In this document: in pieces, positions 1 through 57,739 of the stretch
Numbering within the stretch: the stretch's first letter is position 1
Layout of the letters: each line of letters begins with the position of its first letter
DNA from: a virus
Taxonomy: Duplodnaviria; Caudoviricetes
Strand: one strand, 5' to 3'
IMG/VR virus record: IMGVR_UViG_3300011115_000454
Span: 1 to 57,739 of that record
Length of the DNA stretch: 57,739 nucleotides
Translations under genes and position numbers: made by a program
The notes under the pieces: generated by a model
Databases searched by the model: none
Told to the model about the DNA's origin: nothing
Seen by the model: the letters and a program-made list of their open reading frames with translations, nothing else

Positions 1-127
1 AATCGCTTATGTTGTCGGTCATGTTGTTCCTCCTTTATGTGATGAGTTAAGTCCGATGAGTAATGACAAGTCTGTCACTACTATGTAGTTTGATTTGGGC
101 ATAGGCACGATTGTGTGCTTGCGCTGT
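1..127. repeat. 127-nt terminal direct repeat (copy 1), probable circular-assembly overlap
   Basis: 1..127 is identical to 57613..57739; 127 is a common assembler k-mer; ORFs read through the junction. Confidence 0.9.
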
Positions 128-240
128 TTCGCCAGTTTCTCACCACATGACGCACAGGTCGGTCGTGATAGGTGCTTGCGCTGTGGCTCGACCCTGACTG
201 CATAACAATGGGTGCATATAGGTAAGTGGTAGTCTTCCAT
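19..240 (-). CDS. small Zn-finger-like early protein
   Basis: two CxxC pairs (CTHC, CASC); AAGGAG SD upstream; ATGA overlap with the next gene across the circular junction. Confidence 0.7.
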   Translation of the reverse strand: MEDYHLPICTHCYAVRVEPQRKHLSRPTCASCGEKLAKQRKHTIVPMPKSNYIVVTDLSLLIGLNSSHKGGTT

Positions 241-241
241 G

Positions 242-397
242 TCACTCCTTTGTTATATGTTGGCAAGCCAATGCTCCAAAGTATCCACTGAGCATGAGCG
301 CTATTTTGTGTATGTACCCTTCGCCATCAAAACCCCACACAATTAGTGCGACAGTTAATGCACTGGCAAGGGCAATCATCAGTTTCTCTTGGTTCAT
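242..397 (-). CDS. small membrane protein (51 aa, MNQEKLMIALASALTVALIVWGF...)
   Basis: translated by hand; hydrophobic; fills the gap between neighbouring minus-strand genes. Confidence 0.55.
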   Translation of the reverse strand: MNQEKLMIALASALTVALIVWGFDGEGYIHKIALMLSGYFGALACQHITKE

Positions 398-399
398 TG

Positions 400-582
400 C
401 TAACCTCGCATCTTGCGGTAATATTCACGCAAAGCGGTCTCGGGGTCGTTGTCATCCATGGGGTTTTCGTCCATCTCTACGGCATAGACGTATTCGTGGT
501 CATCGCTTGTGTAGTTGGGTTCGACTATTAAGTAGTCCATGTCGGCATGGGGAATTGTGAGATACATGAGTTTTTGACGCAT
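400..582 (-). CDS. hypothetical acidic early protein
   Basis: AAGGA SD; co-oriented with neighbours. Confidence 0.55.
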   Translation of the reverse strand: MRQKLMYLTIPHADMDYLIVEPNYTSDDHEYVYAVEMDENPMDDNDPETALREYYRKMRG

Positions 583-620
583 GATTAGTCCTTTAGTTGA
601 GTGAGTTAGTCGGGTATTGC

Positions 621-648
621 TTGACAGGGGAAATCAGAGTTGTATACT
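621..648 (+). promoter_or_regulatory. sigma70-like promoter TTGACA-N16-TATACT
   Basis: perfect -35 and near-consensus -10, pointing into the non-coding repeat region. Confidence 0.5.
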
Positions 649-731
649 TCAGCCTATGGCTGAAGCGGGGTTGAAGAAAAAGGGATGCGCCGATGCGACC
701 ATGATAGGTGCGCTTGCGCCCTCGGTGAATT

Positions 732-1072
732 GAATATTCTGTGTGGAATATTGTGTAGAATATTCTCGTGAGTGATTACTAACTGGGAAAGTTAATAGAA
801 TCAAGGTGGTTAGTGCGCACTCACGTGAATATTCTAATATTCTCTGTTTTCAAAAGGGTCAGCCACCTTTTGCGTGATGTGTATATATTGTGGGCGATAC
901 ATATATATACATTCTCTATTTTCGTTTTCCTATACGTGGCTAATTTATATAGAATATTAGAATATTTGAATATTCAGTATTACATAATTGGCTAACTCAT
1001 TGAATTCATTGGCTATTTTTTGTAGTACTGAATATTCTGGTGAATATTCTGTGGAAACCTAGCAGAATATTC
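732..1072. repeat. cluster of 11 GAATATTC-like palindromic repeats around an AT-rich tract; candidate replication origin
   Basis: copies at 732, 746, 758, 827, 835, 952, 960, 968, 1030, 1042, 1065. Confidence 0.6.
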
Positions 1073-1075
1073 GAT

Positions 1076-1570
1076 TCAAGCCTCGATTGCAGTTGCTTGC
1101 TCGGCTTTCTTGGCGGCATGAGCCTCGGCTACACATCGGATGATGTCAGTAACCATTGACTTCAATTCCATTTCAAGGGCTAACTTAGACCCTGCGACCA
1201 TCGTGCCAGTCTTTTTGTCAGTACGCATACCTTCGCTCTTACCTAAGCGAGCCTTCAAGACACGAGCCTCGAAGAAGTCAGGCAATGATTCAAACGATGC
1301 ACGATTGGAGATTACGATTGGCTCACCTAAGCGAATTGCCAACATCTCAGCCAGTGGTTTGTAGTTTGCATTGAAGCAAGCATTAGCCACGTTCAACAGT
1401 CCAGTATGTGATACCTCGGCACGAATAGCGTTGCCGACTTTGCCCTTCATTGCAAGGCAAGCAGTTAGAGCACTCTCAGATGCTTTACTCACGACAGATA
1501 CTTGACGTTCGACCTTAGTCTTGCCTAGTACGTTGACGATAGCAGGTGCGTATGTGATTTGATTGTCCAT
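1076..1570 (-). CDS. hypothetical early protein (164 aa)
   Basis: long ORF with protein-like composition; first gene of the leftward arm. Confidence 0.7.
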   Translation of the reverse strand: MDNQITYAPAIVNVLGKTKVERQVSVVSKASESALTACLAMKGKVGNAIRAEVSHTGLLNVANACFNANYKPLAEMLAIRLGEPIVISNRASFESLPDFFEARVLKARLGKSEGMRTDKKTGTMVAGSKLALEMELKSMVTDIIRCVAEAHAAKKAEQATAIEA

Positions 1571-2282
1571 GATTTTCTTTCAGTTAGTTAGTTAAGGGTT
1601 TGTATTGCATACTGTCACTACACAATAGAAAACCCTCACGAATGAGGGATAGCACCGATTTGCTGTTCTAGGTATCGGCTTAAATGTGACCTTCACCACC
1701 ATTCAATTACGATGTGGCTTCGTGCTAAACCTGACGATAGTTTAGTCCTTGATAGTGAGTAGATTCTTACTACTTACACCTCAGTTAAGTACTGCTACTA
1801 CATTCGGTTTCAGCCATGTCAGCCCCGTGCGACTCCGTGCGTTTTAATACTCGCCTAGTCCGCTTTCCGCTACAACATACATACCCGACTGGTTTTCAGC
1901 CTACAATACGCATACGCTACTAACCCGTATGATAATCCGTGCGATATACGCTTGCTAGACGCATATAACCTAGAATGACGCTCACGATAATAAGAACTCG
2001 CATCTAACCGATAGTCGATTCAAGAATACCCTTAGGCATCTATTCTCGTAATCAGAATCAAACAATGCTCAGTAGTGATGATGCACTACCTACACTATAG
2101 GTCTTGACCCGACAACATACCCATAGGGGTAGGGGTATAGGGGGTGGGGTGGGACAATCGGATGCGGACCCCCGGCCTACTCTACCCACCACGCACATGA
2201 CAAGACCAAAAATTTAGTACATACACACGTTTGCCACACCTAATACCTTTTATAATTTACTAGCTTATTACTGCACCCCCTC

Positions 2283-2310
2283 TTGACAACCTCGCATATA
2301 CCGATACCAT
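2283..2310 (+). promoter_or_regulatory. sigma70-like promoter TTGACA-N16-TACCAT for the packaging/structural arm
   Basis: lies about 27 nt upstream of the first rightward ATG, which has a TAAGGAG SD. Confidence 0.5.
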
Positions 2311-2336
2311 ACACACCATCACATAAGGAGTACTCT

Positions 2337-2504
2337 ATGGCTAAAATGCCCACAAACTTGTTATCCCGTTTCAAAGGTAGAGAGACTGGTAAAGAAGAAA
2401 AGGCAGAGAAAAAAATGTCACCCGCCATGTATAAAAAAGGCGAGAAGATGGAGGAAGCCAAGATGAAAAAATCAGGTATGCCTATGAAAAAGGGTAAGTA
2501 TTGA
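2337..2504 (+). CDS. small Lys/Met-rich basic protein
   Basis: TAAGGAG SD before ATG 2337; K/M-rich composition like small proteins ahead of terminases. Confidence 0.65.
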   Translation: MAKMPTNLLSRFKGRETGKEEKAEKKMSPAMYKKGEKMEEAKMKKSGMPMKKGKY

Positions 2505-2639
2505 ATGAAGCGTTATAACTTTCATTTACCAGAACCCTTGGTAGATAAGCTGCGTGAGGAAGCTAAACGCACAGGACTGACTATGGCTGAAACCATTAGG
2601 AATGCTTTGGCAAAATATGTTGCAAACTCAAATGGATGA
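2505..2639 (+). CDS. ribbon-helix-helix (CopG/Arc-like) DNA-binding protein, 44 aa
   Basis: MKRYNFHLPEPLVDKLREEAKRTGLTMAETIRNALAKY fits the RHH pattern; below the ORF-track cutoff. Confidence 0.75.
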   Translation: MKRYNFHLPEPLVDKLREEAKRTGLTMAETIRNALAKYVANSNG

Positions 2640-3111
2640 GCTGGAGTCTTTAGACCAGTATTCGGAGTTTGCGCTTTCTCCCGCAACGGATGAGCCACAT
2701 GTCACATTGGATATTCCACCGCAGTTGGTGTGGGAGTGTGCAGCAGGGTTAGAAGACCCAACAGTTATTGCATCTCGCTTTGGTTTTGAAGGTGAAAAGT
2801 GGGATAGGCTTGCGCAATGGCCTCCGTTTATTACAGCAGTACAGGCTCAGAGGTCAGAGTTTGAGCGTACCGGTATGACATTTCGACTCAAAGCTGGGTT
2901 GATGGCGGAAGAGATGATGAGTCAGATGTTTAAGCAAGCCATTAGTATGGACACGACAATCATGCAAAAGTTAAGCGTATTTCAAGCACTCACTGACGTG
3001 GCGGGGTTAAAAGCACCGAAAAATGCTGAAGTGTCTAATAATGCAGCACCAAAGTTTAGTATCACAATTAACATACCACAGGGCGCACAGCCCGTAACCA
3101 TTGATGGCTAA
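2632..3111 (+). CDS. putative terminase small subunit
   Basis: directly upstream of and overlapping TerL; helical, with an FSITINI C-terminal strand. Confidence 0.55.
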   Translation: MDELESLDQYSEFALSPATDEPHVTLDIPPQLVWECAAGLEDPTVIASRFGFEGEKWDRLAQWPPFITAVQAQRSEFERTGMTFRLKAGLMAEEMMSQMFKQAISMDTTIMQKLSVFQALTDVAGLKAPKNAEVSNNAAPKFSITINIPQGAQPVTIDG

Positions 3112-4504
3112 TTTAGTCTATACACCACCGGTATCTGTAGTTCCATTCCTGACAGCGGACAAGTTTTCAAATTTTATTGTTGGGCCTGTAGGTTCAACAA
3201 AAACAACGGCGGCATTGATAAAGATTGGCTACGAGGCTAAACGAATAAAAGCTAGTCCTGATGGGATACGGCGTAGTCGAGTTGCTGTTATACGTAACAC
3301 ACGGCAGATGCTGTGGGATACGACAATACCGGACTTTATTAAGTGGTATCCAGACGGAGAGGCAGGTATCCTTGAAAAAACCAACTCAAAATTTATTCTT
3401 AAGTATGATGACGTTGAATGCGAAATTCTTTTTCGTGGCCTTGATGACGCTAATGACGTTCGCCGTCTGTTGTCTTTGCAGCTTACTTTTGGTGTTATGG
3501 ATGAGTTTCGAGAAATTAATCCAGATATTTACAACGCACTTACAGGTAGATTGGGGCGATACCCAGACAAAACGATGAATGGTGTGGGTGCTTGTGACGA
3601 CGAGGGGCGGCAAGTCCATAAACTTTGGGGGGCAACTAACCCGCCAGACGCTGATACGTTTTGGGAAAAGACGCTCACCGAGCCGCCACAGAACATGCAC
3701 GTTACCATTCAGCCATCAGGACTTAGCCAAGAAGCCGATTGGGTTCAGTATTTACCAGTAGAGTATTATGAGAATCTGTGTGAAGGTAAGACAGAAGATT
3801 GGATTGATGTCTATGTACACGGGAAATTTGGTAAGTCGTTAAGTGGTCAGCCTGTGTTTAAAGCGTTTGATAGAGATACGCATGTTGCGAAACAGCCACT
3901 GAACTACATAAAATTACAGACGCATCCACTAATTATTGGCATGGACTTTGGGTTAACCCCAGCGTGTACGATAAATCAGATTGATGCGCATGGTAGATTT
4001 TTAACATTTGCGGACCTTGTGTCTGAGGGTATGGGAACATTAAGGTTTTGCCGAGAGAAGTTAAAGCCGCTCTTAGCGAACAAGTTTCCGGGGATGAACG
4101 TGCTCATAGTGGGAGACCCAGCAGGACAACAAAGAGCGCAGACTGACGAGCGAAGCGTGTTTGATATTCTTAGAGCCGAGGGTTTTAGGGTCATTTCAGC
4201 TAAGTCCAACAGTGTTGTGGCACGTGTTAATGCAGTTGACAAGCTGTTAACTCGTACGGTGGATGGCAAGCCTGGGCATCTAATTGACCCGAGTTGTGTA
4301 AATTTAATCACTTCCCTTCGTGGTGGATATCGGTATAAAATCAAACAAAACGGTGAAGCAGACGATAAACCGGAAAAAAATTCGCATTCTCACATTGCCG
4401 ATGCGCATCAGTATGCGTGTTTGCATGCAGACGGTAACGTGACTGGAGATGCTTGGACTCGTAAAGCAGTGGAAGTTAAAAAAGTCGACTACGTGTGGAC
4501 TTGA
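3104..4504 (+). CDS. terL: terminase large subunit
   Basis: Walker A-like GPVGSTKT, Walker B VMDE, ATNPP coupling motif, RNaseH-like GMDFG and HIADA. Confidence 0.92.
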   Translation: MANLVYTPPVSVVPFLTADKFSNFIVGPVGSTKTTAALIKIGYEAKRIKASPDGIRRSRVAVIRNTRQMLWDTTIPDFIKWYPDGEAGILEKTNSKFILKYDDVECEILFRGLDDANDVRRLLSLQLTFGVMDEFREINPDIYNALTGRLGRYPDKTMNGVGACDDEGRQVHKLWGATNPPDADTFWEKTLTEPPQNMHVTIQPSGLSQEADWVQYLPVEYYENLCEGKTEDWIDVYVHGKFGKSLSGQPVFKAFDRDTHVAKQPLNYIKLQTHPLIIGMDFGLTPACTINQIDAHGRFLTFADLVSEGMGTLRFCREKLKPLLANKFPGMNVLIVGDPAGQQRAQTDERSVFDILRAEGFRVISAKSNSVVARVNAVDKLLTRTVDGKPGHLIDPSCVNLITSLRGGYRYKIKQNGEADDKPEKNSHSHIADAHQYACLHADGNVTGDAWTRKAVEVKKVDYVWT

Positions 4505-4557
4505 CAGAAATTGTTTTACGAGATATACCCTGATACTAAATAACCCACGTAAAGCAT

Positions 4558-6681
4558 ATGCAACTTGGCCTGAACATTACAAACAGTAACGCGCCGGGAA
4601 CCATCTCGGCAGGGGGACTTGTCACTATAAAGTCTATTAAGGCTTTGCAAGAAGAGGCCAGAGCTGCAGCGCAGCAAGCCAATTCCCAGCCCGTAGTTCA
4701 GGCTCTTGCAGGATATATTCGCAAAAAATGGATGTCAGCAATGCTGGCAAAACAGCAGACTTCAGAGATAAAAATGTTGAAGTCTGTCAGAGCACGTAGA
4801 GGTGAATACGACCCTGATAAATTAGCTCAGTTGCGAGAGCAGGGCAGTGCGACTATTTACATGATGCTCACATCGAACAAATGCAGAGCAGCGTCTAGCT
4901 GGCTAAAAGATACGTTGGTTACAGCAGCGGAAGATAAACCTTGGACTATTGAGCCAAGTCCGATGCCTGATTTACCTCCTAACGAGATTGAATCCATCAT
5001 GCAGCAGGCACAGCAAGAAGTGCAGCAGATGTATATGGGTGGTACTCCTCCTACAGACCAGCAAGTACGTGAGCGTCTTTTAGAGATGAAAGACATGGCA
5101 ATGTCACACTTAAAAGATGTGGCTAAACGCACGACTGAGCGTATGGAACTTAAGATGGCTGACCAGTTGTTTGAAGGCAATTGGAACAAAGCATTTAGTG
5201 AATTCTTAGACGATATTACGACTTTCCCCTCTGCAATTATGAAAGGGCCAGTAGTTCGTAAGCGCCCACGTATGCAATGGGTACAGCAGGGCGGGCAGTA
5301 TGTACTTGATGTACAAGATACGTTAACTCTAGAGTGGGAACGTGTTGACCCGTTTAATTTTTATCCAGCAGCCGATGCGTCGGATATTGACGATGGTTTT
5401 TTAATCGAGCGTCATAAATTACAACGTGCGGATTTGCAAGCCATGATAGGTGTAGAAGGATACAGCGACGGTGCGATACGTGGTGTGCTTGAAGAATATG
5501 GTAAAGGTGGACTGCGCGACTGGATTTATGTAGACATGAACAAGGCTGCGGCTGAAGGCAAGTCTACGATGGGTGTACAACAAAACCCGTCAGAATTAAT
5601 TGATGCGCTTCAGTTTTGGGGTAACGTGCAGGGGCAGTTACTAAAAGATTGGGGTATGACTGAGGAAGAAATTCCTGACCCGTTAATGGATTACCCCATA
5701 GAAGGCTGGGTAGTTGGTCATTGGGTTATTAAAGCAGTTATCAATCCAGACCCGCTAGGTCGTAAACCATACTATAAAGCGTCTTACGAAGAGGTTCCTG
5801 GGGCGTTTTGGGGTAATTCTGTGGCTGACCTATGCCGTGATACCCAAGACATCTGTAACGCTGCTGCACGGTCTTTAGTGAACAACATGTCTATATCTTC
5901 AGGCCCTCAAGTTGTTTACAACATTGACCGGTTACCTCAGGGTGAAAACATTACTCAGTTGTATCCGTGGAAGGTATGGCAGGTTACATCTGACCCGATG
6001 GCGGGTTCAGCCGCTCCGATGCAGTTTTATCAGCCTAATTCTTTAGCCGCTGAGTTGATGTCGGTGTACGAGAAGTTTGCAACTCTTGCTGACGAATACA
6101 CAGGCATTCCACGTTATATGACTGGAGATAGTCCTGCAGGTGGTGCGGGTCGTACTGCTTCTGGTATGTCGATGCTCATGACTAATGCTGGTAAATCTAT
6201 TAAGCAAGTTATTGCTAATATTGACAACACAGTGATTAAACCAGCCATTGACCGTTTGTATTTTTACAACATGCGTTACGGCAAAGACCCAGACCTCAAA
6301 GGCGATGTCAATGTACGTGCTAAAGGTGCAGCTTCTCTTGTTATAAAAGAACAAGCTCAAGTACGTCAGAACCAGTTCTTACAGATTGCGTTGTCTAGTC
6401 CAATTGCGCAACAAGTTATTGGTATGGAAGGTATTGCAGAGTTACTCCGTCAGTCGGCAAAGACTCTTGATTTAAATCCAGACCACATTGTGCCTCCAAT
6501 GGAAGTTTTAAAACAACGTCAAGCCCAGCAGCAACAGATGATGATGCAACAGATGATGATGCAGCAAGCAGGGCAAACACAACCTGGAGGAACACCTCCA
6601 CAACAAAACCCCGGCGCTCAGTTAGAAAATGGGGCACCAGTTACCAACAATTTTTTACCTACTGAAGGTATAAGTAGTTGA
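4558..6681 (+). CDS. portal protein
   Basis: 707 aa following TerL; FWGNSVAD..RDTQ and RTASGMSML motifs; Q-rich tail typical of podoviral portals. Confidence 0.85.
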   Translation: MQLGLNITNSNAPGTISAGGLVTIKSIKALQEEARAAAQQANSQPVVQALAGYIRKKWMSAMLAKQQTSEIKMLKSVRARRGEYDPDKLAQLREQGSATIYMMLTSNKCRAASSWLKDTLVTAAEDKPWTIEPSPMPDLPPNEIESIMQQAQQEVQQMYMGGTPPTDQQVRERLLEMKDMAMSHLKDVAKRTTERMELKMADQLFEGNWNKAFSEFLDDITTFPSAIMKGPVVRKRPRMQWVQQGGQYVLDVQDTLTLEWERVDPFNFYPAADASDIDDGFLIERHKLQRADLQAMIGVEGYSDGAIRGVLEEYGKGGLRDWIYVDMNKAAAEGKSTMGVQQNPSELIDALQFWGNVQGQLLKDWGMTEEEIPDPLMDYPIEGWVVGHWVIKAVINPDPLGRKPYYKASYEEVPGAFWGNSVADLCRDTQDICNAAARSLVNNMSISSGPQVVYNIDRLPQGENITQLYPWKVWQVTSDPMAGSAAPMQFYQPNSLAAELMSVYEKFATLADEYTGIPRYMTGDSPAGGAGRTASGMSMLMTNAGKSIKQVIANIDNTVIKPAIDRLYFYNMRYGKDPDLKGDVNVRAKGAASLVIKEQAQVRQNQFLQIALSSPIAQQVIGMEGIAELLRQSAKTLDLNPDHIVPPMEVLKQRQAQQQQMMMQQMMMQQAGQTQPGGTPPQQNPGAQLENGAPVTNNFLPTEGISS

Positions 6682-6705
6682 CAACTGTAAGTTCTGGTAT
6701 ATCAT
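6678..6705 (+). promoter_or_regulatory. sigma70-like promoter TTGACA-N16-TATCAT
   Basis: sits at the portal stop, upstream of the head genes. Confidence 0.4.
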
Positions 6706-6726
6706 TCACACAAAGGAGTAAAACTC

Positions 6727-6918
6727 ATGAAAGCAGTCAAACCCATGGAGTCACGCTCGAAAGAGTACGCTCAAGAATCTGCCAAAACTGAAGGCATGTC
6801 TAAAGGCCCAGCCACACAAGGCGCAGGCGGTAATGATGGAAACGTTGTTAATTTAGGTATGCGTGGTGGTGCAGAGTACACAGCAGACGTCGCTAAAACA
6901 GACGGAATGTGCAAGTAA
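6727..6918 (+). CDS. small hypothetical head-module protein
   Basis: AAGGAG SD. Confidence 0.65.
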   Translation: MKAVKPMESRSKEYAQESAKTEGMSKGPATQGAGGNDGNVVNLGMRGGAEYTADVAKTDGMCK

Positions 6919-7152
6919 GTGGTTCGTGTTGATGATCGGGTTGCACGGTGTTTTGCACTGTTGCGTTCCCAAGAGATGCAACCACTGGTAGAATTTTTGA
7001 AAGAGCGACGTCAAGAGACTCTTGAGAGACTTGGCGAAGCCACAGGTGAAGAAATGAAGAGTCGGCTGCAAGGCCGGCAACTCGAACTCAAGGAAATCCT
7101 TGAGATGGTGGAACAAGGGGAAACTCTGTTTGCCAAAACCCGAAGACAATGA
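6919..7152 (+). CDS. small helical post-portal protein
   Basis: GTG start abutting the previous stop; RLQGR motif seen in small proteins between portal and scaffold. Confidence 0.65.
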   Translation: MVRVDDRVARCFALLRSQEMQPLVEFLKERRQETLERLGEATGEEMKSRLQGRQLELKEILEMVEQGETLFAKTRRQ

Positions 7153-7256
7153 GCAGACCGTTAAGTCGGAGCTTAAAGTCAAACATTAATCAAGTAGCAG
7201 ACCGTAAGCGTGTGTGAACTGACCGTAAAGTCGGAGTTCTAAAGCGTAGTCGGAGC
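7152..7256 (+). ncRNA. candidate cis-regulatory RNA with three copies of stem-(A/U)-GAC...GUC-GGA-stem
   Basis: hairpin 7152-7173; nested pair 7197-7256 and 7216-7239; ends just before the scaffold SD. Confidence 0.55.
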
Positions 7257-7271
7257 GAAGGAGATAGAGAT

Positions 7272-8216
7272 ATGGCATTGCCACGTGCGATTCAGAAACA
7301 AGTTGAAGATGCTGACGCTTTTGTAGCGCAGATGACCGGACAGACCGATAACACGGAGACTGACCCAAATCCAGCCCCAGACCCAGTACCAATACCTGAA
7401 CAGCCGCAGCAACCAGTCTCGCAAGAGCCGCAACCAAAGCCGGTGCCGGAAGAAACGTGGGAACGTAAGTACCTGACGTTAAAAGGCATGTACGACGCTG
7501 AAGTTCCAAGGCTGCATTCACAGCTTAGAGAAGTAAACACGCAAGTGCAGACACTCATTGCTGAAAACGCAGTTGCGAAAGCCCAGCCACCCGCACAACC
7601 GTATACGGCCAAGACTCTTATCACTGAACAAGACAAAGAGGCATTTGGCTCTGACTTGTTGGATTTAATTGATAGAGCAGCTGAACAGAAAGTCTCGGAA
7701 GTTCGAGGCCATAATGACCAGTTAATCAATGAGATTAAAGAGTTAAAAGGTAAATTAGGCAATGTGTCTGACCGCCAAGTTGTGTCTGATAAAGACCGTT
7801 TCTTGACGCAATTAACACAGCAAGTGCCTGATTGGGAAACTTTGAATGTAGATTCTGGTTTCTTAGCATGGTTAGCTGAGGTTGACCCCGTTTACGGGAT
7901 ACCAAGGCAGTACGCTTTGACTAATGCTTATGAGGCGTCTGACGCATCTCGTACAGCAACAATCTTCAAGCAGTATAAAAACATGTTTGCCCCACAGACC
8001 CAACAAAAAGTACCGAATCTTAATAGTCAAGTAGCGCCGACCCGCTCGCGTTCAACGCCTGCTCCTAGTAATTCAAACGAAGGAAAACGAATCTTTACAC
8101 AACATGAAGTTTCGGAGTTCTATAACGAATGGATTAAAGGGCATTTGACGGAACAAGAGGCGGCGACAATGGAAGCAGAAATCAACGCCGCATATGTCGA
8201 AGGAAGAATTCGGTAA
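7272..8216 (+). CDS. capsid scaffolding protein
   Basis: between portal and capsid; Pro/acidic N-terminus, coiled coil, C-terminal EGRIR. Confidence 0.75.
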   Translation: MALPRAIQKQVEDADAFVAQMTGQTDNTETDPNPAPDPVPIPEQPQQPVSQEPQPKPVPEETWERKYLTLKGMYDAEVPRLHSQLREVNTQVQTLIAENAVAKAQPPAQPYTAKTLITEQDKEAFGSDLLDLIDRAAEQKVSEVRGHNDQLINEIKELKGKLGNVSDRQVVSDKDRFLTQLTQQVPDWETLNVDSGFLAWLAEVDPVYGIPRQYALTNAYEASDASRTATIFKQYKNMFAPQTQQKVPNLNSQVAPTRSRSTPAPSNSNEGKRIFTQHEVSEFYNEWIKGHLTEQEAATMEAEINAAYVEGRIR

Positions 8217-8271
8217 CGAGTTCCCTGACATGGCGGCATCCAAAATCAAAGTTTTTTAAAAGGAAGATGTC

Positions 8272-9303
8272 ATGTCAACAATAACCGCAGCAGCAGCCTA
8301 CCCCCTAAATGGCGGTGGCTCACCAGCTTTTTATAGCCCAGCAGGTTCAGCCGCTTACTCCGGCACAGCCTATTCTGGTTCATTCATCCCTGCCCTCTGG
8401 TCTGGAAAACTAGCTCAGAAATTCTATGCAGCCACCGTGTTTGGCGAAATTGCTAATACCGACTGGCAAGGTGACATCACCGGCATGGGCGACACTGTGA
8501 TTATCAATACGATTCCAACAATCACAATTAACAGTTACAGCATTGGTCAAAACTTGGCTTATGAAGTTCCTGCTCCTAGCACCATTTCTTTGGTTATTAA
8601 CAAAGGTAAATACTTTGGTGTAAACGTCAACAACGTTCTTGAACTGCAAGCAAAGCCTAAATTGATGGACATGTTCACCAATGACGCTGCTATGCAAATG
8701 AAGATTCAGATTGACAAAGACATTCTGTATTCAAACTTTAACCAAGGCGATTCAGCTAACCTCGGCGCTACAGCCGGTGCGATTTCTGGTTCATTCAATT
8801 TAGGTATTGATACAGCCCCAATCACATTGACTGCTTCTAACATTCTTCAAAGCATCACAGCTTTGTCAAGCGTGTTGGACGAAGCCAACGTTCCTGAAAC
8901 TGACCGCTGGTTAATCATTACTCCTACAGAACGTCAAATTCTGATGCAATCTAACCTTGCACAAGCTCAGTTCATGGGCGACGCTTCTAGCGTATTGCGC
9001 AATGGCAAGATTGGCGTGATTGACCGTTTCACAGTTTATGTTTCTAACCTTGTGCCACGTGCCGCAGTTGGTAAGAGCTACATGAACCCCAATACAGCTA
9101 CTGATTCTTCTGTGTCAAACGCACTCAAGCGTCATGCTGTTATCGCTGGTCATAAGTCTGCCATTACTTTTGCATCACAAATTGCTAAAGTTGAATCTTT
9201 ACAAAACCCCAATGACTTCGGTACATTGGTTCGTGGTTTGAATGTTTACGGCACTCAAGTTGCACAAGCTAAAGGCTTGGCTCTCTTGCAAGTCGCAGGC
9301 TAA
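8272..9303 (+). CDS. major capsid protein
   Basis: FIPALWSGKL, GDTVII, LDEANVPETDRW and RGLNVYG motifs of HK97-fold podoviral capsids. Confidence 0.88.
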   Translation: MSTITAAAAYPLNGGGSPAFYSPAGSAAYSGTAYSGSFIPALWSGKLAQKFYAATVFGEIANTDWQGDITGMGDTVIINTIPTITINSYSIGQNLAYEVPAPSTISLVINKGKYFGVNVNNVLELQAKPKLMDMFTNDAAMQMKIQIDKDILYSNFNQGDSANLGATAGAISGSFNLGIDTAPITLTASNILQSITALSSVLDEANVPETDRWLIITPTERQILMQSNLAQAQFMGDASSVLRNGKIGVIDRFTVYVSNLVPRAAVGKSYMNPNTATDSSVSNALKRHAVIAGHKSAITFASQIAKVESLQNPNDFGTLVRGLNVYGTQVAQAKGLALLQVAG

Positions 9304-9310
9304 TTGTTAA

Positions 9311-9332
9311 GTGGGGCGCAAGCCCTGCTTTT
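9311..9332 (+). terminator. possible weak terminator after capsid (GCAA tetraloop hairpin + U tract)
   Basis: gtggggc-gcaa-gccctgc-tttt. Confidence 0.4.
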
Positions 9333-9351
9333 CTTACCTAAAGGAAAAAAC

Positions 9352-9741
9352 ATGACTACGAAAAATGACTTGGTGATTAGTGGTTTATACGGCACTCAAG
9401 CCGCCGGTGTTGTTGGTACTGTGGCAACTGGTATTGCTGCTGCTGGTACTACCATTACAACTGGTACGGCTTTGACTGCTGATGTAAACGTGGTATCGAC
9501 AGTTTCAGCTGGTACAACGGACGGAGTAACCCTTCCTACAGACCGCGTAGCTGGCGATACAATTATTGTGGCAAACACTTCAGCTGCTACTTTAAAGGTT
9601 TATGGTTCTGCAACAGCATCGACTGGTGTTATTAACGGCGGCTCCGCAGGCGCTGCTTATTCACTATCAACTGTTACAGCTACCAAATTCATTAAGGTAT
9701 CTGACACAGCAGCAACTTGGATTGCCATTAAAGGTGCTTAA
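9352..9741 (+). CDS. probable capsid decoration/cement protein
   Basis: AAGGA SD; A/T/G-rich beta-type protein immediately after the capsid gene. Confidence 0.55.
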   Translation: MTTKNDLVISGLYGTQAAGVVGTVATGIAAAGTTITTGTALTADVNVVSTVSAGTTDGVTLPTDRVAGDTIIVANTSAATLKVYGSATASTGVINGGSAGAAYSLSTVTATKFIKVSDTAATWIAIKGA

Positions 9742-9743
9742 TA

Positions 9744-9769
9744 TATAGGGGCTTCGGCCCCTATTATTT
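9744..9769 (+). terminator. intrinsic terminator (UUCG hairpin)
   Basis: ataggggc-ttcg-gcccctat followed by tattt. Confidence 0.65.
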
Positions 9770-9781
9770 GAAAGTGGGAAC

Positions 9782-10468
9782 ATGGGAACAGTTACCGCAG
9801 GTACCATTATTGATAAAGCCGCAACTCAGTTAATTGATATTGCTGGGGTGCGATGGACTCGTGCCGAATTATTGGGTTGGCTAAACGACGGATTACGTCA
9901 AATTGTTTTGATGCAACCAACAGCGACCAATACAATTGGTGCGGTTTTACTAACATCAGGAACAAGACAAACACTTCCCACGGGCGGGTGGTTGTTATTA
10001 GGTATCTACAGAAACATGGGAACAACAGGTACAACAGTTGGACGAGCAGTTCGTTTAGTTTCCCGTGAACTTTTAGATGCGTTTAACCCTGACTGGCATA
10101 CCGACACAACTAGTACGGTAACCAAAAATTATATTTATGATATTCAAGACCAGACGGCGTATTATGTTTACCCGCCTAGTACTGGAACAAATTACCTTGA
10201 AATTAACTATTCAATGCAACCTACAAATCTGACATCGGAAGCGCAAGTTATTCCTATATTTGATGTGTATCAGATGTCATTAACTGATTACATTTTGTAT
10301 CGCGCCTGTAGTAAAGACGCAGAGTATGCTCCGGGTTTGCAATTAGCTCAAGGGTATTTAACTACCTTTATTTCATCTGTAGGCGGTAAAGACCAATCTG
10401 AAATTAAAGGTAACCCAGAACAAAGTTTATTGCCTAGAAATCCTAACATACCCGGGTCAATATCATGA
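9782..10468 (+). CDS. head-tail adaptor-like virion protein
   Basis: RWTRAELLGWLNDG and DYILYRA..KDAEYA motifs; post-capsid position. Confidence 0.65.
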   Translation: MGTVTAGTIIDKAATQLIDIAGVRWTRAELLGWLNDGLRQIVLMQPTATNTIGAVLLTSGTRQTLPTGGWLLLGIYRNMGTTGTTVGRAVRLVSRELLDAFNPDWHTDTTSTVTKNYIYDIQDQTAYYVYPPSTGTNYLEINYSMQPTNLTSEAQVIPIFDVYQMSLTDYILYRACSKDAEYAPGLQLAQGYLTTFISSVGGKDQSEIKGNPEQSLLPRNPNIPGSIS

Positions 10469-11112
10469 GCGATATCGCATACGACGAGTTTTTGGTCGAA
10501 GTTATGCCTTATGTTCGGGACGTGCCCGAGGTGGTAGCAATCCAAGCCATTCGAAATGCTGTTATTGAGTTTTGTGAAGAAACTCGTTACCTACAAGTAA
10601 ACCTTGACCCTTTAGCAGGGATTGCTGGAATATCTGAATATGATTTGGAAACTGATGGGACATATCGAATTGTTGACCTTGTTGAAGCATGGTACGGTGA
10701 CGCATTATTAATTCCAAAATCTGTAGAACAAATAACACAAATTTATAGGGCTACTGATTGGCGGGAACTTGAGGGTAATCCTTACTATTATTTTAGAACA
10801 ACATCACAAATTGTTACGGTTATCCCAAAACCAGCTAATACAGAGCCAGGTAAATTAAAAATTAGGGCTGCTATAACTCCTAGTCGAGCTTCTACAGCAG
10901 TGGACGAAGATATTTATGAGCGTTTTCTTGAGTATATTGGTTACGGTGCTCGTGCTCGTTTGTACAATACCCCGAATCAACCATATCATGATTTAAAAAC
11001 TTCTATGGAATACTTAAAGCGGTTTAATGATTCTTTATCTGAAGTTCGTACTCGTGTGAACAAAGGACTCACTCGTGCGTCAATTAATATTGAATTCCAG
11101 AGGATAGTATGA
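10465..11112 (+). CDS. tail adaptor/tubular-like virion protein
   Basis: AIRNAVIEFCEET motif; ATGA-coupled to the previous gene. Confidence 0.6.
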   Translation: MSDIAYDEFLVEVMPYVRDVPEVVAIQAIRNAVIEFCEETRYLQVNLDPLAGIAGISEYDLETDGTYRIVDLVEAWYGDALLIPKSVEQITQIYRATDWRELEGNPYYYFRTTSQIVTVIPKPANTEPGKLKIRAAITPSRASTAVDEDIYERFLEYIGYGARARLYNTPNQPYHDLKTSMEYLKRFNDSLSEVRTRVNKGLTRASINIEFQRIV

Positions 11113-11441
11113 CCGACAAAATTAAACTTGTAAAAGATGATACTCGCCCATCATTAGTTTGTAATATTACTGATGACACAACTGGCGCGGTTATAAATAT
11201 TACGGGCGCAACTGTAAAACTTTACTTTAGAGCTGTTGGTTCTACTACACTACAAGCTACAGTTACTGGGTCAATTACCGATGGTCCTAATGGGCAGGTT
11301 ACTTTTTACCCTTCCTCAGCTCCGGCTATGTTGTCAGGAGATGCAGGCGATTATGAAGGTGAGATAGAAATTACGTTTTCTGATGGGACAATCCAAACAG
11401 TTTACGATACTTTAAAATTTAAAATCAGAGCGGATTTCTGA
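11109..11441 (+). CDS. BppU-N-like Ig-fold virion protein
   Basis: DDTRP...ITGATV...GDYEGEIEITFSDG pattern. Confidence 0.55.
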   Translation: MTDKIKLVKDDTRPSLVCNITDDTTGAVINITGATVKLYFRAVGSTTLQATVTGSITDGPNGQVTFYPSSAPAMLSGDAGDYEGEIEITFSDGTIQTVYDTLKFKIRADF

Positions 11442-12181
11442 TGCCAGCAAAAATTACTCGCGTCAATGCTGCGTCTACAACAACTTCAATCAAGTTAAGA
11501 GTAGGCGTTTCAATTGCCACGCCGGTAATTCAAGAGTCGCATCAAAACCCTGTTGTTTCTGCTATTGCGCAAACTCCTGTTGTTGCATTGTCTCGCGTAT
11601 ACCCAGCATCTGAAATTGACTATATTCTTTTAGCTTCTAATGCATTTTTAGATACCTCTGGTCGTTACGCATACATACCTGACACAGTGGCTATGTTAGA
11701 TGCACAAGCGTTTTCACTTTCAAAAGTTGCCGTTCCAGATTTGTTTACTTTTACTGACGCTACCTCTATAAATACTGGCAAAACAGCAACAGATTCAATA
11801 TCGTTTTCTGATACTGTGCTTGTGCTTAGAGTGGTTACACTTGCTGATTCTGTGACTTTAGACGATACAGTTACTAAACTAATAAGCCCAGCTTATTTTG
11901 AGACTGTTACATTTAACGAAACTACAGCTTTTGTTGTAGATAAAATATTAGCAGATGCGTTCGCTATGAACGATATGTCAGATGTAGATGGCCCAAACAT
12001 ATTATTTTCGTCAAACTACACAAACAATTTAGTTTCTTTTTCTGATGATTCAGTTATATTAACTGACAAAGGCGTTTTTGATTCTGTTTCTTTGGCTGAT
12101 AGCGGCACACTGTATTCTCAAGGTTATTGTGACATCACATACTTTGCTGAATTTTATGTTGGCGACTATAGAACTTTTTAG
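11441..12181 (+). CDS. tail-associated structural protein
   Basis: repeated D-S/T-x-x-F/L-x-D units; tail module. Confidence 0.55.
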   Translation: MPAKITRVNAASTTTSIKLRVGVSIATPVIQESHQNPVVSAIAQTPVVALSRVYPASEIDYILLASNAFLDTSGRYAYIPDTVAMLDAQAFSLSKVAVPDLFTFTDATSINTGKTATDSISFSDTVLVLRVVTLADSVTLDDTVTKLISPAYFETVTFNETTAFVVDKILADAFAMNDMSDVDGPNILFSSNYTNNLVSFSDDSVILTDKGVFDSVSLADSGTLYSQGYCDITYFAEFYVGDYRTF

Positions 12182-12194
12182 TTAGGAGTAATTT

Positions 12195-12641
12195 ATGATT
12201 CACGATAGCATCAAATTCACAGGTAATGTTAAAATTGACATTATTGGCGACGACGGAGTTGTAAAAGATTCCAGAGAAATTAAAAACTTGGTAGTAACAG
12301 CTGGAAAAACTTTTATTGCTTCTCGTATGGTTGGAACTTCTGCAACTATTATGAGCCACATGGAGCTAGGTACTGGAACAACAGCAGCTGCTGTTGGAGA
12401 TACAGCGCTTCAAACAGCAATTTCTGCTTCTCGTGTTACGTTAACAAGCGGCACAAATGCGGCAAACGTAATTACATATGTAGCGTCTTTTCCTGCCGGC
12501 ACTGGAACCGGGGCAGTAACCGAAGCTGGAATATTTAACGCAGCAAGTGCAGGAACTATGCTTTGCCGTACAGTTTTTTCCACAGTCAATAAATCTGCTT
12601 CAGATGCAATGAGTATTACATGGGCAATTACTGCGTCATAA
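12195..12641 (+). CDS. tail-fibre-associated structural protein
   Basis: NLVVTAG, GTGTTAAAVGDTAL, TEAGIFNA and GTMLCRTVF motifs. Confidence 0.65.
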   Translation: MIHDSIKFTGNVKIDIIGDDGVVKDSREIKNLVVTAGKTFIASRMVGTSATIMSHMELGTGTTAAAVGDTALQTAISASRVTLTSGTNAANVITYVASFPAGTGTGAVTEAGIFNAASAGTMLCRTVFSTVNKSASDAMSITWAITAS

Positions 12642-12653
12642 CCAGTATAAACA

Positions 12654-15281
12654 ATGTCAACCATCGTAACTAGGTCAGGTAAAGGCTCACCTCTTACCAA
12701 TACGGAAGTTGATACCAACTTCACAAACTTAAATACTGACAAAATTCAGTCGGGAGATACCGTACCTGCGCTTACAGTTACTACATTGACTGGTAACGGT
12801 GGCACAATAAACAATACAAGTGTAGGTGCGACAACCGAAAGTACAGGAAGATTTACCACAATTACATCAACAGCAACAACGGGGACTGCGCCTCTTGTAG
12901 TTGCGTCAACTACACCAGTTGCAAATCTGTCAATTGGCGGAAATGCTGCTACTGCTACCACTGCTGCAAACGTAACTGGAACAGTAGCTGTTGCTAATGG
13001 TGGTACAGGACAAACAACATATACAGATGGTCAGTTACTAATTGGAAACTCAACAGGTAATACGTTAGCTAAAGCAACACTAACAGCAGGTACAGGAATA
13101 GCTATTACAAATGGTAACGGCACAATAAGTATTGCTGCTACTGGTAGTGGTACTGTTACTTCAGTAACTGGAACTTCTCCCGTTAATTCAAGTGGCGGCA
13201 CAACACCCGCAATTTCTTTGGCTAGTGGGTATGGAGATACTTTAAATCCTTACGCATCTAAGACTGCTAATTATGTTTTAGCAGCCCCCAATGGGTCTGC
13301 TGGCGTTCCAACATTCAGAGCGGTGGTTGCGGCAGATATTCCAACTCTTAATCAGAACACAACGGGAACCGCATCCGATATTACGGCAACAAGTAATAGC
13401 ACATTAACTTCATTAAGCGTTTTGAGTTTACCTTATTCTCAATTGTCAGGCACTGTTCCAACTTGGAATCAAAATACAACAGGTACGGCAAGCAACATTA
13501 CGGCAACAAGCAATAGCACGTTGACAACACTAAGTTCTTTAAGTTTGCCCGGTTCTCAGGTTACTGGAAACATTAGTGGGAATGCTGCCAATGTAACTGG
13601 AACAGTAGCCGTTGCTAATGGCGGTACAGGGGCTACAAATGATACAAATGCAAGGTCTAATTTAAGTGCCGCAAAAAGCGGAGCAAATACAGACATAACG
13701 TCAGTTACTTTGACAACAGGAACAATATCAACTGCTCCTAGTTCAAGTACAGACATTGTTAACAAGTCTTATGCTGATTCAATTGCAAGTGGAGTTAACT
13801 TTCATCCTGCCGCACAATATGCAACAACTGCAAGTTTAGGAACTGTTACTTACAGCAATGGTACAAGTGGCGTTGGAGCAACTTTAACCAATGCTGGTAC
13901 ACAAGCCACATTAGCAATTGATGGATATACATTTAGTGCAACAGATGTTACTAATGCAACCCGTGTTTTAGTTAAAAATCAATCTACTCAATCGCAAAAT
14001 GGTGTTTATACAGTAACTAACCAAGGTTCAGGCTCTACAAACTGGGTTTTAACTAGGGCAACTGATTACGATACAAGTGGAGCAGGAACAAACGAAGTTG
14101 ACCAAGGCGATATGGTTTTGGTTATCAATGGTACGGCTAATGCCAATACTTCATGGGTTCAACAAACTCCATTGCCTATTACGATTGGTACAACTTCAAT
14201 TGTTTTTGTTCAGTTTGCGGCAATTCAAACTTATACCGCAGGCACAGGTTTAACGCTTACAACAAATCAATTTTCAATTACAAGTACAGGAACTGCGGGA
14301 ACTTATGGTTCTGCAAGTAGTGTTCCAGTATTCGTTACCAATGCTCAAGGACAAGTTACAAGCGTTACCAATACTGCAATAGGAACATTAAATCAAAATA
14401 CAACAGGGTCAGCCGCAACGCTAACAACAGGCAGAACAATAGCCGTTACAGGCGATTTGGCTTACACAAGCCCAAGTTTTGATGGTTCGGCAAATGTGAC
14501 TGCCGCAGGGACATTAGCAACTGTAAACACCAATGTTGGTTCGTTTACAAATGCAACTCTTACAGTCAACGGCAAAGGTTTAATAACTGCCGCATCAAGT
14601 GGAACAGCACCAGTAACATCGGTAACTGCGACAAGCCCTGTTGCATCCACAGGCGGTGCAACTCCAGTTATATCTATGCCTGCCGCAACTACTTCTGTAA
14701 GCGGTTACCTTACTTCTACTGACTGGACTACGTTTAACAATAAAGGTAGTGGAACAGTAACAAGCGTAGCGGCATCAGTTCCATCATTTTTATCCGTTGC
14801 TGGCTCACCCATTACAACAAGTGGCACATTGGCTATTACTTATAGTGGCACAGCACTACCTATTCTTAATGGCGGTACGGGGCAAACAACAGCAAATGCT
14901 GGTTTAAACGCTTTATTGCCATCTCAAACAAGCAATAGTGGAAAAGTTTTAAGCACAAATGGCACAGATGCATCGTGGATTTCTGCTAGTGGAACTGGTA
15001 CAGTAACAAGCGTAGCCGCTACTGTTCCTAACTTTTTATCTGTTTCAGGCTCTCCAATTACAGCGGCTGGTACATTGGCTATTAGTTATGCTTCAACCCC
15101 ATCAAATGGTCAATTGTTAATTGGTAACGGAACAGGTTTTTCCTACGCTACCTTAACGGCAGGAACAGGAATTACAGTTACAAACGGTTCAGGGACAATC
15201 CAAATTGATTCAACTGGAAGCGGAGGCGGAGTCACGTTAGGCGCAGTAGTAACAACAGCCCAAGGCTGGAACATGATTTAA
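12654..15281 (+). CDS. long tail fibre (875 aa)
   Basis: T/G/S-rich; KGSPLTNTEVDTNF N-terminus; repeated GTVTSV and ANGGTG modules; RVLVKNQ..QNGVY domain. Confidence 0.85.
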   Translation: MSTIVTRSGKGSPLTNTEVDTNFTNLNTDKIQSGDTVPALTVTTLTGNGGTINNTSVGATTESTGRFTTITSTATTGTAPLVVASTTPVANLSIGGNAATATTAANVTGTVAVANGGTGQTTYTDGQLLIGNSTGNTLAKATLTAGTGIAITNGNGTISIAATGSGTVTSVTGTSPVNSSGGTTPAISLASGYGDTLNPYASKTANYVLAAPNGSAGVPTFRAVVAADIPTLNQNTTGTASDITATSNSTLTSLSVLSLPYSQLSGTVPTWNQNTTGTASNITATSNSTLTTLSSLSLPGSQVTGNISGNAANVTGTVAVANGGTGATNDTNARSNLSAAKSGANTDITSVTLTTGTISTAPSSSTDIVNKSYADSIASGVNFHPAAQYATTASLGTVTYSNGTSGVGATLTNAGTQATLAIDGYTFSATDVTNATRVLVKNQSTQSQNGVYTVTNQGSGSTNWVLTRATDYDTSGAGTNEVDQGDMVLVINGTANANTSWVQQTPLPITIGTTSIVFVQFAAIQTYTAGTGLTLTTNQFSITSTGTAGTYGSASSVPVFVTNAQGQVTSVTNTAIGTLNQNTTGSAATLTTGRTIAVTGDLAYTSPSFDGSANVTAAGTLATVNTNVGSFTNATLTVNGKGLITAASSGTAPVTSVTATSPVASTGGATPVISMPAATTSVSGYLTSTDWTTFNNKGSGTVTSVAASVPSFLSVAGSPITTSGTLAITYSGTALPILNGGTGQTTANAGLNALLPSQTSNSGKVLSTNGTDASWISASGTGTVTSVAATVPNFLSVSGSPITAAGTLAISYASTPSNGQLLIGNGTGFSYATLTAGTGITVTNGSGTIQIDSTGSGGGVTLGAVVTTAQGWNMI

Positions 15282-15291
15282 AGGAGTTTTT

Positions 15292-15717
15292 ATGGCAGCA
15301 AATACAGCACCAATTTTTTCACTTGCAGGGGCAGTAAGTTTAGGAACAGCTATCGGTACATCAATTGTTACTGATTACGTTGGTACAGGCGCAAACAACG
15401 TAGTAGCGTTCACGGCTAATGCAACTAATGGAGGATTTGTACAACGTATTCGTTTTAAAGCTGTTGGCACAAATGCTGTGTCTGTTGCTCGTATTTATAT
15501 AAACAACGGGTCAACTAATGCAACTGCGGCAAACAACACGTTTTATGGTGAATTGTCTTTACCTTCTACAACTGCTTCAACAACTGCTGGTACGGTTGAT
15601 ATTGACTATCCATTAAACTTTGCTTTACCTGCGGGGTACAGAATTGTTATTGGTATTTCTGCGGCGGCGGCTCTTGCATCAGGCTGGACACCAACGGTAA
15701 TTGCTGGCGCATACTAA
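15292..15717 (+). CDS. tail-fibre accessory protein
   Basis: AAGGAG SD; MAANTAPIF start; lies between the fibre and the Gly-rich genes. Confidence 0.6.
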   Translation: MAANTAPIFSLAGAVSLGTAIGTSIVTDYVGTGANNVVAFTANATNGGFVQRIRFKAVGTNAVSVARIYINNGSTNATAANNTFYGELSLPSTTASTTAGTVDIDYPLNFALPAGYRIVIGISAAAALASGWTPTVIAGAY

Positions 15718-16676
15718 TGCTTGACCTAAACAATCTTTTAACAAACCAAAAGGTTGATAAGCAGACTTTCTACGCTAATTCTCAAACGTCTGGAGCAGGA
15801 TGGGCAACATGGGCTAAACCTAGAGGCGTTAATTTTATTTCTATTTTGGCTATAGCCGGAGGAGGAGGCGGCGGCGGTGGCGGAAGAGCAGTTGCTGGAT
15901 CAGCAGCTGGAGGCGGGGGTGGCGGTGGTAGTGCGTATGTTTCATCATTATTTCCCGCTTGGATGCTTCCTGATGTGCTTTATGTATCAGTTGGAAAAGG
16001 TGGCGCTGGATCAATTGTAGCAGGCGCTGGATCAGCTGGTATAAATACATATATTTCAATATATTCATCTACTACAGGCAATAACGTAATTCATGCAGTT
16101 CTTTCTGGATCAGGAGGTACTGGTGCTGGTGGTGCTGGTGCTGCTGGCCCTGCTACTACCGTGCCTAATGCTTGTTTAGCATCTATAGGAACGTTTTATT
16201 CAGGTACTTCTGGAAGTCAAAGTGCTGCTGGACAAATAGGTGCTACTGGTTCTACTGTTTCTGCGGGAAATTCAATAACTCCTACAAATTCACTTACTAC
16301 AGGCGGCGCAGCAGGTGGCTGTTATGCTACTGCCGCAAATTCTGCTGGCGGCGCGGGCGGAAATATTAATGGAGTTGCAAATACTTTTTTTCCTACAGGT
16401 CTTTCTGGCGGAACTGCGGGAACAGCTGCTGGAACGGTAGGCAGTAATGGCTCTAACGGAGTTCAAATGTTTCCAAATTTGCCATTTGGCACAGGCGGCG
16501 CTGGGGGCGGTGGAGCGGGTCAAGCTGCCACAGGTAATACAGGTTTAAATGGCGGCTCAGGCGGTAATGGGCAATATGGTTGTGGCGGGGGTGGCGGAGG
16601 CGGTGGTTTTACCGGATCATCTGGCGGTTATGGCGGCAATGGTGGCGATGGTCTTGCAATTATTACTTCATGGTGA
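15717..16676 (+). CDS. glycine-rich adhesin-like protein, paralogue 1
   Basis: MLDLNNL...W.KPRG...poly-G...YGCGGGGGGGG...GGDG..IITSW. Confidence 0.8.
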   Translation: MLDLNNLLTNQKVDKQTFYANSQTSGAGWATWAKPRGVNFISILAIAGGGGGGGGGRAVAGSAAGGGGGGGSAYVSSLFPAWMLPDVLYVSVGKGGAGSIVAGAGSAGINTYISIYSSTTGNNVIHAVLSGSGGTGAGGAGAAGPATTVPNACLASIGTFYSGTSGSQSAAGQIGATGSTVSAGNSITPTNSLTTGGAAGGCYATAANSAGGAGGNINGVANTFFPTGLSGGTAGTAAGTVGSNGSNGVQMFPNLPFGTGGAGGGGAGQAATGNTGLNGGSGGNGQYGCGGGGGGGGFTGSSGGYGGNGGDGLAIITSW

Positions 16677-16679
16677 TTT

Positions 16680-17660
16680 ATGCTTGATCTTAATAATTTA
16701 CCCACAAATCAAAAAATTGACAGGCAAATTTTTTATGCCACCTCTAGCTCACAAGGCGGCACTTGGATTGCATGGCTAAAACCTCGTGGCGTTAATTTTA
16801 TAAGAATTTTATGCCTTGCTGGAGGTGGAGGTGGAGGTGGAGGGTTTGTTGGTGCGGCGGCAGTAGGAACTGCTGGTGGTGGCGGTGGGGGAGCTTCTTC
16901 ATCTCAAACAATTATTACTTTTCCTGCATGGGCATTACCTGATGTGCTTTATGTGGCTGTTGGATATGGTGGCGCAGGAGGTACAGCTTCTTCTAATGGC
17001 GCCACCGGCGTTGACACATATATTTCAATTTATGAAAGTGTGGTTCCAAACAATACAGTTTGCTATGCAAATGCCGGAGGAGGTGGAAATGCCGCTCTTG
17101 CGGGAGGATCTGGCGGATCTGCTGGCGGCGCTGGTACGGTTGCAAATTCGTATGTGGCAATTTTAGGGCAAAGCGGTAGATCAGCCGCAGCAAATTTAGG
17201 TATTGCCGCACAAGCTGGTGGTGCTGGCGGTAATAATGGCGGAGTAGGTACAAGTTTAATTTTACCAACTAGTGGGCTTATTGTTACAGCTGGGTCAGGT
17301 GGCGGTGGTTACGCTACTGGTGCAAATAGTCCGGGTGGTTCTGGTGGAGCGCTTCAGCCTGCTTCAGCGCCAGTTTTCCCAACTCAACCTACTGCGGCTG
17401 GTGGAACATCGGCAGGAACTGCTGGGGCAAATGGTTCAAATGGAGTGCAGGCTATGCCAAATTTACCATTTTTTTATGGCGGAAGCGGTGGAGGTGGAGC
17501 GGGTCAAGCCGCTACTGGTAACACAGGACTCACAGGAGGTTCTGGTGGCAAAGGTGCTTATGGTTGCGGAGGAGGGGGTGGTGGCGGAGGATTCACAGGC
17601 TCTACAGGGGGTCGAGGTGGCGATGGTGGCGATGGTTTGGTAATAATAACTTCGTGGTGA
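16680..17660 (+). CDS. glycine-rich adhesin-like protein, paralogue 2
   Basis: same architecture as 15717..16676. Confidence 0.8.
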   Translation: MLDLNNLPTNQKIDRQIFYATSSSQGGTWIAWLKPRGVNFIRILCLAGGGGGGGGFVGAAAVGTAGGGGGGASSSQTIITFPAWALPDVLYVAVGYGGAGGTASSNGATGVDTYISIYESVVPNNTVCYANAGGGGNAALAGGSGGSAGGAGTVANSYVAILGQSGRSAAANLGIAAQAGGAGGNNGGVGTSLILPTSGLIVTAGSGGGGYATGANSPGGSGGALQPASAPVFPTQPTAAGGTSAGTAGANGSNGVQAMPNLPFFYGGSGGGGAGQAATGNTGLTGGSGGKGAYGCGGGGGGGGFTGSTGGRGGDGGDGLVIITSW

Positions 17661-17663
17661 TAT

Positions 17664-18641
17664 ATGCTTGATTTAAACAATTTACCAAACAATCAAAAAA
17701 CAGATCAGCAGATTTTTTATACCAATTCAATAGGTAGTACAAGATGGGCGGTTTGGAATAAATCAAGGGGTGCTGGATTTATTCATATTTTTGCTCTTGG
17801 TGCAGCAGGCGGTGGTGGCGGCGGCTTCGCTGGCGGTGCAGGTGCAGCAGGTGGCGGCGGTGGAGGAGCTTCAGGCGGGTTTGCTAGTGCTTTCTTTTTA
17901 GCCGCTGATTTGCCTGATGTGCTTTATGTATCAGTTGGGAAAGGTGGCGCTGGCGGAGCAGTTGGTTCTGGTGGAACGACTTCTGGACCTACCTACATAG
18001 CTATTTATCCAGATGATGTTAATAACAATCTTTTCTTGTTAAATATAAGTACTGGCAATGGTGGTGGCGCTGGTAGCGCTGGAGCAGGTGGAACGGCGGG
18101 AACCGTTTCTTCTACTATTGCTTTATCAAATCAATCTTTAGCTGGATTAGGAACTTTTTATTCTACAGCTACAGGATCTGTAGGTGTTGCTGGACAGGCG
18201 GGTAGTGCTGGCGGAGGAATTAACGGCAATCCGGGTAGTAGTATTACTTATCCAACAACAGGGTCAATTACTTGTGGCGGGGGTGGCGGGGGCGGATATG
18301 CGTCTGCAACTAGCCCTGGTGGCAATGGCGGAAGAGTGACTACTGTTATTGCAGGTTGGCCTGCAACCGCAATATCTAATGGAGGTTCTGCTGGAGGCGG
18401 AGCAGGAAACAACGGCTCAAACGGTTTTCAGGTGTTTCCAAAAATGATGTTGTTTATTGGGGGCGCTGGAGGCGGGGGCGCTGGCTGCGGAGCAACTGGC
18501 ACAATAGCTGACATAGGCGGCGCGGGAGGCAAAGGTGCTTACGGTTGTGGTGGCGGCGGCGGAGGGGGTGGCTTTACGGGAACAACAGGTGGCATAGGCG
18601 GGGATGGTGGCGATGGTTTGGTAATAATAACTTCATGGTGA
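17664..18641 (+). CDS. glycine-rich adhesin-like protein, paralogue 3
   Basis: same architecture. Confidence 0.8.
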   Translation: MLDLNNLPNNQKTDQQIFYTNSIGSTRWAVWNKSRGAGFIHIFALGAAGGGGGGFAGGAGAAGGGGGGASGGFASAFFLAADLPDVLYVSVGKGGAGGAVGSGGTTSGPTYIAIYPDDVNNNLFLLNISTGNGGGAGSAGAGGTAGTVSSTIALSNQSLAGLGTFYSTATGSVGVAGQAGSAGGGINGNPGSSITYPTTGSITCGGGGGGGYASATSPGGNGGRVTTVIAGWPATAISNGGSAGGGAGNNGSNGFQVFPKMMLFIGGAGGGGAGCGATGTIADIGGAGGKGAYGCGGGGGGGGFTGTTGGIGGDGGDGLVIITSW

Positions 18642-18652
18642 TATGATACGCA

Positions 18653-18838
18653 ATGGTTAAAAATGGTGTAGTTGAGAATGTTTCTTTATGGGATGGGGAC
18701 ACAAATAAGTGGCAACCCCCTGAAGGAATAACTTGTATTCCTGCGCCTGATGAAATAGGAATTGGTTGGACATGGGATGGGTCTAATTGGACTGCTCCTG
18801 TTATTCCTGAGCCGCCTGTTGAGGAAACTCCAGCATGA
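18653..18838 (+). CDS. small fibre/adhesin companion protein
   Basis: V.NGVVENV..WDG...GIGWTWDG..W pattern typical of genes following Gly-rich fibre genes. Confidence 0.65.
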   Translation: MVKNGVVENVSLWDGDTNKWQPPEGITCIPAPDEIGIGWTWDGSNWTAPVIPEPPVEETPA

Positions 18839-19074
18839 CCCCCGAACTTGATAAATATTATTCTGACCGATTCTCGATGATGGCATCTGAGGGTTGGAAG
18901 GAATTATTAATTGATATTGACAACATGATAGTTTCCCTTAATAATATATCTGTAATTCAAGACGAAAAGTCTCTCCAATTCAAAAAAGGAGAACTTTCCA
19001 TACTTAATTGGCTAAAAACCTTGAAACAGGTTTCCGAAAGAGCATACGAGGATTTGAATGAAAAGAATATTTGA
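18835..19074 (+). CDS. small helical phage protein (MTPELDKYY...)
   Basis: ATGA-coupled; resembles small post-portal proteins (recalled resemblance). Confidence 0.65.
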   Translation: MTPELDKYYSDRFSMMASEGWKELLIDIDNMIVSLNNISVIQDEKSLQFKKGELSILNWLKTLKQVSERAYEDLNEKNI

Positions 19075-19317
19075 ATTTGCCTGTGAAAACGGGAGTAATG
19101 GTTTTCAAATACTTCCTAAATTAATGATGTTTATTGGTGGTAGTGGAGGTGGTGGTGCAGGTGGAAGTGCCACAGGAAGCTTGACTGATATTGGTGGTAA
19201 AGGGGGCAAAGGTGCTTACGGTTGTGGGGGCGGAGGCGGAGGGGGGGCTTTACTGGCACAACTGGAGGCAGAGGCGGGGATGGTGGTGATGGTTTGGTTA
19301 TCATTACTTCTTGGTAA
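19058..19317 (+). pseudogene. chimeric remnant: MKRIFEFACEN start fused to the C-terminal quarter of a fourth Gly-rich paralogue, frameshifted in a G7 run
   Basis: NGSNGFQ...GAYGCGGG matches paralogue 3; FTGTTGGRGGDGGDGLVIITSW* continues in another frame after G19241-19247. Confidence 0.75.
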
Positions 19318-19423
19318 TTTAATTGCGTCTTAACAAGTAAAGTTGGATAATCAATTATGCCAATCAAATCTGAACCACCAACTGAAGAAACGCCAGCATG
19401 AAAATGTATAACAAGGAGTGGTC

Positions 19424-19792
19424 ATGAACCAAACGGTAGGGCGGCTAATTGCCGTTATGTTCTTAAGTCGTGAGGTTGCGCACAGAGAACATTTGCGCAC
19501 AAAATCATTTTCGCAACACATGGCGCTCAACACTTTTTATGAAGAAATTGTAGGGCTGGCTGACTCTATAGCCGAAGCATATCAAGGGCGGTTTGGAATA
19601 ATCGACAAAATACCAATGTTGGATAATGATGCTACGGGTACAATTGACGATATTCTTGAAAAACACCTTGATATCATTGAGAAATTAAGGTATATAGCTG
19701 TTGACAAATCACAGACTGCGATACAAAATCTGATTGATGAGTCTGTTGCATTGTACTTAAGTACTTTGTATAAACTTCGAAATCTGAAGTAA
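19424..19792 (+). CDS. ferritin/Dps-like four-helix protein (DUF5856-like)
   Basis: AH..HL.TKSFSQHMALNTFYE.I..LAD..AEAYQG motif; AAGGAG SD. Confidence 0.7.
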   Translation: MNQTVGRLIAVMFLSREVAHREHLRTKSFSQHMALNTFYEEIVGLADSIAEAYQGRFGIIDKIPMLDNDATGTIDDILEKHLDIIEKLRYIAVDKSQTAIQNLIDESVALYLSTLYKLRNLK

Positions 19793-19801
19793 GGAAAAAT
19801 C

Positions 19802-20437
19802 ATGCCAGTCGTTTTTACAAATAATGCCACTGCGCCTTTGGCGTCTTCAATCTCGTCTTCGACTACATCTATTACTGTAACGACAGGACAAGGCGCGTTG
19901 TTTCCCGCTACTTCTGCGTCTAATTATTTTTACGCCACTCTTACAGATTCAAGTAATAACTTGGAAGTTATTAAAGTCACTAGTCGAACATCCGATACTT
20001 TTACTGTAGTTAGAGCGCAAGAAGGCACAACAGCTCGTGCGTATGCAGCAGCCGATAAACTTGAAGTTCGTGTAACCGCAGCCGGCCTTACAAACATGGC
20101 TCAGTTGGATAAAGACAACGCTTTTACTGGGGCAAATAGCTTTTCTGGAGTAACAACCACTACTGCAGCCATAAATACAACAGGCACAATAACAGCTACG
20201 GCTTTTGCTGGGCCTATAACAGGCAATGTCACAGGTAACGTAACTGGTAATCTAACAGGCAATGTCACAGGTAATACATCAGGAACGGCGGGTAGTGTTT
20301 CTACTACTAACTGGACAATTACAGAATCAGGTACAAAAATCTACTTCACATATGGCGGTGTAAAGAAAGCAATGTTAGATTCATCAGGTAATTTAACAGT
20401 AGTTGGAAACGTAACGGGATATGGAACTGTAACATGA
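19802..20437 (+). CDS. short tail-fibre protein
   Basis: FTNNA...LEVIKVTSR...VVRAQEGTTA attachment-type domain; (GNVT)n repeats; C-terminal GNLTVVGNVTGY. Confidence 0.75.
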   Translation: MPVVFTNNATAPLASSISSSTTSITVTTGQGALFPATSASNYFYATLTDSSNNLEVIKVTSRTSDTFTVVRAQEGTTARAYAAADKLEVRVTAAGLTNMAQLDKDNAFTGANSFSGVTTTTAAINTTGTITATAFAGPITGNVTGNVTGNLTGNVTGNTSGTAGSVSTTNWTITESGTKIYFTYGGVKKAMLDSSGNLTVVGNVTGYGTVT

Positions 20438-20850
20438 CGCTACCCACATCTGGAACTATTGCAATCTCCAACTTCAATACAGAAGCTGGTTTAACATCGA
20501 CTGCGTCTATCACCCTTGATTGGATTCGTACCAATACAAAAACTGGTCAGCAATCAAATTCGTTTAATGGTTACTATAGTAAAGCATGGTATCAGCGTAA
20601 TCAAGACGGTAATTGTAACAACGCAAATTGTTCTTCTGCTGCTAATTGTGTGGGCGACCTTCAATGTGTAAATTGCACATTAGCTACTATAAATTGTTCT
20701 AACTGTGATGCTCGTTCTTGGTTTCAAAGTAATTGTAACTGCGCATGTACATATAATTGCTCTCAAACCACAAATGTAAAATATAACTGCAATTGTGATT
20801 GTGCTTGTGATTGTGTTTGCGGGGGTGATTGTGGTGTTTGTGGTGTATAA
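20434..20850 (+). CDS. Cys-rich protein (19 Cys in the last 78 aa) with a fibre-tip-like N-terminus; putative radical-SAM substrate
   Basis: MTLPTSGTIAISNFNTEAG start; NC/DC-rich C-terminus; ATGA-coupled to the fibre gene and 20 nt upstream of the rSAM gene. Confidence 0.8.
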   Translation: MTLPTSGTIAISNFNTEAGLTSTASITLDWIRTNTKTGQQSNSFNGYYSKAWYQRNQDGNCNNANCSSAANCVGDLQCVNCTLATINCSNCDARSWFQSNCNCACTYNCSQTTNVKYNCNCDCACDCVCGGDCGVCGV

Positions 20851-20870
20851 GATTATTACCAAGGAAAAAA

Positions 20871-22322
20871 ATGCAATTTAAAATTCATACATTGAATTCT
20901 GATGGGAAAAAATTAATACTAGACTATGATAACGAAACAAACGCTTTGTCTACAGAAACCGGGCATATTTTTTATGACCCCCCAAAAGAAAAATCAGAAT
21001 TTAAAACTTCTATTCCTTTTAGTAAAGTTGACCCACGTGGAAAATCTTCCAAAATAGAAATTATTAAAATCCAACTTGGATTGTCATGTAACTATAGTTG
21101 CGGGTATTGTTCGCAACGTTTTGTTGAACGTCCTACCGAAACAAGTAAAAAAGATGTTGAGTCGTTTATTGAACAAATTAACGTATTGGATTTTGACGAA
21201 AAAACAGGATTAAAAATCGAGCTTTGGGGTGGAGAACCCATGGTTTACTGGAAAACATTAGTTCCGCTTGTCGAAGCCCTGCAAGAAAAATTTGCCTCGT
21301 GGAAAAATAAACCTCGTTTTTCAATGATTACAAACGGCTCACTCCTTACGCCAGAAAAAGGATACTGGCTTATGACAAATGATTTTACTGTAGCCATTAG
21401 TCATGATGGCCCAGCACAACATCAAAGAGGGCCTGACCCATTTGATGACCCAAAACTAAAGAAAACTATACTAGATTTTTGGAAACAGATGCATCGTATG
21501 GGGCGCATAAGTTTTAACTCAATGCTTACCGCTTCTAATACCAGCAGAAAAGAAATACACGATTGGTTTATAAAATTAACAGATGACCCATCTGTAGTTC
21601 TTGGTGAGGGCGGTATTGTCGACGCCTATGATGAAGGTGGATTTGCAAGTTTATTAGATACAAAAACAAAACATTTCGCATTTCGTAAACAAGCGTTTAA
21701 TGATATTTACTCAACCAGCGGGGATGTTGGATTTAAACAAATTGTTGGGAAAATAGATTCATTTATTAATAATGTGTATTCACAAAAACCTGCTACTTCA
21801 GTAGGACAAAAATGTGGCATGGACAGTGAAAATATTATTGCTGTTGATTTGCGGGGCAACATTCTTACTTGCCACAACACAAGCTCAGTAGAAACCTCAT
21901 TTAATGGGGAAAGTCATTTAATAGGCACTGTGGCTAAAATTGATGAAGCAAAATTAACTACAGCAACACATTGGAGAAACAGACCACATTGCGCTGCTTG
22001 TCCTGTACTACATCTGTGTTCCGGCAGTTGTATGTTCCTTGAGGGTAAAAATTGGACAGAGTCATGTGCAAACGCATATAGCGATAATGTTGCATTATTT
22101 TCTTTGGCGATTGAAAAAATCACAAAAGGGTTTGTCCCATACCTTATTGAAGGTGGAGACCTCCCACCTGAACGTGCTGATATTTGGGGGGACGTGTTTA
22201 AGCACATTGAGTCCACACCCAAACAGAAATCATTTCCAGTCAAAATTATTGCCGTCGAAAAAAACATCGAAGTCAATGGCGTAGAGGTATACGCAAAATC
22301 GGAGGTAATGCATGGAGTATGA
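20871..22322 (+). CDS. radical SAM / SPASM-domain protein
   Basis: CNYSCGYC (CxxxCxxC), WGGEP, ITNG, ISHDG; SPASM Cx13Gx4C...Cx2Cx5Cx3C...C; AAGGA SD before ATG 20871. Confidence 0.92.
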   Translation: MQFKIHTLNSDGKKLILDYDNETNALSTETGHIFYDPPKEKSEFKTSIPFSKVDPRGKSSKIEIIKIQLGLSCNYSCGYCSQRFVERPTETSKKDVESFIEQINVLDFDEKTGLKIELWGGEPMVYWKTLVPLVEALQEKFASWKNKPRFSMITNGSLLTPEKGYWLMTNDFTVAISHDGPAQHQRGPDPFDDPKLKKTILDFWKQMHRMGRISFNSMLTASNTSRKEIHDWFIKLTDDPSVVLGEGGIVDAYDEGGFASLLDTKTKHFAFRKQAFNDIYSTSGDVGFKQIVGKIDSFINNVYSQKPATSVGQKCGMDSENIIAVDLRGNILTCHNTSSVETSFNGESHLIGTVAKIDEAKLTTATHWRNRPHCAACPVLHLCSGSCMFLEGKNWTESCANAYSDNVALFSLAIEKITKGFVPYLIEGGDLPPERADIWGDVFKHIESTPKQKSFPVKIIAVEKNIEVNGVEVYAKSEVMHGV

Positions 22323-22557
22323 ACAACTAATACAGAAGTTAGAAGCAATGCCCGAGGTTAGGTACGCTCTTGTTTATGAAGTGCAAGAATCAGGCGGCCT
22401 TACATATGCGGTGCAAATAGGTAACAATCGTAGTTCGCAAAGCAGAATGGGGAAAATCTTTGTTCCCCCCGAAATAATTGCAGATGTTGATGCGTACGAT
22501 AGTATTTGTGAAAATGTGCATAAAATATTTATGCAATATAAAACTGAAGCGTCGTAG
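22312..22557 (+). CDS. hypothetical 81-aa protein coupled to the rSAM gene
   Basis: GGAGG SD; overlaps the rSAM stop. Confidence 0.65.
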   Translation: MEYEQLIQKLEAMPEVRYALVYEVQESGGLTYAVQIGNNRSSQSRMGKIFVPPEIIADVDAYDSICENVHKIFMQYKTEAS

Positions 22558-22559
22558 AT

Positions 22560-23264
22560 GTGGACCCGCTTACCCTACTTGCAATGGCAAATGGTTGCGT
22601 GGCAGCCATCAGGAAGGGATGCGAACTATATAAACAAGTTAAGGGGACAATCAATGATGCCCAAAAAACTTTTAACGAAGTCAAAACTATTACTAAAGAG
22701 GTCGGCGGATTTCTTGGGTTCTTCACTAAAAAAGTGGAAGTTGAAGTTCCAGTTGAACCTAGACCTGTTGCTGGCAATAAAAAATCTGTTGCACCAGCAG
22801 ATGAAAACACTGTGTACGCTGATTTGGCGCAAAACCTGTCTAAGCTGTTCCGTTTACAAGACCAGCTTTCAAAGTATATTCGAGACGAAGAAGAAAAATC
22901 TAGAACAGTCTATGACCCAAATCAGACACTCATGGAGTCAGCCCTTCAACGTGTCTTGGTTCAAGAGCAGATGGATAAATTGGCGGAGCAAGTTCAGTGG
23001 GAAATGATTTATAACAGCCCGCCGGAATTGGGGGCGTTGTTTAGTAAATGCCATGCGATGAGAACAAAAATTATTAACGAACAAGATTACGCACGGCAGA
23101 AGATTGAAAAGAAGAAACGCGATACTCAACGCAAAAAAGAGCAGATGGTCAGTAAAATGCAGGACAACACCATCTATTTTGTGGCTGTATTTTTTGTGTT
23201 CTCGGTCATGGCTTTTACGTGGTACATCATCGTTCTTGATAGGAAGGTAAGGTATGGGTGGTAA
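22560..23264 (+). CDS. coiled-coil protein with C-terminal transmembrane helix
   Basis: MDPLTLLAMAN start; hydrophobic segment IYFVAVFFVFSVMAFTWYII. Confidence 0.7.
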   Translation: MDPLTLLAMANGCVAAIRKGCELYKQVKGTINDAQKTFNEVKTITKEVGGFLGFFTKKVEVEVPVEPRPVAGNKKSVAPADENTVYADLAQNLSKLFRLQDQLSKYIRDEEEKSRTVYDPNQTLMESALQRVLVQEQMDKLAEQVQWEMIYNSPPELGALFSKCHAMRTKIINEQDYARQKIEKKKRDTQRKKEQMVSKMQDNTIYFVAVFFVFSVMAFTWYIIVLDRKVRYGW

Positions 23265-23440
23265 ATATGAACCTTGTTATCGTAATTATTTGTGCGTTTA
23301 TTTTTGCGCTGATGCTACCTCTGCTGGCCTCCATGTATATGGATATTCAACAGACTAAAAAGGAAGCCCAAATGCAAATTGAAAAAGTTGAAAAACTCAG
23401 GCGTAAAGTGGAAAAGGAAAGGCAAAAGGAAAATGAGTAA
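23258..23440 (+). CDS. small membrane protein
   Basis: N-terminal TM helix followed by a charged tail. Confidence 0.6.
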   Translation: MVNMNLVIVIICAFIFALMLPLLASMYMDIQQTKKEAQMQIEKVEKLRRKVEKERQKENE

Positions 23441-23636
23441 ATACCTGTTAATTCTGCTTTTACTGGCGGCTTGCGAGGACAGGTATCGCTATACTTGTCA
23501 AAATCCTGACAATTTCAATTTACCTGAGTGCCAAAAGCCGCGTTGTTTGTTTACGCAAACTTGCCCAGAATATCTTGTAGCCCCTGTATTGGAGAAAAAA
23601 ATTGAACCAGAACCATCAGCAAAAACTAACAAGTGA
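23433..23636 (+). CDS. small lipoprotein
   Basis: MSKYLLILLLLAAC lipobox; four further Cys (DRYRYTCQNP...C.KP.C...TC). Confidence 0.7.
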   Translation: MSKYLLILLLLAACEDRYRYTCQNPDNFNLPECQKPRCLFTQTCPEYLVAPVLEKKIEPEPSAKTNK

Positions 23637-24084
23637 AGAAATAGAGACCCGCATATGGGCGTTTGTGGTCATTATGGTCACCGTCATATTGGCAGGTATT
23701 GTATTTGCGCTTCTGTATAGCGTTACGTTTGTTGTGCAGCCTATCAAAAGCATGGCTCCGATAGACCAAGCCTATACTAAAATGCTCAACGACATCGTGC
23801 TCCTCATCGTGGGTGGAATTGGCGGGGTCATTGGTAAAAAGGGTGTAGGAGCAATTGCTCAGTCAATGACAAACACAACCCCTGTTCCTACTCCAACATT
23901 TCCTACTCCTCCCCCTTCTACTACGCCTACATCAACGTGGGTTTCATCAGGCGCATTACCTGCATGGGTTAATCCTCCATTAGATGAGACATGGACACCA
24001 CCCCCACCCCCCACAACACCACCACGTTTAGAAGACGAAGCGGAACGTGAAGCCACTGCTGAAGCAAGAGCGAGTGTTAAATGA
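23602..24084 (+). CDS. two-TM membrane protein, holin candidate
   Basis: two hydrophobic segments; Pro-rich tail; in the lysis cluster. Confidence 0.55.
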   Translation: MNQNHQQKLTSEEIETRIWAFVVIMVTVILAGIVFALLYSVTFVVQPIKSMAPIDQAYTKMLNDIVLLIVGGIGGVIGKKGVGAIAQSMTNTTPVPTPTFPTPPPSTTPTSTWVSSGALPAWVNPPLDETWTPPPPPTTPPRLEDEAEREATAEARASVK

Positions 24085-24551
24085 TAGGTTTACCTAATCC
24101 TTGGTTTATATTAGGTGCAATTGCTGTTGCTACATCTACATACTTCTATGGACACCATCGTGGATGGGATGACAGAAACATTGAGATGCAGGCCGAGATT
24201 GCCAAACTAAACGAAGAGTCCCGTACTAAAGAGCAGGAACTTAACAAATCTGTTACTGAAAAATCGTATGCGTTGAGGAAAGCCAATGATGAAATTACTA
24301 AAAAACAGTCTGATATATCTAAGCTTGTCGATGATGGTCGCTTGCGCCTCCCGACCCCAAGTTGCGTACCAGCCACCACAGATGCCACCGCTACCGCCCG
24401 AAATAGGGAAGATGCAAGACCCGACCCTTACGGAGAGACTATTAAAGCTATTGTCGCCCTCGCCATCGAAGGAGACCGAAACACCCAGCAGCTCAACGCC
24501 TGCATCTCAACCTACAACGAAGTGAGGGAAAAAATAAATGTTAAACGCTAA
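24081..24551 (+). CDS. Rz-like inner-membrane spanin
   Basis: N-terminal TM, coiled coil, GRLRL motif, QLNAC near the C-terminus. Confidence 0.8.
   Translation: MIGLPNPWFILGAIAVATSTYFYGHHRGWDDRNIEMQAEIAKLNEESRTKEQELNKSVTEKSYALRKANDEITKKQSDISKLVDDGRLRLPTPSCVPATTDATATARNREDARPDPYGETIKAIVALAIEGDRNTQQLNACISTYNEVREKINVKR
24286..24525 (+). CDS. Rz1-like outer-membrane spanin nested in Rz
   Basis: signal peptide with MVAC lipobox; Pro-rich mature part; fully embedded in the +1 frame. Confidence 0.78.
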   Translation: MMKLLKNSLIYLSLSMMVACASRPQVAYQPPQMPPLPPEIGKMQDPTLTERLLKLLSPSPSKETETPSSSTPASQPTTK

Positions 24552-25134
24552 CCAGCTAACTAAACTACACATTAACCCTGATTTAGCAGACCCGCTAAAC
24601 GAAACTTTTGAACGCTTTGGAATTTCTAGTAAAAACCAACAAGCTGCGTTCCTTGGACAGTGCGGGCACGAGTGCGGGAACTTTAGAGTCTTTGAGGAAA
24701 ACCTTAACTACAGAGCCGCCACCTTAATGAAATTATGGCCCAAGCGTTTTCCTACGCTAGAGATTGCGAATGCCTACGAAAAAAATCCACAGAAAATTGC
24801 CAATATGGTTTACAGCAATCGTATGGGGAACAGAGATGAAAAGTCTGGGGACGGGTATCGGTTTCGCGGCTCCGGAGCCGTTCAGTTGACCGGGCACGAA
24901 AATTTCTTTCACGCTGGTAAAGCACTTGGCGTTGACTTTGTAATGCAACCCGAACTGGTCAGAACTCCTAAATACGCATTACTCACAGCCGGTTGGTTTT
25001 GGAGCACTCACAAATGCAATCCCCCAGCTGACGCTCTTGACCATGTACGCCTGACCAAAATCATAAATGGCGGCACAATTGGGCTTGACGACAGAATCAA
25101 ACACACAATGGAAGCTCTAGCTGTTATTTCATAA
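24538..25134 (+). CDS. GH19 (chitinase-like) endolysin
   Basis: AAFLGQCGHEC, ENLNY, GDGYRFRG.G..QLTG..N, AGWFW, INGGTIGL..R. Confidence 0.9.
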   Translation: MLNANQLTKLHINPDLADPLNETFERFGISSKNQQAAFLGQCGHECGNFRVFEENLNYRAATLMKLWPKRFPTLEIANAYEKNPQKIANMVYSNRMGNRDEKSGDGYRFRGSGAVQLTGHENFFHAGKALGVDFVMQPELVRTPKYALLTAGWFWSTHKCNPPADALDHVRLTKIINGGTIGLDDRIKHTMEALAVIS

Positions 25135-25177
25135 TATCTATACAATACCTTTGTGTTTAACAAAATGGAGAATTAAA

Positions 25178-25420
25178 ATGGCAATGACACTTGACCAATT
25201 TCTAGAAGCATCAGGCGCAGAATACTGTGCTGGAATTATTATCCATGGCATCATGGGTGATAGAAAAAAACTTGGTACTTATGATGACGGTGTTTTTCAA
25301 TTAAACGCCGAAGGACAAGCCATGTTGACAGAATTAGAGGCTGCAGAAATTGCGCCCGAAGCTACCACTAAACGTGGACGTAAGAAAGCAGAAGAGACTA
25401 CCGAGCCAGCGGCTGAGTAA
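25178..25420 (+). CDS. hypothetical protein
   Basis: GGAG SD before ATG 25178. Confidence 0.6.
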   Translation: MAMTLDQFLEASGAEYCAGIIIHGIMGDRKKLGTYDDGVFQLNAEGQAMLTELEAAEIAPEATTKRGRKKAEETTEPAAE

Positions 25421-25436
25421 TTTATAGGGGGCGGAA

Positions 25437-27278
25437 ATGCCATTTATCAAACTTGAAAATTTTTCGGGTATTTCCCCCCGCACTGGCCCAACTTTGCTTG
25501 AAGCAAATCAAGCGCAAACTGCAAACAATTTAAAAATTCAATCAGGGGAATTACGCCCTTGGCGTCAACCTGTACTTTCGTATGTGACATCTAATACGAC
25601 AAATACACAAACTATTTACAAACTTCAAAATACAAATACTGGCTCGTATGTTTGGCTTGAATGGACTGTTGACGTGGATGTAGTCGCCAGCCCTGTAGCT
25701 GATTCAACTGATTATCGTATTTACTACACTAACGGCACAGCACCAAAGAAAACTAATTGGAATTTAGCCACAACTAGTGAAACAGGCGTAAAACCATTTC
25801 CCGATACAGAATACAACATGGGGGTTCCTTCTCCTACAGCAGCTCCAACGCTTACTAAAGTTGGTGGCTCTGGAACTATTCATGAAGACAGAGTGTATGT
25901 ATATACATACATTAGCACATTTGGGGCAGTTCTTGAAGAATCTGCTCCTAGCCCGCCAACAACTATTGTTTCAGTTGAGCCTAATGCTTCTGTAACAGTT
26001 AGTGCGTTTAGTACTGCTCCTACAACATCGGCTGGGTACAACATTACTGCCATCAGAATTTACAGGTCAGTATCTAGCGGTACAACGGCTAACTATTTGT
26101 ATGTAGGTACAGTAACTGTTACCCCTTCTACGGGTGCGGCGTCCGGTTCTTTTTCTGATGCGGTGTTAGCAGCCAACCTTGGAATTGCAATTCCATCACT
26201 TTATTACACACCTCCGCCTGCTGGTTTAAAAGGGCTTGTGTCTATGCCAAACGGAATATTGGCGGGATTTCAAAATAACGAAGTATGGTTTTGCGAACCG
26301 TATTTACCGCATGCGTGGCCTGTTAGCTACATGTTGACGGTTAATGCCCCTATAGTTGGGCTTGGTGTGTTCGGGCAAACCCTAGTAGTGTGTACATCAA
26401 AAAGTCCGTTTTTAATTACCGGTAGTCAACCAGGGGCAATGACTCAAGAACGGCTTTCCATACCCGAACCTTGTGTGTCTAAAAAATCAATTGTTAGCGA
26501 CCAGTTTGGTGTTTTGTATGCCAGCCCCAACGGGCTTGTATCTTTATCCCCCGGAACGCAAGACGTTATTAGCAGGGCTTTGTTTACTCGAGATGAGTGG
26601 CAAACTTATATACCGACTACTTTTGTATCGGCTATATATCAAAACATGTATATTGCTTTTTACACCATAGGGGCTACTGTAAAAGCCTTGATATTAACTA
26701 GAGGTGATAACCCCCCATTAATAACACTTGACACAGGGGCGCAGGCTGTTTTTGTTGAGCGCACAACAGCAAACGTATATGTTGTTAGTCCTACCGATGG
26801 TTATATTTACCAACTTGACGCAGACCCAGTAAATAATTTGTTTTTTGAATGGAAATCAAAGAAGTTTGTTTTACCCGAACCCACTAATTTTGGCATTGCA
26901 AAAATGCAAGCAGACTGGGAATACATTTCCAGTACCACGGCGTACAATGCTCATGTTGCCGAAATTGTTGCAGCCAATCAAGCACTTTGGGCTCTTGGCG
27001 GGTCTTTAAAAAGCACTCTTAACAGGGCTTTACTTAATGGTTTATTATTAAACGGAAGTACTTTAGAACCCATTCCAAACATAGCTGAGACTAGAAACGT
27101 ACAGGCTTTATTAATTGCGGATTATGTGGACATTTATAGTACTGGATTTACATCCCAAGAACCAGCTCGGTTACCTTCCAGCAAAAAAGGCTATGTGTGG
27201 GAAATCAAATTAACCGGAAATGCGCCAATACGGTCTTTTAAAATGGCTACATCTGTGGGGGAATTAAAACAAATATGA
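25437..27278 (+). CDS. tail nozzle / stabilisation-type protein
   Basis: FSGISPR start; FCEPYLPHAWP; YASPNGLV; WKSKKF; precedes the ejection genes. Confidence 0.7.
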   Translation: MPFIKLENFSGISPRTGPTLLEANQAQTANNLKIQSGELRPWRQPVLSYVTSNTTNTQTIYKLQNTNTGSYVWLEWTVDVDVVASPVADSTDYRIYYTNGTAPKKTNWNLATTSETGVKPFPDTEYNMGVPSPTAAPTLTKVGGSGTIHEDRVYVYTYISTFGAVLEESAPSPPTTIVSVEPNASVTVSAFSTAPTTSAGYNITAIRIYRSVSSGTTANYLYVGTVTVTPSTGAASGSFSDAVLAANLGIAIPSLYYTPPPAGLKGLVSMPNGILAGFQNNEVWFCEPYLPHAWPVSYMLTVNAPIVGLGVFGQTLVVCTSKSPFLITGSQPGAMTQERLSIPEPCVSKKSIVSDQFGVLYASPNGLVSLSPGTQDVISRALFTRDEWQTYIPTTFVSAIYQNMYIAFYTIGATVKALILTRGDNPPLITLDTGAQAVFVERTTANVYVVSPTDGYIYQLDADPVNNLFFEWKSKKFVLPEPTNFGIAKMQADWEYISSTTAYNAHVAEIVAANQALWALGGSLKSTLNRALLNGLLLNGSTLEPIPNIAETRNVQALLIADYVDIYSTGFTSQEPARLPSSKKGYVWEIKLTGNAPIRSFKMATSVGELKQI

Positions 27279-27478
27279 AAAAACCTGCTATACCCGGAAC
27301 CAGTAATTTATCTCAAGAATTGGCTCAAATACTTGCGCCTATAAAAACAAATGTGGAGTTAATAACTGGAGCAAGACCCGGGTCTGTATCTCTAACAGCG
27401 TTGCCTACCACGGCTTCTTTATCAGATGTCATTACGCAAGTCAATTTAATCCTTTCCAGAATCCAACAATCTGGTTAA
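27275..27478 (+). CDS. small virion-module protein
   Basis: ATGA-coupled; MKKPAIP start. Confidence 0.6.
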   Translation: MKKPAIPGTSNLSQELAQILAPIKTNVELITGARPGSVSLTALPTTASLSDVITQVNLILSRIQQSG

Positions 27479-27489
27479 GATATGCCTTC

Positions 27490-27915
27490 ATGAAGTCAAT
27501 TGTTTACGGTCAAGACGAAAGAGTAATGAAATGGGTTGGTGAACGGTTAGACGAGACAGATTTTGGGCCAGGTAGCATAGCTATAGGTTTGGAGCGGGAT
27601 GGTGAGTTGATTGCTGGTGTGGTGTATAACATGTATTCAAAGGCGTCAATTTGTATGAATGTTGCGGCAGTTCCAGGTAAAGATTGGTTGTCAAGGTCGT
27701 TTCTATACGCAACTTTTGCGTATCCTTTTGTCCAACTTAAATGTAACCGAGTAACAGCACTGGTAAAAATGAACAACGAAATCTCTAAAAAGTTTGTACA
27801 AAGTTTAGGATGGAAACCGGAAGGTTGTATGCGCAAAGCATCTACTGATGGACAAGATATGTTAGTTTATGGCATGCTCCGTGAGGAATGCCGTTGGATT
27901 GGAGTTAAACCATGA
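27490..27915 (+). CDS. GNAT-fold protein (podoviral gp13-like position)
   Basis: FAYPFVQLKCNRV...N..S.K....LGW..EG..R...YGMLREEC. Confidence 0.75.
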   Translation: MKSIVYGQDERVMKWVGERLDETDFGPGSIAIGLERDGELIAGVVYNMYSKASICMNVAAVPGKDWLSRSFLYATFAYPFVQLKCNRVTALVKMNNEISKKFVQSLGWKPEGCMRKASTDGQDMLVYGMLREECRWIGVKP

Positions 27916-29027
27916 GAATGCATGATTTTGAAATGCTGCCAGAATTGGCGTTTCAACGAGGTGAAAAAGGAAGACTTACACGTCTTTGGGGTAAGGGCGG
28001 CGGGTCTGCTCCTGCACCAGACCCTAATATTGGATTAGCGCAAAAACAACTTGCGGATTTGTCCAAAGAAGAATGGGATATGTTTAAGACGGATATTTAT
28101 CCAAAGCTGTTAGAAGCGCAAGATAAGCAAGAAAAACGCTCGCAGGGTATGTATGACATTACCACTGCTACTATGAATCAGCAGTTGGAATATGCTAAAA
28201 AAGACAGAGAGCGATACGAAGAAGGCGGCATTCCTGCAATGGAAAAGATTAAAGCCGACGCTGATTTGTATAACAGTGATGACGAACAAGAACGTTTGGC
28301 GGGGCAAGCCAAATCAGATGTAGCCACTGCGTCTCAAAACGCAGCACGAGACCTAGAGATGCGCAATCGTTCTTATGGTATTGACCCAACGTCAGGAACT
28401 GCTATGGGGTTAGGAAATGCTAATTCTATAAATCAATCGCTTATGGAGTCTCAAGCAGTAAATCAAACTCGCAAAGCGGCTAAAGATATTGGTTTGGCTA
28501 AACAAGCTAACGTGTACAACATGTATGCAGGACTTCCTGCCCAAGCCGACACAGCAGTTAAAACTGGCGTAAGTGCTGGTAGTACAGGAGTAGCCGCAGG
28601 TCAGACACAATTTAATAATGCCGCAGCAGCTGGTGATACTTTAGGTAAAGGTGTTGCTCCTGCTATGTCTGGATGGAATAGCGTTGGGCAAATTGGTGTT
28701 GGTAAATACAATGCTGACGTTAGTGCGTACAGTGCTCAACAACAAGCTGAAGGCGCTATGTGGGGCGGAATTGGTTCTATGGTTGGCGTGGGCGCTGGCA
28801 TAGCCTTAAGGTCAGATATAAGAACAAAACAAAATATAAAACATGTAGGTCAGCTAGACAACGGTATTAACTTGTATGAGTTTGAATACAAACCACAATT
28901 CCACAATGAATACGGTTCGCACAGACGTATTGGAGTTATGGCGCATGAAGTAGAACGTGTAATTCCCGAGGCTGTTTTGATTGGCTCAGACGGCTATAAG
29001 ATGGTCAACTATTCAATGGTGGTGTAA
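27912..29027 (+). CDS. ejection/internal virion protein with C-terminal peptidase S74-like chaperone domain
   Basis: GKGGGSAPAPDP after a short leader; SDIRTKQNI...GVMAHEV...PEAV...GYKMVNY. Confidence 0.75.
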   Translation: MRMHDFEMLPELAFQRGEKGRLTRLWGKGGGSAPAPDPNIGLAQKQLADLSKEEWDMFKTDIYPKLLEAQDKQEKRSQGMYDITTATMNQQLEYAKKDRERYEEGGIPAMEKIKADADLYNSDDEQERLAGQAKSDVATASQNAARDLEMRNRSYGIDPTSGTAMGLGNANSINQSLMESQAVNQTRKAAKDIGLAKQANVYNMYAGLPAQADTAVKTGVSAGSTGVAAGQTQFNNAAAAGDTLGKGVAPAMSGWNSVGQIGVGKYNADVSAYSAQQQAEGAMWGGIGSMVGVGAGIALRSDIRTKQNIKHVGQLDNGINLYEFEYKPQFHNEYGSHRRIGVMAHEVERVIPEAVLIGSDGYKMVNYSMVV

Positions 29028-29029
29028 TT

Positions 29030-30769
29030 ATGGCTAGTTTTGGTCAAGGTTTTGCAAGTGCTTTTGCGCCTATATATTTAGCAGGTTTAGATGCCGAAGC
29101 TAGAAAAAAAGCAGATGAACGTGCGGAACGTGCTTTGCGCATGCAAGAGCAAGAGTTTCAACAAAGGCAACAAGATGTCCAAGCCGCAAAAGATGCCGCT
29201 GCTCAATCATATGGGCGTGTAGGCAAAGCGGCATTAACAGGTGATTTACAAACTGATACTGGTATTGGTGCGCAGCAAGCTGAGGCTTTAGATACAAAAA
29301 GTGGAGACGCCAGTTTTGATGCTTATGACCGTGCGCAATTAGCCGATACACTTCGTGCAAATGCAACACGAACACCGGAGCAAATAGCTGCGTATGCTGC
29401 AGACCGGGAAGCTGCAATCCCCACAACACGAAAAATGTTAGTTAAAGGCGAAGGCGAAGGCGAGCAAACTACAGAACAAGCATTTCCATATAGTAAGTAT
29501 GGAGCGCAAGCAACTCCAGAAGAAATGGCAGCATTAAAACCAGCTGCACCCACCATGACAAAAGACATGGCAAGGGATGAATATGTTAAACGCTTATATG
29601 CAGCAGGCATGCCAGAAAAAGCGCAAGCAGCAGAAATTGGTGGGTTGCAAGTATCAGGACTTAAACGCAGTGAACGATATGCAGAAAAACAAGAAACAGC
29701 TCTTGGATTTCGAGATGCTGTTATGGATGAAATAAAGAAAAACAAAGGTGATTTAGAACCTGTGTTTGATAAATTTTTTAAAGATGTTTACAACGAAGGC
29801 AAACTTCCCGGAACAGATGATGGGAAAACAGCTAAAGTTGTGCAAGGCGCATTAGGAGGAAAAACAGTTTTATTAACAGATAAAGACGGTAAACAACAAA
29901 CATTACCGCTTGATATAAATACAATACAAATGCTGACTGAAAAAACTCAGGGGCTAATGATGGCTTCTTCATCACCTGACAGTTATTGGAAAAATAAAGA
30001 ACAGGATTTAAAAGAAAAAACACTTGCCATACAAGGAAGACAAGTGGCGGTATCAGAAAAAGAACTCAAAGAAAAAATGGATGTTGGCTTGTTTAGAGCT
30101 CAAGCTAACCAAGCAAATGCCGCCGGCAATGCTTCTAATGAGCATGCAAACTTGTATAAAAACATGATTAGACTTGCGTCAGAAAATAGAGAAGCTGGGC
30201 AAGCAATGAAACCATTTATTGAAGAATTTGCCAAATTAACACCTGAAGAACAAGCAGGAACTAAAGGGCAAGGGATACTTCTTTCTGCTGCAACTTCTGC
30301 TGCTCGTAAAACTGGTGACATAACTGGAATTATTAGCGCGCTTAAGAAACCTGATAAATCAGGAGTTGATGCTCAATGGAACATAATAGAGCAAGATTTG
30401 TATAAACAAGGAAGTAAACCGGCGGACATCAATGCTGCTAAAGATAGTTATTACGCAAATAAAGGATTTGCACCTGCTGCGCTACAAGCTGCAGTCTCTA
30501 ATGGAATATTTCCTGACGGTAAAAAAATGACTGGTGCAGATGTTGATTCATTTAATGCTCGGTTCCCCAATAGTAAAATAGATAAAACAGAACTAAGCTG
30601 GGTAAAACCAATTACACCAACTGCTGCCACTGCTGCAATTCCAACAGAAGAAAAATTTATTAGAGAAAAAAATTCTAGAGGAGCGCTTATATACACTCCT
30701 AGTCCTAGAGGCCAGACTAAACAAAAGTGGGCTGAATTAGATTCAACACAACAGGCAATTCCAAAGTAA
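29030..30769 (+). CDS. internal virion/ejection protein
   Basis: MASFGQGFASAF start; helical, A/Q/K/E-rich; between the other two ejection genes. Confidence 0.65.
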   Translation: MASFGQGFASAFAPIYLAGLDAEARKKADERAERALRMQEQEFQQRQQDVQAAKDAAAQSYGRVGKAALTGDLQTDTGIGAQQAEALDTKSGDASFDAYDRAQLADTLRANATRTPEQIAAYAADREAAIPTTRKMLVKGEGEGEQTTEQAFPYSKYGAQATPEEMAALKPAAPTMTKDMARDEYVKRLYAAGMPEKAQAAEIGGLQVSGLKRSERYAEKQETALGFRDAVMDEIKKNKGDLEPVFDKFFKDVYNEGKLPGTDDGKTAKVVQGALGGKTVLLTDKDGKQQTLPLDINTIQMLTEKTQGLMMASSSPDSYWKNKEQDLKEKTLAIQGRQVAVSEKELKEKMDVGLFRAQANQANAAGNASNEHANLYKNMIRLASENREAGQAMKPFIEEFAKLTPEEQAGTKGQGILLSAATSAARKTGDITGIISALKKPDKSGVDAQWNIIEQDLYKQGSKPADINAAKDSYYANKGFAPAALQAAVSNGIFPDGKKMTGADVDSFNARFPNSKIDKTELSWVKPITPTAATAAIPTEEKFIREKNSRGALIYTPSPRGQTKQKWAELDSTQQAIPK

Positions 30770-30778
30770 GGAACAGAC

Positions 30779-33700
30779 ATGCCAAACATTTGGGATTCGT
30801 ACCTAGTAGCAAAACCGGGAGACGATAAAGACCGTTTTTCCGGAGGAACTAATTGGGATGCGTACATAAATCCACCTCCTCCAAATAAACCAGGATTTAT
30901 TTCTGATGTTAAACGAGGTACAGGACAAGTTATTGAGTCTGTAGGTTCTACTCTTAAAGATATTGGCGCTCCAGAAACAGGGGAATCACTTGAGCAGTAT
31001 GGAGCGGGTGTTACTCGACGTAACCCATCACAGATTAATACAGTTGAGGAAGCAATTCGTAATCCATTTACAACATTACGTGAATCTGTAGGTGAGGTTG
31101 TTCCTCAAGTTGGAACTTCTATTGCTGCTGGTATTGGTGGACGAGTTATTGGTGGAGCGCTAGGCGGAATGATTGGTTCGGCTATCCCCGGAGCTGGAAC
31201 TGCTGCTGGCGTTGCTATTGGGCAAAACGTAGGTGCTGGTGCTGCTGCGTATTTAAGCAATTTAGCTCAAGAATATGGCGGCATTCGTAAAGAACAACGT
31301 GACCAAGGTATTGAAGATAAAACCCGTGCTTTAGGTGCTGGTGGGGCTGCTGCTGTACTTGATACAGCGTTTGGTGCAGAAAGAATCGCCAATAAATTTT
31401 TATCTCATGGTTCAGACATTCTTGCTCGTGAAGCCGGTACAAGTTTACGTAAACAAGTAGGTAAACAAACAGCTATTGGGTTTGGTATTGAAGCTGGTAC
31501 TGAAGGAGCGCAAACTCAATTAGAACGATACGGCGCATATAAAGACTTAACTTCCGCAGAAGCAGGTAACGAAGTTGGACTGTCAATGATTAAAGGCGGT
31601 CTAGGCGGCGGCGTTATTCGTGGTGGACTTTCCTCTATAGCTGGGGAACGCCCATCTACTTCTTCCACTGGCGGCGACAGCATGCTTAAAGGTGCTAATA
31701 AAGACCAGTCAATTGGGAGTGAACCAAGCAACGAGATATCACAGACATTCAACCAGACTGCTGCGGGCACAACACCCACTTTATCTGCTTCTATTATGCA
31801 GGGCTTAGTTGGCGGTGCGCCAAACCCATTAGCAGGTCGTGCTCCTTTAATTGAACAGCAACAAGTACCACCTGAGCAACAAGCCCCTGCGCCGTCTGCT
31901 GCGCCATCACCTATCACGCCTCCTGCTGTGTCGGGCGGTACTACACCTATTGCTCAGCAAACCCAACTACAAGCTCAGCAAGAACAACAAGCGCAACAAG
32001 CGCAAGAGCAACAAACCAAACGTGAAGAAACCTTTAACAACCTCGGTGCTCAATTTAATCCCGAGAATGGCGGCGAGTTAACCATCTTTGGTCAAAAAGT
32101 ATTTGGCCCTCAGATTGCACCATTTGGTACAGCGTTATCTTTAAAACTTTCAACCCTTCCACCACACGGATATGAAATAGCCAAGGCTGTGGCGCAAGCC
32201 AACGATACAACTGGCGGAAAAATTGTTAGCTTTACTTACAACGGCGCAAACCCTATAGGTTCTGCTGAAAAATTAACCAAGGCTTTGATAGCCGTCACAG
32301 ATAAGTTTCAGATTGGGCATGTTAATTCTACGCAGGAAGCCGCTCAAATACTTAACAAACTGTCTTCAACAGCAAAAGGCACTCAGCTTGAACAGATTAA
32401 CGCTATTCATCAAGCCTTGACTGGAACCGACACTCAAGGGTATATTGAATCACAAACCACTAAACCGAAAGGAAAGTCAAATGAACAGCAATTGCAAACA
32501 ACTCCCGGGGTGGGAACAGTACCAGTCCAAGGAGGAACAGTCCAAAACAATGATGGACTCACTGGGCTTTTACAGCCCGGAGAAATTCAACCCGTCGGGG
32601 CAGGAGGCGACATTGGAACAGCGATTAGCCAGCAAATTGGACAGCCGTCAGGAGAAGGAATACGGCCTAGCACCAGTGTCACCCCCGACATTTCTGGTGG
32701 TCAGCCAACGACGGGGCAAATAAATTTAACTGCACCTGCGCCAGATACAAACCAATTACTTCGCCAAATTTTTGGAGACACATATGCCATTGACGAAAAC
32801 GTCCCACCAGCAACACGCGGCCCCGCAAAAAGAGTCGTTGGTAAAGTTGAGCAAGTTCGTGTACAACCAGAACAAACCGGAAAACCCGGAGTTTCTGAAT
32901 CAGTTTCAACAGGCGTGGCAGGCGAACGAGTTGTCAAACGCAGACGCAAATGGACTCCAACAAACGCCCCAGCAGCAGGCACAAACCAGTTCTACAGCAC
33001 CGCAGTAGAGCATATCCACCCAACAAAACGGTCAGAAATTATTCTGGCTATTTTTGTAAATGCGTTAGAACCCAAAACTACACGTGGGGATGAATACCCT
33101 GCTGCTGTTCGGGCAAAAATTCTTCAGATGTCTTTGATGGAGCAGATGACCGCTCCTGAGATTTCCAAGTACTTTGCTGAGCTTGAAAATCCAATTGATC
33201 TTAAACCAGGCACTATTGATACGCAACGCAAACGAATGGGTCTTGTGGATAGCCGATCTATTCGTGGGTTGTATATAGACACTACAAGTGAACAAGGCAG
33301 AACTTTGTTGGCAGATGTGGTGCGTGCAGCTGCTGAATTTAAAACAGGTGCTTTTCCTGATGGTATTGGGCCTGACCAATTGCGTGGGTTTTACGCTGCC
33401 AAGAATTCATTTGCCACTGGAAATGAAGTTGTTGAACTTAGCGACGACGTTATTGAAGAACCCACTGCAAAAAATACAGATGTAAAACTACAAGAAGAAC
33501 TGCGCGGGTCAAACAACGAAAACAAAGACACTCGGACTATGGGGGAAATCTCCACGGCTGGTGGTTCTCAAGGTAATGTTGATTCGCTTAAACAAACACG
33601 CAAAAACCTAAAGACTGGAAAAGTATTTAAAGACATCAGTGCGCTTGACCAGATTGAAAAACTGACAGATGAAGCTGACCAGATTCGTGATTCTTTAGAT

Positions 33701-36700
33701 GGCATGGCTCCAAAAGACCCGCGCCGTGCAGCATTGGTTGACAGGCTTGAACAAATTGGTGATGCAGACTCTGGTGAAATTCAAACGCTTTATGAAGAAT
33801 ACAACAAAGCTCAAAAACTGCGTTCCAAAGAAGCTGAAGAAGCTGGCGTAGAGAAAAAGGAAGAAGCTGAAATCACGCCAGAAGAATTGACTGGTGAAGA
33901 ACTTGCCGCTTCTGAGCGGGAAGATGAACGTAAAGCTGAAGCAGCAGAAAAAGCTGCGGCTGATAAAGGAGAAACCGATGCCGTTCAAGTCGAAAGCACA
34001 GATGAAGGAAATGTTCGCAAACCAGCCGGAAGTGGCAAAAAGGTGGGCAAAACTAACACCGAATCCAAAAAGCCTGCCGGAACACGTAAAACCACCACCA
34101 AAAAACCAGTTGAGACCAAGAAGCCGGTCGAGGTAAAAACACCAAAGGAACAATGGGATGAATTACGCACTCTTGCACCTGAATTACCTACGTATGAAAC
34201 TCTCAACCGAGACCAAAAAATTAGGTTTGATGATTTGGCAAACCGTGGACAAGCGAATCTTGCAGCCGTTGTCGGTCAAATTGTTACGGCTCCTAGCACT
34301 GAAATCGTGGCTGAAAAGCGTGAAGCACTGGGCGCTGTTGAAACTACTGAAGAAGTAAAAGAAACACCTCAAGCTGAAGAAACACCTCAAGCTGAAGAAA
34401 TAGTTAAAGAAACTGTTGGTTCTCAAGTAGCCAAACTGCCAGACGCTCAAGTCAAACGTCTTGAAAACCACTACGGTGTTAAGTCAGACTCCTTGGAGTT
34501 CATGACCAAGGTTAAGGAAGACGTAGTCAAGTACGCCACCAAAGGCGCTAACGCAGTAGCCGGAGCCATCCGAGACATTATTAAAGCTATCCATGCTGGT
34601 GTGTTGTCTGTAGCAATGATTTTTAACCCAGTGGCAATAACACCTCCAGAAGCTTTTGTGTTTGTTCCGCAGACGCAGACATATCAGCAAGAAGTCAAAG
34701 CTGAATTACCCAAAGGTACTGAAAACATGTCCCAGGCCGGGAAAGAAGCGTACCAATACATTTACCCTGCAATCAAAGACAAGCTGATTGAAGCCAACAA
34801 ATTCTTTGTTCTTGCCGACAAACCCAATGGGCGCACGTATGTGTTTAATCCTGACGGCTCGCTATTGCTGGAAAGAAAAACTTTGTACGGGGCCGCAGAA
34901 GGTGACTTGCTAATTGGCGATAACAACCTTCCTAAAAATCGAGTGACTCCAGCTGGGTTATTTAACCTTGGTCTGCGGGATGCCGCAAGGGGCGGCGGTG
35001 AAGCTGTTACTGCTGGTGAATACGATTTTGGAAAAGTATTTGTTCTTGACAAAGCATATGGCGGCGAATTCAGCGGCACAATCATGCACTCGGTTTGGAC
35101 AAAAGAAAAAGACGCTGCTCAACGTCTTGCTGCGTTAAAAAATGAAAAGTCTGGGGACTTCCGTTATTCTTTTGGTTGTATTAACGTAGACAAAGAAACC
35201 TACAGAGACCTCATTACTAACCATTTGAGTCAGATGGATGGTGCCAAGTTGTTTATCGTCCCAGATAATCAAGCCCAAGTGAAAAACTTTATAACTGGCA
35301 ATGTGAAAGGCGATGAACTTGACCGCCTTGGTATTACGCTTAAAACAGAACAGGTAACTGTTCCTGTTAGGTCAGCAACTCAAGTATCTGAAGCAGAACG
35401 TACTGTTTTAGGTAAAGAGGAAAAGTTTGCAAGTCGTAGCAAACCAATGCTGTTTGAAAACATAGCAGACGAACTCAGCGGTATGGAAAAAGCTGAGAAA
35501 GCCCTCAATAATTTGGGCATCTCTAACGCTCTTGACTATGTCAGCGGATGGGAAACTTTTGAGGATGCTTCTGAAAACGCACCTGATGGCTTGTTGGTGT
35601 CTAGAGGTGTTAATAAAGAACGTGCTTCTCAGTATTTTGTTCAAATAAATACAGCATCTACCAAAGGTGACCCTCTATTTGAAGCGCAAGTTGCCATCCA
35701 CGAAATTGGACATGCAGTTGATATGGCCCCCCATGGCGGTATATATTCATCTCAGCCTGAGATGAGTGTGTCTTTACAAGACGGTGTAGTAACGCCAATT
35801 GGTAAAATGTCCAAGGAACTGTTTAGCTTGTATCAAACTGACGATAATTGGGGTGATTTTTTAGCATACCCATTTGATATTAGTGCTTTCCCTGATATAA
35901 AGAATCACATAGAAGTAGAAGGTGAGTTGTTTGCACAGGTATTTGCTGTGTATGCTTCACCTGCAGGTCGTGCTTATATTGAGCAAACCGCCCCCCAAAC
36001 CGCAGCGTTCATGAAGGAAGTTATAAATGACATCAAGTCTTCAAAATCGTTTCAAATCCAAAAGAGCGAAGTATCAGCAGCAAGAACCCTCTCGTTCCGT
36101 AATCGTAACGCCCAAGGGGGTAATAGACAGACAACTCAAGTTCTTGGACTCCCTCCCCGAGGTGCCGCCCCAGAGTCGTTCGCAAGCAGAAGCATACCCT
36201 TCGACCCCGAAACTTTTATAGGTTCATTACCAAAACAAACTCAAAAAGCGGCTCGTACAGTAATAGACGATTTACCCAATGCGCTAAAGAAAGGCTCATT
36301 GGCGTCAGCAATTACAGAAGACGTGATTGGTATGGCTACCAAGTACATGAAATCCGCTCAAGATTATTTGACCGCACAGTACGCACGGCAGGCTTCTAGA
36401 TTGCGCCATGAACTTAAAATTGAAAAAATATTAAGTAGGTTTGATAAACTACCCGAAGAACTCAAAGGCACAGGCGCTAACAGCGTCAATGCGTATATTT
36501 TTGATTCCACAAGGCAAGAGAAGTGGGGCTACTACCCCGGTGAGAAATTTGTCAGCACTAGGCTTTTTGACACTGACCCTGAGTTTAAAAAGCGTTTTAA
36601 TGCGTTCCCACCTGCTGCTAAAAAAGTAATCATGGATGTGTTTGAACACGGACATGACGTGATGGTAGAAAAACAAACCGCAATATCGGATGCCATCAAC

Positions 36701-38977
36701 AAAGAATTTGCTGAGCGTGTAAAGAACGCTCATGGGGATACTGACATCCTTGCTCAGATTGAAAAAGAAAAGAACGTACTGTTGGCTCGTGAGTCCAAGT
36801 TGTTGGGTATGAACATTGACAAGCCTTACTCATACCTAGGACGTTATGGCGACTATGTGACTGTAGCCAAGTCTGCTGAATATAAACAATACGAAGAAAT
36901 ACTTGCAGACAAAGGTGAAGGGTACGAGCAGGCTGTTGGATGGTTAGCAGAGAATCGTTCTAACCCAGTACATTATGTTGTTCAGTTTGCAGAAACCCTT
37001 GGCGAAGCCAAGCAAACAGCCGCTAACCTATCCGCAACGGGCAACTACGACATGCCTGAGGCATTTGAAAAAGAAGCCTATAGAGATGAGGGCGGTGATG
37101 CTTTTTCTGCGCTTGCAAGACTGCGCAATCGTTTTGAACGTGATTACTCAGATGCTGACCCAAAAACTAAAACTCAAGTAAGTAACATGATTGGGGACAT
37201 GTATCTGAACTTAATATCAGAAGCCAGTTCACGTAAATCTTTAATGCAACGTCAAAACATCTCAGGCGCTGATAAAGACATGATGCGTAACTTGGCTACA
37301 CGTGGCCGCTCAGACGCTCACTTTCTTGCCGCTATCAAACACAACGACGACATATCTGACTCCATTAAAAAGATGCGTGTTGAGCGTAACCGCAATCATG
37401 AATCCGCCCAACCGTATTTTAATGAGTTGCTCAAGCGTCATATGAACAGCATGAAGTATGAGTCTCCAAACGTGTTGGCTAACTTTATGTCTCGCTTGTC
37501 TTCAGTGTATTACTTAGCGACCAACCCAGCGTTTTATCTACAGCAGTTGTTACAGACTGGAGTTATATCTCTGCCTTACATGGCTGGTCGTTTAGGTTAC
37601 TTCCGTTCTGCTCGTGCTATTAAGAAAGCATACGGCGACACTATGGAATTGGTTAAAGGTCTTGGAGTAAGTGACCACATTGACTTTAGCAAAGCCCCTG
37701 CTGATGTTCGTGCCATGCTTGACCAATTTGTTGGTATGGGCAAAATTGATATTGGTATTGATTCTGACGCTCGTGTAAGAGCCGGTGACCAAGGTGTTAC
37801 TGCCAAGGTGTTGGGTAAGCTACAAGCTGTTAATAATCGTATTGAATCAATCAACCGTGCTACAGCAGCCATTGCAGCCTATCGCGGATACCTTGAGCGT
37901 TATAAGAACAATGACACTGCCGCCGCTACTAAGTATGCCGCAGAGGTAGTATCGAACACACACGGCTCATATGATGCGTTTAATACACCAAGAATCATGG
38001 AATCAGGCGCAGGTAAAGTGTTGCTTCAGTTCAAGCGGTTTCAAATTATTCAAATCTCCATGCTTGCCAAGTTGTTGCACACAGCGTTCAAGGGTTCCTC
38101 TGCTGAAGAAAAAGCAGTGGCTTTTCGCTCGCTTGGGTTTATAACAGGGCAAATGGCGCTTCTTGGCGGCATGATAGGTGTGCCTCTTGCTCAGCAAGCT
38201 GCGTCTATATTATCTAAAGTGTTTGGGGATGAAGATGAACCCGATGATTGGGAGTTCAAACTGCGCCGTATGATAGACGACCCAGTGGTGGCTGACTTGT
38301 TAATTAATGGGATCCCAGGAGCTATGGGCGTTAACTTAGGCGGTAAGTTGGGTATGGGTAATACATTCTCTATCCTGCCGTTTACTGACGTAGATTTAAC
38401 CAGTCGTTCCGGTGCAGAGAAAGCACTTGTAGGTATTATGGGGCCGTCTGCCAACCTTGCACTTAAATGGGCTGATGGTTTGGGGCTTATGGGTAAAGGC
38501 GAATACTACAAAGGTCTTGAGCAGATGTTGCCAAATGGTGTATCCAACGTATTAAAAGCTGGACGAATTGCCACAGAAGGTGTAACAATGCGCAATGGGG
38601 ATGTAGTGCTCAAGCCTGAGGAAATCAGTTTGTTTGATGCTGCGTTCCAAGCCGTTGGTTTACCAACGACAACCTTAACAGACCGCCAGTACACACAGAA
38701 AGTTGTAGCAGAATTTGATAAATATTACCAAGAACGTGCAAGCGAAATCAAAGGTGATTACATCAAGGCTAGACGAGACAATGCAAACACAAGCGATGCG
38801 ATGAATGAATGGAGCAAACTTCAAGAAGCAAGAACACGCAATGGATATACACGGCAACCAATGTCGGAATTGTTAAAAGCACCGATGGCAGCAACGAAGC
38901 GAGAAAATCGTGTTGCTGGTGGTGTAGAGTTTAATAAAGGTAATCGACGTTTTGTCGAATCAGTAAGTCAACAGTAA
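30779..38977 (+). CDS. giant internal virion/ejection protein (2732 aa) with L,D-transpeptidase-like and zincin-like domains
   Basis: TPAG...IMHSV...SFGCINV motif; HEIGH...GELFAQ motif; last large gene of the virion module. Confidence 0.8.
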   Translation: MPNIWDSYLVAKPGDDKDRFSGGTNWDAYINPPPPNKPGFISDVKRGTGQVIESVGSTLKDIGAPETGESLEQYGAGVTRRNPSQINTVEEAIRNPFTTLRESVGEVVPQVGTSIAAGIGGRVIGGALGGMIGSAIPGAGTAAGVAIGQNVGAGAAAYLSNLAQEYGGIRKEQRDQGIEDKTRALGAGGAAAVLDTAFGAERIANKFLSHGSDILAREAGTSLRKQVGKQTAIGFGIEAGTEGAQTQLERYGAYKDLTSAEAGNEVGLSMIKGGLGGGVIRGGLSSIAGERPSTSSTGGDSMLKGANKDQSIGSEPSNEISQTFNQTAAGTTPTLSASIMQGLVGGAPNPLAGRAPLIEQQQVPPEQQAPAPSAAPSPITPPAVSGGTTPIAQQTQLQAQQEQQAQQAQEQQTKREETFNNLGAQFNPENGGELTIFGQKVFGPQIAPFGTALSLKLSTLPPHGYEIAKAVAQANDTTGGKIVSFTYNGANPIGSAEKLTKALIAVTDKFQIGHVNSTQEAAQILNKLSSTAKGTQLEQINAIHQALTGTDTQGYIESQTTKPKGKSNEQQLQTTPGVGTVPVQGGTVQNNDGLTGLLQPGEIQPVGAGGDIGTAISQQIGQPSGEGIRPSTSVTPDISGGQPTTGQINLTAPAPDTNQLLRQIFGDTYAIDENVPPATRGPAKRVVGKVEQVRVQPEQTGKPGVSESVSTGVAGERVVKRRRKWTPTNAPAAGTNQFYSTAVEHIHPTKRSEIILAIFVNALEPKTTRGDEYPAAVRAKILQMSLMEQMTAPEISKYFAELENPIDLKPGTIDTQRKRMGLVDSRSIRGLYIDTTSEQGRTLLADVVRAAAEFKTGAFPDGIGPDQLRGFYAAKNSFATGNEVVELSDDVIEEPTAKNTDVKLQEELRGSNNENKDTRTMGEISTAGGSQGNVDSLKQTRKNLKTGKVFKDISALDQIEKLTDEADQIRDSLDGMAPKDPRRAALVDRLEQIGDADSGEIQTLYEEYNKAQKLRSKEAEEAGVEKKEEAEITPEELTGEELAASEREDERKAEAAEKAAADKGETDAVQVESTDEGNVRKPAGSGKKVGKTNTESKKPAGTRKTTTKKPVETKKPVEVKTPKEQWDELRTLAPELPTYETLNRDQKIRFDDLANRGQANLAAVVGQIVTAPSTEIVAEKREALGAVETTEEVKETPQAEETPQAEEIVKETVGSQVAKLPDAQVKRLENHYGVKSDSLEFMTKVKEDVVKYATKGANAVAGAIRDIIKAIHAGVLSVAMIFNPVAITPPEAFVFVPQTQTYQQEVKAELPKGTENMSQAGKEAYQYIYPAIKDKLIEANKFFVLADKPNGRTYVFNPDGSLLLERKTLYGAAEGDLLIGDNNLPKNRVTPAGLFNLGLRDAARGGGEAVTAGEYDFGKVFVLDKAYGGEFSGTIMHSVWTKEKDAAQRLAALKNEKSGDFRYSFGCINVDKETYRDLITNHLSQMDGAKLFIVPDNQAQVKNFITGNVKGDELDRLGITLKTEQVTVPVRSATQVSEAERTVLGKEEKFASRSKPMLFENIADELSGMEKAEKALNNLGISNALDYVSGWETFEDASENAPDGLLVSRGVNKERASQYFVQINTASTKGDPLFEAQVAIHEIGHAVDMAPHGGIYSSQPEMSVSLQDGVVTPIGKMSKELFSLYQTDDNWGDFLAYPFDISAFPDIKNHIEVEGELFAQVFAVYASPAGRAYIEQTAPQTAAFMKEVINDIKSSKSFQIQKSEVSAARTLSFRNRNAQGGNRQTTQVLGLPPRGAAPESFASRSIPFDPETFIGSLPKQTQKAARTVIDDLPNALKKGSLASAITEDVIGMATKYMKSAQDYLTAQYARQASRLRHELKIEKILSRFDKLPEELKGTGANSVNAYIFDSTRQEKWGYYPGEKFVSTRLFDTDPEFKKRFNAFPPAAKKVIMDVFEHGHDVMVEKQTAISDAINKEFAERVKNAHGDTDILAQIEKEKNVLLARESKLLGMNIDKPYSYLGRYGDYVTVAKSAEYKQYEEILADKGEGYEQAVGWLAENRSNPVHYVVQFAETLGEAKQTAANLSATGNYDMPEAFEKEAYRDEGGDAFSALARLRNRFERDYSDADPKTKTQVSNMIGDMYLNLISEASSRKSLMQRQNISGADKDMMRNLATRGRSDAHFLAAIKHNDDISDSIKKMRVERNRNHESAQPYFNELLKRHMNSMKYESPNVLANFMSRLSSVYYLATNPAFYLQQLLQTGVISLPYMAGRLGYFRSARAIKKAYGDTMELVKGLGVSDHIDFSKAPADVRAMLDQFVGMGKIDIGIDSDARVRAGDQGVTAKVLGKLQAVNNRIESINRATAAIAAYRGYLERYKNNDTAAATKYAAEVVSNTHGSYDAFNTPRIMESGAGKVLLQFKRFQIIQISMLAKLLHTAFKGSSAEEKAVAFRSLGFITGQMALLGGMIGVPLAQQAASILSKVFGDEDEPDDWEFKLRRMIDDPVVADLLINGIPGAMGVNLGGKLGMGNTFSILPFTDVDLTSRSGAEKALVGIMGPSANLALKWADGLGLMGKGEYYKGLEQMLPNGVSNVLKAGRIATEGVTMRNGDVVLKPEEISLFDAAFQAVGLPTTTLTDRQYTQKVVAEFDKYYQERASEIKGDYIKARRDNANTSDAMNEWSKLQEARTRNGYTRQPMSELLKAPMAATKRENRVAGGVEFNKGNRRFVESVSQQ
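33978..34136 (+). CDS. nested small basic protein MPFKSKAQ... (52 aa) in the +1 frame of the giant gene
   Basis: AAGGAG SD 6 nt before the ATG; resembles stand-alone phage MPFKSKAQ..A..PE.AKRW...TP..K.LPE.V proteins (recalled). Confidence 0.6.
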   Translation: MPFKSKAQMKEMFANQPEVAKRWAKLTPNPKSLPEHVKPPPKNQLRPRSRSR

Positions 38978-38987
38978 GGAGTAAATC

Positions 38988-39278
38988 ATGAGCGACCCGC
39001 AAGGAATAAAAGCAGCCCACACCAGTACAACCACAACAACTTTGTTTACTGGTCCTTTTTATGTTAAAGGTTTGACTTGCCTTGGCACTGCCACTGCTGG
39101 AACCTTATCTTTTCGTGACGGCGGTTCAGGCGGCACTGTTTTGTTGGAGATTGATGTGCCGGGAAATGCCAATAATATTCAAGATACGGTTATCCCCGGA
39201 GCTGGTATCTTGTTTGAAAAAGACTGCTACTTGACGCAACCTACGGGTTACAACACAACTATTTTCTACGGAAAATAA
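38988..39278 (+). CDS. small beta-rich putative virion protein
   Basis: TAAGGAG SD; IPGAGILF motif. Confidence 0.65.
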   Translation: MSDPQGIKAAHTSTTTTTLFTGPFYVKGLTCLGTATAGTLSFRDGGSGGTVLLEIDVPGNANNIQDTVIPGAGILFEKDCYLTQPTGYNTTIFYGK

Positions 39279-39280
39279 AC

Positions 39281-39535
39281 ATGGCTAAGTCACCTGCTTG
39301 GCAACGTAAAGAAGGTAAGGCGGAATCCGGCGGTTTAAATGCCAAGGGTCGTGCTTCTTACAACAAAGCCAATCCGGGTAAACCCGGACTTAAAGCACCA
39401 CAACCTGAGGGCGGCCCTCGTAAAGATTCATTCTGTGCAAGAATGGAAGGTATGAAAAAGAAGTTAACTTCTGATAAAACAGCCAACGACCCAGACTCTC
39501 GTATCAACAAAAGCCTTCGGGCATGGAAGTGTTAA
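39281..39535 (+). CDS. small basic conserved phage protein (DUF6321-like)
   Basis: SPAWQRKEGK..GGLNAKGRASY...SFCARM...SRINKSLRAWKC. Confidence 0.7.
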   Translation: MAKSPAWQRKEGKAESGGLNAKGRASYNKANPGKPGLKAPQPEGGPRKDSFCARMEGMKKKLTSDKTANDPDSRINKSLRAWKC

Positions 39536-39537
39536 TT

Positions 39538-39789
39538 ATGGTGGACACTGAAATACAAACTGCTAGAGAACTTGCCACACATGCGGCAGATATTAAACAT
39601 TTGCAGGACGACATGGATAAACTTGTGGCTGATATAAATGATATTAAAGCCACGCTTGTGGCGATTCAGAGCACACTGGCAGAAGCTAGGGGTGGGTGGA
39701 AAATGTTGATGTTGTTAGGCGGCGCAAGTGGTGTACTTGGTGCTGCAATTACTCAAGTTATTCATAGTTTGCCAAACTGGAGTAAATAA
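39538..39789 (+). CDS. coiled-coil protein with C-terminal TM helix
   Basis: heptad region then GGWKMLMLLGGASGVLGAAI. Confidence 0.6.
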   Translation: MVDTEIQTARELATHAADIKHLQDDMDKLVADINDIKATLVAIQSTLAEARGGWKMLMLLGGASGVLGAAITQVIHSLPNWSK

Positions 39790-39815
39790 AAAACCCCCCG
39801 GTGTTTAGCCGGGGG
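39788..39815 (-). terminator. intrinsic terminator at the convergence of the two arms
   Basis: CCCCCGG/CCGGGGG stem with a U tract on the minus strand. Confidence 0.7.
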
Positions 39816-39858
39816 AAACCCCATCCATAGGAGAGAAAACACTAACAACTGGCAACTG

Positions 39859-42810
39859 TTAGTGAGCAGATGATACAGCAACTGTTTGTACTGGCGCAAG
39901 TGTTGTACCACTGGTCTTTTCTACAGTACCTTCCATGGCAGAGTAGTCAAACACATAGCAGTTACAACTACCAGTAGAGAATATCGTACCTCTACCCATA
40001 TTAAATTTATCAGGCCATGTAACTAATAGGCTGTTTGCAATCGCATAATCCAACAAGTCTTTAGGCTCAAGCCTGTTCTTGGCGCACCAGTCTGCAACTT
40101 CCTTCTTGGCTATAAACAACCGCCCAACGTATTTAGTGTCTTTGTAGTTCTGATTACCAAGAACCCTACGACCCGCCACAGTTCCAATGAACTTAGACAT
40201 CGAATCCTCAGGACCTCTACCGTCTGTACGTAAGTCTCTGTACTCTGTAGTGACAAGGATACGACTGTTCAACTCACGAATCATTCGATTTAAACCGTCT
40301 GCTGGGGTTGTCATGTTGTTTGTCGTTATCGTGGAAGTTAAGTCCTTGAGCATGCCAACTGTGAAGTCAAGCAATCCTTGATAGTCAAACTCAATAACTT
40401 TTAACTCAATCAATATCTGAGCCGCCGCCAATGTGCAGGTTGCATGGCTTCTAAAGAACCTATACTCACTCTCAGGTAACAGCAAAGCCAGTTTGCTCTC
40501 GGTCTTAGCGTACATGTCTGCTACTTCTTTTTGGCGAGTAACTATGTACCGTACAAACATATCCCCTGCGTTGCCCCAGTTCTCACGCATCTTGTCAATA
40601 GCATCTGATACTTCAATAGATGGGTCAATGATTGGCACACCATACTTGGAGAAGTTAACTCCAATCATGCGGACTGCTTCCGCCTGTGTGTTGGCATTGT
40701 GTGAGGCTAATTTAGAGTGCATGTCTTCGTTAGCTGTGATACCAACTACAGACTTCCAAAAGTTCTGCTCGGCAAAACCAACCTTGCCGCCTGACGATGT
40801 AAGCCTAGCCCTGTCTGTACCTTGAGAAACTGTGTACGCAAAACTACTGAGTTCAGCCGCATCAATGTCTGTCATCTCGTCAAACACAACCGGAATGTTT
40901 TTATGAACTCCGACTACTGCCCATCTAGCGTTGCGTGTTGCCCCATCCTTGCCAGCGTAAACCAGTTTGTTGGCATCTGCTAGTCCATACAGAGCCGCTT
41001 TCCATACAGAAGTCTTGCCCTTACCTGACTGCCCGCTATTGACTGCCACGAGTGCGCCGTTATAACTGTCTTCACCAAATGGGATAAGTAGTGAACCGTA
41101 GACGTTGCAAAAAACAAATTGAGCCGCCTCGCTATGAGGTCTGTTGTAGATACTGTTAACTGCTTTGGAATAGTCAGCCAATGTTCCACGTGGAACAGGG
41201 TACGAATTTCTGTAGTTAGCCGCCCCACCTCCAATAAACACCTTGCGTACTGAACCATCCAAGTGATACAGCCTGTCTCCAAGAAGAAACCCACTCATGT
41301 TATCTCGCCACCCAAATGTCGTGAGGGTGTCGGTCTCTTGTTGTTCGTTCATTAACTTGTGGATGGAATCACGTATGTACGCTGTTAGGTGCATTGTTGC
41401 GTCCTTGTTGTTGGTTGGCATCAATTCATACTTGGATAAAGCCTTCAGTAAATCAGAGTTTGCGGCTATTGCAGAAGTATCAACCTCAAAATCTCTAATC
41501 CGTTTATCAGGCAAGTGCATCCGAATAGTAAACGCATATGTCCCATCGGACTTACGAATCCTTTGGATGGGATAAAACAAAGATAAACAAAACGAATATG
41601 GCTGTAGGATGCCGTCTTTGTCTTTTATGTATCTGAGCATCCGTCCATTGTTGTACTCATAGTGCTCAGGGAAAGCAGGTACTACAGTCTCGACTGGTTC
41701 GTTGTCGGCAAAGACTTCAACAATGGCTTCGGCGGGAGTTGGCTCGATGCGCCCAAGTACGATAGGCGACTTAATGACTCCGTTGTGTATGCATCCTTCG
41801 CAACCGGTGGGGTTATTCCTCTTGAAAAAATCACAAGTGGTAGGGCCAGCATTCCAACTTTCAAACCTTGTTTCAACGTCTGTGTTGCTGTGTCCAGTCG
41901 CTGCTCTATTTGCGCTCCACTCATCTGCAAGCGGTCTTCCTTCCACGCTATACTTAATGATTCCAACAACCCCTCGCCATGTCTCGTAGTCGACGTCGCC
42001 ACAAGTGTCACGCATCCGTCCCACTTGTCCACAATGGTTCGCAATTTCGTGGGCGGACGTAGGTATGTCAGGCCATGCGTGGGCAAGCAAGTCGTCGTTA
42101 ATGTTTGGGGTTGAATTTCGTACCACAGGTGGGGTGACTTGATATTTACCCAAAGCTGTAGAAACTGCTCTTGAAAAATCCTCAGGGCTGACTGGATTTG
42201 ATTGAGTTTTAACTTTAACTTCACGTGCATCTCTCCCGGGTTTACGGTTAAGTGTTCCCACTGGTCGCAATATAGACGACAAATCAGCGGTGCGAGTCGG
42301 GTCAACCATAAGTCCTGCGGCTTGCATAACAGACTTGAAACCCGAAGCCATTAACCTCCAGCTTTTTGGGCCGATGGTTCTAGTAAGAGGCCAGTAACAG
42401 TGTAACCCACCACCCGAGTCAATTAACATGGGGTCGGGAAAACCATTAGACCGACAAAATCCTATGATGGCTTTAGCGGCATCTACTTTGGTAGCATAGC
42501 CTTTACCATTGTCAAACTTATCCTGTCCGCAGTCAATGTCTGCCCAAAACGACTTAGCCTTATCCCAGTTTGGTTCGCCACGAAACTTGGTCTTACCCTC
42601 AAGGGTTTGGTAGTTCGGTTCTTTATACCCGCAGCATGCGTGGTAAACAGTTAAGTTGTCTTGTTTGTTATAGGACTCAATGGCTTGCGCCATAACTTCC
42701 AAAGAATCGTAGGCTTTGTGGGCAATCCCAGTTGTGCCTACTTTTGCAAGCCCGACAAATTTGTATCCTTCCTCAGGCAATACAGCCTTTAGAAATTCGA
42801 GAGTGTTCAT
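39859..42810 (-). CDS. primase-helicase (AEP/RepB-like primase + DUF927-type helicase)
   Basis: WADIDC, SGGGLHCYW, ILRPVGT.N primase motifs; Walker A GQSGKGKT; FDE Walker B. Confidence 0.85.
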   Translation of the reverse strand: MNTLEFLKAVLPEEGYKFVGLAKVGTTGIAHKAYDSLEVMAQAIESYNKQDNLTVYHACCGYKEPNYQTLEGKTKFRGEPNWDKAKSFWADIDCGQDKFDNGKGYATKVDAAKAIIGFCRSNGFPDPMLIDSGGGLHCYWPLTRTIGPKSWRLMASGFKSVMQAAGLMVDPTRTADLSSILRPVGTLNRKPGRDAREVKVKTQSNPVSPEDFSRAVSTALGKYQVTPPVVRNSTPNINDDLLAHAWPDIPTSAHEIANHCGQVGRMRDTCGDVDYETWRGVVGIIKYSVEGRPLADEWSANRAATGHSNTDVETRFESWNAGPTTCDFFKRNNPTGCEGCIHNGVIKSPIVLGRIEPTPAEAIVEVFADNEPVETVVPAFPEHYEYNNGRMLRYIKDKDGILQPYSFCLSLFYPIQRIRKSDGTYAFTIRMHLPDKRIRDFEVDTSAIAANSDLLKALSKYELMPTNNKDATMHLTAYIRDSIHKLMNEQQETDTLTTFGWRDNMSGFLLGDRLYHLDGSVRKVFIGGGAANYRNSYPVPRGTLADYSKAVNSIYNRPHSEAAQFVFCNVYGSLLIPFGEDSYNGALVAVNSGQSGKGKTSVWKAALYGLADANKLVYAGKDGATRNARWAVVGVHKNIPVVFDEMTDIDAAELSSFAYTVSQGTDRARLTSSGGKVGFAEQNFWKSVVGITANEDMHSKLASHNANTQAEAVRMIGVNFSKYGVPIIDPSIEVSDAIDKMRENWGNAGDMFVRYIVTRQKEVADMYAKTESKLALLLPESEYRFFRSHATCTLAAAQILIELKVIEFDYQGLLDFTVGMLKDLTSTITTNNMTTPADGLNRMIRELNSRILVTTEYRDLRTDGRGPEDSMSKFIGTVAGRRVLGNQNYKDTKYVGRLFIAKKEVADWCAKNRLEPKDLLDYAIANSLLVTWPDKFNMGRGTIFSTGSCNCYVFDYSAMEGTVEKTSGTTLAPVQTVAVSSAH

Positions 42811-42811
42811 C

Positions 42812-43063
42812 TCACCCCCCAGTTATGATACGTTTCTCCGTCGCCTCTGCGCCAACACGTATGGTTTTTTCCATGTGCGCTATCGCAACTTTCATTAGTT
42901 CACCGGCCTGTATAGAGGTCTCGGCTGATTCAACAATGACTCGCCCTATGAGTTCAGAAAGACCCAAAATAACTTCACCGTGATTGAATCCTTTATCGTT
43001 GAGAGCGCCATTGGCTTCAAGAACTACTCCAACGACTTTGCGTTGGTCTATTTGATATGACAT
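42812..43063 (-). CDS. hypothetical protein
   Basis: GGAG SD; co-oriented. Confidence 0.65.
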   Translation of the reverse strand: MSYQIDQRKVVGVVLEANGALNDKGFNHGEVILGLSELIGRVIVESAETSIQAGELMKVAIAHMEKTIRVGAEATEKRIITGG

Positions 43064-43082
43064 GTTTTCTCCAAAATAAGGT

Positions 43083-43124
43083 GGGGCTACTCGCTACGTC
43101 CATTACGGCATCCGCTTTCACCCC
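43083..43124 (-). ncRNA. candidate structured RNA hairpin with loop-E-like internal loop
   Basis: GGGGU-GAAA-GC-GGA-UGC...GUA-GC-GAGUA-GCCCC just downstream of the SSB-like gene. Confidence 0.4.
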
Positions 43125-43129
43125 TAAAA

Positions 43130-44026
43130 TCAATCGTCGAAGTTTAAATCGCTGAGGTCTAACTCAGGTACATCTACTTCTGTGGCTACCACTGGTGCGG
43201 GGGCAGGCTTGGCTTTAGGCTTCTCGGCCTTCGGCTTTTCAACTACAGGCACTGCTTTTGGCAGGCTTACCTCAGGCAGTGGTTCTTCAGCCTCAATATC
43301 AAATGAGAAGTTAGCACCCAGTATAGATGCTACTGTCTCAGTATCAGCCACTACTTTGGCTTGATTGTGGCTGAGTTCATCCAAGAAACCAATAGCCTTG
43401 AATGTTAACTTCTGAGCCGTTGCCTCAGGGTCAAATCCAATACGAGTTACAACCATGTTGTAGCCCAAGCGTTTACCGCCACGCTTCTCTAGTATCTTGC
43501 CAAACTCACCTAATGATTTAATAGATGCGGCAGGCACACGCAAAAGATACGGGTCGTTGATTAACTCAGGAGTAGAGATAGCCATACGAACGCTGTCCGA
43601 ACAAGCCTTACCCTTACCTCCGTTGTCGCCTATTCTGCTACCCCATTGGTTATGTGGGCACAGTGCGCAGGTCTTTGCCTGTGGTTTTTCAGAGCCTGCA
43701 TCGGGTTTGTCACCCATGTTGCTAAAACAATCAGGCTTCGTGCTCTCCTCGCCCTCTGCATAGCCCTTGGCATAGAACACCTTGGACACTTTGTTGTTGA
43801 CCTTGAGCATCACCACATCAATGTATGTAGCAGGGCTGTCGGGGTCTTTGGGGTTAGACAGAATCTTTTTGTCCCCATTGCGCACCACAGTCCACTTCTT
43901 GCCTTTGATGCTGATTACAGGAAATCCTGAACTTGCGTGAGCCGTCAGGTCGTTGTTAATGTCAGTGGAAACTGTCCTAATATAATCAGGAACAGAACCA
44001 GCTTCGAAAGGGATGATATTACTCAT
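43130..44026 (-). CDS. single-stranded DNA-binding / annealing protein
   Basis: PDCFS..G..P, C..CP.N.WGS, GKAC motifs; acidic C-terminal tail DLSDLNFDD. Confidence 0.65.
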   Translation of the reverse strand: MSNIIPFEAGSVPDYIRTVSTDINNDLTAHASSGFPVISIKGKKWTVVRNGDKKILSNPKDPDSPATYIDVVMLKVNNKVSKVFYAKGYAEGEESTKPDCFSNMGDKPDAGSEKPQAKTCALCPHNQWGSRIGDNGGKGKACSDSVRMAISTPELINDPYLLRVPAASIKSLGEFGKILEKRGGKRLGYNMVVTRIGFDPEATAQKLTFKAIGFLDELSHNQAKVVADTETVASILGANFSFDIEAEEPLPEVSLPKAVPVVEKPKAEKPKAKPAPAPVVATEVDVPELDLSDLNFDD

Positions 44027-44052
44027 CGTTTAATTCTCCAGTTGTGTTTAAG

Positions 44053-44433
44053 TTAACTTCTACGTATGTTGACATTTCTCTCGGAACGCCAATTTACGCC
44101 GGGGGGTAGTTCGTCGTGAACTTCTTTGTATTGCTCAATGCCTAGTTTTGAGCAACGTACTTCCATGAGATGCCAATCTTCGTTGGTTTTAACATGTGTC
44201 ATGAACGCATCCTTGTCTGCCACTGATGCGCTGTTTACTGTGGATATATAAGCAGTACCAAATTCTGTTTTGATACTGTCAAGTCCCGCAGTGTCGAAAG
44301 TTTTGAGCAATGCGCTTTCAATCTTATCTAGCGATTCGTCAATCTTTCCTTTTTTCATATCGTACTCTGCTTTTATCTGAGATTTTTTGTCTCGCAGTTC
44401 AACGTATTTTTCTATCAATTCTGAAAGTTTCAT
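44053..44433 (-). CDS. conserved coiled-coil replication-module protein
   Basis: Y..LRD...SIKTEFGT...LPPGVN pattern. Confidence 0.6.
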   Translation of the reverse strand: MKLSELIEKYVELRDKKSQIKAEYDMKKGKIDESLDKIESALLKTFDTAGLDSIKTEFGTAYISTVNSASVADKDAFMTHVKTNEDWHLMEVRCSKLGIEQYKEVHDELPPGVNWRSERNVNIRRS

Positions 44434-44493
44434 TTTTTCTCCAAGGGGATGGGAGGTTAACAGATTTATGGGTGGTTTGTATAGGGGTTTTTA

Positions 44494-46056
44494 CTATTCA
44501 GTTTCAATTCCTTTCATTATTTCTAGCAATGCTCCTTGAAGCTTTTGCTTGGTTCTTAGACGTGTATAGATTCTTCGTTCTATATCACTGGCTGCAATGT
44601 GAGCAATCACTGTTGTGCGAGTCTGCCCCGGCCTTCGAACACGTGCGCATGCTTGTTCATAGATGTCGTTACTATGTATCGGTGCATACCAAACTATAGT
44701 AGTAGCGGCAGTTAAAGTTAATCCATGACTCATGGTTGCAGGGTTAGCCACAATCACATGAGGGAATGAACTGTCTTGAAATGAGCCAAAGATTTGGTCA
44801 CGTTCTGCTTTAGGTGTTGCCCCATGTACAGCGGCTACATTCCACTCACTTTGGAGTTCAGATACAACATGCTCTAGCACCCCTGTCAAGGGTACAAACA
44901 CCAGTACTTTGCCTTCTGATTCCTCTATGATTTCTTTAAGAACATCCATGCGTGGCTTGCTTGGGATATTTATGTATTCACCATCTTTACCATAGGCAAC
45001 ACCGCATGCAATCTGCACAAGTTTATTTGCTTTGACTGCTTCATTGACTGCTAACACTTGACCGCCTTCATACTCCACCATAAGTTTTTCAAGCATGCCT
45101 TTGTACGCTTCTTTTTGTTCTTTAGTCATCTCTACATCACGAGTAACAAATGTTTGCTCAGGCAAATCAATACAGTCATCCAATGCAAAACGAACTGATG
45201 GTTGCATTACTTGTTTAACAACATCAACTGCATTAGAACGTGCAACCCATTTGAACTGACTGATTTGTTTCATCACCAAATCTCTAAACTTACCGAAGTA
45301 TTTAGGTACATCGGGATTTGCAGGTACAACAATTCGGCACTGTGCCCACGCATCTGTTGGTTCATGTGGAGTAGGCGCACCAGTAAGCGCCCATATTCTT
45401 CGTTGTGTTTGTTTATTACATACTGTGTTGAGTGTCTTCCATCTATCTGTGCCTGCGTTTCTAAACATAGCAATCTCATCAACAATAATTAAATCAATGT
45501 CGTCACGATTTTTTAAGTCGTCTTCAATTGTTTTTAATCCGTCTGTGTTGATAATGTATATGTGTGCATCTTGTTTAAGTAGTTTCTTTCTTCGCTCTCG
45601 TGTACCGTATAAAACAACTGCATCCAAGTGTGGAAATGTTTTAAATATTTCATCTGCCCATGTACGCTCCATCGTGGATAGAGGGCATACAACAAGAACT
45701 TTTTTAACAAGTTTTGCGTCTCGCATGTAGTCGTATGACCATAGTGCAGTTACAGTTTTACCAAGACCCATACTATTAAGACAAAAAGCTCTGTCGTGCA
45801 TAGATAAAAAGTTAGCAGTTTCTAACTGCGCTTGAAAAGGTTTGAACCTTCCAGGCCACTTGTAATAGTATGCCATTGGGTCAGGCGCATTGAATCCTAG
45901 GTTGCGTAGCACCTTAACTTCATCGGGTCTGTGAGGTACAGCCACATATGTTTGTCCATTGTAAGTAACCAACTTAGCCGTTGGTATCGGAGTAGTTACT
46001 CTTGATGGGTTGCGCAGTTTTAGGATGAGGGCTTTTTTATCTGTTCTTACTAACAT
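44494..46056 (-). CDS. SNF2-family (SF2) helicase
   Basis: MGLGKT, IIVDE, LTGAP, HGLTLTAA, QACARVRRPGQ. Confidence 0.9.
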   Translation of the reverse strand: MLVRTDKKALILKLRNPSRVTTPIPTAKLVTYNGQTYVAVPHRPDEVKVLRNLGFNAPDPMAYYYKWPGRFKPFQAQLETANFLSMHDRAFCLNSMGLGKTVTALWSYDYMRDAKLVKKVLVVCPLSTMERTWADEIFKTFPHLDAVVLYGTRERRKKLLKQDAHIYIINTDGLKTIEDDLKNRDDIDLIIVDEIAMFRNAGTDRWKTLNTVCNKQTQRRIWALTGAPTPHEPTDAWAQCRIVVPANPDVPKYFGKFRDLVMKQISQFKWVARSNAVDVVKQVMQPSVRFALDDCIDLPEQTFVTRDVEMTKEQKEAYKGMLEKLMVEYEGGQVLAVNEAVKANKLVQIACGVAYGKDGEYINIPSKPRMDVLKEIIEESEGKVLVFVPLTGVLEHVVSELQSEWNVAAVHGATPKAERDQIFGSFQDSSFPHVIVANPATMSHGLTLTAATTIVWYAPIHSNDIYEQACARVRRPGQTRTTVIAHIAASDIERRIYTRLRTKQKLQGALLEIMKGIETE

Positions 46057-46320
46057 TTAATTTCCATACTTGTTACCATTTGTTTTTCTCCATCCTCTGT
46101 TTTTTTCTTTATCTATTACACGCAGATTTGATTTGGCATTAGTGCCATTACCGTCAAGCATTGTTTTGTGGTCAACGTCTTTACCGTCACCCTTGGATAC
46201 TTTGCCGTCACGCATTAACTCTGCACGTGCTTGATTACGCATCTCACGCTTCTTAACCTGTTCGGGTTTTGCGTTGTATGCTTTATCGTATGCTGCTTTT
46301 GTTGGCCCACCTTTGTTCAT
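46057..46320 (-). CDS. small HNH-like protein
   Basis: GDGKDVDHK...GTN..SNLRV....NR. Confidence 0.65.
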   Translation of the reverse strand: MNKGGPTKAAYDKAYNAKPEQVKKREMRNQARAELMRDGKVSKGDGKDVDHKTMLDGNGTNAKSNLRVIDKEKNRGWRKTNGNKYGN

Positions 46321-46613
46321 ATACCCTCCAAATTTAAAAATTCAATTACTTGTTTAGCGTCATCCACCACGATAGCCCATCCACCGTGAGACTTTATTTC
46401 TTCAATTGTGCGTTTTTGATTAGCCGTTGTCTGTGCTCGTTTTCCCGGAGCCTTTGTTTCTATTGCTAAGAACTGTCCCTTCCAACAACAAATAAAATCA
46501 GGTATACCTACTACACCAAATCCATTTTGCATTGGCATAAAAAACCAAATGTCTCGTGTTTTTAACACCTTCTTGACTGCGTCTTTAACTTTGCCCTCAG
46601 GAGTCGATGCCAT
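46317..46613 (-). CDS. VRR-NUC / Holliday-junction-resolvase-like nuclease
   Basis: PEGKVK, GIPDFI, AIETKA, T.NQ motifs. Confidence 0.85.
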   Translation of the reverse strand: MASTPEGKVKDAVKKVLKTRDIWFFMPMQNGFGVVGIPDFICCWKGQFLAIETKAPGKRAQTTANQKRTIEEIKSHGGWAIVVDDAKQVIEFLNLEGI

Positions 46614-47266
46614 TATCTTCTGTCCTTATAGAACTCGCACGTTTTAATTGGACACCATCCATTACATAACCCACTTGGTCTTGGCATCCATGCGTCACGC
46701 TCGTATGCTGATTCAAGTTTCTTTACACGAGGTAAAAACTTTTTCCATATCATTGGCACATCATCACGAGTAAATGTTTCGCTATCAACTTTTTTAATCT
46801 TTAACCAAACAAATCCTGTGGTGACTATGTTTACTTCGGGGTAGTGAGCAAACGTATAACCTGCATATAACATGAGTTGTTTGGTTGGTTTGCGCTTACC
46901 TGTTTTGTAATCAAACACTGCGGCTCTATCTTTATTAACAATTAAATAGTCAGCAATACCTCGTGTCCATGCGTTACTCCAATCGGCAGGTTGAAAGTTT
47001 TCATCAATCGCCATTTTTTGTTCACACATCTTGTTGCCTGATAGGTGATACAGTTTGTTTGCAATCGGTTCCCACTGTTGCATACCCTCAGGTAACGGTG
47101 TGTTGTTGAGCATCCTATGTTCCATCGCAGTGTGGACTTTCTCGCCCCATACTGTGTACTCTGTTGGAGGTTCGACAATATCTTTTTTAACACGCACGTG
47201 ATAATACTGTCGAGGGCAAGTTTCAAACTTGTCGAGTTGCGAATAAGTCCACGCTGGAATTTTCAT
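46613..47266 (-). CDS. PD-(D/E)XK (Cas4/RecB-like) exonuclease
   Basis: YSQL..FETCP, RGIAD, DYKTGK, QL.LYA, C.WCP...C; GGAGG SD. Confidence 0.85.
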   Translation of the reverse strand: MKIPAWTYSQLDKFETCPRQYYHVRVKKDIVEPPTEYTVWGEKVHTAMEHRMLNNTPLPEGMQQWEPIANKLYHLSGNKMCEQKMAIDENFQPADWSNAWTRGIADYLIVNKDRAAVFDYKTGKRKPTKQLMLYAGYTFAHYPEVNIVTTGFVWLKIKKVDSETFTRDDVPMIWKKFLPRVKKLESAYERDAWMPRPSGLCNGWCPIKTCEFYKDRR

Positions 47267-47308
47267 AGGCCTCCACCTCGAACGCACAATTCGTCGAGAA
47301 GTGTGTAT

Positions 47309-47336
47309 ATATTACCCCCACCGTTATAAAAGTCAA
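47309..47336 (-). promoter_or_regulatory. sigma70-like promoter TTGACT-N16-TAATAT
   Basis: intergenic, between polA and the nuclease gene. Confidence 0.4.
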
Positions 47337-47341
47337 GGGGT

Positions 47342-49189
47342 TTATTTTGTATCTGCATAATTATTTCCTGCTTCAACTTCACATGACAGTGGTATATCTG
47401 CACACCATCTTGGGGGTGTTGACATGATGTCAACCATAATCTCTTTACACCAGTCTTCCTCGTCCTCAGGCACTGCGCAAACAACTTCGTCATGAACGGT
47501 CAAGACAACTTTATATCTGCGGTCTTGTGTGTCACGCTTACGCATAAGTTGGTCAATCTTTGCCATTTGGTCAAACACAATGATGCGCGCTAAACCTTGA
47601 ACTGCGTTCTCAATTACCTTACCACCGTATATCTTGACAGGCCCATACCTCCCACTGTATTCATATCCATCTGTTGTTTTGTGCAGTTCGGGGTAACGAA
47701 TCATGGTGTTGTTGAATAAACGTAAGCCTTCCCTATCTGACACTATACCTCTGAGGTTATTGTCGAAACGATACCCCTTACAAACCCCATCTAGTATGTA
47801 GTTTGCGGTTACCCATAACTGGGCTATGCGGTTGTATTTATTTCTGTATAGCGTAACAGTATGCTTGGCTTCTTCTTCAAGAACATCAACTGATATTCCG
47901 CCTGCGCCTACCTTGAGTGTGGCTTTAAACTTGTCTGCCCCCATGCCGTAGCCCAATCCAAGGATGCAAGTCTTACCAACAAATCGTTCAACCTTGTCTG
48001 CTTTGGTTATGGTGCGCCCATATACCTCAGATGCAAAATTCGAATAAATATCTTCGTTATTTTTAAACTGTTCAAGCAAATCGTTTTGCTCGGCTAACCA
48101 AGCAACTACCCTGGCTTCAATCTGTGCTGAGTCACAAGCTACTAACACGTGTCCAGTTGGTGCTGTAATTGACCGCCGCAGCGCACCAGCACGAGGTAGG
48201 TTATGCAAATTCATCTTATCACCGCCACTGGCTCTGCCTGTATGTGCTCCCCAGTAGTTCAGTAGGATGGGCAATCTGCCTCTCTTTGCAATTCCAAGGA
48301 AAGATTCTGTTCTTGTCTCCTCTAGTGTGGACTTGATACCGAACCTTGCCGCAACTACGGCTTGTACCATCGGGTTGTCGTGAAGTAATAGGTTCTTGAA
48401 CGCTTGGTCTGTTTTGCCAAAAGCAAACGTCTCCTTGCCTGTTCGTGCGCTTATCTTGGTAGGTGGTTCAACCTTCAACTGCTTTAACACTTGCGCAAAC
48501 TTGGGATTTGACATGAGGTTCTCTCGTCCTATGCCAACGCTGATGCGCTTCATAAGTTCTTCCTTCTTGTCCTGCACGTTGGTCAAGTGCGCTCCCAATA
48601 CATTACTGTCTAGTTTAAGGACTGGGTCAGTAAACATACGCAACATCATATCTTGTATGTACAGTTCTTTAGGTGGGTTGTGTTGCTTGAGTATCTGATA
48701 CAAGTTATATGTAATGACCACGTCGTTCTTACAGTACTCGCCGTATGCGGCTAGTTCCTCGGCAGTAAAATCTTCACGTTGCATACCGATGGCCTTGACA
48801 ACTTCAGTGCCCTTCTCTCCGAGCATGAACTTCTTGGCTAGTGCCGATAGCGAACCTCCAACGGTTTGGCCTGTAATTGGCCTCGCCATAGAGAGCGTGT
48901 CGAGGTAATACTTCGGCTTGATGCCATATCTCCACGCAAGGATTGCTCCATCGAATGCCATGTTGTGCGCAATGAGGTAACTGTTTTCAATGTCGAGCGC
49001 ACTAAGTTGGAGGGTGATGTCATCGTCACTTCCTGTGACCCATACTGGGTCTTCCTCGTCGACCTTGTAGCTAAAGCCAATAACTTGGAATCTATTATCT
49101 CGGATGTAGGCTTCGGTTGTGATTTTTGAGAGGCTGTATTCTTTGTCATAGTACGTTTCAAAGTCAAGTGTGATTGTTCTGTTTGCCAT
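47342..49189 (-). CDS. polA: family A DNA polymerase
   Basis: exonuclease DFET and AHN..FD; motif A DSAQIEAR; motif B RFVGKTCILGLGYG; motif C VHDE. Confidence 0.92.
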   Translation of the reverse strand: MANRTITLDFETYYDKEYSLSKITTEAYIRDNRFQVIGFSYKVDEEDPVWVTGSDDDITLQLSALDIENSYLIAHNMAFDGAILAWRYGIKPKYYLDTLSMARPITGQTVGGSLSALAKKFMLGEKGTEVVKAIGMQREDFTAEELAAYGEYCKNDVVITYNLYQILKQHNPPKELYIQDMMLRMFTDPVLKLDSNVLGAHLTNVQDKKEELMKRISVGIGRENLMSNPKFAQVLKQLKVEPPTKISARTGKETFAFGKTDQAFKNLLLHDNPMVQAVVAARFGIKSTLEETRTESFLGIAKRGRLPILLNYWGAHTGRASGGDKMNLHNLPRAGALRRSITAPTGHVLVACDSAQIEARVVAWLAEQNDLLEQFKNNEDIYSNFASEVYGRTITKADKVERFVGKTCILGLGYGMGADKFKATLKVGAGGISVDVLEEEAKHTVTLYRNKYNRIAQLWVTANYILDGVCKGYRFDNNLRGIVSDREGLRLFNNTMIRYPELHKTTDGYEYSGRYGPVKIYGGKVIENAVQGLARIIVFDQMAKIDQLMRKRDTQDRRYKVVLTVHDEVVCAVPEDEEDWCKEIMVDIMSTPPRWCADIPLSCEVEAGNNYADTK

Positions 49190-49229
49190 TTTTAGTTCTC
49201 AGTTTGTTATGTATCATAGCAATGCGTCC

Positions 49230-49496
49230 TCATGGTTTTGCGGGTTGGGTTTCTTCAAGCGTCTGTTTAACTGCTCTAACAACTTTGGATTTACTCGCAC
49301 GAATGGATTCCAGTCGTTTGTTTCTAGTTTCTTCAAAACGCTGTAGTTGCTCTCGCTCAATTTGGTGAGGCGAGACAACGGTTTCTTCTGTTGTAAAGTA
49401 GTGCCCATTTTTACATTTCCTCCTTCTTCTAAATCGCATGGGGGTGTCTCTTGTTTCTAGGATGCTTGACTTTTCCTCGCACACAGGACATTTCAT
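49230..49496 (-). CDS. NrdR-N-like zinc-ribbon protein
   Basis: MKCPVC...ETR...RRRRKC.NGH.FTT.E. Confidence 0.7.
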   Translation of the reverse strand: MKCPVCEEKSSILETRDTPMRFRRRRKCKNGHYFTTEETVVSPHQIEREQLQRFEETRNKRLESIRASKSKVVRAVKQTLEETQPAKP

Positions 49497-49690
49497 GCTT
49501 TTTCTTTCAACAACTTACGGCAAGCTGCAAGCGAATCTTTTAAATCGTTTTGTAGTTGCCCAATGTAGTCTTGTTGCTCTTGCATCTTTATGTATGCTTC
49601 TTTGGCAAACTTGGCTAGGTTAGGGTGACTCCACGCTTCAAAACTTGGCAAGTCACATTTGTCATCATCATCGTCGCACATCACGCTCAT
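49493..49690 (-). CDS. hypothetical protein
   Basis: GGAGG SD; ATGA-coupled. Confidence 0.6.
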   Translation of the reverse strand: MSVMCDDDDDKCDLPSFEAWSHPNLAKFAKEAYIKMQEQQDYIGQLQNDLKDSLAACRKLLKEKA

Positions 49691-49799
49691 GTTCTTCCTC
49701 CTGTATATTAGTCAACGCTCTCACAAATATAAACATAACTAGGATGGCTACTATACCTCCAAGGAACAGCAACCCAAAAAGTAAAAGTAGCCCTTCCAT
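49668..49799 (-). CDS. small membrane protein (43 aa)
   Basis: translated by hand, MEGLLLFGLLFLGGIVAILVMFIFV; GAGGGG SD. Confidence 0.5.
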   Translation of the reverse strand: MEGLLLLFGLLFLGGIVAILVMFIFVRALTNIQEEEHERDVRR

Positions 49800-49801
49800 G
49801 T

Positions 49802-50305
49802 TTACCCCTCAAACAGTTCTTTAAGTTTATTGAGTAAGGCCCGCGCCTCAACAACAGATAAGGTACTAAGTAATTCATCAATGTCCAGCTTAGTACTGAA
49901 CTCGAGTTGAGCTGCAGCTGACGTCTTCAAGTTCACTGCCTTCAACTTCGTGGTCTTACCCACCTTCTTTGGTCTGCCTTTAATTTTGCCATAGCGTTTG
50001 TACGTATCACCATATACCGCATACGTATGTGTCCCATTCCTAGAATCTCGTTTGAGCCTACCTGCATTGTGCAACTGCACGAGCCTAGTACCCACTGTTC
50101 TTTCATCAATGTTAGGGTCAATAACATCTAGGTTGTCAATAACTTCCCTTGCCGTTGCCCATGGGTGTACTTTGACGTAGTCCCATATCTTTTCAACTAC
50201 AGGTTTTTCGGATGTAAGAACTATTGATACTTGTTCAGTAGATTCCACATCGTCGTCGAATTTAAGTTCATTTAGTTTCATAAGTTCAGTCTTTAAGTCA
50301 GCCAT
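49802..50305 (-). CDS. winged-helix DNA-binding protein
   Basis: IWDYVKVHP..TAREV...VGTRLVQL..AGRL.R. Confidence 0.6.
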   Translation of the reverse strand: MADLKTELMKLNELKFDDDVESTEQVSIVLTSEKPVVEKIWDYVKVHPWATAREVIDNLDVIDPNIDERTVGTRLVQLHNAGRLKRDSRNGTHTYAVYGDTYKRYGKIKGRPKKVGKTTKLKAVNLKTSAAAQLEFSTKLDIDELLSTLSVVEARALLNKLKELFEG

Positions 50306-50308
50306 GAT

Positions 50309-50512
50309 TTATCCTTTTTCGTGATAGGTGTATTCGTCGTCATACGTTTTCGTGTAGGGGTCTAACCCTGTATGTAACATCAATTGAACTAAACGGGATT
50401 CCAAGCGGGCTAAACGGGCGTTCATTCTTTTCAACACGCCCAGCAAGTTTCCATTTATCTCCGAGTTGTTGGATTGAGCGAATCCACGCTCTTTGGTATT
50501 TCCTTTGTACAT
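50309..50512 (-). CDS. hypothetical protein (start uncertain, possibly at MNARLARL)
   Basis: RLARLESRLVQLM.H.GLDPY; its stop lies just before the next gene's start. Confidence 0.45.
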   Translation of the reverse strand: MYKGNTKERGFAQSNNSEINGNLLGVLKRMNARLARLESRLVQLMLHTGLDPYTKTYDDEYTYHEKG

Positions 50513-50576
50513 CTTTTGTTACCCAGTAATGTTTAAAATTTTCAATAGCTCTGCGTTTAAGTTGGTACTCGGTCAT
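50340..50576 (-). CDS. hypothetical protein (MTEYQLKRR...)
   Basis: strong AGGAGG SD; YQRAWIRSI..LGDKW.LA motif. Confidence 0.6.
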   Translation of the reverse strand: MTEYQLKRRAIENFKHYWVTKDVQRKYQRAWIRSIQQLGDKWKLAGRVEKNERPFSPLGIPFSSIDVTYRVRPLHENV

Positions 50577-50577
50577 A

Positions 50578-51231
50578 CTATCCTCCTGAAGATGCCATGA
50601 ATCTAGCCGTAACTGCCGCCGCAACTGCTGAGTCAGTATCAATGGATGCCAACACATCGAGCGCAGTGCTATCCGTTGCTTGACGTGCAGGCTTGACTGC
50701 CATACGGTCTTTGAATGATTGAGGGACGTACAGTGCTACGTCAGGCCACAATTTAACTGCCTCGTTAAGGGATTTGCAAGACCTTAAGAACGTAGTTACT
50801 TGCTCTTTTACCTTCTCCCATCTGTCATAAACTTCGTAATACGCTATCTTAGCCTTGACTAAATCAGCCATTAGCGGATGGTCTTGAGGTACTTTGACAT
50901 TAAACGAATAGTAAGAATTATGATCGGTGCATGGTGTCTCAAACTTACCGCTAATTGCTCGGATGCTTAGTTCGGCATCACGTTCTTTATCATTAACTTG
51001 AAATTTAGTAATGACATCAATACGGTCAGCCGATGCTTTCCAATTGTCAGGCAGTTGCGCCTTAAGATGTAAGTATTCGCCCCAAATAATTTTGTCCATC
51101 TCAGGGTCTTTAATGTCTCGCTTCAACTCACGAGATGGTTGATTTAATTTCTCAAGTTCTGCGTCACGCATCTTGAGAACTGCGCTCTTAACTTCGTTTA
51201 AAAAAGATGCTGAGATTGCTACGTATGCCAT
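50578..51231 (-). CDS. Nmad5-like protein
   Basis: C-terminal FL.SCKSLNEAVKLWPD..Y.P pattern (recalled resemblance). Confidence 0.45.
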   Translation of the reverse strand: MAYVAISASFLNEVKSAVLKMRDAELEKLNQPSRELKRDIKDPEMDKIIWGEYLHLKAQLPDNWKASADRIDVITKFQVNDKERDAELSIRAISGKFETPCTDHNSYYSFNVKVPQDHPLMADLVKAKIAYYEVYDRWEKVKEQVTTFLRSCKSLNEAVKLWPDVALYVPQSFKDRMAVKPARQATDSTALDVLASIDTDSAVAAAVTARFMASSGG

Positions 51232-51232
51232 G

Positions 51233-51871
51233 TTAATTCTCCGTTTCAGTTAGTTCGTGGGGGATGATGTCGTTGTCGTTCATCCATTCAGTTAGTGTCT
51301 CGTCCGATGTTAAGTGTTCATACTCCTTTGCTAGTTGTTGATATAAATCTTGCATGTGGTCTTCCATGTCTTCCTCAAATATACTGCTTAAATACTCCAA
51401 GTTAAACAAGTCCATGGTGTTGTACCATGCGTCGTATCGCAAGCCGTCTGCTTCGGATAACCCCTCTCTTAGGTATTCCTTATCAGCTTCTGTAAACTCA
51501 TATACTGAGTTTTTTGATTTGTAGTGCCAAGGACTAAGCGGTCTGTAAATAGCACAGTCATATACAACACTCTTGTGATGATAATAACGACCAGTGTGCA
51601 TTACTTCGAACCACCATGATTCTTTTGCAACTTCAGTAAGTATGGGGTTGTCTATGCCGTGACGCAATAAGTACTTTCCCCAATCTTCAACCTTACCTTC
51701 AAAACAAGCACCATCTCCTTGAGACCAAAAACCTGTAAACAATATCCTGTCAACACGTACACCAATGTTGTTCATCTTCTCTGTGAATTCATCTTTGATG
51801 TAGTCTGCCCAGTCGTTGTGGTCTACAAGCGCATCCCTATACTTATCTATCTGAGTTTTTGAGTATTTCAT
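51233..51871 (-). CDS. hypothetical acidic protein with FTGFWSQGDGACF motif
   Basis: long ORF; L.KEYEHLTSDE near the C-terminus. Confidence 0.65.
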   Translation of the reverse strand: MKYSKTQIDKYRDALVDHNDWADYIKDEFTEKMNNIGVRVDRILFTGFWSQGDGACFEGKVEDWGKYLLRHGIDNPILTEVAKESWWFEVMHTGRYYHHKSVVYDCAIYRPLSPWHYKSKNSVYEFTEADKEYLREGLSEADGLRYDAWYNTMDLFNLEYLSSIFEEDMEDHMQDLYQQLAKEYEHLTSDETLTEWMNDNDIIPHELTETEN

Positions 51872-52697
51872 GTTTAACCTTTATGTATGCTGATGGCTCT
51901 TTGGTATAAAGTTCAGTACGCATCCACTTCAAACCATTGCTAATGGCTTTGTCTCTGAGAGACAGCACTCGCATCTCTATTGGAAATGAAGTCCATGTCC
52001 CATCTACATAACCGCTGTGAGGTGCATACGATGAGTTCAACCCTCGCATAAATATATGCTCTGCATCTGAGCCTGTTGGATTTTGTGGGTCAATTTTTAC
52101 ATCTTCTTCAAGCGCAAGTACTTTTCCATTTGCTCTAGCATGAATTTGTACATCGAACGCACCCATCCTAGCCATGCCCTTGACTAACTTACGCAATACT
52201 GCGGTATCTGCTTTCACTCGTTGGGTAATTTCTTTATTAATAACCATTTTGATATCATCTTTTATAACTGGGATGTCTATGATTTTTCCATCGTCATCCA
52301 TTTGTAATTGCATACCCTCATGAAAAGGCAAGTTTGCGTTGTAGTAGTTTGTACCATCTGACATTCGAACATAGTGTTCATAGTTACCATGGTTTCGTTT
52401 GTCTGAAGATACAAGTCTGCCAAGCATTAGGCTCATTCTGTTTTGTAATGTTACGCAATATTTTTCGTCACTCTCACCTCGTCTTGTATTTGTCAATGTA
52501 GTTAACAAGTTTGTTGGTGTTACTCGTACAAGCGGGATACCTAGATTGTTGTTATATCTTGTGTACCATCCGTGATAGGTGACAATAAAATCATCACCGT
52601 CTTGTGTGACACGACAATCTCTGTTTGTTGCTTTGTATGTGTATCCTTTACGTCTCTTGTCAAAAATTTCTTTCAGTCGTTTATATGTTGCTGGCAT
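51843..52697 (-). CDS. hypothetical protein
   Basis: AGGAG SD before ATG 52697; long ORF. Confidence 0.65.
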   Translation of the reverse strand: MPATYKRLKEIFDKRRKGYTYKATNRDCRVTQDGDDFIVTYHGWYTRYNNNLGIPLVRVTPTNLLTTLTNTRRGESDEKYCVTLQNRMSLMLGRLVSSDKRNHGNYEHYVRMSDGTNYYNANLPFHEGMQLQMDDDGKIIDIPVIKDDIKMVINKEITQRVKADTAVLRKLVKGMARMGAFDVQIHARANGKVLALEEDVKIDPQNPTGSDAEHIFMRGLNSSYAPHSGYVDGTWTSFPIEMRVLSLRDKAISNGLKWMRTELYTKEPSAYIKVKHEILKNSDR

Positions 52698-53508
52698 TTT
52701 GTTTTCTCCTGTTAATAATCTCAAGTTGCTTGTCAATAACTAAGTTATGTTGAGCAACCGCTTGTTTATCAAACTCTGCAATAGGGTCTGACTCTTTACC
52801 AAAGTTATTGAAGTCATCAACACCACGCACTAAGAGCGCACTGTCGTCTTCCCCAATAGTTTGTTCGACATGAGTAGCCATGTACCTAATGGCTAAACCA
52901 ACACGAGGTTGATTAGTTAAGTTAAGTTCTGACCCGTGAAAAATCATTACGTGATGTAATGACACCTGCCCTGCTTCAAGAACAATTGGTACAACATCAT
53001 CGGGGTTAACTTTGACGGCAATCTCTTGACCTCTTGACAGTAGGTTGTACTCTGCAAGCGTCTCGATGTGTTGCACCCTTTGCTTGTGGGTCTTTGGAAC
53101 AACATTCATACACCCTGATTCAATTTTGCTAGGTGTAAGGGCTACCCAAGCAGTAACTACATCAGTTGGTGAAAACCTCCAATAGTTGTTATCTTGATGC
53201 CACGACACATAGGCTTTGTCGTTTGCGTCTTTTACAAAGAATTGTGTTGTCCAACATAGTATGTTAGAGCCTAAGACGTCTTCTACTGCATCTAGAATCT
53301 TTGGATGCCGAACGATTGACGTTATCCAAGGTGACAGCAAGTGTGGTTTGTGGTTGTATTGTTCTTTAATCTTCCCACCAATGCGCGTTCTGAACTGCTC
53401 AAATTTGATACTGAAGTCGCTAACTTCATTGAGAGTGAACACATCTATGGGAAATACATAACCATCTTGTTGATATTGCTGAACTTGCTCAGGGGACAGA
53501 ACCTTCAT
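52681..53508 (-). CDS. PhyH-family Fe(II)/2-oxoglutarate dioxygenase
   Basis: Y..DGY start, WHQD (HxD), TAWVALT....GCM.VVP.TH, distal IFHGS..N, R..LAIRY. Confidence 0.88.
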   Translation of the reverse strand: MKVLSPEQVQQYQQDGYVFPIDVFTLNEVSDFSIKFEQFRTRIGGKIKEQYNHKPHLLSPWITSIVRHPKILDAVEDVLGSNILCWTTQFFVKDANDKAYVSWHQDNNYWRFSPTDVVTAWVALTPSKIESGCMNVVPKTHKQRVQHIETLAEYNLLSRGQEIAVKVNPDDVVPIVLEAGQVSLHHVMIFHGSELNLTNQPRVGLAIRYMATHVEQTIGEDDSALLVRGVDDFNNFGKESDPIAEFDKQAVAQHNLVIDKQLEIINRRKQNASNI

Positions 53509-53518
53509 ACTTGTTCCT

Positions 53519-54634
53519 TTAATTTAATTCAAAGTGAACGCTCTCACCGTGGTCTGCTTCAATGTCGCTACTTATGCACCACACTACTGGGTAACTTGGT
53601 GCTTCACCGAAACCTGTATATCCGTCAGTCAAGCATACGAACAACTCAGGCTCAATACCATGTTCATCGCAGTACGCAAACCCTGCCGGCATATCTGTGC
53701 CACCACCTGAGAAGTAGTCAATCTTAAATTCCTCATCTTGCTCAAACTCATCGTGTCGTACAACTTGCGTGTCTGTATATAGAACGTGAACCTTGCTAGG
53801 TCTACATTGCTCGATGATGCGTGATAGGTGACCGTTGTAGTGTGCAGTCTCTTGCGCACTGATTGACCCAGATACATCGACTTGGACAACAACCTCGCCC
53901 ATCATGGGCAACTTATCTACGCTTGGTAAATAGTTATCTGTGAATCTGCGATTAGGTCTGCGCCATGTCTGTCCCTGTGCAACCATCGTAGTCATGTACT
54001 TCTCGACAATCTCGTACCATGGTGTCTTAACATTTAAAATGTCGGACACAATATCCTGCAACTTAGATGACAACTTACCGCGCATCTTGGCTATCTGGGC
54101 AGCCTCGGCGACCTGTACTTTAATCTCAGCCTCCATCTCTTTAACCTCGTCAGGGTTGAGGGGCTTGCCGTTATCACCTTCAATAATGTCGTCACCGATA
54201 CCATCAGTGCCGCTACCTCCAGTACCGCCATTTGGCTTGTCAGGCAACTCGTCATATATCTGCTCGGTTGTCTTGTCCTTAGAACCTTTCATGTCAACAC
54301 AGTTAGGTATACGCTCACCAACTTTGGCTTCATCAAGCATGTCGTTAATCCATGCGTCACCTGCTACGTTCCACTTCTTAAAATTGCGTGAACCTCGGCG
54401 CAGAGCATGCTGTGCAATCACATGTCCAATCTCATGGCACAAGCCCCACACTATCTGTGGCACAGGTAACTTCTCAATGAAGTCAGGGTTGTAGTAGATG
54501 TTGGCTTTACCATCCACCCCTAGGGTCGGTATCTCTCTCGTCTCAATTAACTTGCGTTTGAGCAAGATAGACGCAAAGAATGGATAGTCCATCACAATAT
54601 GCCCCTTGGCTTTTTGTAGTTTGCTCACTGTCAT
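53519..54634 (-). CDS. DUF2201-type metallopeptidase + vWA protein
   Basis: HEIGH zincin; WNVAGD..IN; WRRPNRR; MIDAS DVSGS, GGGT, LTDG. Confidence 0.85.
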   Translation of the reverse strand: MTVSKLQKAKGHIVMDYPFFASILLKRKLIETREIPTLGVDGKANIYYNPDFIEKLPVPQIVWGLCHEIGHVIAQHALRRGSRNFKKWNVAGDAWINDMLDEAKVGERIPNCVDMKGSKDKTTEQIYDELPDKPNGGTGGSGTDGIGDDIIEGDNGKPLNPDEVKEMEAEIKVQVAEAAQIAKMRGKLSSKLQDIVSDILNVKTPWYEIVEKYMTTMVAQGQTWRRPNRRFTDNYLPSVDKLPMMGEVVVQVDVSGSISAQETAHYNGHLSRIIEQCRPSKVHVLYTDTQVVRHDEFEQDEEFKIDYFSGGGTDMPAGFAYCDEHGIEPELFVCLTDGYTGFGEAPSYPVVWCISSDIEADHGESVHFELN

Positions 54635-54843
54635 TTCAATTCTCCTATTACGGTTATATCAATTTCGTTATCCTTATCTCGACTCAGCGTTACCTTCTTG
54701 TCTGCAATACCCTCAATCAAATGGTTGGAGATTTCTACAAACTGACAATATTTTGTCAATTCCTTGTTTACCCTTATGAAGGCAAACACTGTCACCACCC
54801 ATCCAATCATGAGTACTACCTCTAACTCTGTGAATGTAATCAT
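54631..54843 (-). CDS. small membrane protein
   Basis: N-terminal TM; coupled to neighbours on both sides. Confidence 0.55.
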   Translation of the reverse strand: MITFTELEVVLMIGWVVTVFAFIRVNKELTKYCQFVEISNHLIEGIADKKVTLSRDKDNEIDITVIGELK

Positions 54844-55748
54844 TACATACCTCCATATAAAGCGCCCATCTGTTTAGCGATGTAATCTAGTTTGGCGGCG
54901 GCTTGCTCCCGGACTATGGGTGACTCACGCAACACATCCACATTAGTGGAATACTTAGACACAGCCTCACCGATAGTGTTCGCCATCTCAGTAATATCAG
55001 GGTCATCATTGATGTTGAGTTTCTTCGCCATGTCAATGCCGTTGATGATGTTCTCCATCGCAGAGTCTCTGAAGATATGCCCCTCAGTACCGATGGGCTT
55101 GTTCAACTTTTCAACCAAGTGTTTGAGAGGCTCCATCATTTTCTTGATTACCTCGCTTCGTGCAGTGGCTTGCACATCAGCCATCGTTGAGTTGAACTCA
55201 GCCATATCATCTTCACTAATGTCGAACAAGAAGTGCGATGCCTCAGGCAGTGGTGTAAACCTTAAGTCATGCCCCATGTTGCGAGCAAACTCATCAGCCG
55301 TTGGGTAATCATCGGGACTTGGTGGTATATATTTAGCAGGCTTAGAGCGACCATTATCAGCAGCGATTCTCGATTGAATATCAAGATGTACATACTTGTC
55401 CCAGTTAGGCATGTAGTTACGCATCATCGAGTCAACAGCATCTATACGCTCACGCATCTTTGCCGTGTATTCCATGTACTGTGTAGTTGGTAGAAGTCGA
55501 GGCCCCTTGTCAATGTAAGGCAGAGTGTGCGTTTTATGATAGGTGTACACCTCGCTTGCTTTGCTCATGATTACATTGATGGGGTTAAGTTTGTCCCTAA
55601 ACAATTTCTTGTTAACCACGAACGCAGTGTCGCCAAGTTCCTCTTGTAGATGGGCTTCAGCCATCAGGTCACGTTTGGTCAGGTTGGCTCGCTTGGTAGT
55701 GAGTTTGACCAGTACGGCTTTCTCAGCCAGTCTTGTTAGTTTCATCAT
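54843..55748 (-). CDS. DUF3150-like helical protein
   Basis: HTLPY..KG.RLLP, DYP...E, IFRDS motifs; typical neighbour of AAA/vWA genes. Confidence 0.55.
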   Translation of the reverse strand: MMKLTRLAEKAVLVKLTTKRANLTKRDLMAEAHLQEELGDTAFVVNKKLFRDKLNPINVIMSKASEVYTYHKTHTLPYIDKGPRLLPTTQYMEYTAKMRERIDAVDSMMRNYMPNWDKYVHLDIQSRIAADNGRSKPAKYIPPSPDDYPTADEFARNMGHDLRFTPLPEASHFLFDISEDDMAEFNSTMADVQATARSEVIKKMMEPLKHLVEKLNKPIGTEGHIFRDSAMENIINGIDMAKKLNINDDPDITEMANTIGEAVSKYSTNVDVLRESPIVREQAAAKLDYIAKQMGALYGGM

Positions 55749-55763
55749 AAGTCAGTCCTTTAG

Positions 55764-56768
55764 TTAGATAAACATACTGCTATTTTTAACAGTCCACTGA
55801 ACATACGCTTTGGTATTGCGTATCTCAGGCTTCAAAGTCTGTGCATCAAGCACACACATAACTTGGAACTCAGCAGGCATACGACCCACATACTCGGACA
55901 CTCGGTCAAAGTTGTCTTTCGATACCCTATGAGCCAATGCACCAGTCAATGCAAACAATACCGCAGGGTCGCTCGGCACATCCGCCTTGGCAGGATTCAT
56001 AATGATGCCGTCAATGTTGGGCAAGTTCTCAAAGATTCGCTTGAACCCTGTGTATTCAGCCGCCGCACCTTCGCCCACGCAACCTGCTACGTTAGTGAAG
56101 TACATCTCAGTGGGCAACTTATCTGACACATAGTTGGCAAACTCCCACGACCTTGGGGTTGGGTTGATTTCCCTGTCTGCTCGGAAGTCTGACAATAGGT
56201 TGGGTCTGAAGCGTAAGAACTGAATCATGTCAACACGAATGTTGTTGTTCAATGCCCATGCACACCAGTCGTCAATGTTCTCGTCAAACTCTAGTGTCTG
56301 CATACGATTGGCTAACTTGGTTGTCATGCGATTCGCACCTGATTTGTCCTCGGTACGATTACCTGTTGCAATCATGTAACATTTAGGATGCAGTTTGAGT
56401 TCTCCTGCCATTTTGTCTAGAATGACACGGCAAAGCGGATTTTGCATAGGCACAGGTGCGTCTGTAATTTCTTCAATAATCAGTGCGCATGGCTCATCTG
56501 TCCCATCATCTCGGATACGATAGAACTCCGATGGAGGAACCCACACAGAGTAATTGCCATCATTTTTAGGCAAGCCTAGAATATCCACTGGGTCACGCAA
56601 CGATGGATTAAACTCCGTTACACGCTCAGGTCTGATACCTAGAGTACGCACGATATCTCGTGCAAGTGAAGATTTCCCGCCGCCAGGTTTACTAGTGAGT
56701 CGGGGCACAAGTTTGTTACTAACTTCAAAGTTAGCGAGGATGGATTGTTTTAAGTCTGAATACTTCAT
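55764..56768 (-). CDS. MoxR/dynein-related AAA+ ATPase
   Basis: Walker A PGGGKS; Walker B LIIEE; ATGNR..D; LANR; PTPRSW. Confidence 0.85.
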   Translation of the reverse strand: MKYSDLKQSILANFEVSNKLVPRLTSKPGGGKSSLARDIVRTLGIRPERVTEFNPSLRDPVDILGLPKNDGNYSVWVPPSEFYRIRDDGTDEPCALIIEEITDAPVPMQNPLCRVILDKMAGELKLHPKCYMIATGNRTEDKSGANRMTTKLANRMQTLEFDENIDDWCAWALNNNIRVDMIQFLRFRPNLLSDFRADREINPTPRSWEFANYVSDKLPTEMYFTNVAGCVGEGAAAEYTGFKRIFENLPNIDGIIMNPAKADVPSDPAVLFALTGALAHRVSKDNFDRVSEYVGRMPAEFQVMCVLDAQTLKPEIRNTKAYVQWTVKNSSMFI

Positions 56769-56884
56769 ATCTCTCTTTCAGTTAGTGATGATGTAAGGGT
56801 TTACCCTTACGGTTTGGTTATTGCACAAGTTCTACGCTTGTGTTCCAGTTAATGTGTAAGTTGTTGATAGCTCATTCGGTGATC

Positions 56885-56977
56885 CTATGGTCTCCACACT
56901 GTTAAATCCAGTGCTATTACTATTAGTGCAATCAGCAAGACTATGCGTGTGAGCCGTTCGTGATAGGTGAGTTTCAT
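56885..56977 (-). CDS. 30-aa membrane peptide ([30 protein letters not shown])
   Basis: translated by hand; ATGA-coupled to the upstream gene. Confidence 0.5.
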   Translation of the reverse strand: MKLTYHERLTRIVLLIALIVIALDLTVWRP

Positions 56978-57159
56978 TTGTTCATCCCCTTGTGCGTCAC
57001 GATTACTTTGTACCCCAAATCAGTTACGCACTTGTATGTGTTGTCTGTTAGTGTGGTTGTGTTCGCTATCTTGGCAAACAGTTTGGCGGTTGGGCATACA
57101 GGGTAATACTTGGTCACGCCGTATACATCTCTGACTTCTATTGTGATTGTGTCAATCAT
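56974..57159 (-). CDS. small conserved early phage protein
   Basis: VRDVYG...YYPVC..AKLFA.IA.T.TLT motif; GGAGG SD. Confidence 0.65.
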
Positions 57160-57362
57160 GCTACCTCCCATTTGTTTGATTTACGCAAATTTTCTGATGC
57201 AGGTATTACCCGCAAATTTTGTGGTACATGTAAACCACTCACATTTATACCTCGCAATGGAATTATGTGGTCAACGTGCCCATGTTTGCATGGTTTGCCT
57301 GTGAAGTAGTACTTCAATCCTTTTGCAATGGCTTCTTTTCTAGTCACTACGTCTTCGGTCAT
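57156..57362 (-). CDS. minimal, probably internally deleted HNH endonuclease
   Basis: TRKEA...[11 protein letters not shown] joined directly to [18 protein letters not shown]......N..KSN. Confidence 0.65.
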
Positions 57363-57634
57363 TCTTCATCCTCCTCATCATCTCGCACATACTCTACGAA
57401 ATCTTCCTCTTGTAATGGGGGCAAGGTCATTGCTTTTTCCATCAGTCGCCACACATCTTTGAGAGATTCCATATCTTCTGAGCCTGTGCAGGGTGCGCCG
57501 TAACCATTAGGCTCACCATCTTTGGTGTAAACAACTTCTTGCAGACAATACCAATCCTCGCCGTTGTTGGCTGTCTTGGTGTTGACGATGCGGTAATTCC
57601 ATGTGAAATCAAAATCGCTTATGTTGTCGGTCAT
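57359..57634 (-). CDS. hypothetical protein (WNYRIV motif)
   Basis: AAGGAGG SD; ATGA-coupled on both sides. Confidence 0.65.
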
Positions 57635-57739
57635 GTTGTTCCTCCTTTATGTGATGAGTTAAGTCCGATGAGTAATGACAAGTCTGTCACTACTATGTAG
57701 TTTGATTTGGGCATAGGCACGATTGTGTGCTTGCGCTGT
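57613..57739. repeat. 127-nt terminal direct repeat (copy 2)
   Basis: identical to 1..127. Confidence 0.9.

What the first reader, a model, noticed from the sequence alone, without database searches (positions are those of the whole stretch)
19802..22557. Tail fibre, Cys-rich tip protein and radical SAM/SPASM enzyme: candidate RiPP-like modification system for a virion protein
Seen in sequence: a short fibre gene ending GNLTVVGNVTGY is ATGA-coupled to a 138-aa ORF. Its first 60 aa have no Cys and look like a fibre-tip attachment segment (MTLPTSGTIAISNFNTEAG). Its last 78 aa have 19 Cys, 14 of them preceded by Asn or Asp (NC x11, DC x3; ...NCNCACTYNC...NCNCDCACDCVC). 20 nt later comes a 483-aa enzyme with CxxxCxxC, GGEP and a full SPASM motif (Cx13Gx4C...Cx2Cx5Cx3C...C), then a coupled 81-aa ORF. 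Established: rSAM/SPASM enzymes next to Cys-rich substrates install thioether crosslinks, e.g. PapB (Cys-Asp), NxxcB (Cys-Asn), CteB, and QhpD on the QhpC protein subunit. Inference: the phage crosslinks its own receptor-binding tip in the reducing cytoplasm, where disulfides do not form. An alternative is a metal-cluster-loaded tip. I know of no characterised example in a virion.
Basis: partly seen in the sequence, partly recalled or inferred. Interest (0 to 1): 0.92.

Follow-up and report, generated by a model that had tools for sequence, protein, structure and literature searches.

The report
Radical-SAM-matured cysteine-ladder phage fibre tip
This phage encodes, right after a tail-fibre gene, a small fibre-tip-type protein whose tail is a ladder of Asn-Cys pairs, next to a dedicated iron-sulfur "radical SAM" enzyme; the same pairing recurs in well over a hundred other phage contigs, so these viruses probably modify (most likely cross-link) a host-binding tip enzymatically.

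Summary
The pairing is not chance. Of 80 viral loci found through the Cys-rich protein, 79 carry the enzyme within 2.4 kb, in either gene order. Of 80 loci found through the enzyme, 75 carry an Asn-Cys-rich ORF, and 4 of the 5 misses are cut by a contig end. In a second, distant enzyme clade, 66 of 80 loci have a Cys ladder. In relatives the ladder sits directly before self-cleaving Hint or Peptidase_S74 domains of fibres. The 58-aa N-terminal module also heads Gly_rich_2 adhesin-type proteins. The enzyme has 7 SPASM cysteines like the thioether synthase CteB, not 8 like anSME. Best reading: the enzyme modifies the ladder of a fibre-tip protein, probably with thioether cross-links. The chemistry and the virion location are inferred. 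The 81-aa ORF is not conserved and no RRE was found. Seven paper searches found no description. This scan found the same system before on other DNA.

The parts
19802..20437 (+). Short tail-fibre gene (211 aa). It has a fibre-type N-terminus, a GNVTGN repeat stalk and a conserved ~45-aa C-terminal domain (W.V.ESG.KLYF.Y.G...LDSSGN...GNV.AY). It is translationally coupled (ATGA) to the next gene.
   Evidence: PHROG tail-fibre families phrog_8469 (3e-28) and phrog_30299 (4e-20) on residues 1-140. The C-terminal domain recurs directly upstream of the enzyme/ladder pair in loci such as L025, L050, L073, L076 and L124.
20434..20607 (+). N-terminal adaptor module (residues 1-58, MTLPxSGxI..S..N.E.G...) of the Cys-rich protein. 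It is Cys-free and modelled as confidently folded.
   Evidence: AlphaFold2 pLDDT is 86-92 for residues 1-55. A profile search found 745 cluster representatives at E<=1e-3, with the module at residue 1 in nearly all listed rows. Of the 147 listed proteins examined, 80 have Asn-Cys-rich tails and 42 have non-Cys tails. Of 10 non-Cys examples, 4 hit Gly_rich_2 (3 above cut-off) and 1 hit Fibrinogen_C.
20608..20850 (+). Asn-Cys ladder domain (residues 59-138, 19 Cys): GNCNN.NC ... NC.NCD ... WFQSNCNCACTYNC ... YNCNCDCACDCVC.... This is the proposed substrate region of the enzyme.
   Evidence: Conserved Cys and Asn columns in 42 homologues. AlphaFold2 pLDDT is below 50 here. NC, NxxC, CxC and CxxxD are enriched over shuffles. 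No Pfam, NCBIfam or PHROG family hit.
20871..22322 (+). Radical SAM/SPASM enzyme (483 aa) of phage family phrog_1802. It has a CX3CX2C cluster, GGEP and a 7-Cys SPASM domain.
   Evidence: PF04055 3.6e-7; TIGR04085 SPASM 5e-8; best NCBIfam hit PapB family 2.8e-26, below cut-off; phrog_1802 5e-60. AlphaFold2 pLDDT 92. Nearest solved folds are anSME, CteB, ChlB and TigE. Linked to ladder ORFs in 79/80, 75/80 and 66/80 loci.

Best explanation
The 138-aa protein is a distal fibre-tip protein. A 58-aa adaptor module, also used by other phage adhesin-type proteins, carries an 80-aa Asn-Cys ladder. The adjacent radical SAM/SPASM enzyme is its dedicated maturase. Proposed mechanism: in the infected cell's reducing cytoplasm, a ladder cysteine binds the open iron site of the enzyme's first auxiliary [4Fe-4S] cluster. 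The 5'-deoxyadenosyl radical abstracts a hydrogen from a nearby side-chain carbon, most likely the beta-carbon of an Asn or Asp in NxxC or CxxxD register. A thioether (S-C) bond then forms, and the cycle repeats along the ladder. The product would be a rigid, redox-proof, protease-resistant tip that needs no disulfides. Shown here: the genes, the motifs, and the very tight, order-independent gene linkage across diverged clades. Inferred: that the ladder is the substrate (my odds about 0.8), that the chemistry is thioether formation (about 0.5), and that the protein sits on the virion fibre tip (about 0.65). The window carries a minimal version: one enzyme, no 2OG oxygenase and no second radical SAM gene.
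For: (1) Linkage from the substrate side. An A1 profile scan of viral contigs gave 141 relatives. In the 80 loci kept, 79 have the enzyme within 2.4 kb. The single miss, L032, ends 210 nt after the Cys gene.

(2) Linkage from the enzyme side. Of the best 80 of at least 590 enzyme relatives, 73 have the window-type protein and 2 have another Asn-Cys ORF. Of the 5 with none, 4 are cut by a contig end on one side.

(3) Gene order is free: 77 loci have Cys before rSAM and 70 have the reverse. This argues for selection on co-inheritance rather than shared ancestry of one arrangement.

(4) Diverged enzymes (33-45% identity) keep the association with different ladder carriers. These include 122-139-aa proteins ending NCNCNCACNCNCACNCNC, and 200-650-aa fibre-like proteins ending NCNCNCxCxC with or without Hint. 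In this sample 66/80 loci have a ladder, and 11 of the 14 misses have less than 2 kb of upstream DNA. Achromobacter phage JWF and 5 JWF-like records have the ladder inside a fibre, directly before a Hint domain.

(5) Fibre context. In 106 unique ladder proteins, the ladder is followed by nothing (50), a ~170-aa unknown domain (40), Peptidase_S74 (4) or Hint (4). Upstream neighbours are often fibres with S74 chaperone ends.

(6) The enzyme class fits Cys-directed cross-linking. The best NCBIfam hit is the PapB ranthipeptide maturase family. There are seven SPASM Cys. In the profile alignment the window's C315 matches the first Cys of anSME's CGMNGTC and the second is absent, as in CteB. CteB has an open Aux I site, while anSME is fully ligated (PMC6231123, passages read). 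PapB and Tte1186 bind the substrate Cys/Sec at an auxiliary cluster (PMC10177961, abstract read).

(7) Precedent for protein-sized substrates: CrpC installs thioethers on the Cys-rich protein CrpA (PMC13692751, abstract and sections 8 and 12 read).

(8) AlphaFold2 folds the adaptor confidently but not the ladder. This is what would be expected if the ladder's final structure depends on modification, metal or oligomerisation.
Against: No experiment exists, so the chemistry is unknown. The enzyme scores far below every curated NCBIfam cut-off: PapB 92 vs 340, QhpD 77 vs 453, anSME 56 vs 349, TIGR04463 41 vs 525. Its nearest solved fold by Foldseek is anSME, a Cys-to-formylglycine oxidase, tied with CteB. 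The six 'catalytic proximity' positions read off the alignment (S, W, I, S, H, N) match CteB (F, F, T, S, H, Q) at only 2 of 6. No RRE was found and no leader-like cleavage site is evident. Clean exceptions exist. Ralstonia phage RSP15 has the enzyme (46% identity) beside fibre genes but no in-frame CxCxCxC anywhere in its genome. L261, L262 and L267 have 7 kb upstream without a ladder. L148 has only a start-less 24-codon ladder remnant. No cultured phage in the 50,697-record collection encodes the window-type protein, so no virion proteomics bears on it.
Confidence: 0.55

Rival explanations
1. The enzyme does modify the ladder, but by another radical reaction than thioether formation. Candidates are anSME-like oxidation of Cys to a thioaldehyde or formylglycine that then reacts with neighbouring Asn amides, C-C cross-links, epimerisation, or sulfur removal.
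For: anSME is the top Foldseek match (3e-12), tied with CteB. All curated maturase families are missed by wide margins. SPASM enzymes with high similarity can do different chemistry (PMC10288494, passages read). 49 of 80 related loci also carry a 2OG-Fe(II) oxygenase and 14 of 80 carry a second radical SAM gene, so the final chemistry may be more complex than one cross-link type.
Against: The enzyme lacks anSME's eighth cluster-ligating Cys and has H/Q-N where anSME has its D-F pair after the Aux I Cys. The anSME target motif (C-x-P/A-x-R, recalled) is absent from the ladder. The best profile hit is the PapB family. NxxC and CxxxD spacings, the registers used by known ranthisynthases, are enriched.
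Confidence: 0.2
2. The ladder is a metal- or iron-sulfur-binding tip, a Cys analogue of the His-x-His iron sites of T4 fibre needles. The radical SAM enzyme is needed only indirectly or acts on something else.
For: CxCxC in an extended strand puts all thiols on one face. Peptidase_S74 fusions imply trimers, which would give three thiolates per layer. AlphaFold2 cannot fold the region without ligands. Many Cys-rich proteins beside radical SAM genes are metal binders (PMC13692751, section 8).
Against: Metal binding alone does not explain why a radical SAM/SPASM enzyme is retained next to the ladder in 79/80, 75/80 and 66/80 loci through changes of gene order and carrier protein. It also does not explain why Asn rather than any residue precedes 71% of the Cys. 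No SPASM enzyme is known to me to act as a metallochaperone (recalled).
Confidence: 0.1
3. The Cys-rich protein is not a virion part. It is a phage-made RiPP-like product, such as an effector, a metal scavenger or an anti-competitor peptide. The N-terminal 58 aa act as a leader, and the position beside fibre genes is a matter of late co-expression.
For: The bipartite layout (Cys-free head, Cys-rich core) resembles leader and core. Some loci place the pair among non-structural genes or beside oxygenases rather than fibres (L148, L122). Ralstonia phage RP12 has only a 73-codon ladder ORF before three radical SAM genes.
Against: The head is a confidently folded module and is shared with Gly_rich_2 and other non-Cys proteins. 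The ladder is embedded in bona fide fibres before Hint or S74 domains in relatives. The enzyme has no RRE. ATGA coupling to the fibre gene suggests matched synthesis of the two proteins.
Confidence: 0.1

Closest known systems
PapB/PapA (freyrasin) and the related NxxcB/NxxcA ranthipeptide systems
   Same: A radical SAM/SPASM enzyme sits next to a substrate with many repeated Cys motifs. The PapB family is the best NCBIfam hit (2.8e-26). CxxxD and NxxC registers are enriched in the ladder. Thioether formation with the substrate Cys on an auxiliary cluster (PMC10177961 abstract) fits the 7-Cys SPASM domain.
   Different: The score is 92 against a cut-off of 340, so this is not a member. The substrate is a 138-aa protein with a folded adaptor, not a leader peptide. 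No RRE is present. The host is a virus and the context is tail fibres. NxxcB's Cys-Asn chemistry is recalled, not checked in a paper here.
CrpC/CrpA of Methanococcus voltae (PMC13692751)
   Same: A SPASM radical SAM enzyme installs several thioether (ranthionine-type) links on a Cys-rich protein with repeated motifs, predicted to be beta-helix-like (abstract and sections 8 and 12 read).
   Different: CrpC belongs to TIGR04463, which the window enzyme hits only at 41 bits against a cut-off of 525. CrpC has an RRE. CrpA motifs are C-x-x-Q/D in 17-residue repeats, not Asn-Cys ladders. It is archaeal and cellular, and the paper's main text does not contain the words phage, viral or tail.
QhpD/QhpC (quinohemoprotein amine dehydrogenase maturation)
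   Same: A SPASM enzyme makes Cys-Asp/Glu thioethers in a protein subunit (recalled). It is the second-best NCBIfam hit (TIGR03906, 9.7e-22).
   Different: The score is 77 against a cut-off of 453. The match covers only the radical SAM core (residues 60-184). There is no dehydrogenase context.
CteB/SCIFF and anSME (solved SPASM structures)
   Same: These are the closest solved folds: 4k36 at 3e-12 and 5why at 9e-12. The cysteine count and pattern in the SPASM domain match CteB.
   Different: Sequence identity is 14-18%. CteB has an N-terminal RRE that is absent here. anSME has a fully ligated Aux I and oxidises one Cys or Ser of a sulfatase.
T-even gp38-type adhesins and Gly_rich_2 fibre-tip proteins
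   Same: A small protein is encoded right after a fibre gene, with an N-terminal attachment module and a repetitive, sequence-variable C-terminal part. The window's N-module heads Gly_rich_2 proteins elsewhere. There are weak structural matches to GP38-domain proteins (BFVD E 1.6-5; Atlas TM 0.39; leads only).
   Different: No sequence-level match to PF05268 was found. The C-terminal part is a Cys ladder paired with an enzyme, which gp38 lacks.

Membership tests
Radical SAM superfamily (PF04055) | CX3CX2C motif for the SAM-binding [4Fe-4S] cluster and a GGE-type SAM-binding motif | tested here: met
   C73, C77, C80 and G120-G-E-P123 are invariant in 68 homologues. PF04055 scores 30.9 bits against a cut-off of 29.5.
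SPASM subfamily (TIGR04085) | C-terminal 7-Cys motif Cx9-15Gx4C...Cx2Cx5Cx3C...C for two auxiliary clusters | tested here: met
   C315, G329, C334, C374, C377, C383, C387 and C399 are invariant. TIGR04085 scores 33.2 bits against a cut-off of 27.
PapB family ranthipeptide maturase (NF047865) | Score above the curated equivalog cut-off (340 bits) | tested here: not met
   92.5 bits, E 2.8e-26. It is the best hit but far below the cut-off.
Anaerobic sulfatase-maturating enzyme (TIGR03942) | Score above cut-off (349 bits), and eight SPASM-region Cys giving a fully ligated Aux I | tested here: not met
   56.3 bits. The second Cys of anSME's CGMNGTC has no counterpart in the window enzyme. The ligation states are from PMC6231123.
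CrpC-type TIGR04463 maturase of large Cys-rich proteins | Score above cut-off (525 bits); N-terminal RRE | tested here: not met
   41.2 bits. The N-terminus is modelled as three strands only.
RiPP system in the strict sense | Leader peptide recognised by an RRE (PqqD-like) domain in the enzyme or a partner | tested here: not met
   Neither the enzyme nor the 81-aa ORF has a PqqD/RRE Pfam hit at E<=0.1. Residues 1-28 of the enzyme form three strands with no helices, and only ~60 residues precede the core. The 81-aa ORF has no homologue in the related loci. A small or divergent recognition element cannot be excluded.
Phage radical SAM family phrog_1802 | Full-length profile match | tested here: met
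   E 5.4e-60, residues 23-418 on profile positions 11-407 of 556.
Phage fibre-tip / adhesin protein | Presence in virions and attachment to a fibre | not testable with these tools
   Indirect evidence only: a shared N-module with Gly_rich_2 proteins, ladder-Hint and ladder-S74 fusions in relatives, and ATGA coupling to the fibre gene.
Thioether (sacti-/ranthi-) cross-linked product | -2 Da per link, loss of free thiol, S-C bond to an acceptor carbon | not testable with these tools
   This needs mass spectrometry of co-expressed protein. Only the enzyme class and motif spacing point this way.

The most novel reading that the evidence does not exclude
The enzyme staples the three chains of a trimeric fibre tip to each other through inter-chain Cys-Asn/Asp thioethers while a removable Hint, S74 or unknown C-terminal domain holds them in register. 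The result would be a covalently locked receptor-binding needle. This would be the first enzyme-installed covalent cross-link in a tailed-phage virion, and a widespread, unrecognised layer of phage host-recognition biochemistry, found in hundreds of aquatic phage contigs and in Burkholderiales phages.
Probability: 0.2. Interest if true: 0.92.

Novelty: new variant of a known kind. Interest (0 to 1): 0.8.

Why it matters
Radical SAM/SPASM cross-linking is known for small peptides (RiPPs) and for a very few cellular proteins. If phages use it on their own fibre tips, that adds an enzymatic maturation step to virion assembly. It would explain how a Cys-dense extracellular structure can be built in a reducing cytoplasm. 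It would also supply a compact two-gene system, in this window just substrate plus one enzyme, for studying or borrowing protein-scale thioether stapling. Finally, it gives a function to a phage gene family (phrog_1802) that is usually annotated 'AslB/arylsulfatase regulator' or 'radical SAM domain protein' and is sometimes read as an auxiliary metabolic or antibiotic gene.

Tried and rejected
Chance adjacency is rejected by the co-occurrence counts.

The 81-aa ORF as a conserved partner or RRE is rejected. It has no family hit and no tblastn hit in the related loci. DUF5856 (19418-19792) and the 234-aa downstream ORF are likewise absent from those loci.

The TTG start at 20829 for the enzyme is rejected in favour of ATG 20871.

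tblastn of the Cys-rich protein against 50,697 phage records found no match (the low-complexity filter was on).

The fold of the Cys-rich protein was searched three ways. Foldseek against PDB gave nothing. VIA-align wide gave nothing at Z>=2. BFVD gave only a family member at 7.5e-5 plus weak rows. The Atlas neighbours with GP38, Gly_rich_2 and Laminin_G_3 have TM 0.37-0.41 and are used as leads only.

The A1 profile search of the records behind exception loci L148, L122, L094, RSP15 and RP12 found nothing. A CxCxCxC DNA pattern then found a ladder ORF in RP12, a remnant in L148's contig, and only off-frame hits in RSP15 and L094's contig.

Catalytic-proximity profiling after PMC10288494 was read off HMMER alignments only. 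It is weak and I do not lean on it. That paper's supplement, with profiles for PapB and NxxcB, could not be seen.

Complex prediction was run with three copies of the fibre's C-terminal 100 aa plus three copies of Cys-protein residues 1-58. Result: no verdict (score 0.01). It counts neither for nor against binding.

Literature: seven searches found no paper on a radical SAM enzyme acting on a phage fibre or virion protein. The RP12/RP31 paper only lists its radical SAM genes under 'other genes' (PMC5468394, passages). The S-SCSM2R cyanophage paper reads a radical SAM maturase as an 'antibiotic synthesis gene' (PMC12801897, passages).

Not done: expression evidence from sequencing runs, and the metagenome contigs and genome-contig scans.


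Full report
**What is there**

The window is a complete 57.7-kb viral record. Terminase, portal, capsid, tail-fibre, lysis and ejection genes lie on the + strand.

Inside the late region lie four tightly packed genes:
- A 211-aa fibre gene at 19802-20437, with PHROG tail-fibre N-terminus hits.
- A 138-aa ORF at 20434-20850 whose ATG overlaps the fibre's TGA.
- After 20 nt and an AGGA, a 483-aa radical SAM/SPASM gene at 20871-22322.
- An 81-aa ORF at 22312-22557, overlapping the enzyme's end by 11 nt.

The 138-aa protein has no Cys in its first 60 residues and 19 in the last 78, with 11 NC and 3 DC. The enzyme has CX3CX2C, GGEP and the full seven-Cys SPASM motif. All ten of these Cys are invariant in 68 homologues.

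**Is the pairing real?**

The Cys-rich protein has no Pfam, NCBIfam or PHROG family. It does have 42 database homologues with conserved Cys and Asn columns.

From the substrate side, a profile scan of viral contigs found 141 relatives. In the 80 loci kept, 79 carry a homologue of the enzyme within 2.4 kb. The one miss ends 210 nt past the Cys gene.

From the enzyme side, the best 80 of at least 590 enzyme relatives were examined:
- 73 have the window-type protein.
- 2 have another Asn-Cys ORF.
- 5 have none. Four of these are cut by a contig end on one side. One (L148) has full flanks and only a start-less 24-codon frame reading ..CDCVCACNC.. right before the enzyme.

No other ORF in any frame of these loci reached 5 [ND]C per 40 aa, so the background is near zero. 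Gene order is about evenly split: 77 loci have Cys first and 70 have the enzyme first. Linkage is therefore kept through rearrangement.

**Does it extend beyond close relatives?**

Enzymes only 33-45% identical to the window's were sampled separately. In 66 of 80 loci, a same-strand ORF 0.8-5.4 kb upstream carries a CxCxC ladder. One of the 66 (L226) is doubtful. The carriers differ:
- 122-139-aa proteins ending NCNCNCACNCNCACNCNC, directly after an S74-type fibre (L106).
- 200-aa and 360-650-aa fibre-like proteins ending NCNCG.FNC..NCNCNCxCxC, some continuing into Hint.

Of the 14 misses, 11 have under 2 kb of upstream DNA and 3 (L261, L262, L267) are clean.

Among cultured phages:
- Achromobacter phage JWF (enzyme 41% identical) has ...NCNCDCNCNCSC|FPAGT..., a ladder directly before a Hint domain of fibre gp028. 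Five JWF-like records have the same.
- Ralstonia jumbo phage RP12 has an unannotated 73-codon ORF ending ..GSNCNCNCACTRGSL, 1 kb before its three radical SAM genes.
- Ralstonia phage RSP15 (46% identical) is a true exception. The enzyme sits beside fibre genes, but no in-frame ladder exists in the genome.

**What is the Cys-rich protein?**

AlphaFold2 folds residues 1-55 with pLDDT 86-92 and leaves the ladder below 50.

A profile of the 58-aa head finds 745 cluster representatives, with the module at residue 1 in nearly all listed rows. Of 147 listed proteins examined:
- 80 have Asn-Cys tails.
- 42 have non-Cys tails.
- 21 are short.
- 4 are Cys-rich in another way.

Of 10 non-Cys examples, 4 hit Gly_rich_2 (3 above cut-off) and 1 hits Fibrinogen_C. 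Weak structural neighbours include GP38-adhesin, Gly_rich_2 and lectin-like clusters (leads only). The head is therefore a swappable adaptor in front of varied binding-type domains, not a RiPP leader.

Among 106 unique complete ladder proteins:
- 50 end at the ladder, as in the window.
- 40 continue into a ~170-aa domain of no known family (..NCSK|IICxKLY..).
- 4 continue into Peptidase_S74.
- 4 continue into Hint.
- 8 are unclassified.

S74 and Hint are self-removing modules of fibres (established knowledge, recalled). Their position right after the last ladder Cys suggests that the mature protein ends with the ladder and that it is trimeric. This is inference.

**What is the enzyme?**

It belongs to phage family phrog_1802 (5e-60). 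Its best curated hit is the PapB ranthipeptide-maturase family, followed by QhpD. All hits are far below cut-off, so it is a member of none.

The model is confident (pLDDT 92). Its N-terminus is three strands without helices, so no full RRE is present. The nearest solved folds are anSME, CteB, ChlB and TigE.

In the profile alignment, the window's C315 aligns with the first Cys of anSME's CGMNGTC and the second has no counterpart, as in CteB. CteB has an open site on Aux I, whereas anSME is fully ligated (PMC6231123). PapB and Tte1186 bind the substrate Cys at an auxiliary cluster (PMC10177961 abstract). This favours thioether-type chemistry over anSME-type oxidation but does not prove it.

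In the ladder, NC, NxxC, CxC and CxxxD are enriched, while NxC and CxxC are depleted.

**Mechanism proposed**

The enzyme cross-links ladder cysteines to nearby side-chain carbons, most likely of Asn or Asp. The product would be a rigid, redox-independent fibre tip.

Shown: anatomy and linkage. Inferred: the substrate relation (about 0.8), thioether chemistry (about 0.5) and virion location (about 0.65).

Many related loci add a 2OG-Fe(II) oxygenase (49/80) or a second radical SAM gene (14/80). The window has neither, so it is a minimal form.

**Rivals**

- Other radical chemistry on the ladder (0.2).
- A metal-loaded tip, with the enzyme only incidental (0.1).
- A non-virion RiPP-like product (0.1).

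**Comparison and novelty**

The closest characterised systems are PapB/PapA, CteB/SCIFF, QhpD/QhpC and, for protein-sized substrates, CrpC/CrpA (PMC13692751). None is viral.

Seven literature searches found no description of a radical SAM enzyme acting on a phage fibre. The searched library lacks most subscription journals, and supplements were closed.

Earlier notes of this scan describe the same system on other genomes. I reached the Hint, S74 and co-occurrence results from my own calls before reading them. One of those notes led me to the CrpC paper.

**Verdict**

This is a new variant of a known kind of system, with interest 0.8.

Noticed in passing
L179:1318-1536 (= NC_041911.1 about 82864-83082, Ralstonia phage RP12): An unannotated 73-codon ORF ends ..HTHVFYDNYGSNCNCNCACTRGSL. 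It lies in the gap between annotated ORF074 and ORF075, after two 'virion structural protein' genes and 1 kb before three radical SAM genes. It is a likely missed substrate gene.
   Followed up: partly
L182:1492-1563 (contig of L148, directly upstream of its radical SAM gene): A 24-codon frame without a start codon reads ESTCDCVCACNCS.... It is overlapped in another frame by a 192-aa ORF. It may be a decayed ladder gene in a locus where the enzyme sits among non-structural genes.
   Followed up: partly
related loci, e.g. L018:3207-3776, L011:5349-5969, L064:5389-5970: A ~200-aa 2OG-Fe(II) oxygenase (PF13759, up to 3e-20) lies directly upstream of the Cys-ladder gene. Homologues occur in 49 of 80 enzyme-selected loci but nowhere in the window. 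Such oxygenases are common in aquatic phages, so the link may be partly background.
   Followed up: partly
related loci, e.g. L010:4436-5968: A second, ~510-aa radical SAM protein (PF04055, 2e-13) lies directly upstream of the ladder gene in 14 of 80 enzyme-selected loci.
   Followed up: partly
related loci, e.g. L111:7468-8373, L132:5342-6328: About 40 of 106 unique ladder proteins continue after ..NCSK into a conserved ~170-aa domain (IICxKLY...WAADQ.YG...). It has a hydrophobic end and no Pfam family, and is found mostly when the ladder gene lies downstream of the enzyme. Its function is unknown.
   Followed up: partly
window 19418-19792: A DUF5856 / phrog_858 gene ('starvation-inducible regulator', Dps-like by name) sits between the Gly-rich adhesin paralogues and the fibre gene. 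It is not found in the related loci.
   Followed up: partly
window 15717-18641: The phage also carries tandem Gly_rich_2-type paralogues (PF21722, 1e-8 for 16680-17660). In other phages this domain is fused to the same N-terminal adaptor module that heads the Cys-ladder protein here. In this window the paralogues use a different N-terminus.
   Followed up: partly
L001:4162-4992 (Ralstonia phage RSP15 ORF046): In the one cultured phage with the enzyme but no ladder, the gene directly upstream is a 276-aa protein of no Pfam family, between fibre genes and the enzyme. It may be a different substrate or a partner.
   Followed up: no

What the first reader, a model, noticed from the sequence alone, without database searches (positions are those of the whole stretch)
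33965..34136. Small basic gene (MPFKSKAQ...) nested in the +1 frame of the giant ejection gene
Within a low-complexity linker of the 2732-aa ORF (KGETDAVQVESTDEG), the DNA reads AAGGAG-aaaccg-ATG and opens a 52-aa ORF: MPFKSKAQMKEMFANQPEVAKRWAKLTPNPKSLPEHVKPPPKNQLRPRSRSR. It reads like a real protein and resembles small basic proteins I recall as free-standing phage genes. The giant frame stays open across it. Either the giant gene absorbed a once-separate gene, or both frames are under selection. Standard gene callers would miss it.
Basis: partly seen in the sequence, partly recalled or inferred. Interest (0 to 1): 0.72.

Follow-up and report, generated by a model that had tools for sequence, protein, structure and literature searches.

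The report
Hidden small gene inside giant gene
A 52-codon gene for a small, very basic protein sits in a shifted reading frame inside a phage's giant DNA-ejection gene; the same hidden gene recurs in many very different phages, so it is real, under selection and routinely missed by annotation.

Summary
Confirmed. AAGGAG (33966-33971), a 6-nt spacer and ATG 33978 open a 52-aa ORF (stop 34134-34136) in the +1 frame of the 2732-aa gene 30779-38977.

The peptide belongs to a large, unnamed phage family. A profile search found 3678 cluster representatives at E<=1e-3, and 357 loci were confirmed in IMG/VR.

Among the window and 82 fetched loci the gene has three layouts:
- free-standing, 41-69 aa (54 loci);
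- the N-terminal module of longer proteins (11);
- embedded in a >4-kb open frame (16), always in that frame's +1 frame.

Across 14 embedded copies the small frame is 78% identical at protein level. The giant's frame is 53% and the unused third frame 51%. Substitutions peak at the small gene's third codon position.

Outside the window's own clade, the overlapped stretch was the only BLAST-detectable similarity I found between the giants.

A Shine-Dalgarno core precedes 11 of 16 embedded copies (1.2 expected). The embedded copy is the only copy in this complete genome.

So this is a real embedded gene of the Rz1-in-Rz type, lying under a tolerant linker of the giant protein. Function is unknown; I infer a virion-interior docking or DNA-contacting protein. 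Translation is not shown directly.

First-stage notes of this scan flagged the same kind of ORF in three other genomes. A second embedded gene lies at 32481-32723.

The parts
33966..33971 (+). Shine-Dalgarno-like AAGGAG, 6 nt ahead of the ATG
   Evidence: Read directly. An SD core (GGAG/GAGG/AGGA at -16..-4) is present in 11 of 16 embedded loci against 1.2 expected from all positions of the same giant genes.
33978..34136 (+). Embedded small gene: 52 aa plus stop, in the +1 frame of the giant gene. Net charge about +10 (13 K/R, 3 D/E).
   Evidence: for sequence and charge. Homologues. It is the only copy in this complete 57,739-bp genome.
33978..34085 (+). Conserved core, codons 1-36: the invariant MPFxSxxQ N-terminus, two short helices (residues 6-15 and 17-26), then the TP..KSLPE motif.
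   Evidence: Alignment A1 gives invariant M1 P2 F3 S5 Q8 A20 L33 P34. The AF2 model has mean pLDDT 74. The substitution phase follows the small frame at nt ~33980-34070.
34086..34133 (+). Variable, proline- and arginine/lysine-rich tail, predicted disordered.
   Evidence: pLDDT is 53-66 over residues 31-52. The tail differs in length and sequence between homologues. From nt ~34070 the substitution phase returns to the giant's frame: position 1 0.38-0.39, position 3 0.52-0.63.
30779..38977 (+). Host gene: a 2732-aa giant internal-virion or ejection-type protein. The stretch over the small gene is an unconstrained linker.
   Evidence: Searches give the ORF. It follows the internal virion protein genes 25437-27278 (phrog_511) and 27912-29027 (phrog_8003, phrog_4287 'DNA ejection protein'). 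Its C-terminal 600 aa match phrog_10089, phrog_11358 and phrog_30335. Normal coding phase (position 3 most variable) holds on both sides of the small gene.
32481..32723 (+). Second embedded +1-frame gene (80 aa, AAGGAA 7 nt upstream). Related to the finding but outside its coordinates.
   Evidence: This is the only other region of the giant gene where host position 1 varies more than position 3: eight contiguous windows at host aa 561-655. The peptide is conserved in 9 of 9 homologous giants at 53-76% identity. 25 called homologues were found.

Best explanation
33978-34136 is a genuine protein-coding gene embedded out of frame (+1) in the giant ejection-type gene. It is translated on its own from an internal ribosome-binding site (AAGGAG, 6 nt, ATG) on the giant gene's mRNA, as Rz1 is inside Rz.

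Shown:
- The peptide belongs to a large phage family.
- That family is under purifying selection in the small frame.
- The embedded layout recurs in phages whose giant genes are otherwise unalignable.
- The giant's residues over it behave as an unconstrained, merely open linker.

Inferred, on origin: the small gene is the older partner, and the giant frame came to read across it by fusion or read-through of flanking virion-protein genes. The module could not simply be fused in frame there because it apparently needs a free N-terminus; it starts at residues 1-3 in 138 of the 150 best family representatives.

Inferred, on function (about 0.3): a small, strongly basic virion-interior protein. Its N-terminal helical hairpin would dock on a conserved head, portal or ejection-complex component, and its Lys/Arg/Pro tail would contact DNA or an acidic surface. 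It would be made together with the internal virion proteins.
For: Family:
- 47 small proteins at E<=0.01, best 1.3e-16.
- The profile finds 3678 representatives at E<=1e-3 and 752 at <=1e-10.
- 357 confirmed IMG/VR loci.

All 83 sources examined start with ATG.

Layout: 16 are embedded in >4-kb open frames, all in the same relative frame (+1) and none in the other. They sit 23-48% of the way along the complete giants.

Selection:
- Identity is 0.777 for the small frame, 0.532 for the host frame and 0.513 for the third frame.
- The most variable nucleotide position is the small gene's third, which is the host's first.
- A scan of the whole giant against 8 homologues flags this region, one other, and a marginal window at host aa 21-45 with 2 homologues.

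Giants of L001, L002, L011, L012, L042 and L045 have no BLAST similarity to the window's giant, and none to the other giants I listed, except the overlapped stretch (L001-L002 align over 868-1019, beginning at it).

Initiation: SD core in 11 of 16 embedded copies against 1.2 expected. Four of the five without it have low-GC giants (32-40%), one from a Flavobacterium phage.

Sole copy: 1 match in this complete genome and 1 in each of 5 other records.

Function context:
- Free-standing copies sit in head modules: upstream of a major head protein in L030 and of the portal in L028.
- The L045 giant carries an internal-virion-protein domain.
- Fused forms have Ala/Gly-rich extensions.
- The model shows two helices plus a disordered basic tail.
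Against: - No direct evidence of translation; no proteomic or ribosome-profiling data could be consulted.
- No promoter-like site lies nearby, so expression would depend on the giant gene's transcript.
- The phrog_1375 match is borderline (E 0.0028).
- There is no Pfam family and no structural match.
- Every name given by a source is 'hypothetical protein'. The functional part therefore rests on gene neighbourhood and composition only.
- 18 of 20 fused relatives have no Pfam domain, and their extensions show no sequence similarity to any window ORF.
- The 16 embedded cases are not independent: 9 belong to the window's own clade.
- The 80 loci are the best-scoring of 357, so the embedded share is inflated.
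- The tree of the 42-residue core cannot say whether embedding arose once or several times.
Confidence: 0.85

Rival explanations
1. The ORF is a dead relic or a by-product. On this view the giant's own frame-0 motif (D/N-A-V-Q-V-E-S-x-D-E-G-N-V-R) is what is conserved, and the +1 ORF merely rides along, or was absorbed and is no longer translated.
For: Frame 0 does show a recurring motif over the first ~14 codons. There is no direct evidence of expression. An ORF of this length is unremarkable by itself.
Against: Frame-0 identity (0.532) equals that of the unused third frame (0.513), while the +1 peptide is at 0.777, and variability peaks at the host's first codon position. The same peptide is encoded by free-standing genes in which the giant-type frame carries stops in 39 of 61 distinct loci. 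ATG and a full-length ORF are kept in 16 of 16 embedded copies, including lineages whose giants are otherwise unalignable. The embedded copy is the only copy in six of six records searched.
Confidence: 0.05
2. The +1 frame is reached by programmed ribosomal frameshifting rather than by its own start. Either a +1 shift from the giant frame gives a truncated giant ending in this peptide, or a -1 shift in the A-rich tail joins the MPFKSKAQ module to the C-terminal ~1600 aa of the giant. The second route would recreate the fused layout seen elsewhere.
For: Fused forms exist in which the module heads proteins of 980-1344 aa. The window has an in-phase A_AAA_AAC heptamer at codon 42. In-phase X_XXY_YYZ heptamers occur in 7 of 16 embedded copies against 6 of 50 free-standing ones.
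Against: Nine of 16 embedded copies have no such heptamer. The seven that do all lie in the window's clade, and the sites are not conserved in position. For the +1 route, a +1-frame stop lies 18-96 nt upstream with no conserved sequence between it and the ATG. The first codon is ATG in 83 of 83 sources, and an SD precedes it in 11 of 16; a shift site needs neither. Both halves of the giant are in one frame with normal coding phase, so no shift is needed to make the giant.
Confidence: 0.04
3. Functional rival: the product is not structural. It would be a small regulator or chaperone made during late gene expression, for example an assembly or solubility chaperone for the giant protein, or a nucleic-acid-binding regulator. 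Embedding would then serve to tie its dose to the giant gene's mRNA.
For: The small size, net charge of about +10 and helical hairpin suit nucleic-acid or protein binding in general. Embedding guarantees co-transcription with the giant gene. A distant relative in Streptomyces phage FlowerPower lies next to a holin rather than head genes, but the match is weak (E 7e-3 over 27 residues).
Against: The same module is fused in frame to the N-terminus of long Ala/Gly-rich proteins in many phages, which suits a docking or targeting module better than a diffusible regulator. Free-standing copies sit inside head modules. Nothing tested here discriminates firmly.
Confidence: 0.2

Closest known systems
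Embedded spanin gene pair Rz/Rz1 of phage lambda and its relatives (PMC6139136, passages read)
   Same: - A small gene lies wholly inside a larger same-strand gene in the +1 frame, with its own ribosome-binding site.
- The embedded gene shares DNA with a genetically flexible linker of the host gene.
- The pair occurs in different phages in different layouts (embedded, overlapped, separated).
- Annotation pipelines often miss the small gene; that paper counts 196 o-spanins not identified.
   Different: - No sequence relation.
- The window's peptide has no cysteine, hence no lipobox, and no signal peptide (sequence), so it is not an o-spanin.
- The host gene is a giant virion or ejection protein, not a lysis gene.
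- A fourth layout exists here: in-frame fusion as an N-terminal module.
- According to that paper, no spanin family had members in both embedded and other layouts. This small family has embedded, partly overlapped (L035), separated and fused members.
phrog_1375 (PHROGs v4, function unknown)
   Same: It is the only library family hit. The 52-aa peptide scores E 0.0028 over residues 3-28, the 80-aa extended ORF E 0.00033, and the fused L077 protein 1.8e-06.
   Different: The match is borderline and partial (profile positions 17-42 of 70). The PHROG carries no function. Nothing in it says that members can be embedded in other genes.
De novo overprinted genes of small viruses, such as genes E and K of phiX174 (recalled); general reviews seen only as listings and abstracts (PMC8227390, PMC3494269)
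   Same: Two proteins are read from one stretch of DNA in different frames. One of the two is compositionally biased and looks disordered.
   Different: The direction appears reversed here. The small, structured and widely distributed gene looks ancestral, and the novel frame is the giant's disordered linker laid over it. The genome is a 58-kb dsDNA phage, not a size-limited microvirus.
Pfam DUF3008 (PF11450)
   Same: The nearest named cluster in the ESM Atlas look-up (score 0.84, below the 0.9 lead threshold) has DUF3008 on 15% of its members. I also recalled a K-S-K-x-Q-type N-terminus for that family; that is recall, not a test.
   Different: No Pfam match for the window's peptide even at E<=10, and none of the 44 family members hits DUF3008 at E<=1. 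I do not file it there.
N-terminal capsid-targeting sequences of T4 internal proteins and the basic helix-turn-helix coat-binding domain of the P22 scaffolding protein (both recalled; functional analogies only)
   Same: Short terminal modules bring proteins into the head interior. The P22 domain is a small basic helical hairpin.
   Different: No sequence or structural similarity was found or tested. The P22 domain is C-terminal. The analogy is a hypothesis about how the module might work, not a membership claim.

Membership tests
MPFKSKAQ small-protein family (unnamed; overlaps phrog_1375) | Significant sequence similarity to family members over the ~40-residue core | tested here: met
   Best E 1.3e-16, with 47 hits at E<=0.01. 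The window scores 5.5e-26 against profile A1, though the window is itself a row of A1. phrog_1375 is only E 0.0028.
MPFKSKAQ small-protein family (unnamed; overlaps phrog_1375) | Module at the extreme N-terminus, with invariant M1 P2 F3 S5 Q8, then A20 and L33 P34 | tested here: met
   All eight invariant columns are present in the window's peptide. The module starts at residues 1-3 in 138 of the 150 best representatives.
Embedded out-of-frame gene pair (Rz1-in-Rz type layout) | The small ORF lies entirely within a larger same-strand ORF, in another frame | tested here: met
   33978-34136 lies inside 30779-38977 in the +1 frame. The same holds in 15 further loci.
Embedded out-of-frame gene pair (Rz1-in-Rz type layout) | The embedded gene has its own translation-initiation signals | tested here: met
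   AAGGAG, 6 nt, ATG. ATG in 83 of 83 sources. SD core in 11 of 16 embedded copies against 1.2 expected. This is sequence evidence only.
Embedded out-of-frame gene pair (Rz1-in-Rz type layout) | Purifying selection acts on the embedded frame | tested here: met
   Identity 0.777 against 0.532 and 0.513. Codon-position identities 0.819/0.838/0.620, in phase with the small ORF. Whole-gene scan.
Embedded out-of-frame gene pair (Rz1-in-Rz type layout) | Both proteins are actually made | not testable with these tools
   Needs proteomics or ribosome profiling.
o-spanin (Rz1-like outer-membrane lipoprotein) | Lipoprotein signal peptide with a lipobox cysteine | tested here: not met
   The 52-aa peptide has no cysteine and no hydrophobic stretch; the maximum 11-residue Kyte-Doolittle mean is -0.63.
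Pfam DUF3008 (PF11450) | Match to the Pfam model at or near the gathering score | tested here: not met
   No Pfam family at E<=10 for the window's peptide. 0 of 44 family members hit DUF3008 at E<=1.
Programmed ribosomal frameshift site | An in-phase slippery heptamer conserved among relatives | tested here: not met
   Heptamers in 7 of 16 embedded copies, all in one clade and at differing positions; none in the other 9.
Internal virion / ejection protein (the host giant gene) | Position in the internal-virion gene block and profile similarity to virion proteins | tested here: met
   The gene follows phrog_511, phrog_8003 and phrog_4287 genes. Its C-terminal ~600 aa match phrog_10089 (6.5e-54) and other giant-protein PHROGs. 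Presence in the virion and ejection were not tested.

The most novel reading that the evidence does not exclude
Giant ejection-protein genes may be mosaics made by read-through fusion of neighbouring virion genes. On that reading, the small genes that once lay between those neighbours survive, still functional, as out-of-frame passengers under the linkers. The embedded MPFKSKAQ gene, and the second embedded gene 1.5 kb upstream, would mark such seams. The MPFKSKAQ protein would be an ancient docking adaptor that must have a free N-terminus and that loads ejection proteins, or the DNA end, into the head. Phages would keep it separate, fused in frame, or embedded. A bolder sub-variant is that a -1 shift from the embedded start also yields a module-plus-C-terminal-half product. 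I put that sub-variant at about 0.04.
Probability: 0.2. Interest if true: 0.8.

Novelty: new member of a known kind. Interest (0 to 1): 0.68.

Why it matters
- **Annotation.** A conserved protein-coding gene is invisible to standard annotation. In all 40 rows listed (39 Flavobacterium elemovirus records and MW202828.1) the only annotated feature under the match is the giant 'structural protein' CDS. In this complete genome the embedded copy is the phage's only copy.
- **Size of the family.** It is large (3678 representatives at 50% clustering) and entirely unnamed.
- **Overlap running the unusual way.** An old, structured small gene appears to be overlaid by a young, disordered linker of a giant gene.
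- **Tracing homology.** The embedded gene is better conserved than its host, so it gives a landmark for tracing homology between giant virion proteins that have otherwise diverged beyond recognition.
- **A usable method.** A simple codon-phase scan found exactly this gene and a second one in the same host gene. This suggests that giant phage genes should be screened systematically for embedded genes.
- **Where it can be tested.** Cultured elemoviruses offer a system for testing function.

Tried and rejected
Searches that gave nothing:
- Pfam on the peptide found nothing even at E<=10. Pfam on all 44 family members gave only scattered chance-level hits with best E 0.033.
- Pfam on 20 fused relatives gave 18 with nothing, one DUF5661 and one GGDEF_2.
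- Pfam and PHROGs on five fused proteins from loci gave only coiled-coil-type sub-threshold hits for the 192-aa form and phrog_1375 for L077.
- blastn of 2 kb around the ORF against 50,697 phage records gave no match.
- Foldseek against PDB gave 0 matches at E<=10. VIA-align against 48,161 chains gave one row at Z 2.1, which is meaningless.
- The ESM Atlas returned only unnamed ~50-aa clusters.
- phmmer of 54 fused extensions against all window ORFs gave 0 hits.
- phmmer of large neighbours of free-standing copies against the giants gave one link only, the L026 1979-aa protein to the L045 giant C-terminus. I could therefore not show that the flanks of free-standing copies are the unfused halves of the window's giant.

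Inconclusive or rejected:
- Tree of 70 distinct 42-residue cores: the embedded label needs 5 changes, but well-supported branches force only 1 (shuffled mean 14.6; 0 of 500 shuffles as low). Single versus multiple origin is unresolved.
- L038 and L039 (identical copies, host open frame 2103 nt, odd Cys/Ser-rich translation) were left out of both the embedded and free-standing counts as ambiguous.
- GxxxGxxxG occurs in 20 of 54 fused extensions, and moderately hydrophobic segments (KD>=1.2) in 24 of 54. There was no control, so this is a hint only.
- No promoter- or terminator-like site at 33500-34400.

Literature:
- 'MPFKSKAQ' appears in 0 papers.
- Three topical searches gave listings and abstracts in which I saw nothing on embedded genes in giant virion or ejection genes.
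- 'vB_FspP_elemoA' appears in 2 papers on airborne viruses, seen as listings only.
- The original elemovirus paper was not found in the library. Any virion proteomics in it or its supplements could bear on expression and was not seen.

Not used: complex prediction (no specific partner to claim), the look-up of sequencing runs and read laying (RNA coverage cannot separate the two frames), and the NCBIfam and PADLOC libraries.
Full report
**The observation**

The window reads AAGGAG (33966-33971), six bases, then ATG at 33978. It lies in the +1 frame of the 2732-aa ORF 30779-38977. That ORF stays open across it and reads KGETDAVQVESTDEGNVRKPAGSG there.

The ORF's length alone means nothing, because 61 ORFs of 40 aa or more overlap the giant gene's span.

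The window is a complete virus record of 57,739 bp with direct terminal repeats. It has a podovirus-like layout: terminase, portal, major head protein and tail fibre genes, then internal virion proteins at 25437-27278 and 27912-29027, then the giant gene. The giant's C-terminal 600 residues match PHROG families of giant virion proteins.

**The peptide belongs to a real family**

- A search of 5.8 billion clustered proteins returned 47 small proteins (42-89 aa) at E<=0.01 among 63 candidates, the best at 1.3e-16.
- In their alignment (A1, 44 rows) M1, P2, F3, S5, Q8, A20, L33 and P34 are invariant. The core is followed by a variable Lys-rich tail.
- A profile of A1 searched against 1.84 billion representatives found 3678 proteins at E<=1e-3 and 752 at <=1e-10.
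- Among the 150 best, the module begins at residues 1-3 in 138. Lengths run from 51 to 1163 aa.
- No Pfam family matches. The only library hit is a borderline one to phrog_1375, function unknown.
- Every name given by a source in ten clusters is 'hypothetical protein'.

**Three layouts**

A scan of IMG/VR confirmed 357 loci by tblastn, and the best 80 were fetched. Two GenBank phages were added from a tblastn search. In all 83 sources (window plus 82 loci) the match starts with ATG. I left out L038 and L039, which are identical and ambiguous. The layouts are:

- 54 free-standing genes of 41-69 aa. In one of these (L035) an upstream 403-aa ORF runs 103 nt into the small gene.
- 11 in-frame N-terminal modules of longer proteins: seven of 192-198 aa, then 187, 214, 1024 and 1344 aa.
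- 16 embedded in an open frame longer than 4 kb.

All 16 embedded copies lie in the giant's +1 frame and none in the other frame. In the complete giants the small gene starts 23-48% of the way along. Because the 80 loci are the best matches to this window's peptide, the embedded share is inflated.

**Which frame is under selection**

I compared the first 35 codons of 14 embedded copies that align without gaps (91 pairs).

| Measure | Mean pairwise identity |
|---|---|
| DNA | 0.759 |
| +1 peptide | 0.777 |
| Giant's frame | 0.532 |
| Unused third frame | 0.513 |
| Small-gene codon position 1 (nucleotide) | 0.819 |
| Small-gene codon position 2 (nucleotide) | 0.838 |
| Small-gene codon position 3 (nucleotide) | 0.620 |

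The most variable position is therefore the giant's first codon position.

I then aligned the whole giant against eight homologous giants and tallied mismatches by codon position in 25-codon windows. Nearly everywhere position 3 is the most variable, as expected for ordinary coding. Position 1 exceeds position 3 in only three places:

- one marginal window at aa 21-45, covered by two homologues;
- eight contiguous windows at aa 561-655;
- three contiguous windows at aa 1071-1115, which is this finding.

From nt ~34070, under the small protein's tail, the phase returns to the giant's. About aa 1540-1800 was not covered.

The giant-type frame has no stop in 16 of 16 embedded copies. It has at least one in 39 of 61 distinct non-embedded copies. 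The peptide does not force that frame open by itself. In the giants, openness is the only visible constraint on frame 0.

**The passenger is better conserved than its host**

The giants of L003-L010 and L025 are homologous to the window's. Those of L001, L002, L011, L012, L042 and L045 show no tblastn or BLASTP similarity to the window's giant. Among the pairs that one search listed, their matches to other giants cover the stretch overlapped by the small gene. The one longer match is L001-L002, which runs over 868-1019 and begins at that stretch. L002 is a cultured Flavobacterium phage. L045's giant carries an internal-virion-protein domain.

A tree of the 42-residue core is too short to say whether embedding arose once or several times. 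It needs 5 changes, but supported branches force only 1.

**How it is probably expressed**

- An SD core lies at -16..-4 in 11 of 16 embedded copies, against 1.2 expected from all positions of the same giants.
- Of the five without one, four have low-GC giants (32-40%), one of them from a Flavobacterium phage. Bacteroidota are known, from recall, not to rely on SD. The fifth has GGGGA.
- A +1-frame stop lies 18-96 nt upstream, with no conserved sequence between it and the ATG.
- No promoter-like site lies nearby.
- The embedded copy is the only family member in this genome and in five of five other records searched.

I conclude that the gene is translated by internal initiation on the giant gene's late mRNA. 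Translation itself is inferred from the selection pattern, not observed.

**What it may do**

AlphaFold2 with the 44-row alignment gives two short helices (residues 6-15 and 17-26) and a disordered tail, with mean pLDDT 74. There is no structural match. The peptide has 13 K/R against 3 D/E and no hydrophobic segment.

Free-standing copies sit in head modules: upstream of a major head protein in L030 and of the portal in L028. Several abut the stop codon of the upstream gene. Fused relatives carry Ala/Gly-rich, moderately hydrophobic extensions that lack Pfam domains. These are reminiscent of the Gly-rich segments in the giant's own N-terminus, but no control was run.

My best guess (about 0.3) is a virion-interior docking or DNA-contacting protein whose free N-terminus matters. 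That requirement would explain why the module is always N-terminal. It would also explain why it stayed in its own frame when the giant frame came to run across it.

**Rivals**

- *Relic or by-product of frame-0 conservation (0.05).* This is contradicted by the frame comparison, by the free-standing homologues and by the sole-copy status.
- *Programmed frameshifting (0.04).* In-phase slippery heptamers occur in 7 of 16 embedded copies against 6 of 50 free ones. All seven are in one clade and at different positions, and nine embedded copies have none.
- *A non-structural regulator or chaperone (0.2).* This cannot be excluded.

**Comparison with what is known**

The closest known kind is the embedded spanin pair Rz/Rz1. 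There too a small +1-frame gene shares DNA with a flexible linker of its host gene, the pair occurs in embedded, overlapped and separated layouts, and annotators often miss it (PMC6139136, passages read).

This case is not a spanin, since it has no cysteine and no signal peptide. The families are unrelated and the host is a giant ejection-type gene. In contrast to what that paper reports for spanin families, one and the same small family here spans the embedded, overlapped, separated and fused layouts.

I found nothing in print on it. 'MPFKSKAQ' appears in 0 papers, and three topical searches gave only listings and abstracts. I class it as a new member of a known kind.

**Related points**

First-stage notes of this scan flagged MPFKSKAQ-type or other +1-frame ORFs in giant genes of three other genomes. 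They also flagged two further +1 ORFs in this giant.

- I confirmed one: ATG 32481 to stop 32723. It shows the phase reversal, its peptide is conserved in 9 of 9 homologous giants, and it has 25 called homologues.
- I could not support the other, 36027-36221. Neither its +1 peptide nor the frame-0 peptide finds anything in the loci. That region was not covered by the phase scan.

**Limits**

- There are no expression data.
The contexts of the 47 and 3678 database proteins are therefore unknown, and the layout counts rest on 82 loci.
- The embedded cases are phylogenetically clustered.
- The functional reading is inference.

Noticed in passing
window 32481-32723 (+): A second embedded gene in the +1 frame of the giant gene: 80 aa, with AAGGAA 7 nt upstream. 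It is the only other region of the giant where host codon position 1 varies more than position 3. Its peptide is conserved in 9 of 9 homologous giants (53-76% identity) and has 25 called homologues of 51-99 aa. No Pfam family matches. Whether it also exists free-standing was not determined.
   Followed up: partly
tblastn of its peptide and of the overlying frame-0 peptide finds nothing convincing in the 83 loci (best E 0.25-0.28). The phase scan had no coverage there, so it is unsupported so far.
   Followed up: partly
L035 8735 (small gene) and the upstream ORF at -1108..+103: An intermediate 'overlapped' layout. A 403-aa upstream ORF, in the same relative frame that the giants use, runs 103 nt into the small gene.
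   Followed up: no
L001 6001-6132 and L002 6001-6129: The copies embedded in MW202828.1 and in the Flavobacterium elemoviruses form a variant with a 2-residue insertion and two cysteines (..KACY....WDCKKW..). This may be a disulfide- or metal-stabilised form of the hairpin. They are unannotated in GenBank.
   Followed up: no
free-standing loci, e.g. L018, L020, L029, L033, L081: The upstream gene's stop codon ends exactly on the first base of the small gene's ATG (the ORF end is listed as +0). This suggests translational coupling with the preceding structural gene.
   Followed up: no
window 35636-36019 (giant aa 1620-1747): A weak, sub-threshold Pfam hit to the ATLF zinc-metallopeptidase family (E 1e-4, 22.5 bits against a cut-off of 27.4), around an HEIGH motif in the giant protein.
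   Followed up: no
window ~34780-35275 (giant aa ~1335-1500): Another first-stage note proposes a YkuD-like L,D-transpeptidase domain here. My Pfam scan of the whole giant at E<=0.01 did not report YkuD, though phrog_38499 hits aa 1407-1479 weakly (E 0.032).
   Followed up: no
L083 4001-4219 (Streptomyces phage FlowerPower gene 48): A weak relative of the family (E 7e-3 over 27 residues) is annotated as a 72-aa hypothetical protein between a small 'peptidase' gene and the holin. This is a different neighbourhood from the head modules seen elsewhere.
   Followed up: no
L026, 1979-aa ORF at -9855..-3916 from the small gene: A phage in which a giant protein, C-terminally homologous to the L045 giant (E 3.4e-16), and the free-standing small gene lie about 4 kb apart in one module. 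This is a possible unfused state.
   Followed up: partly
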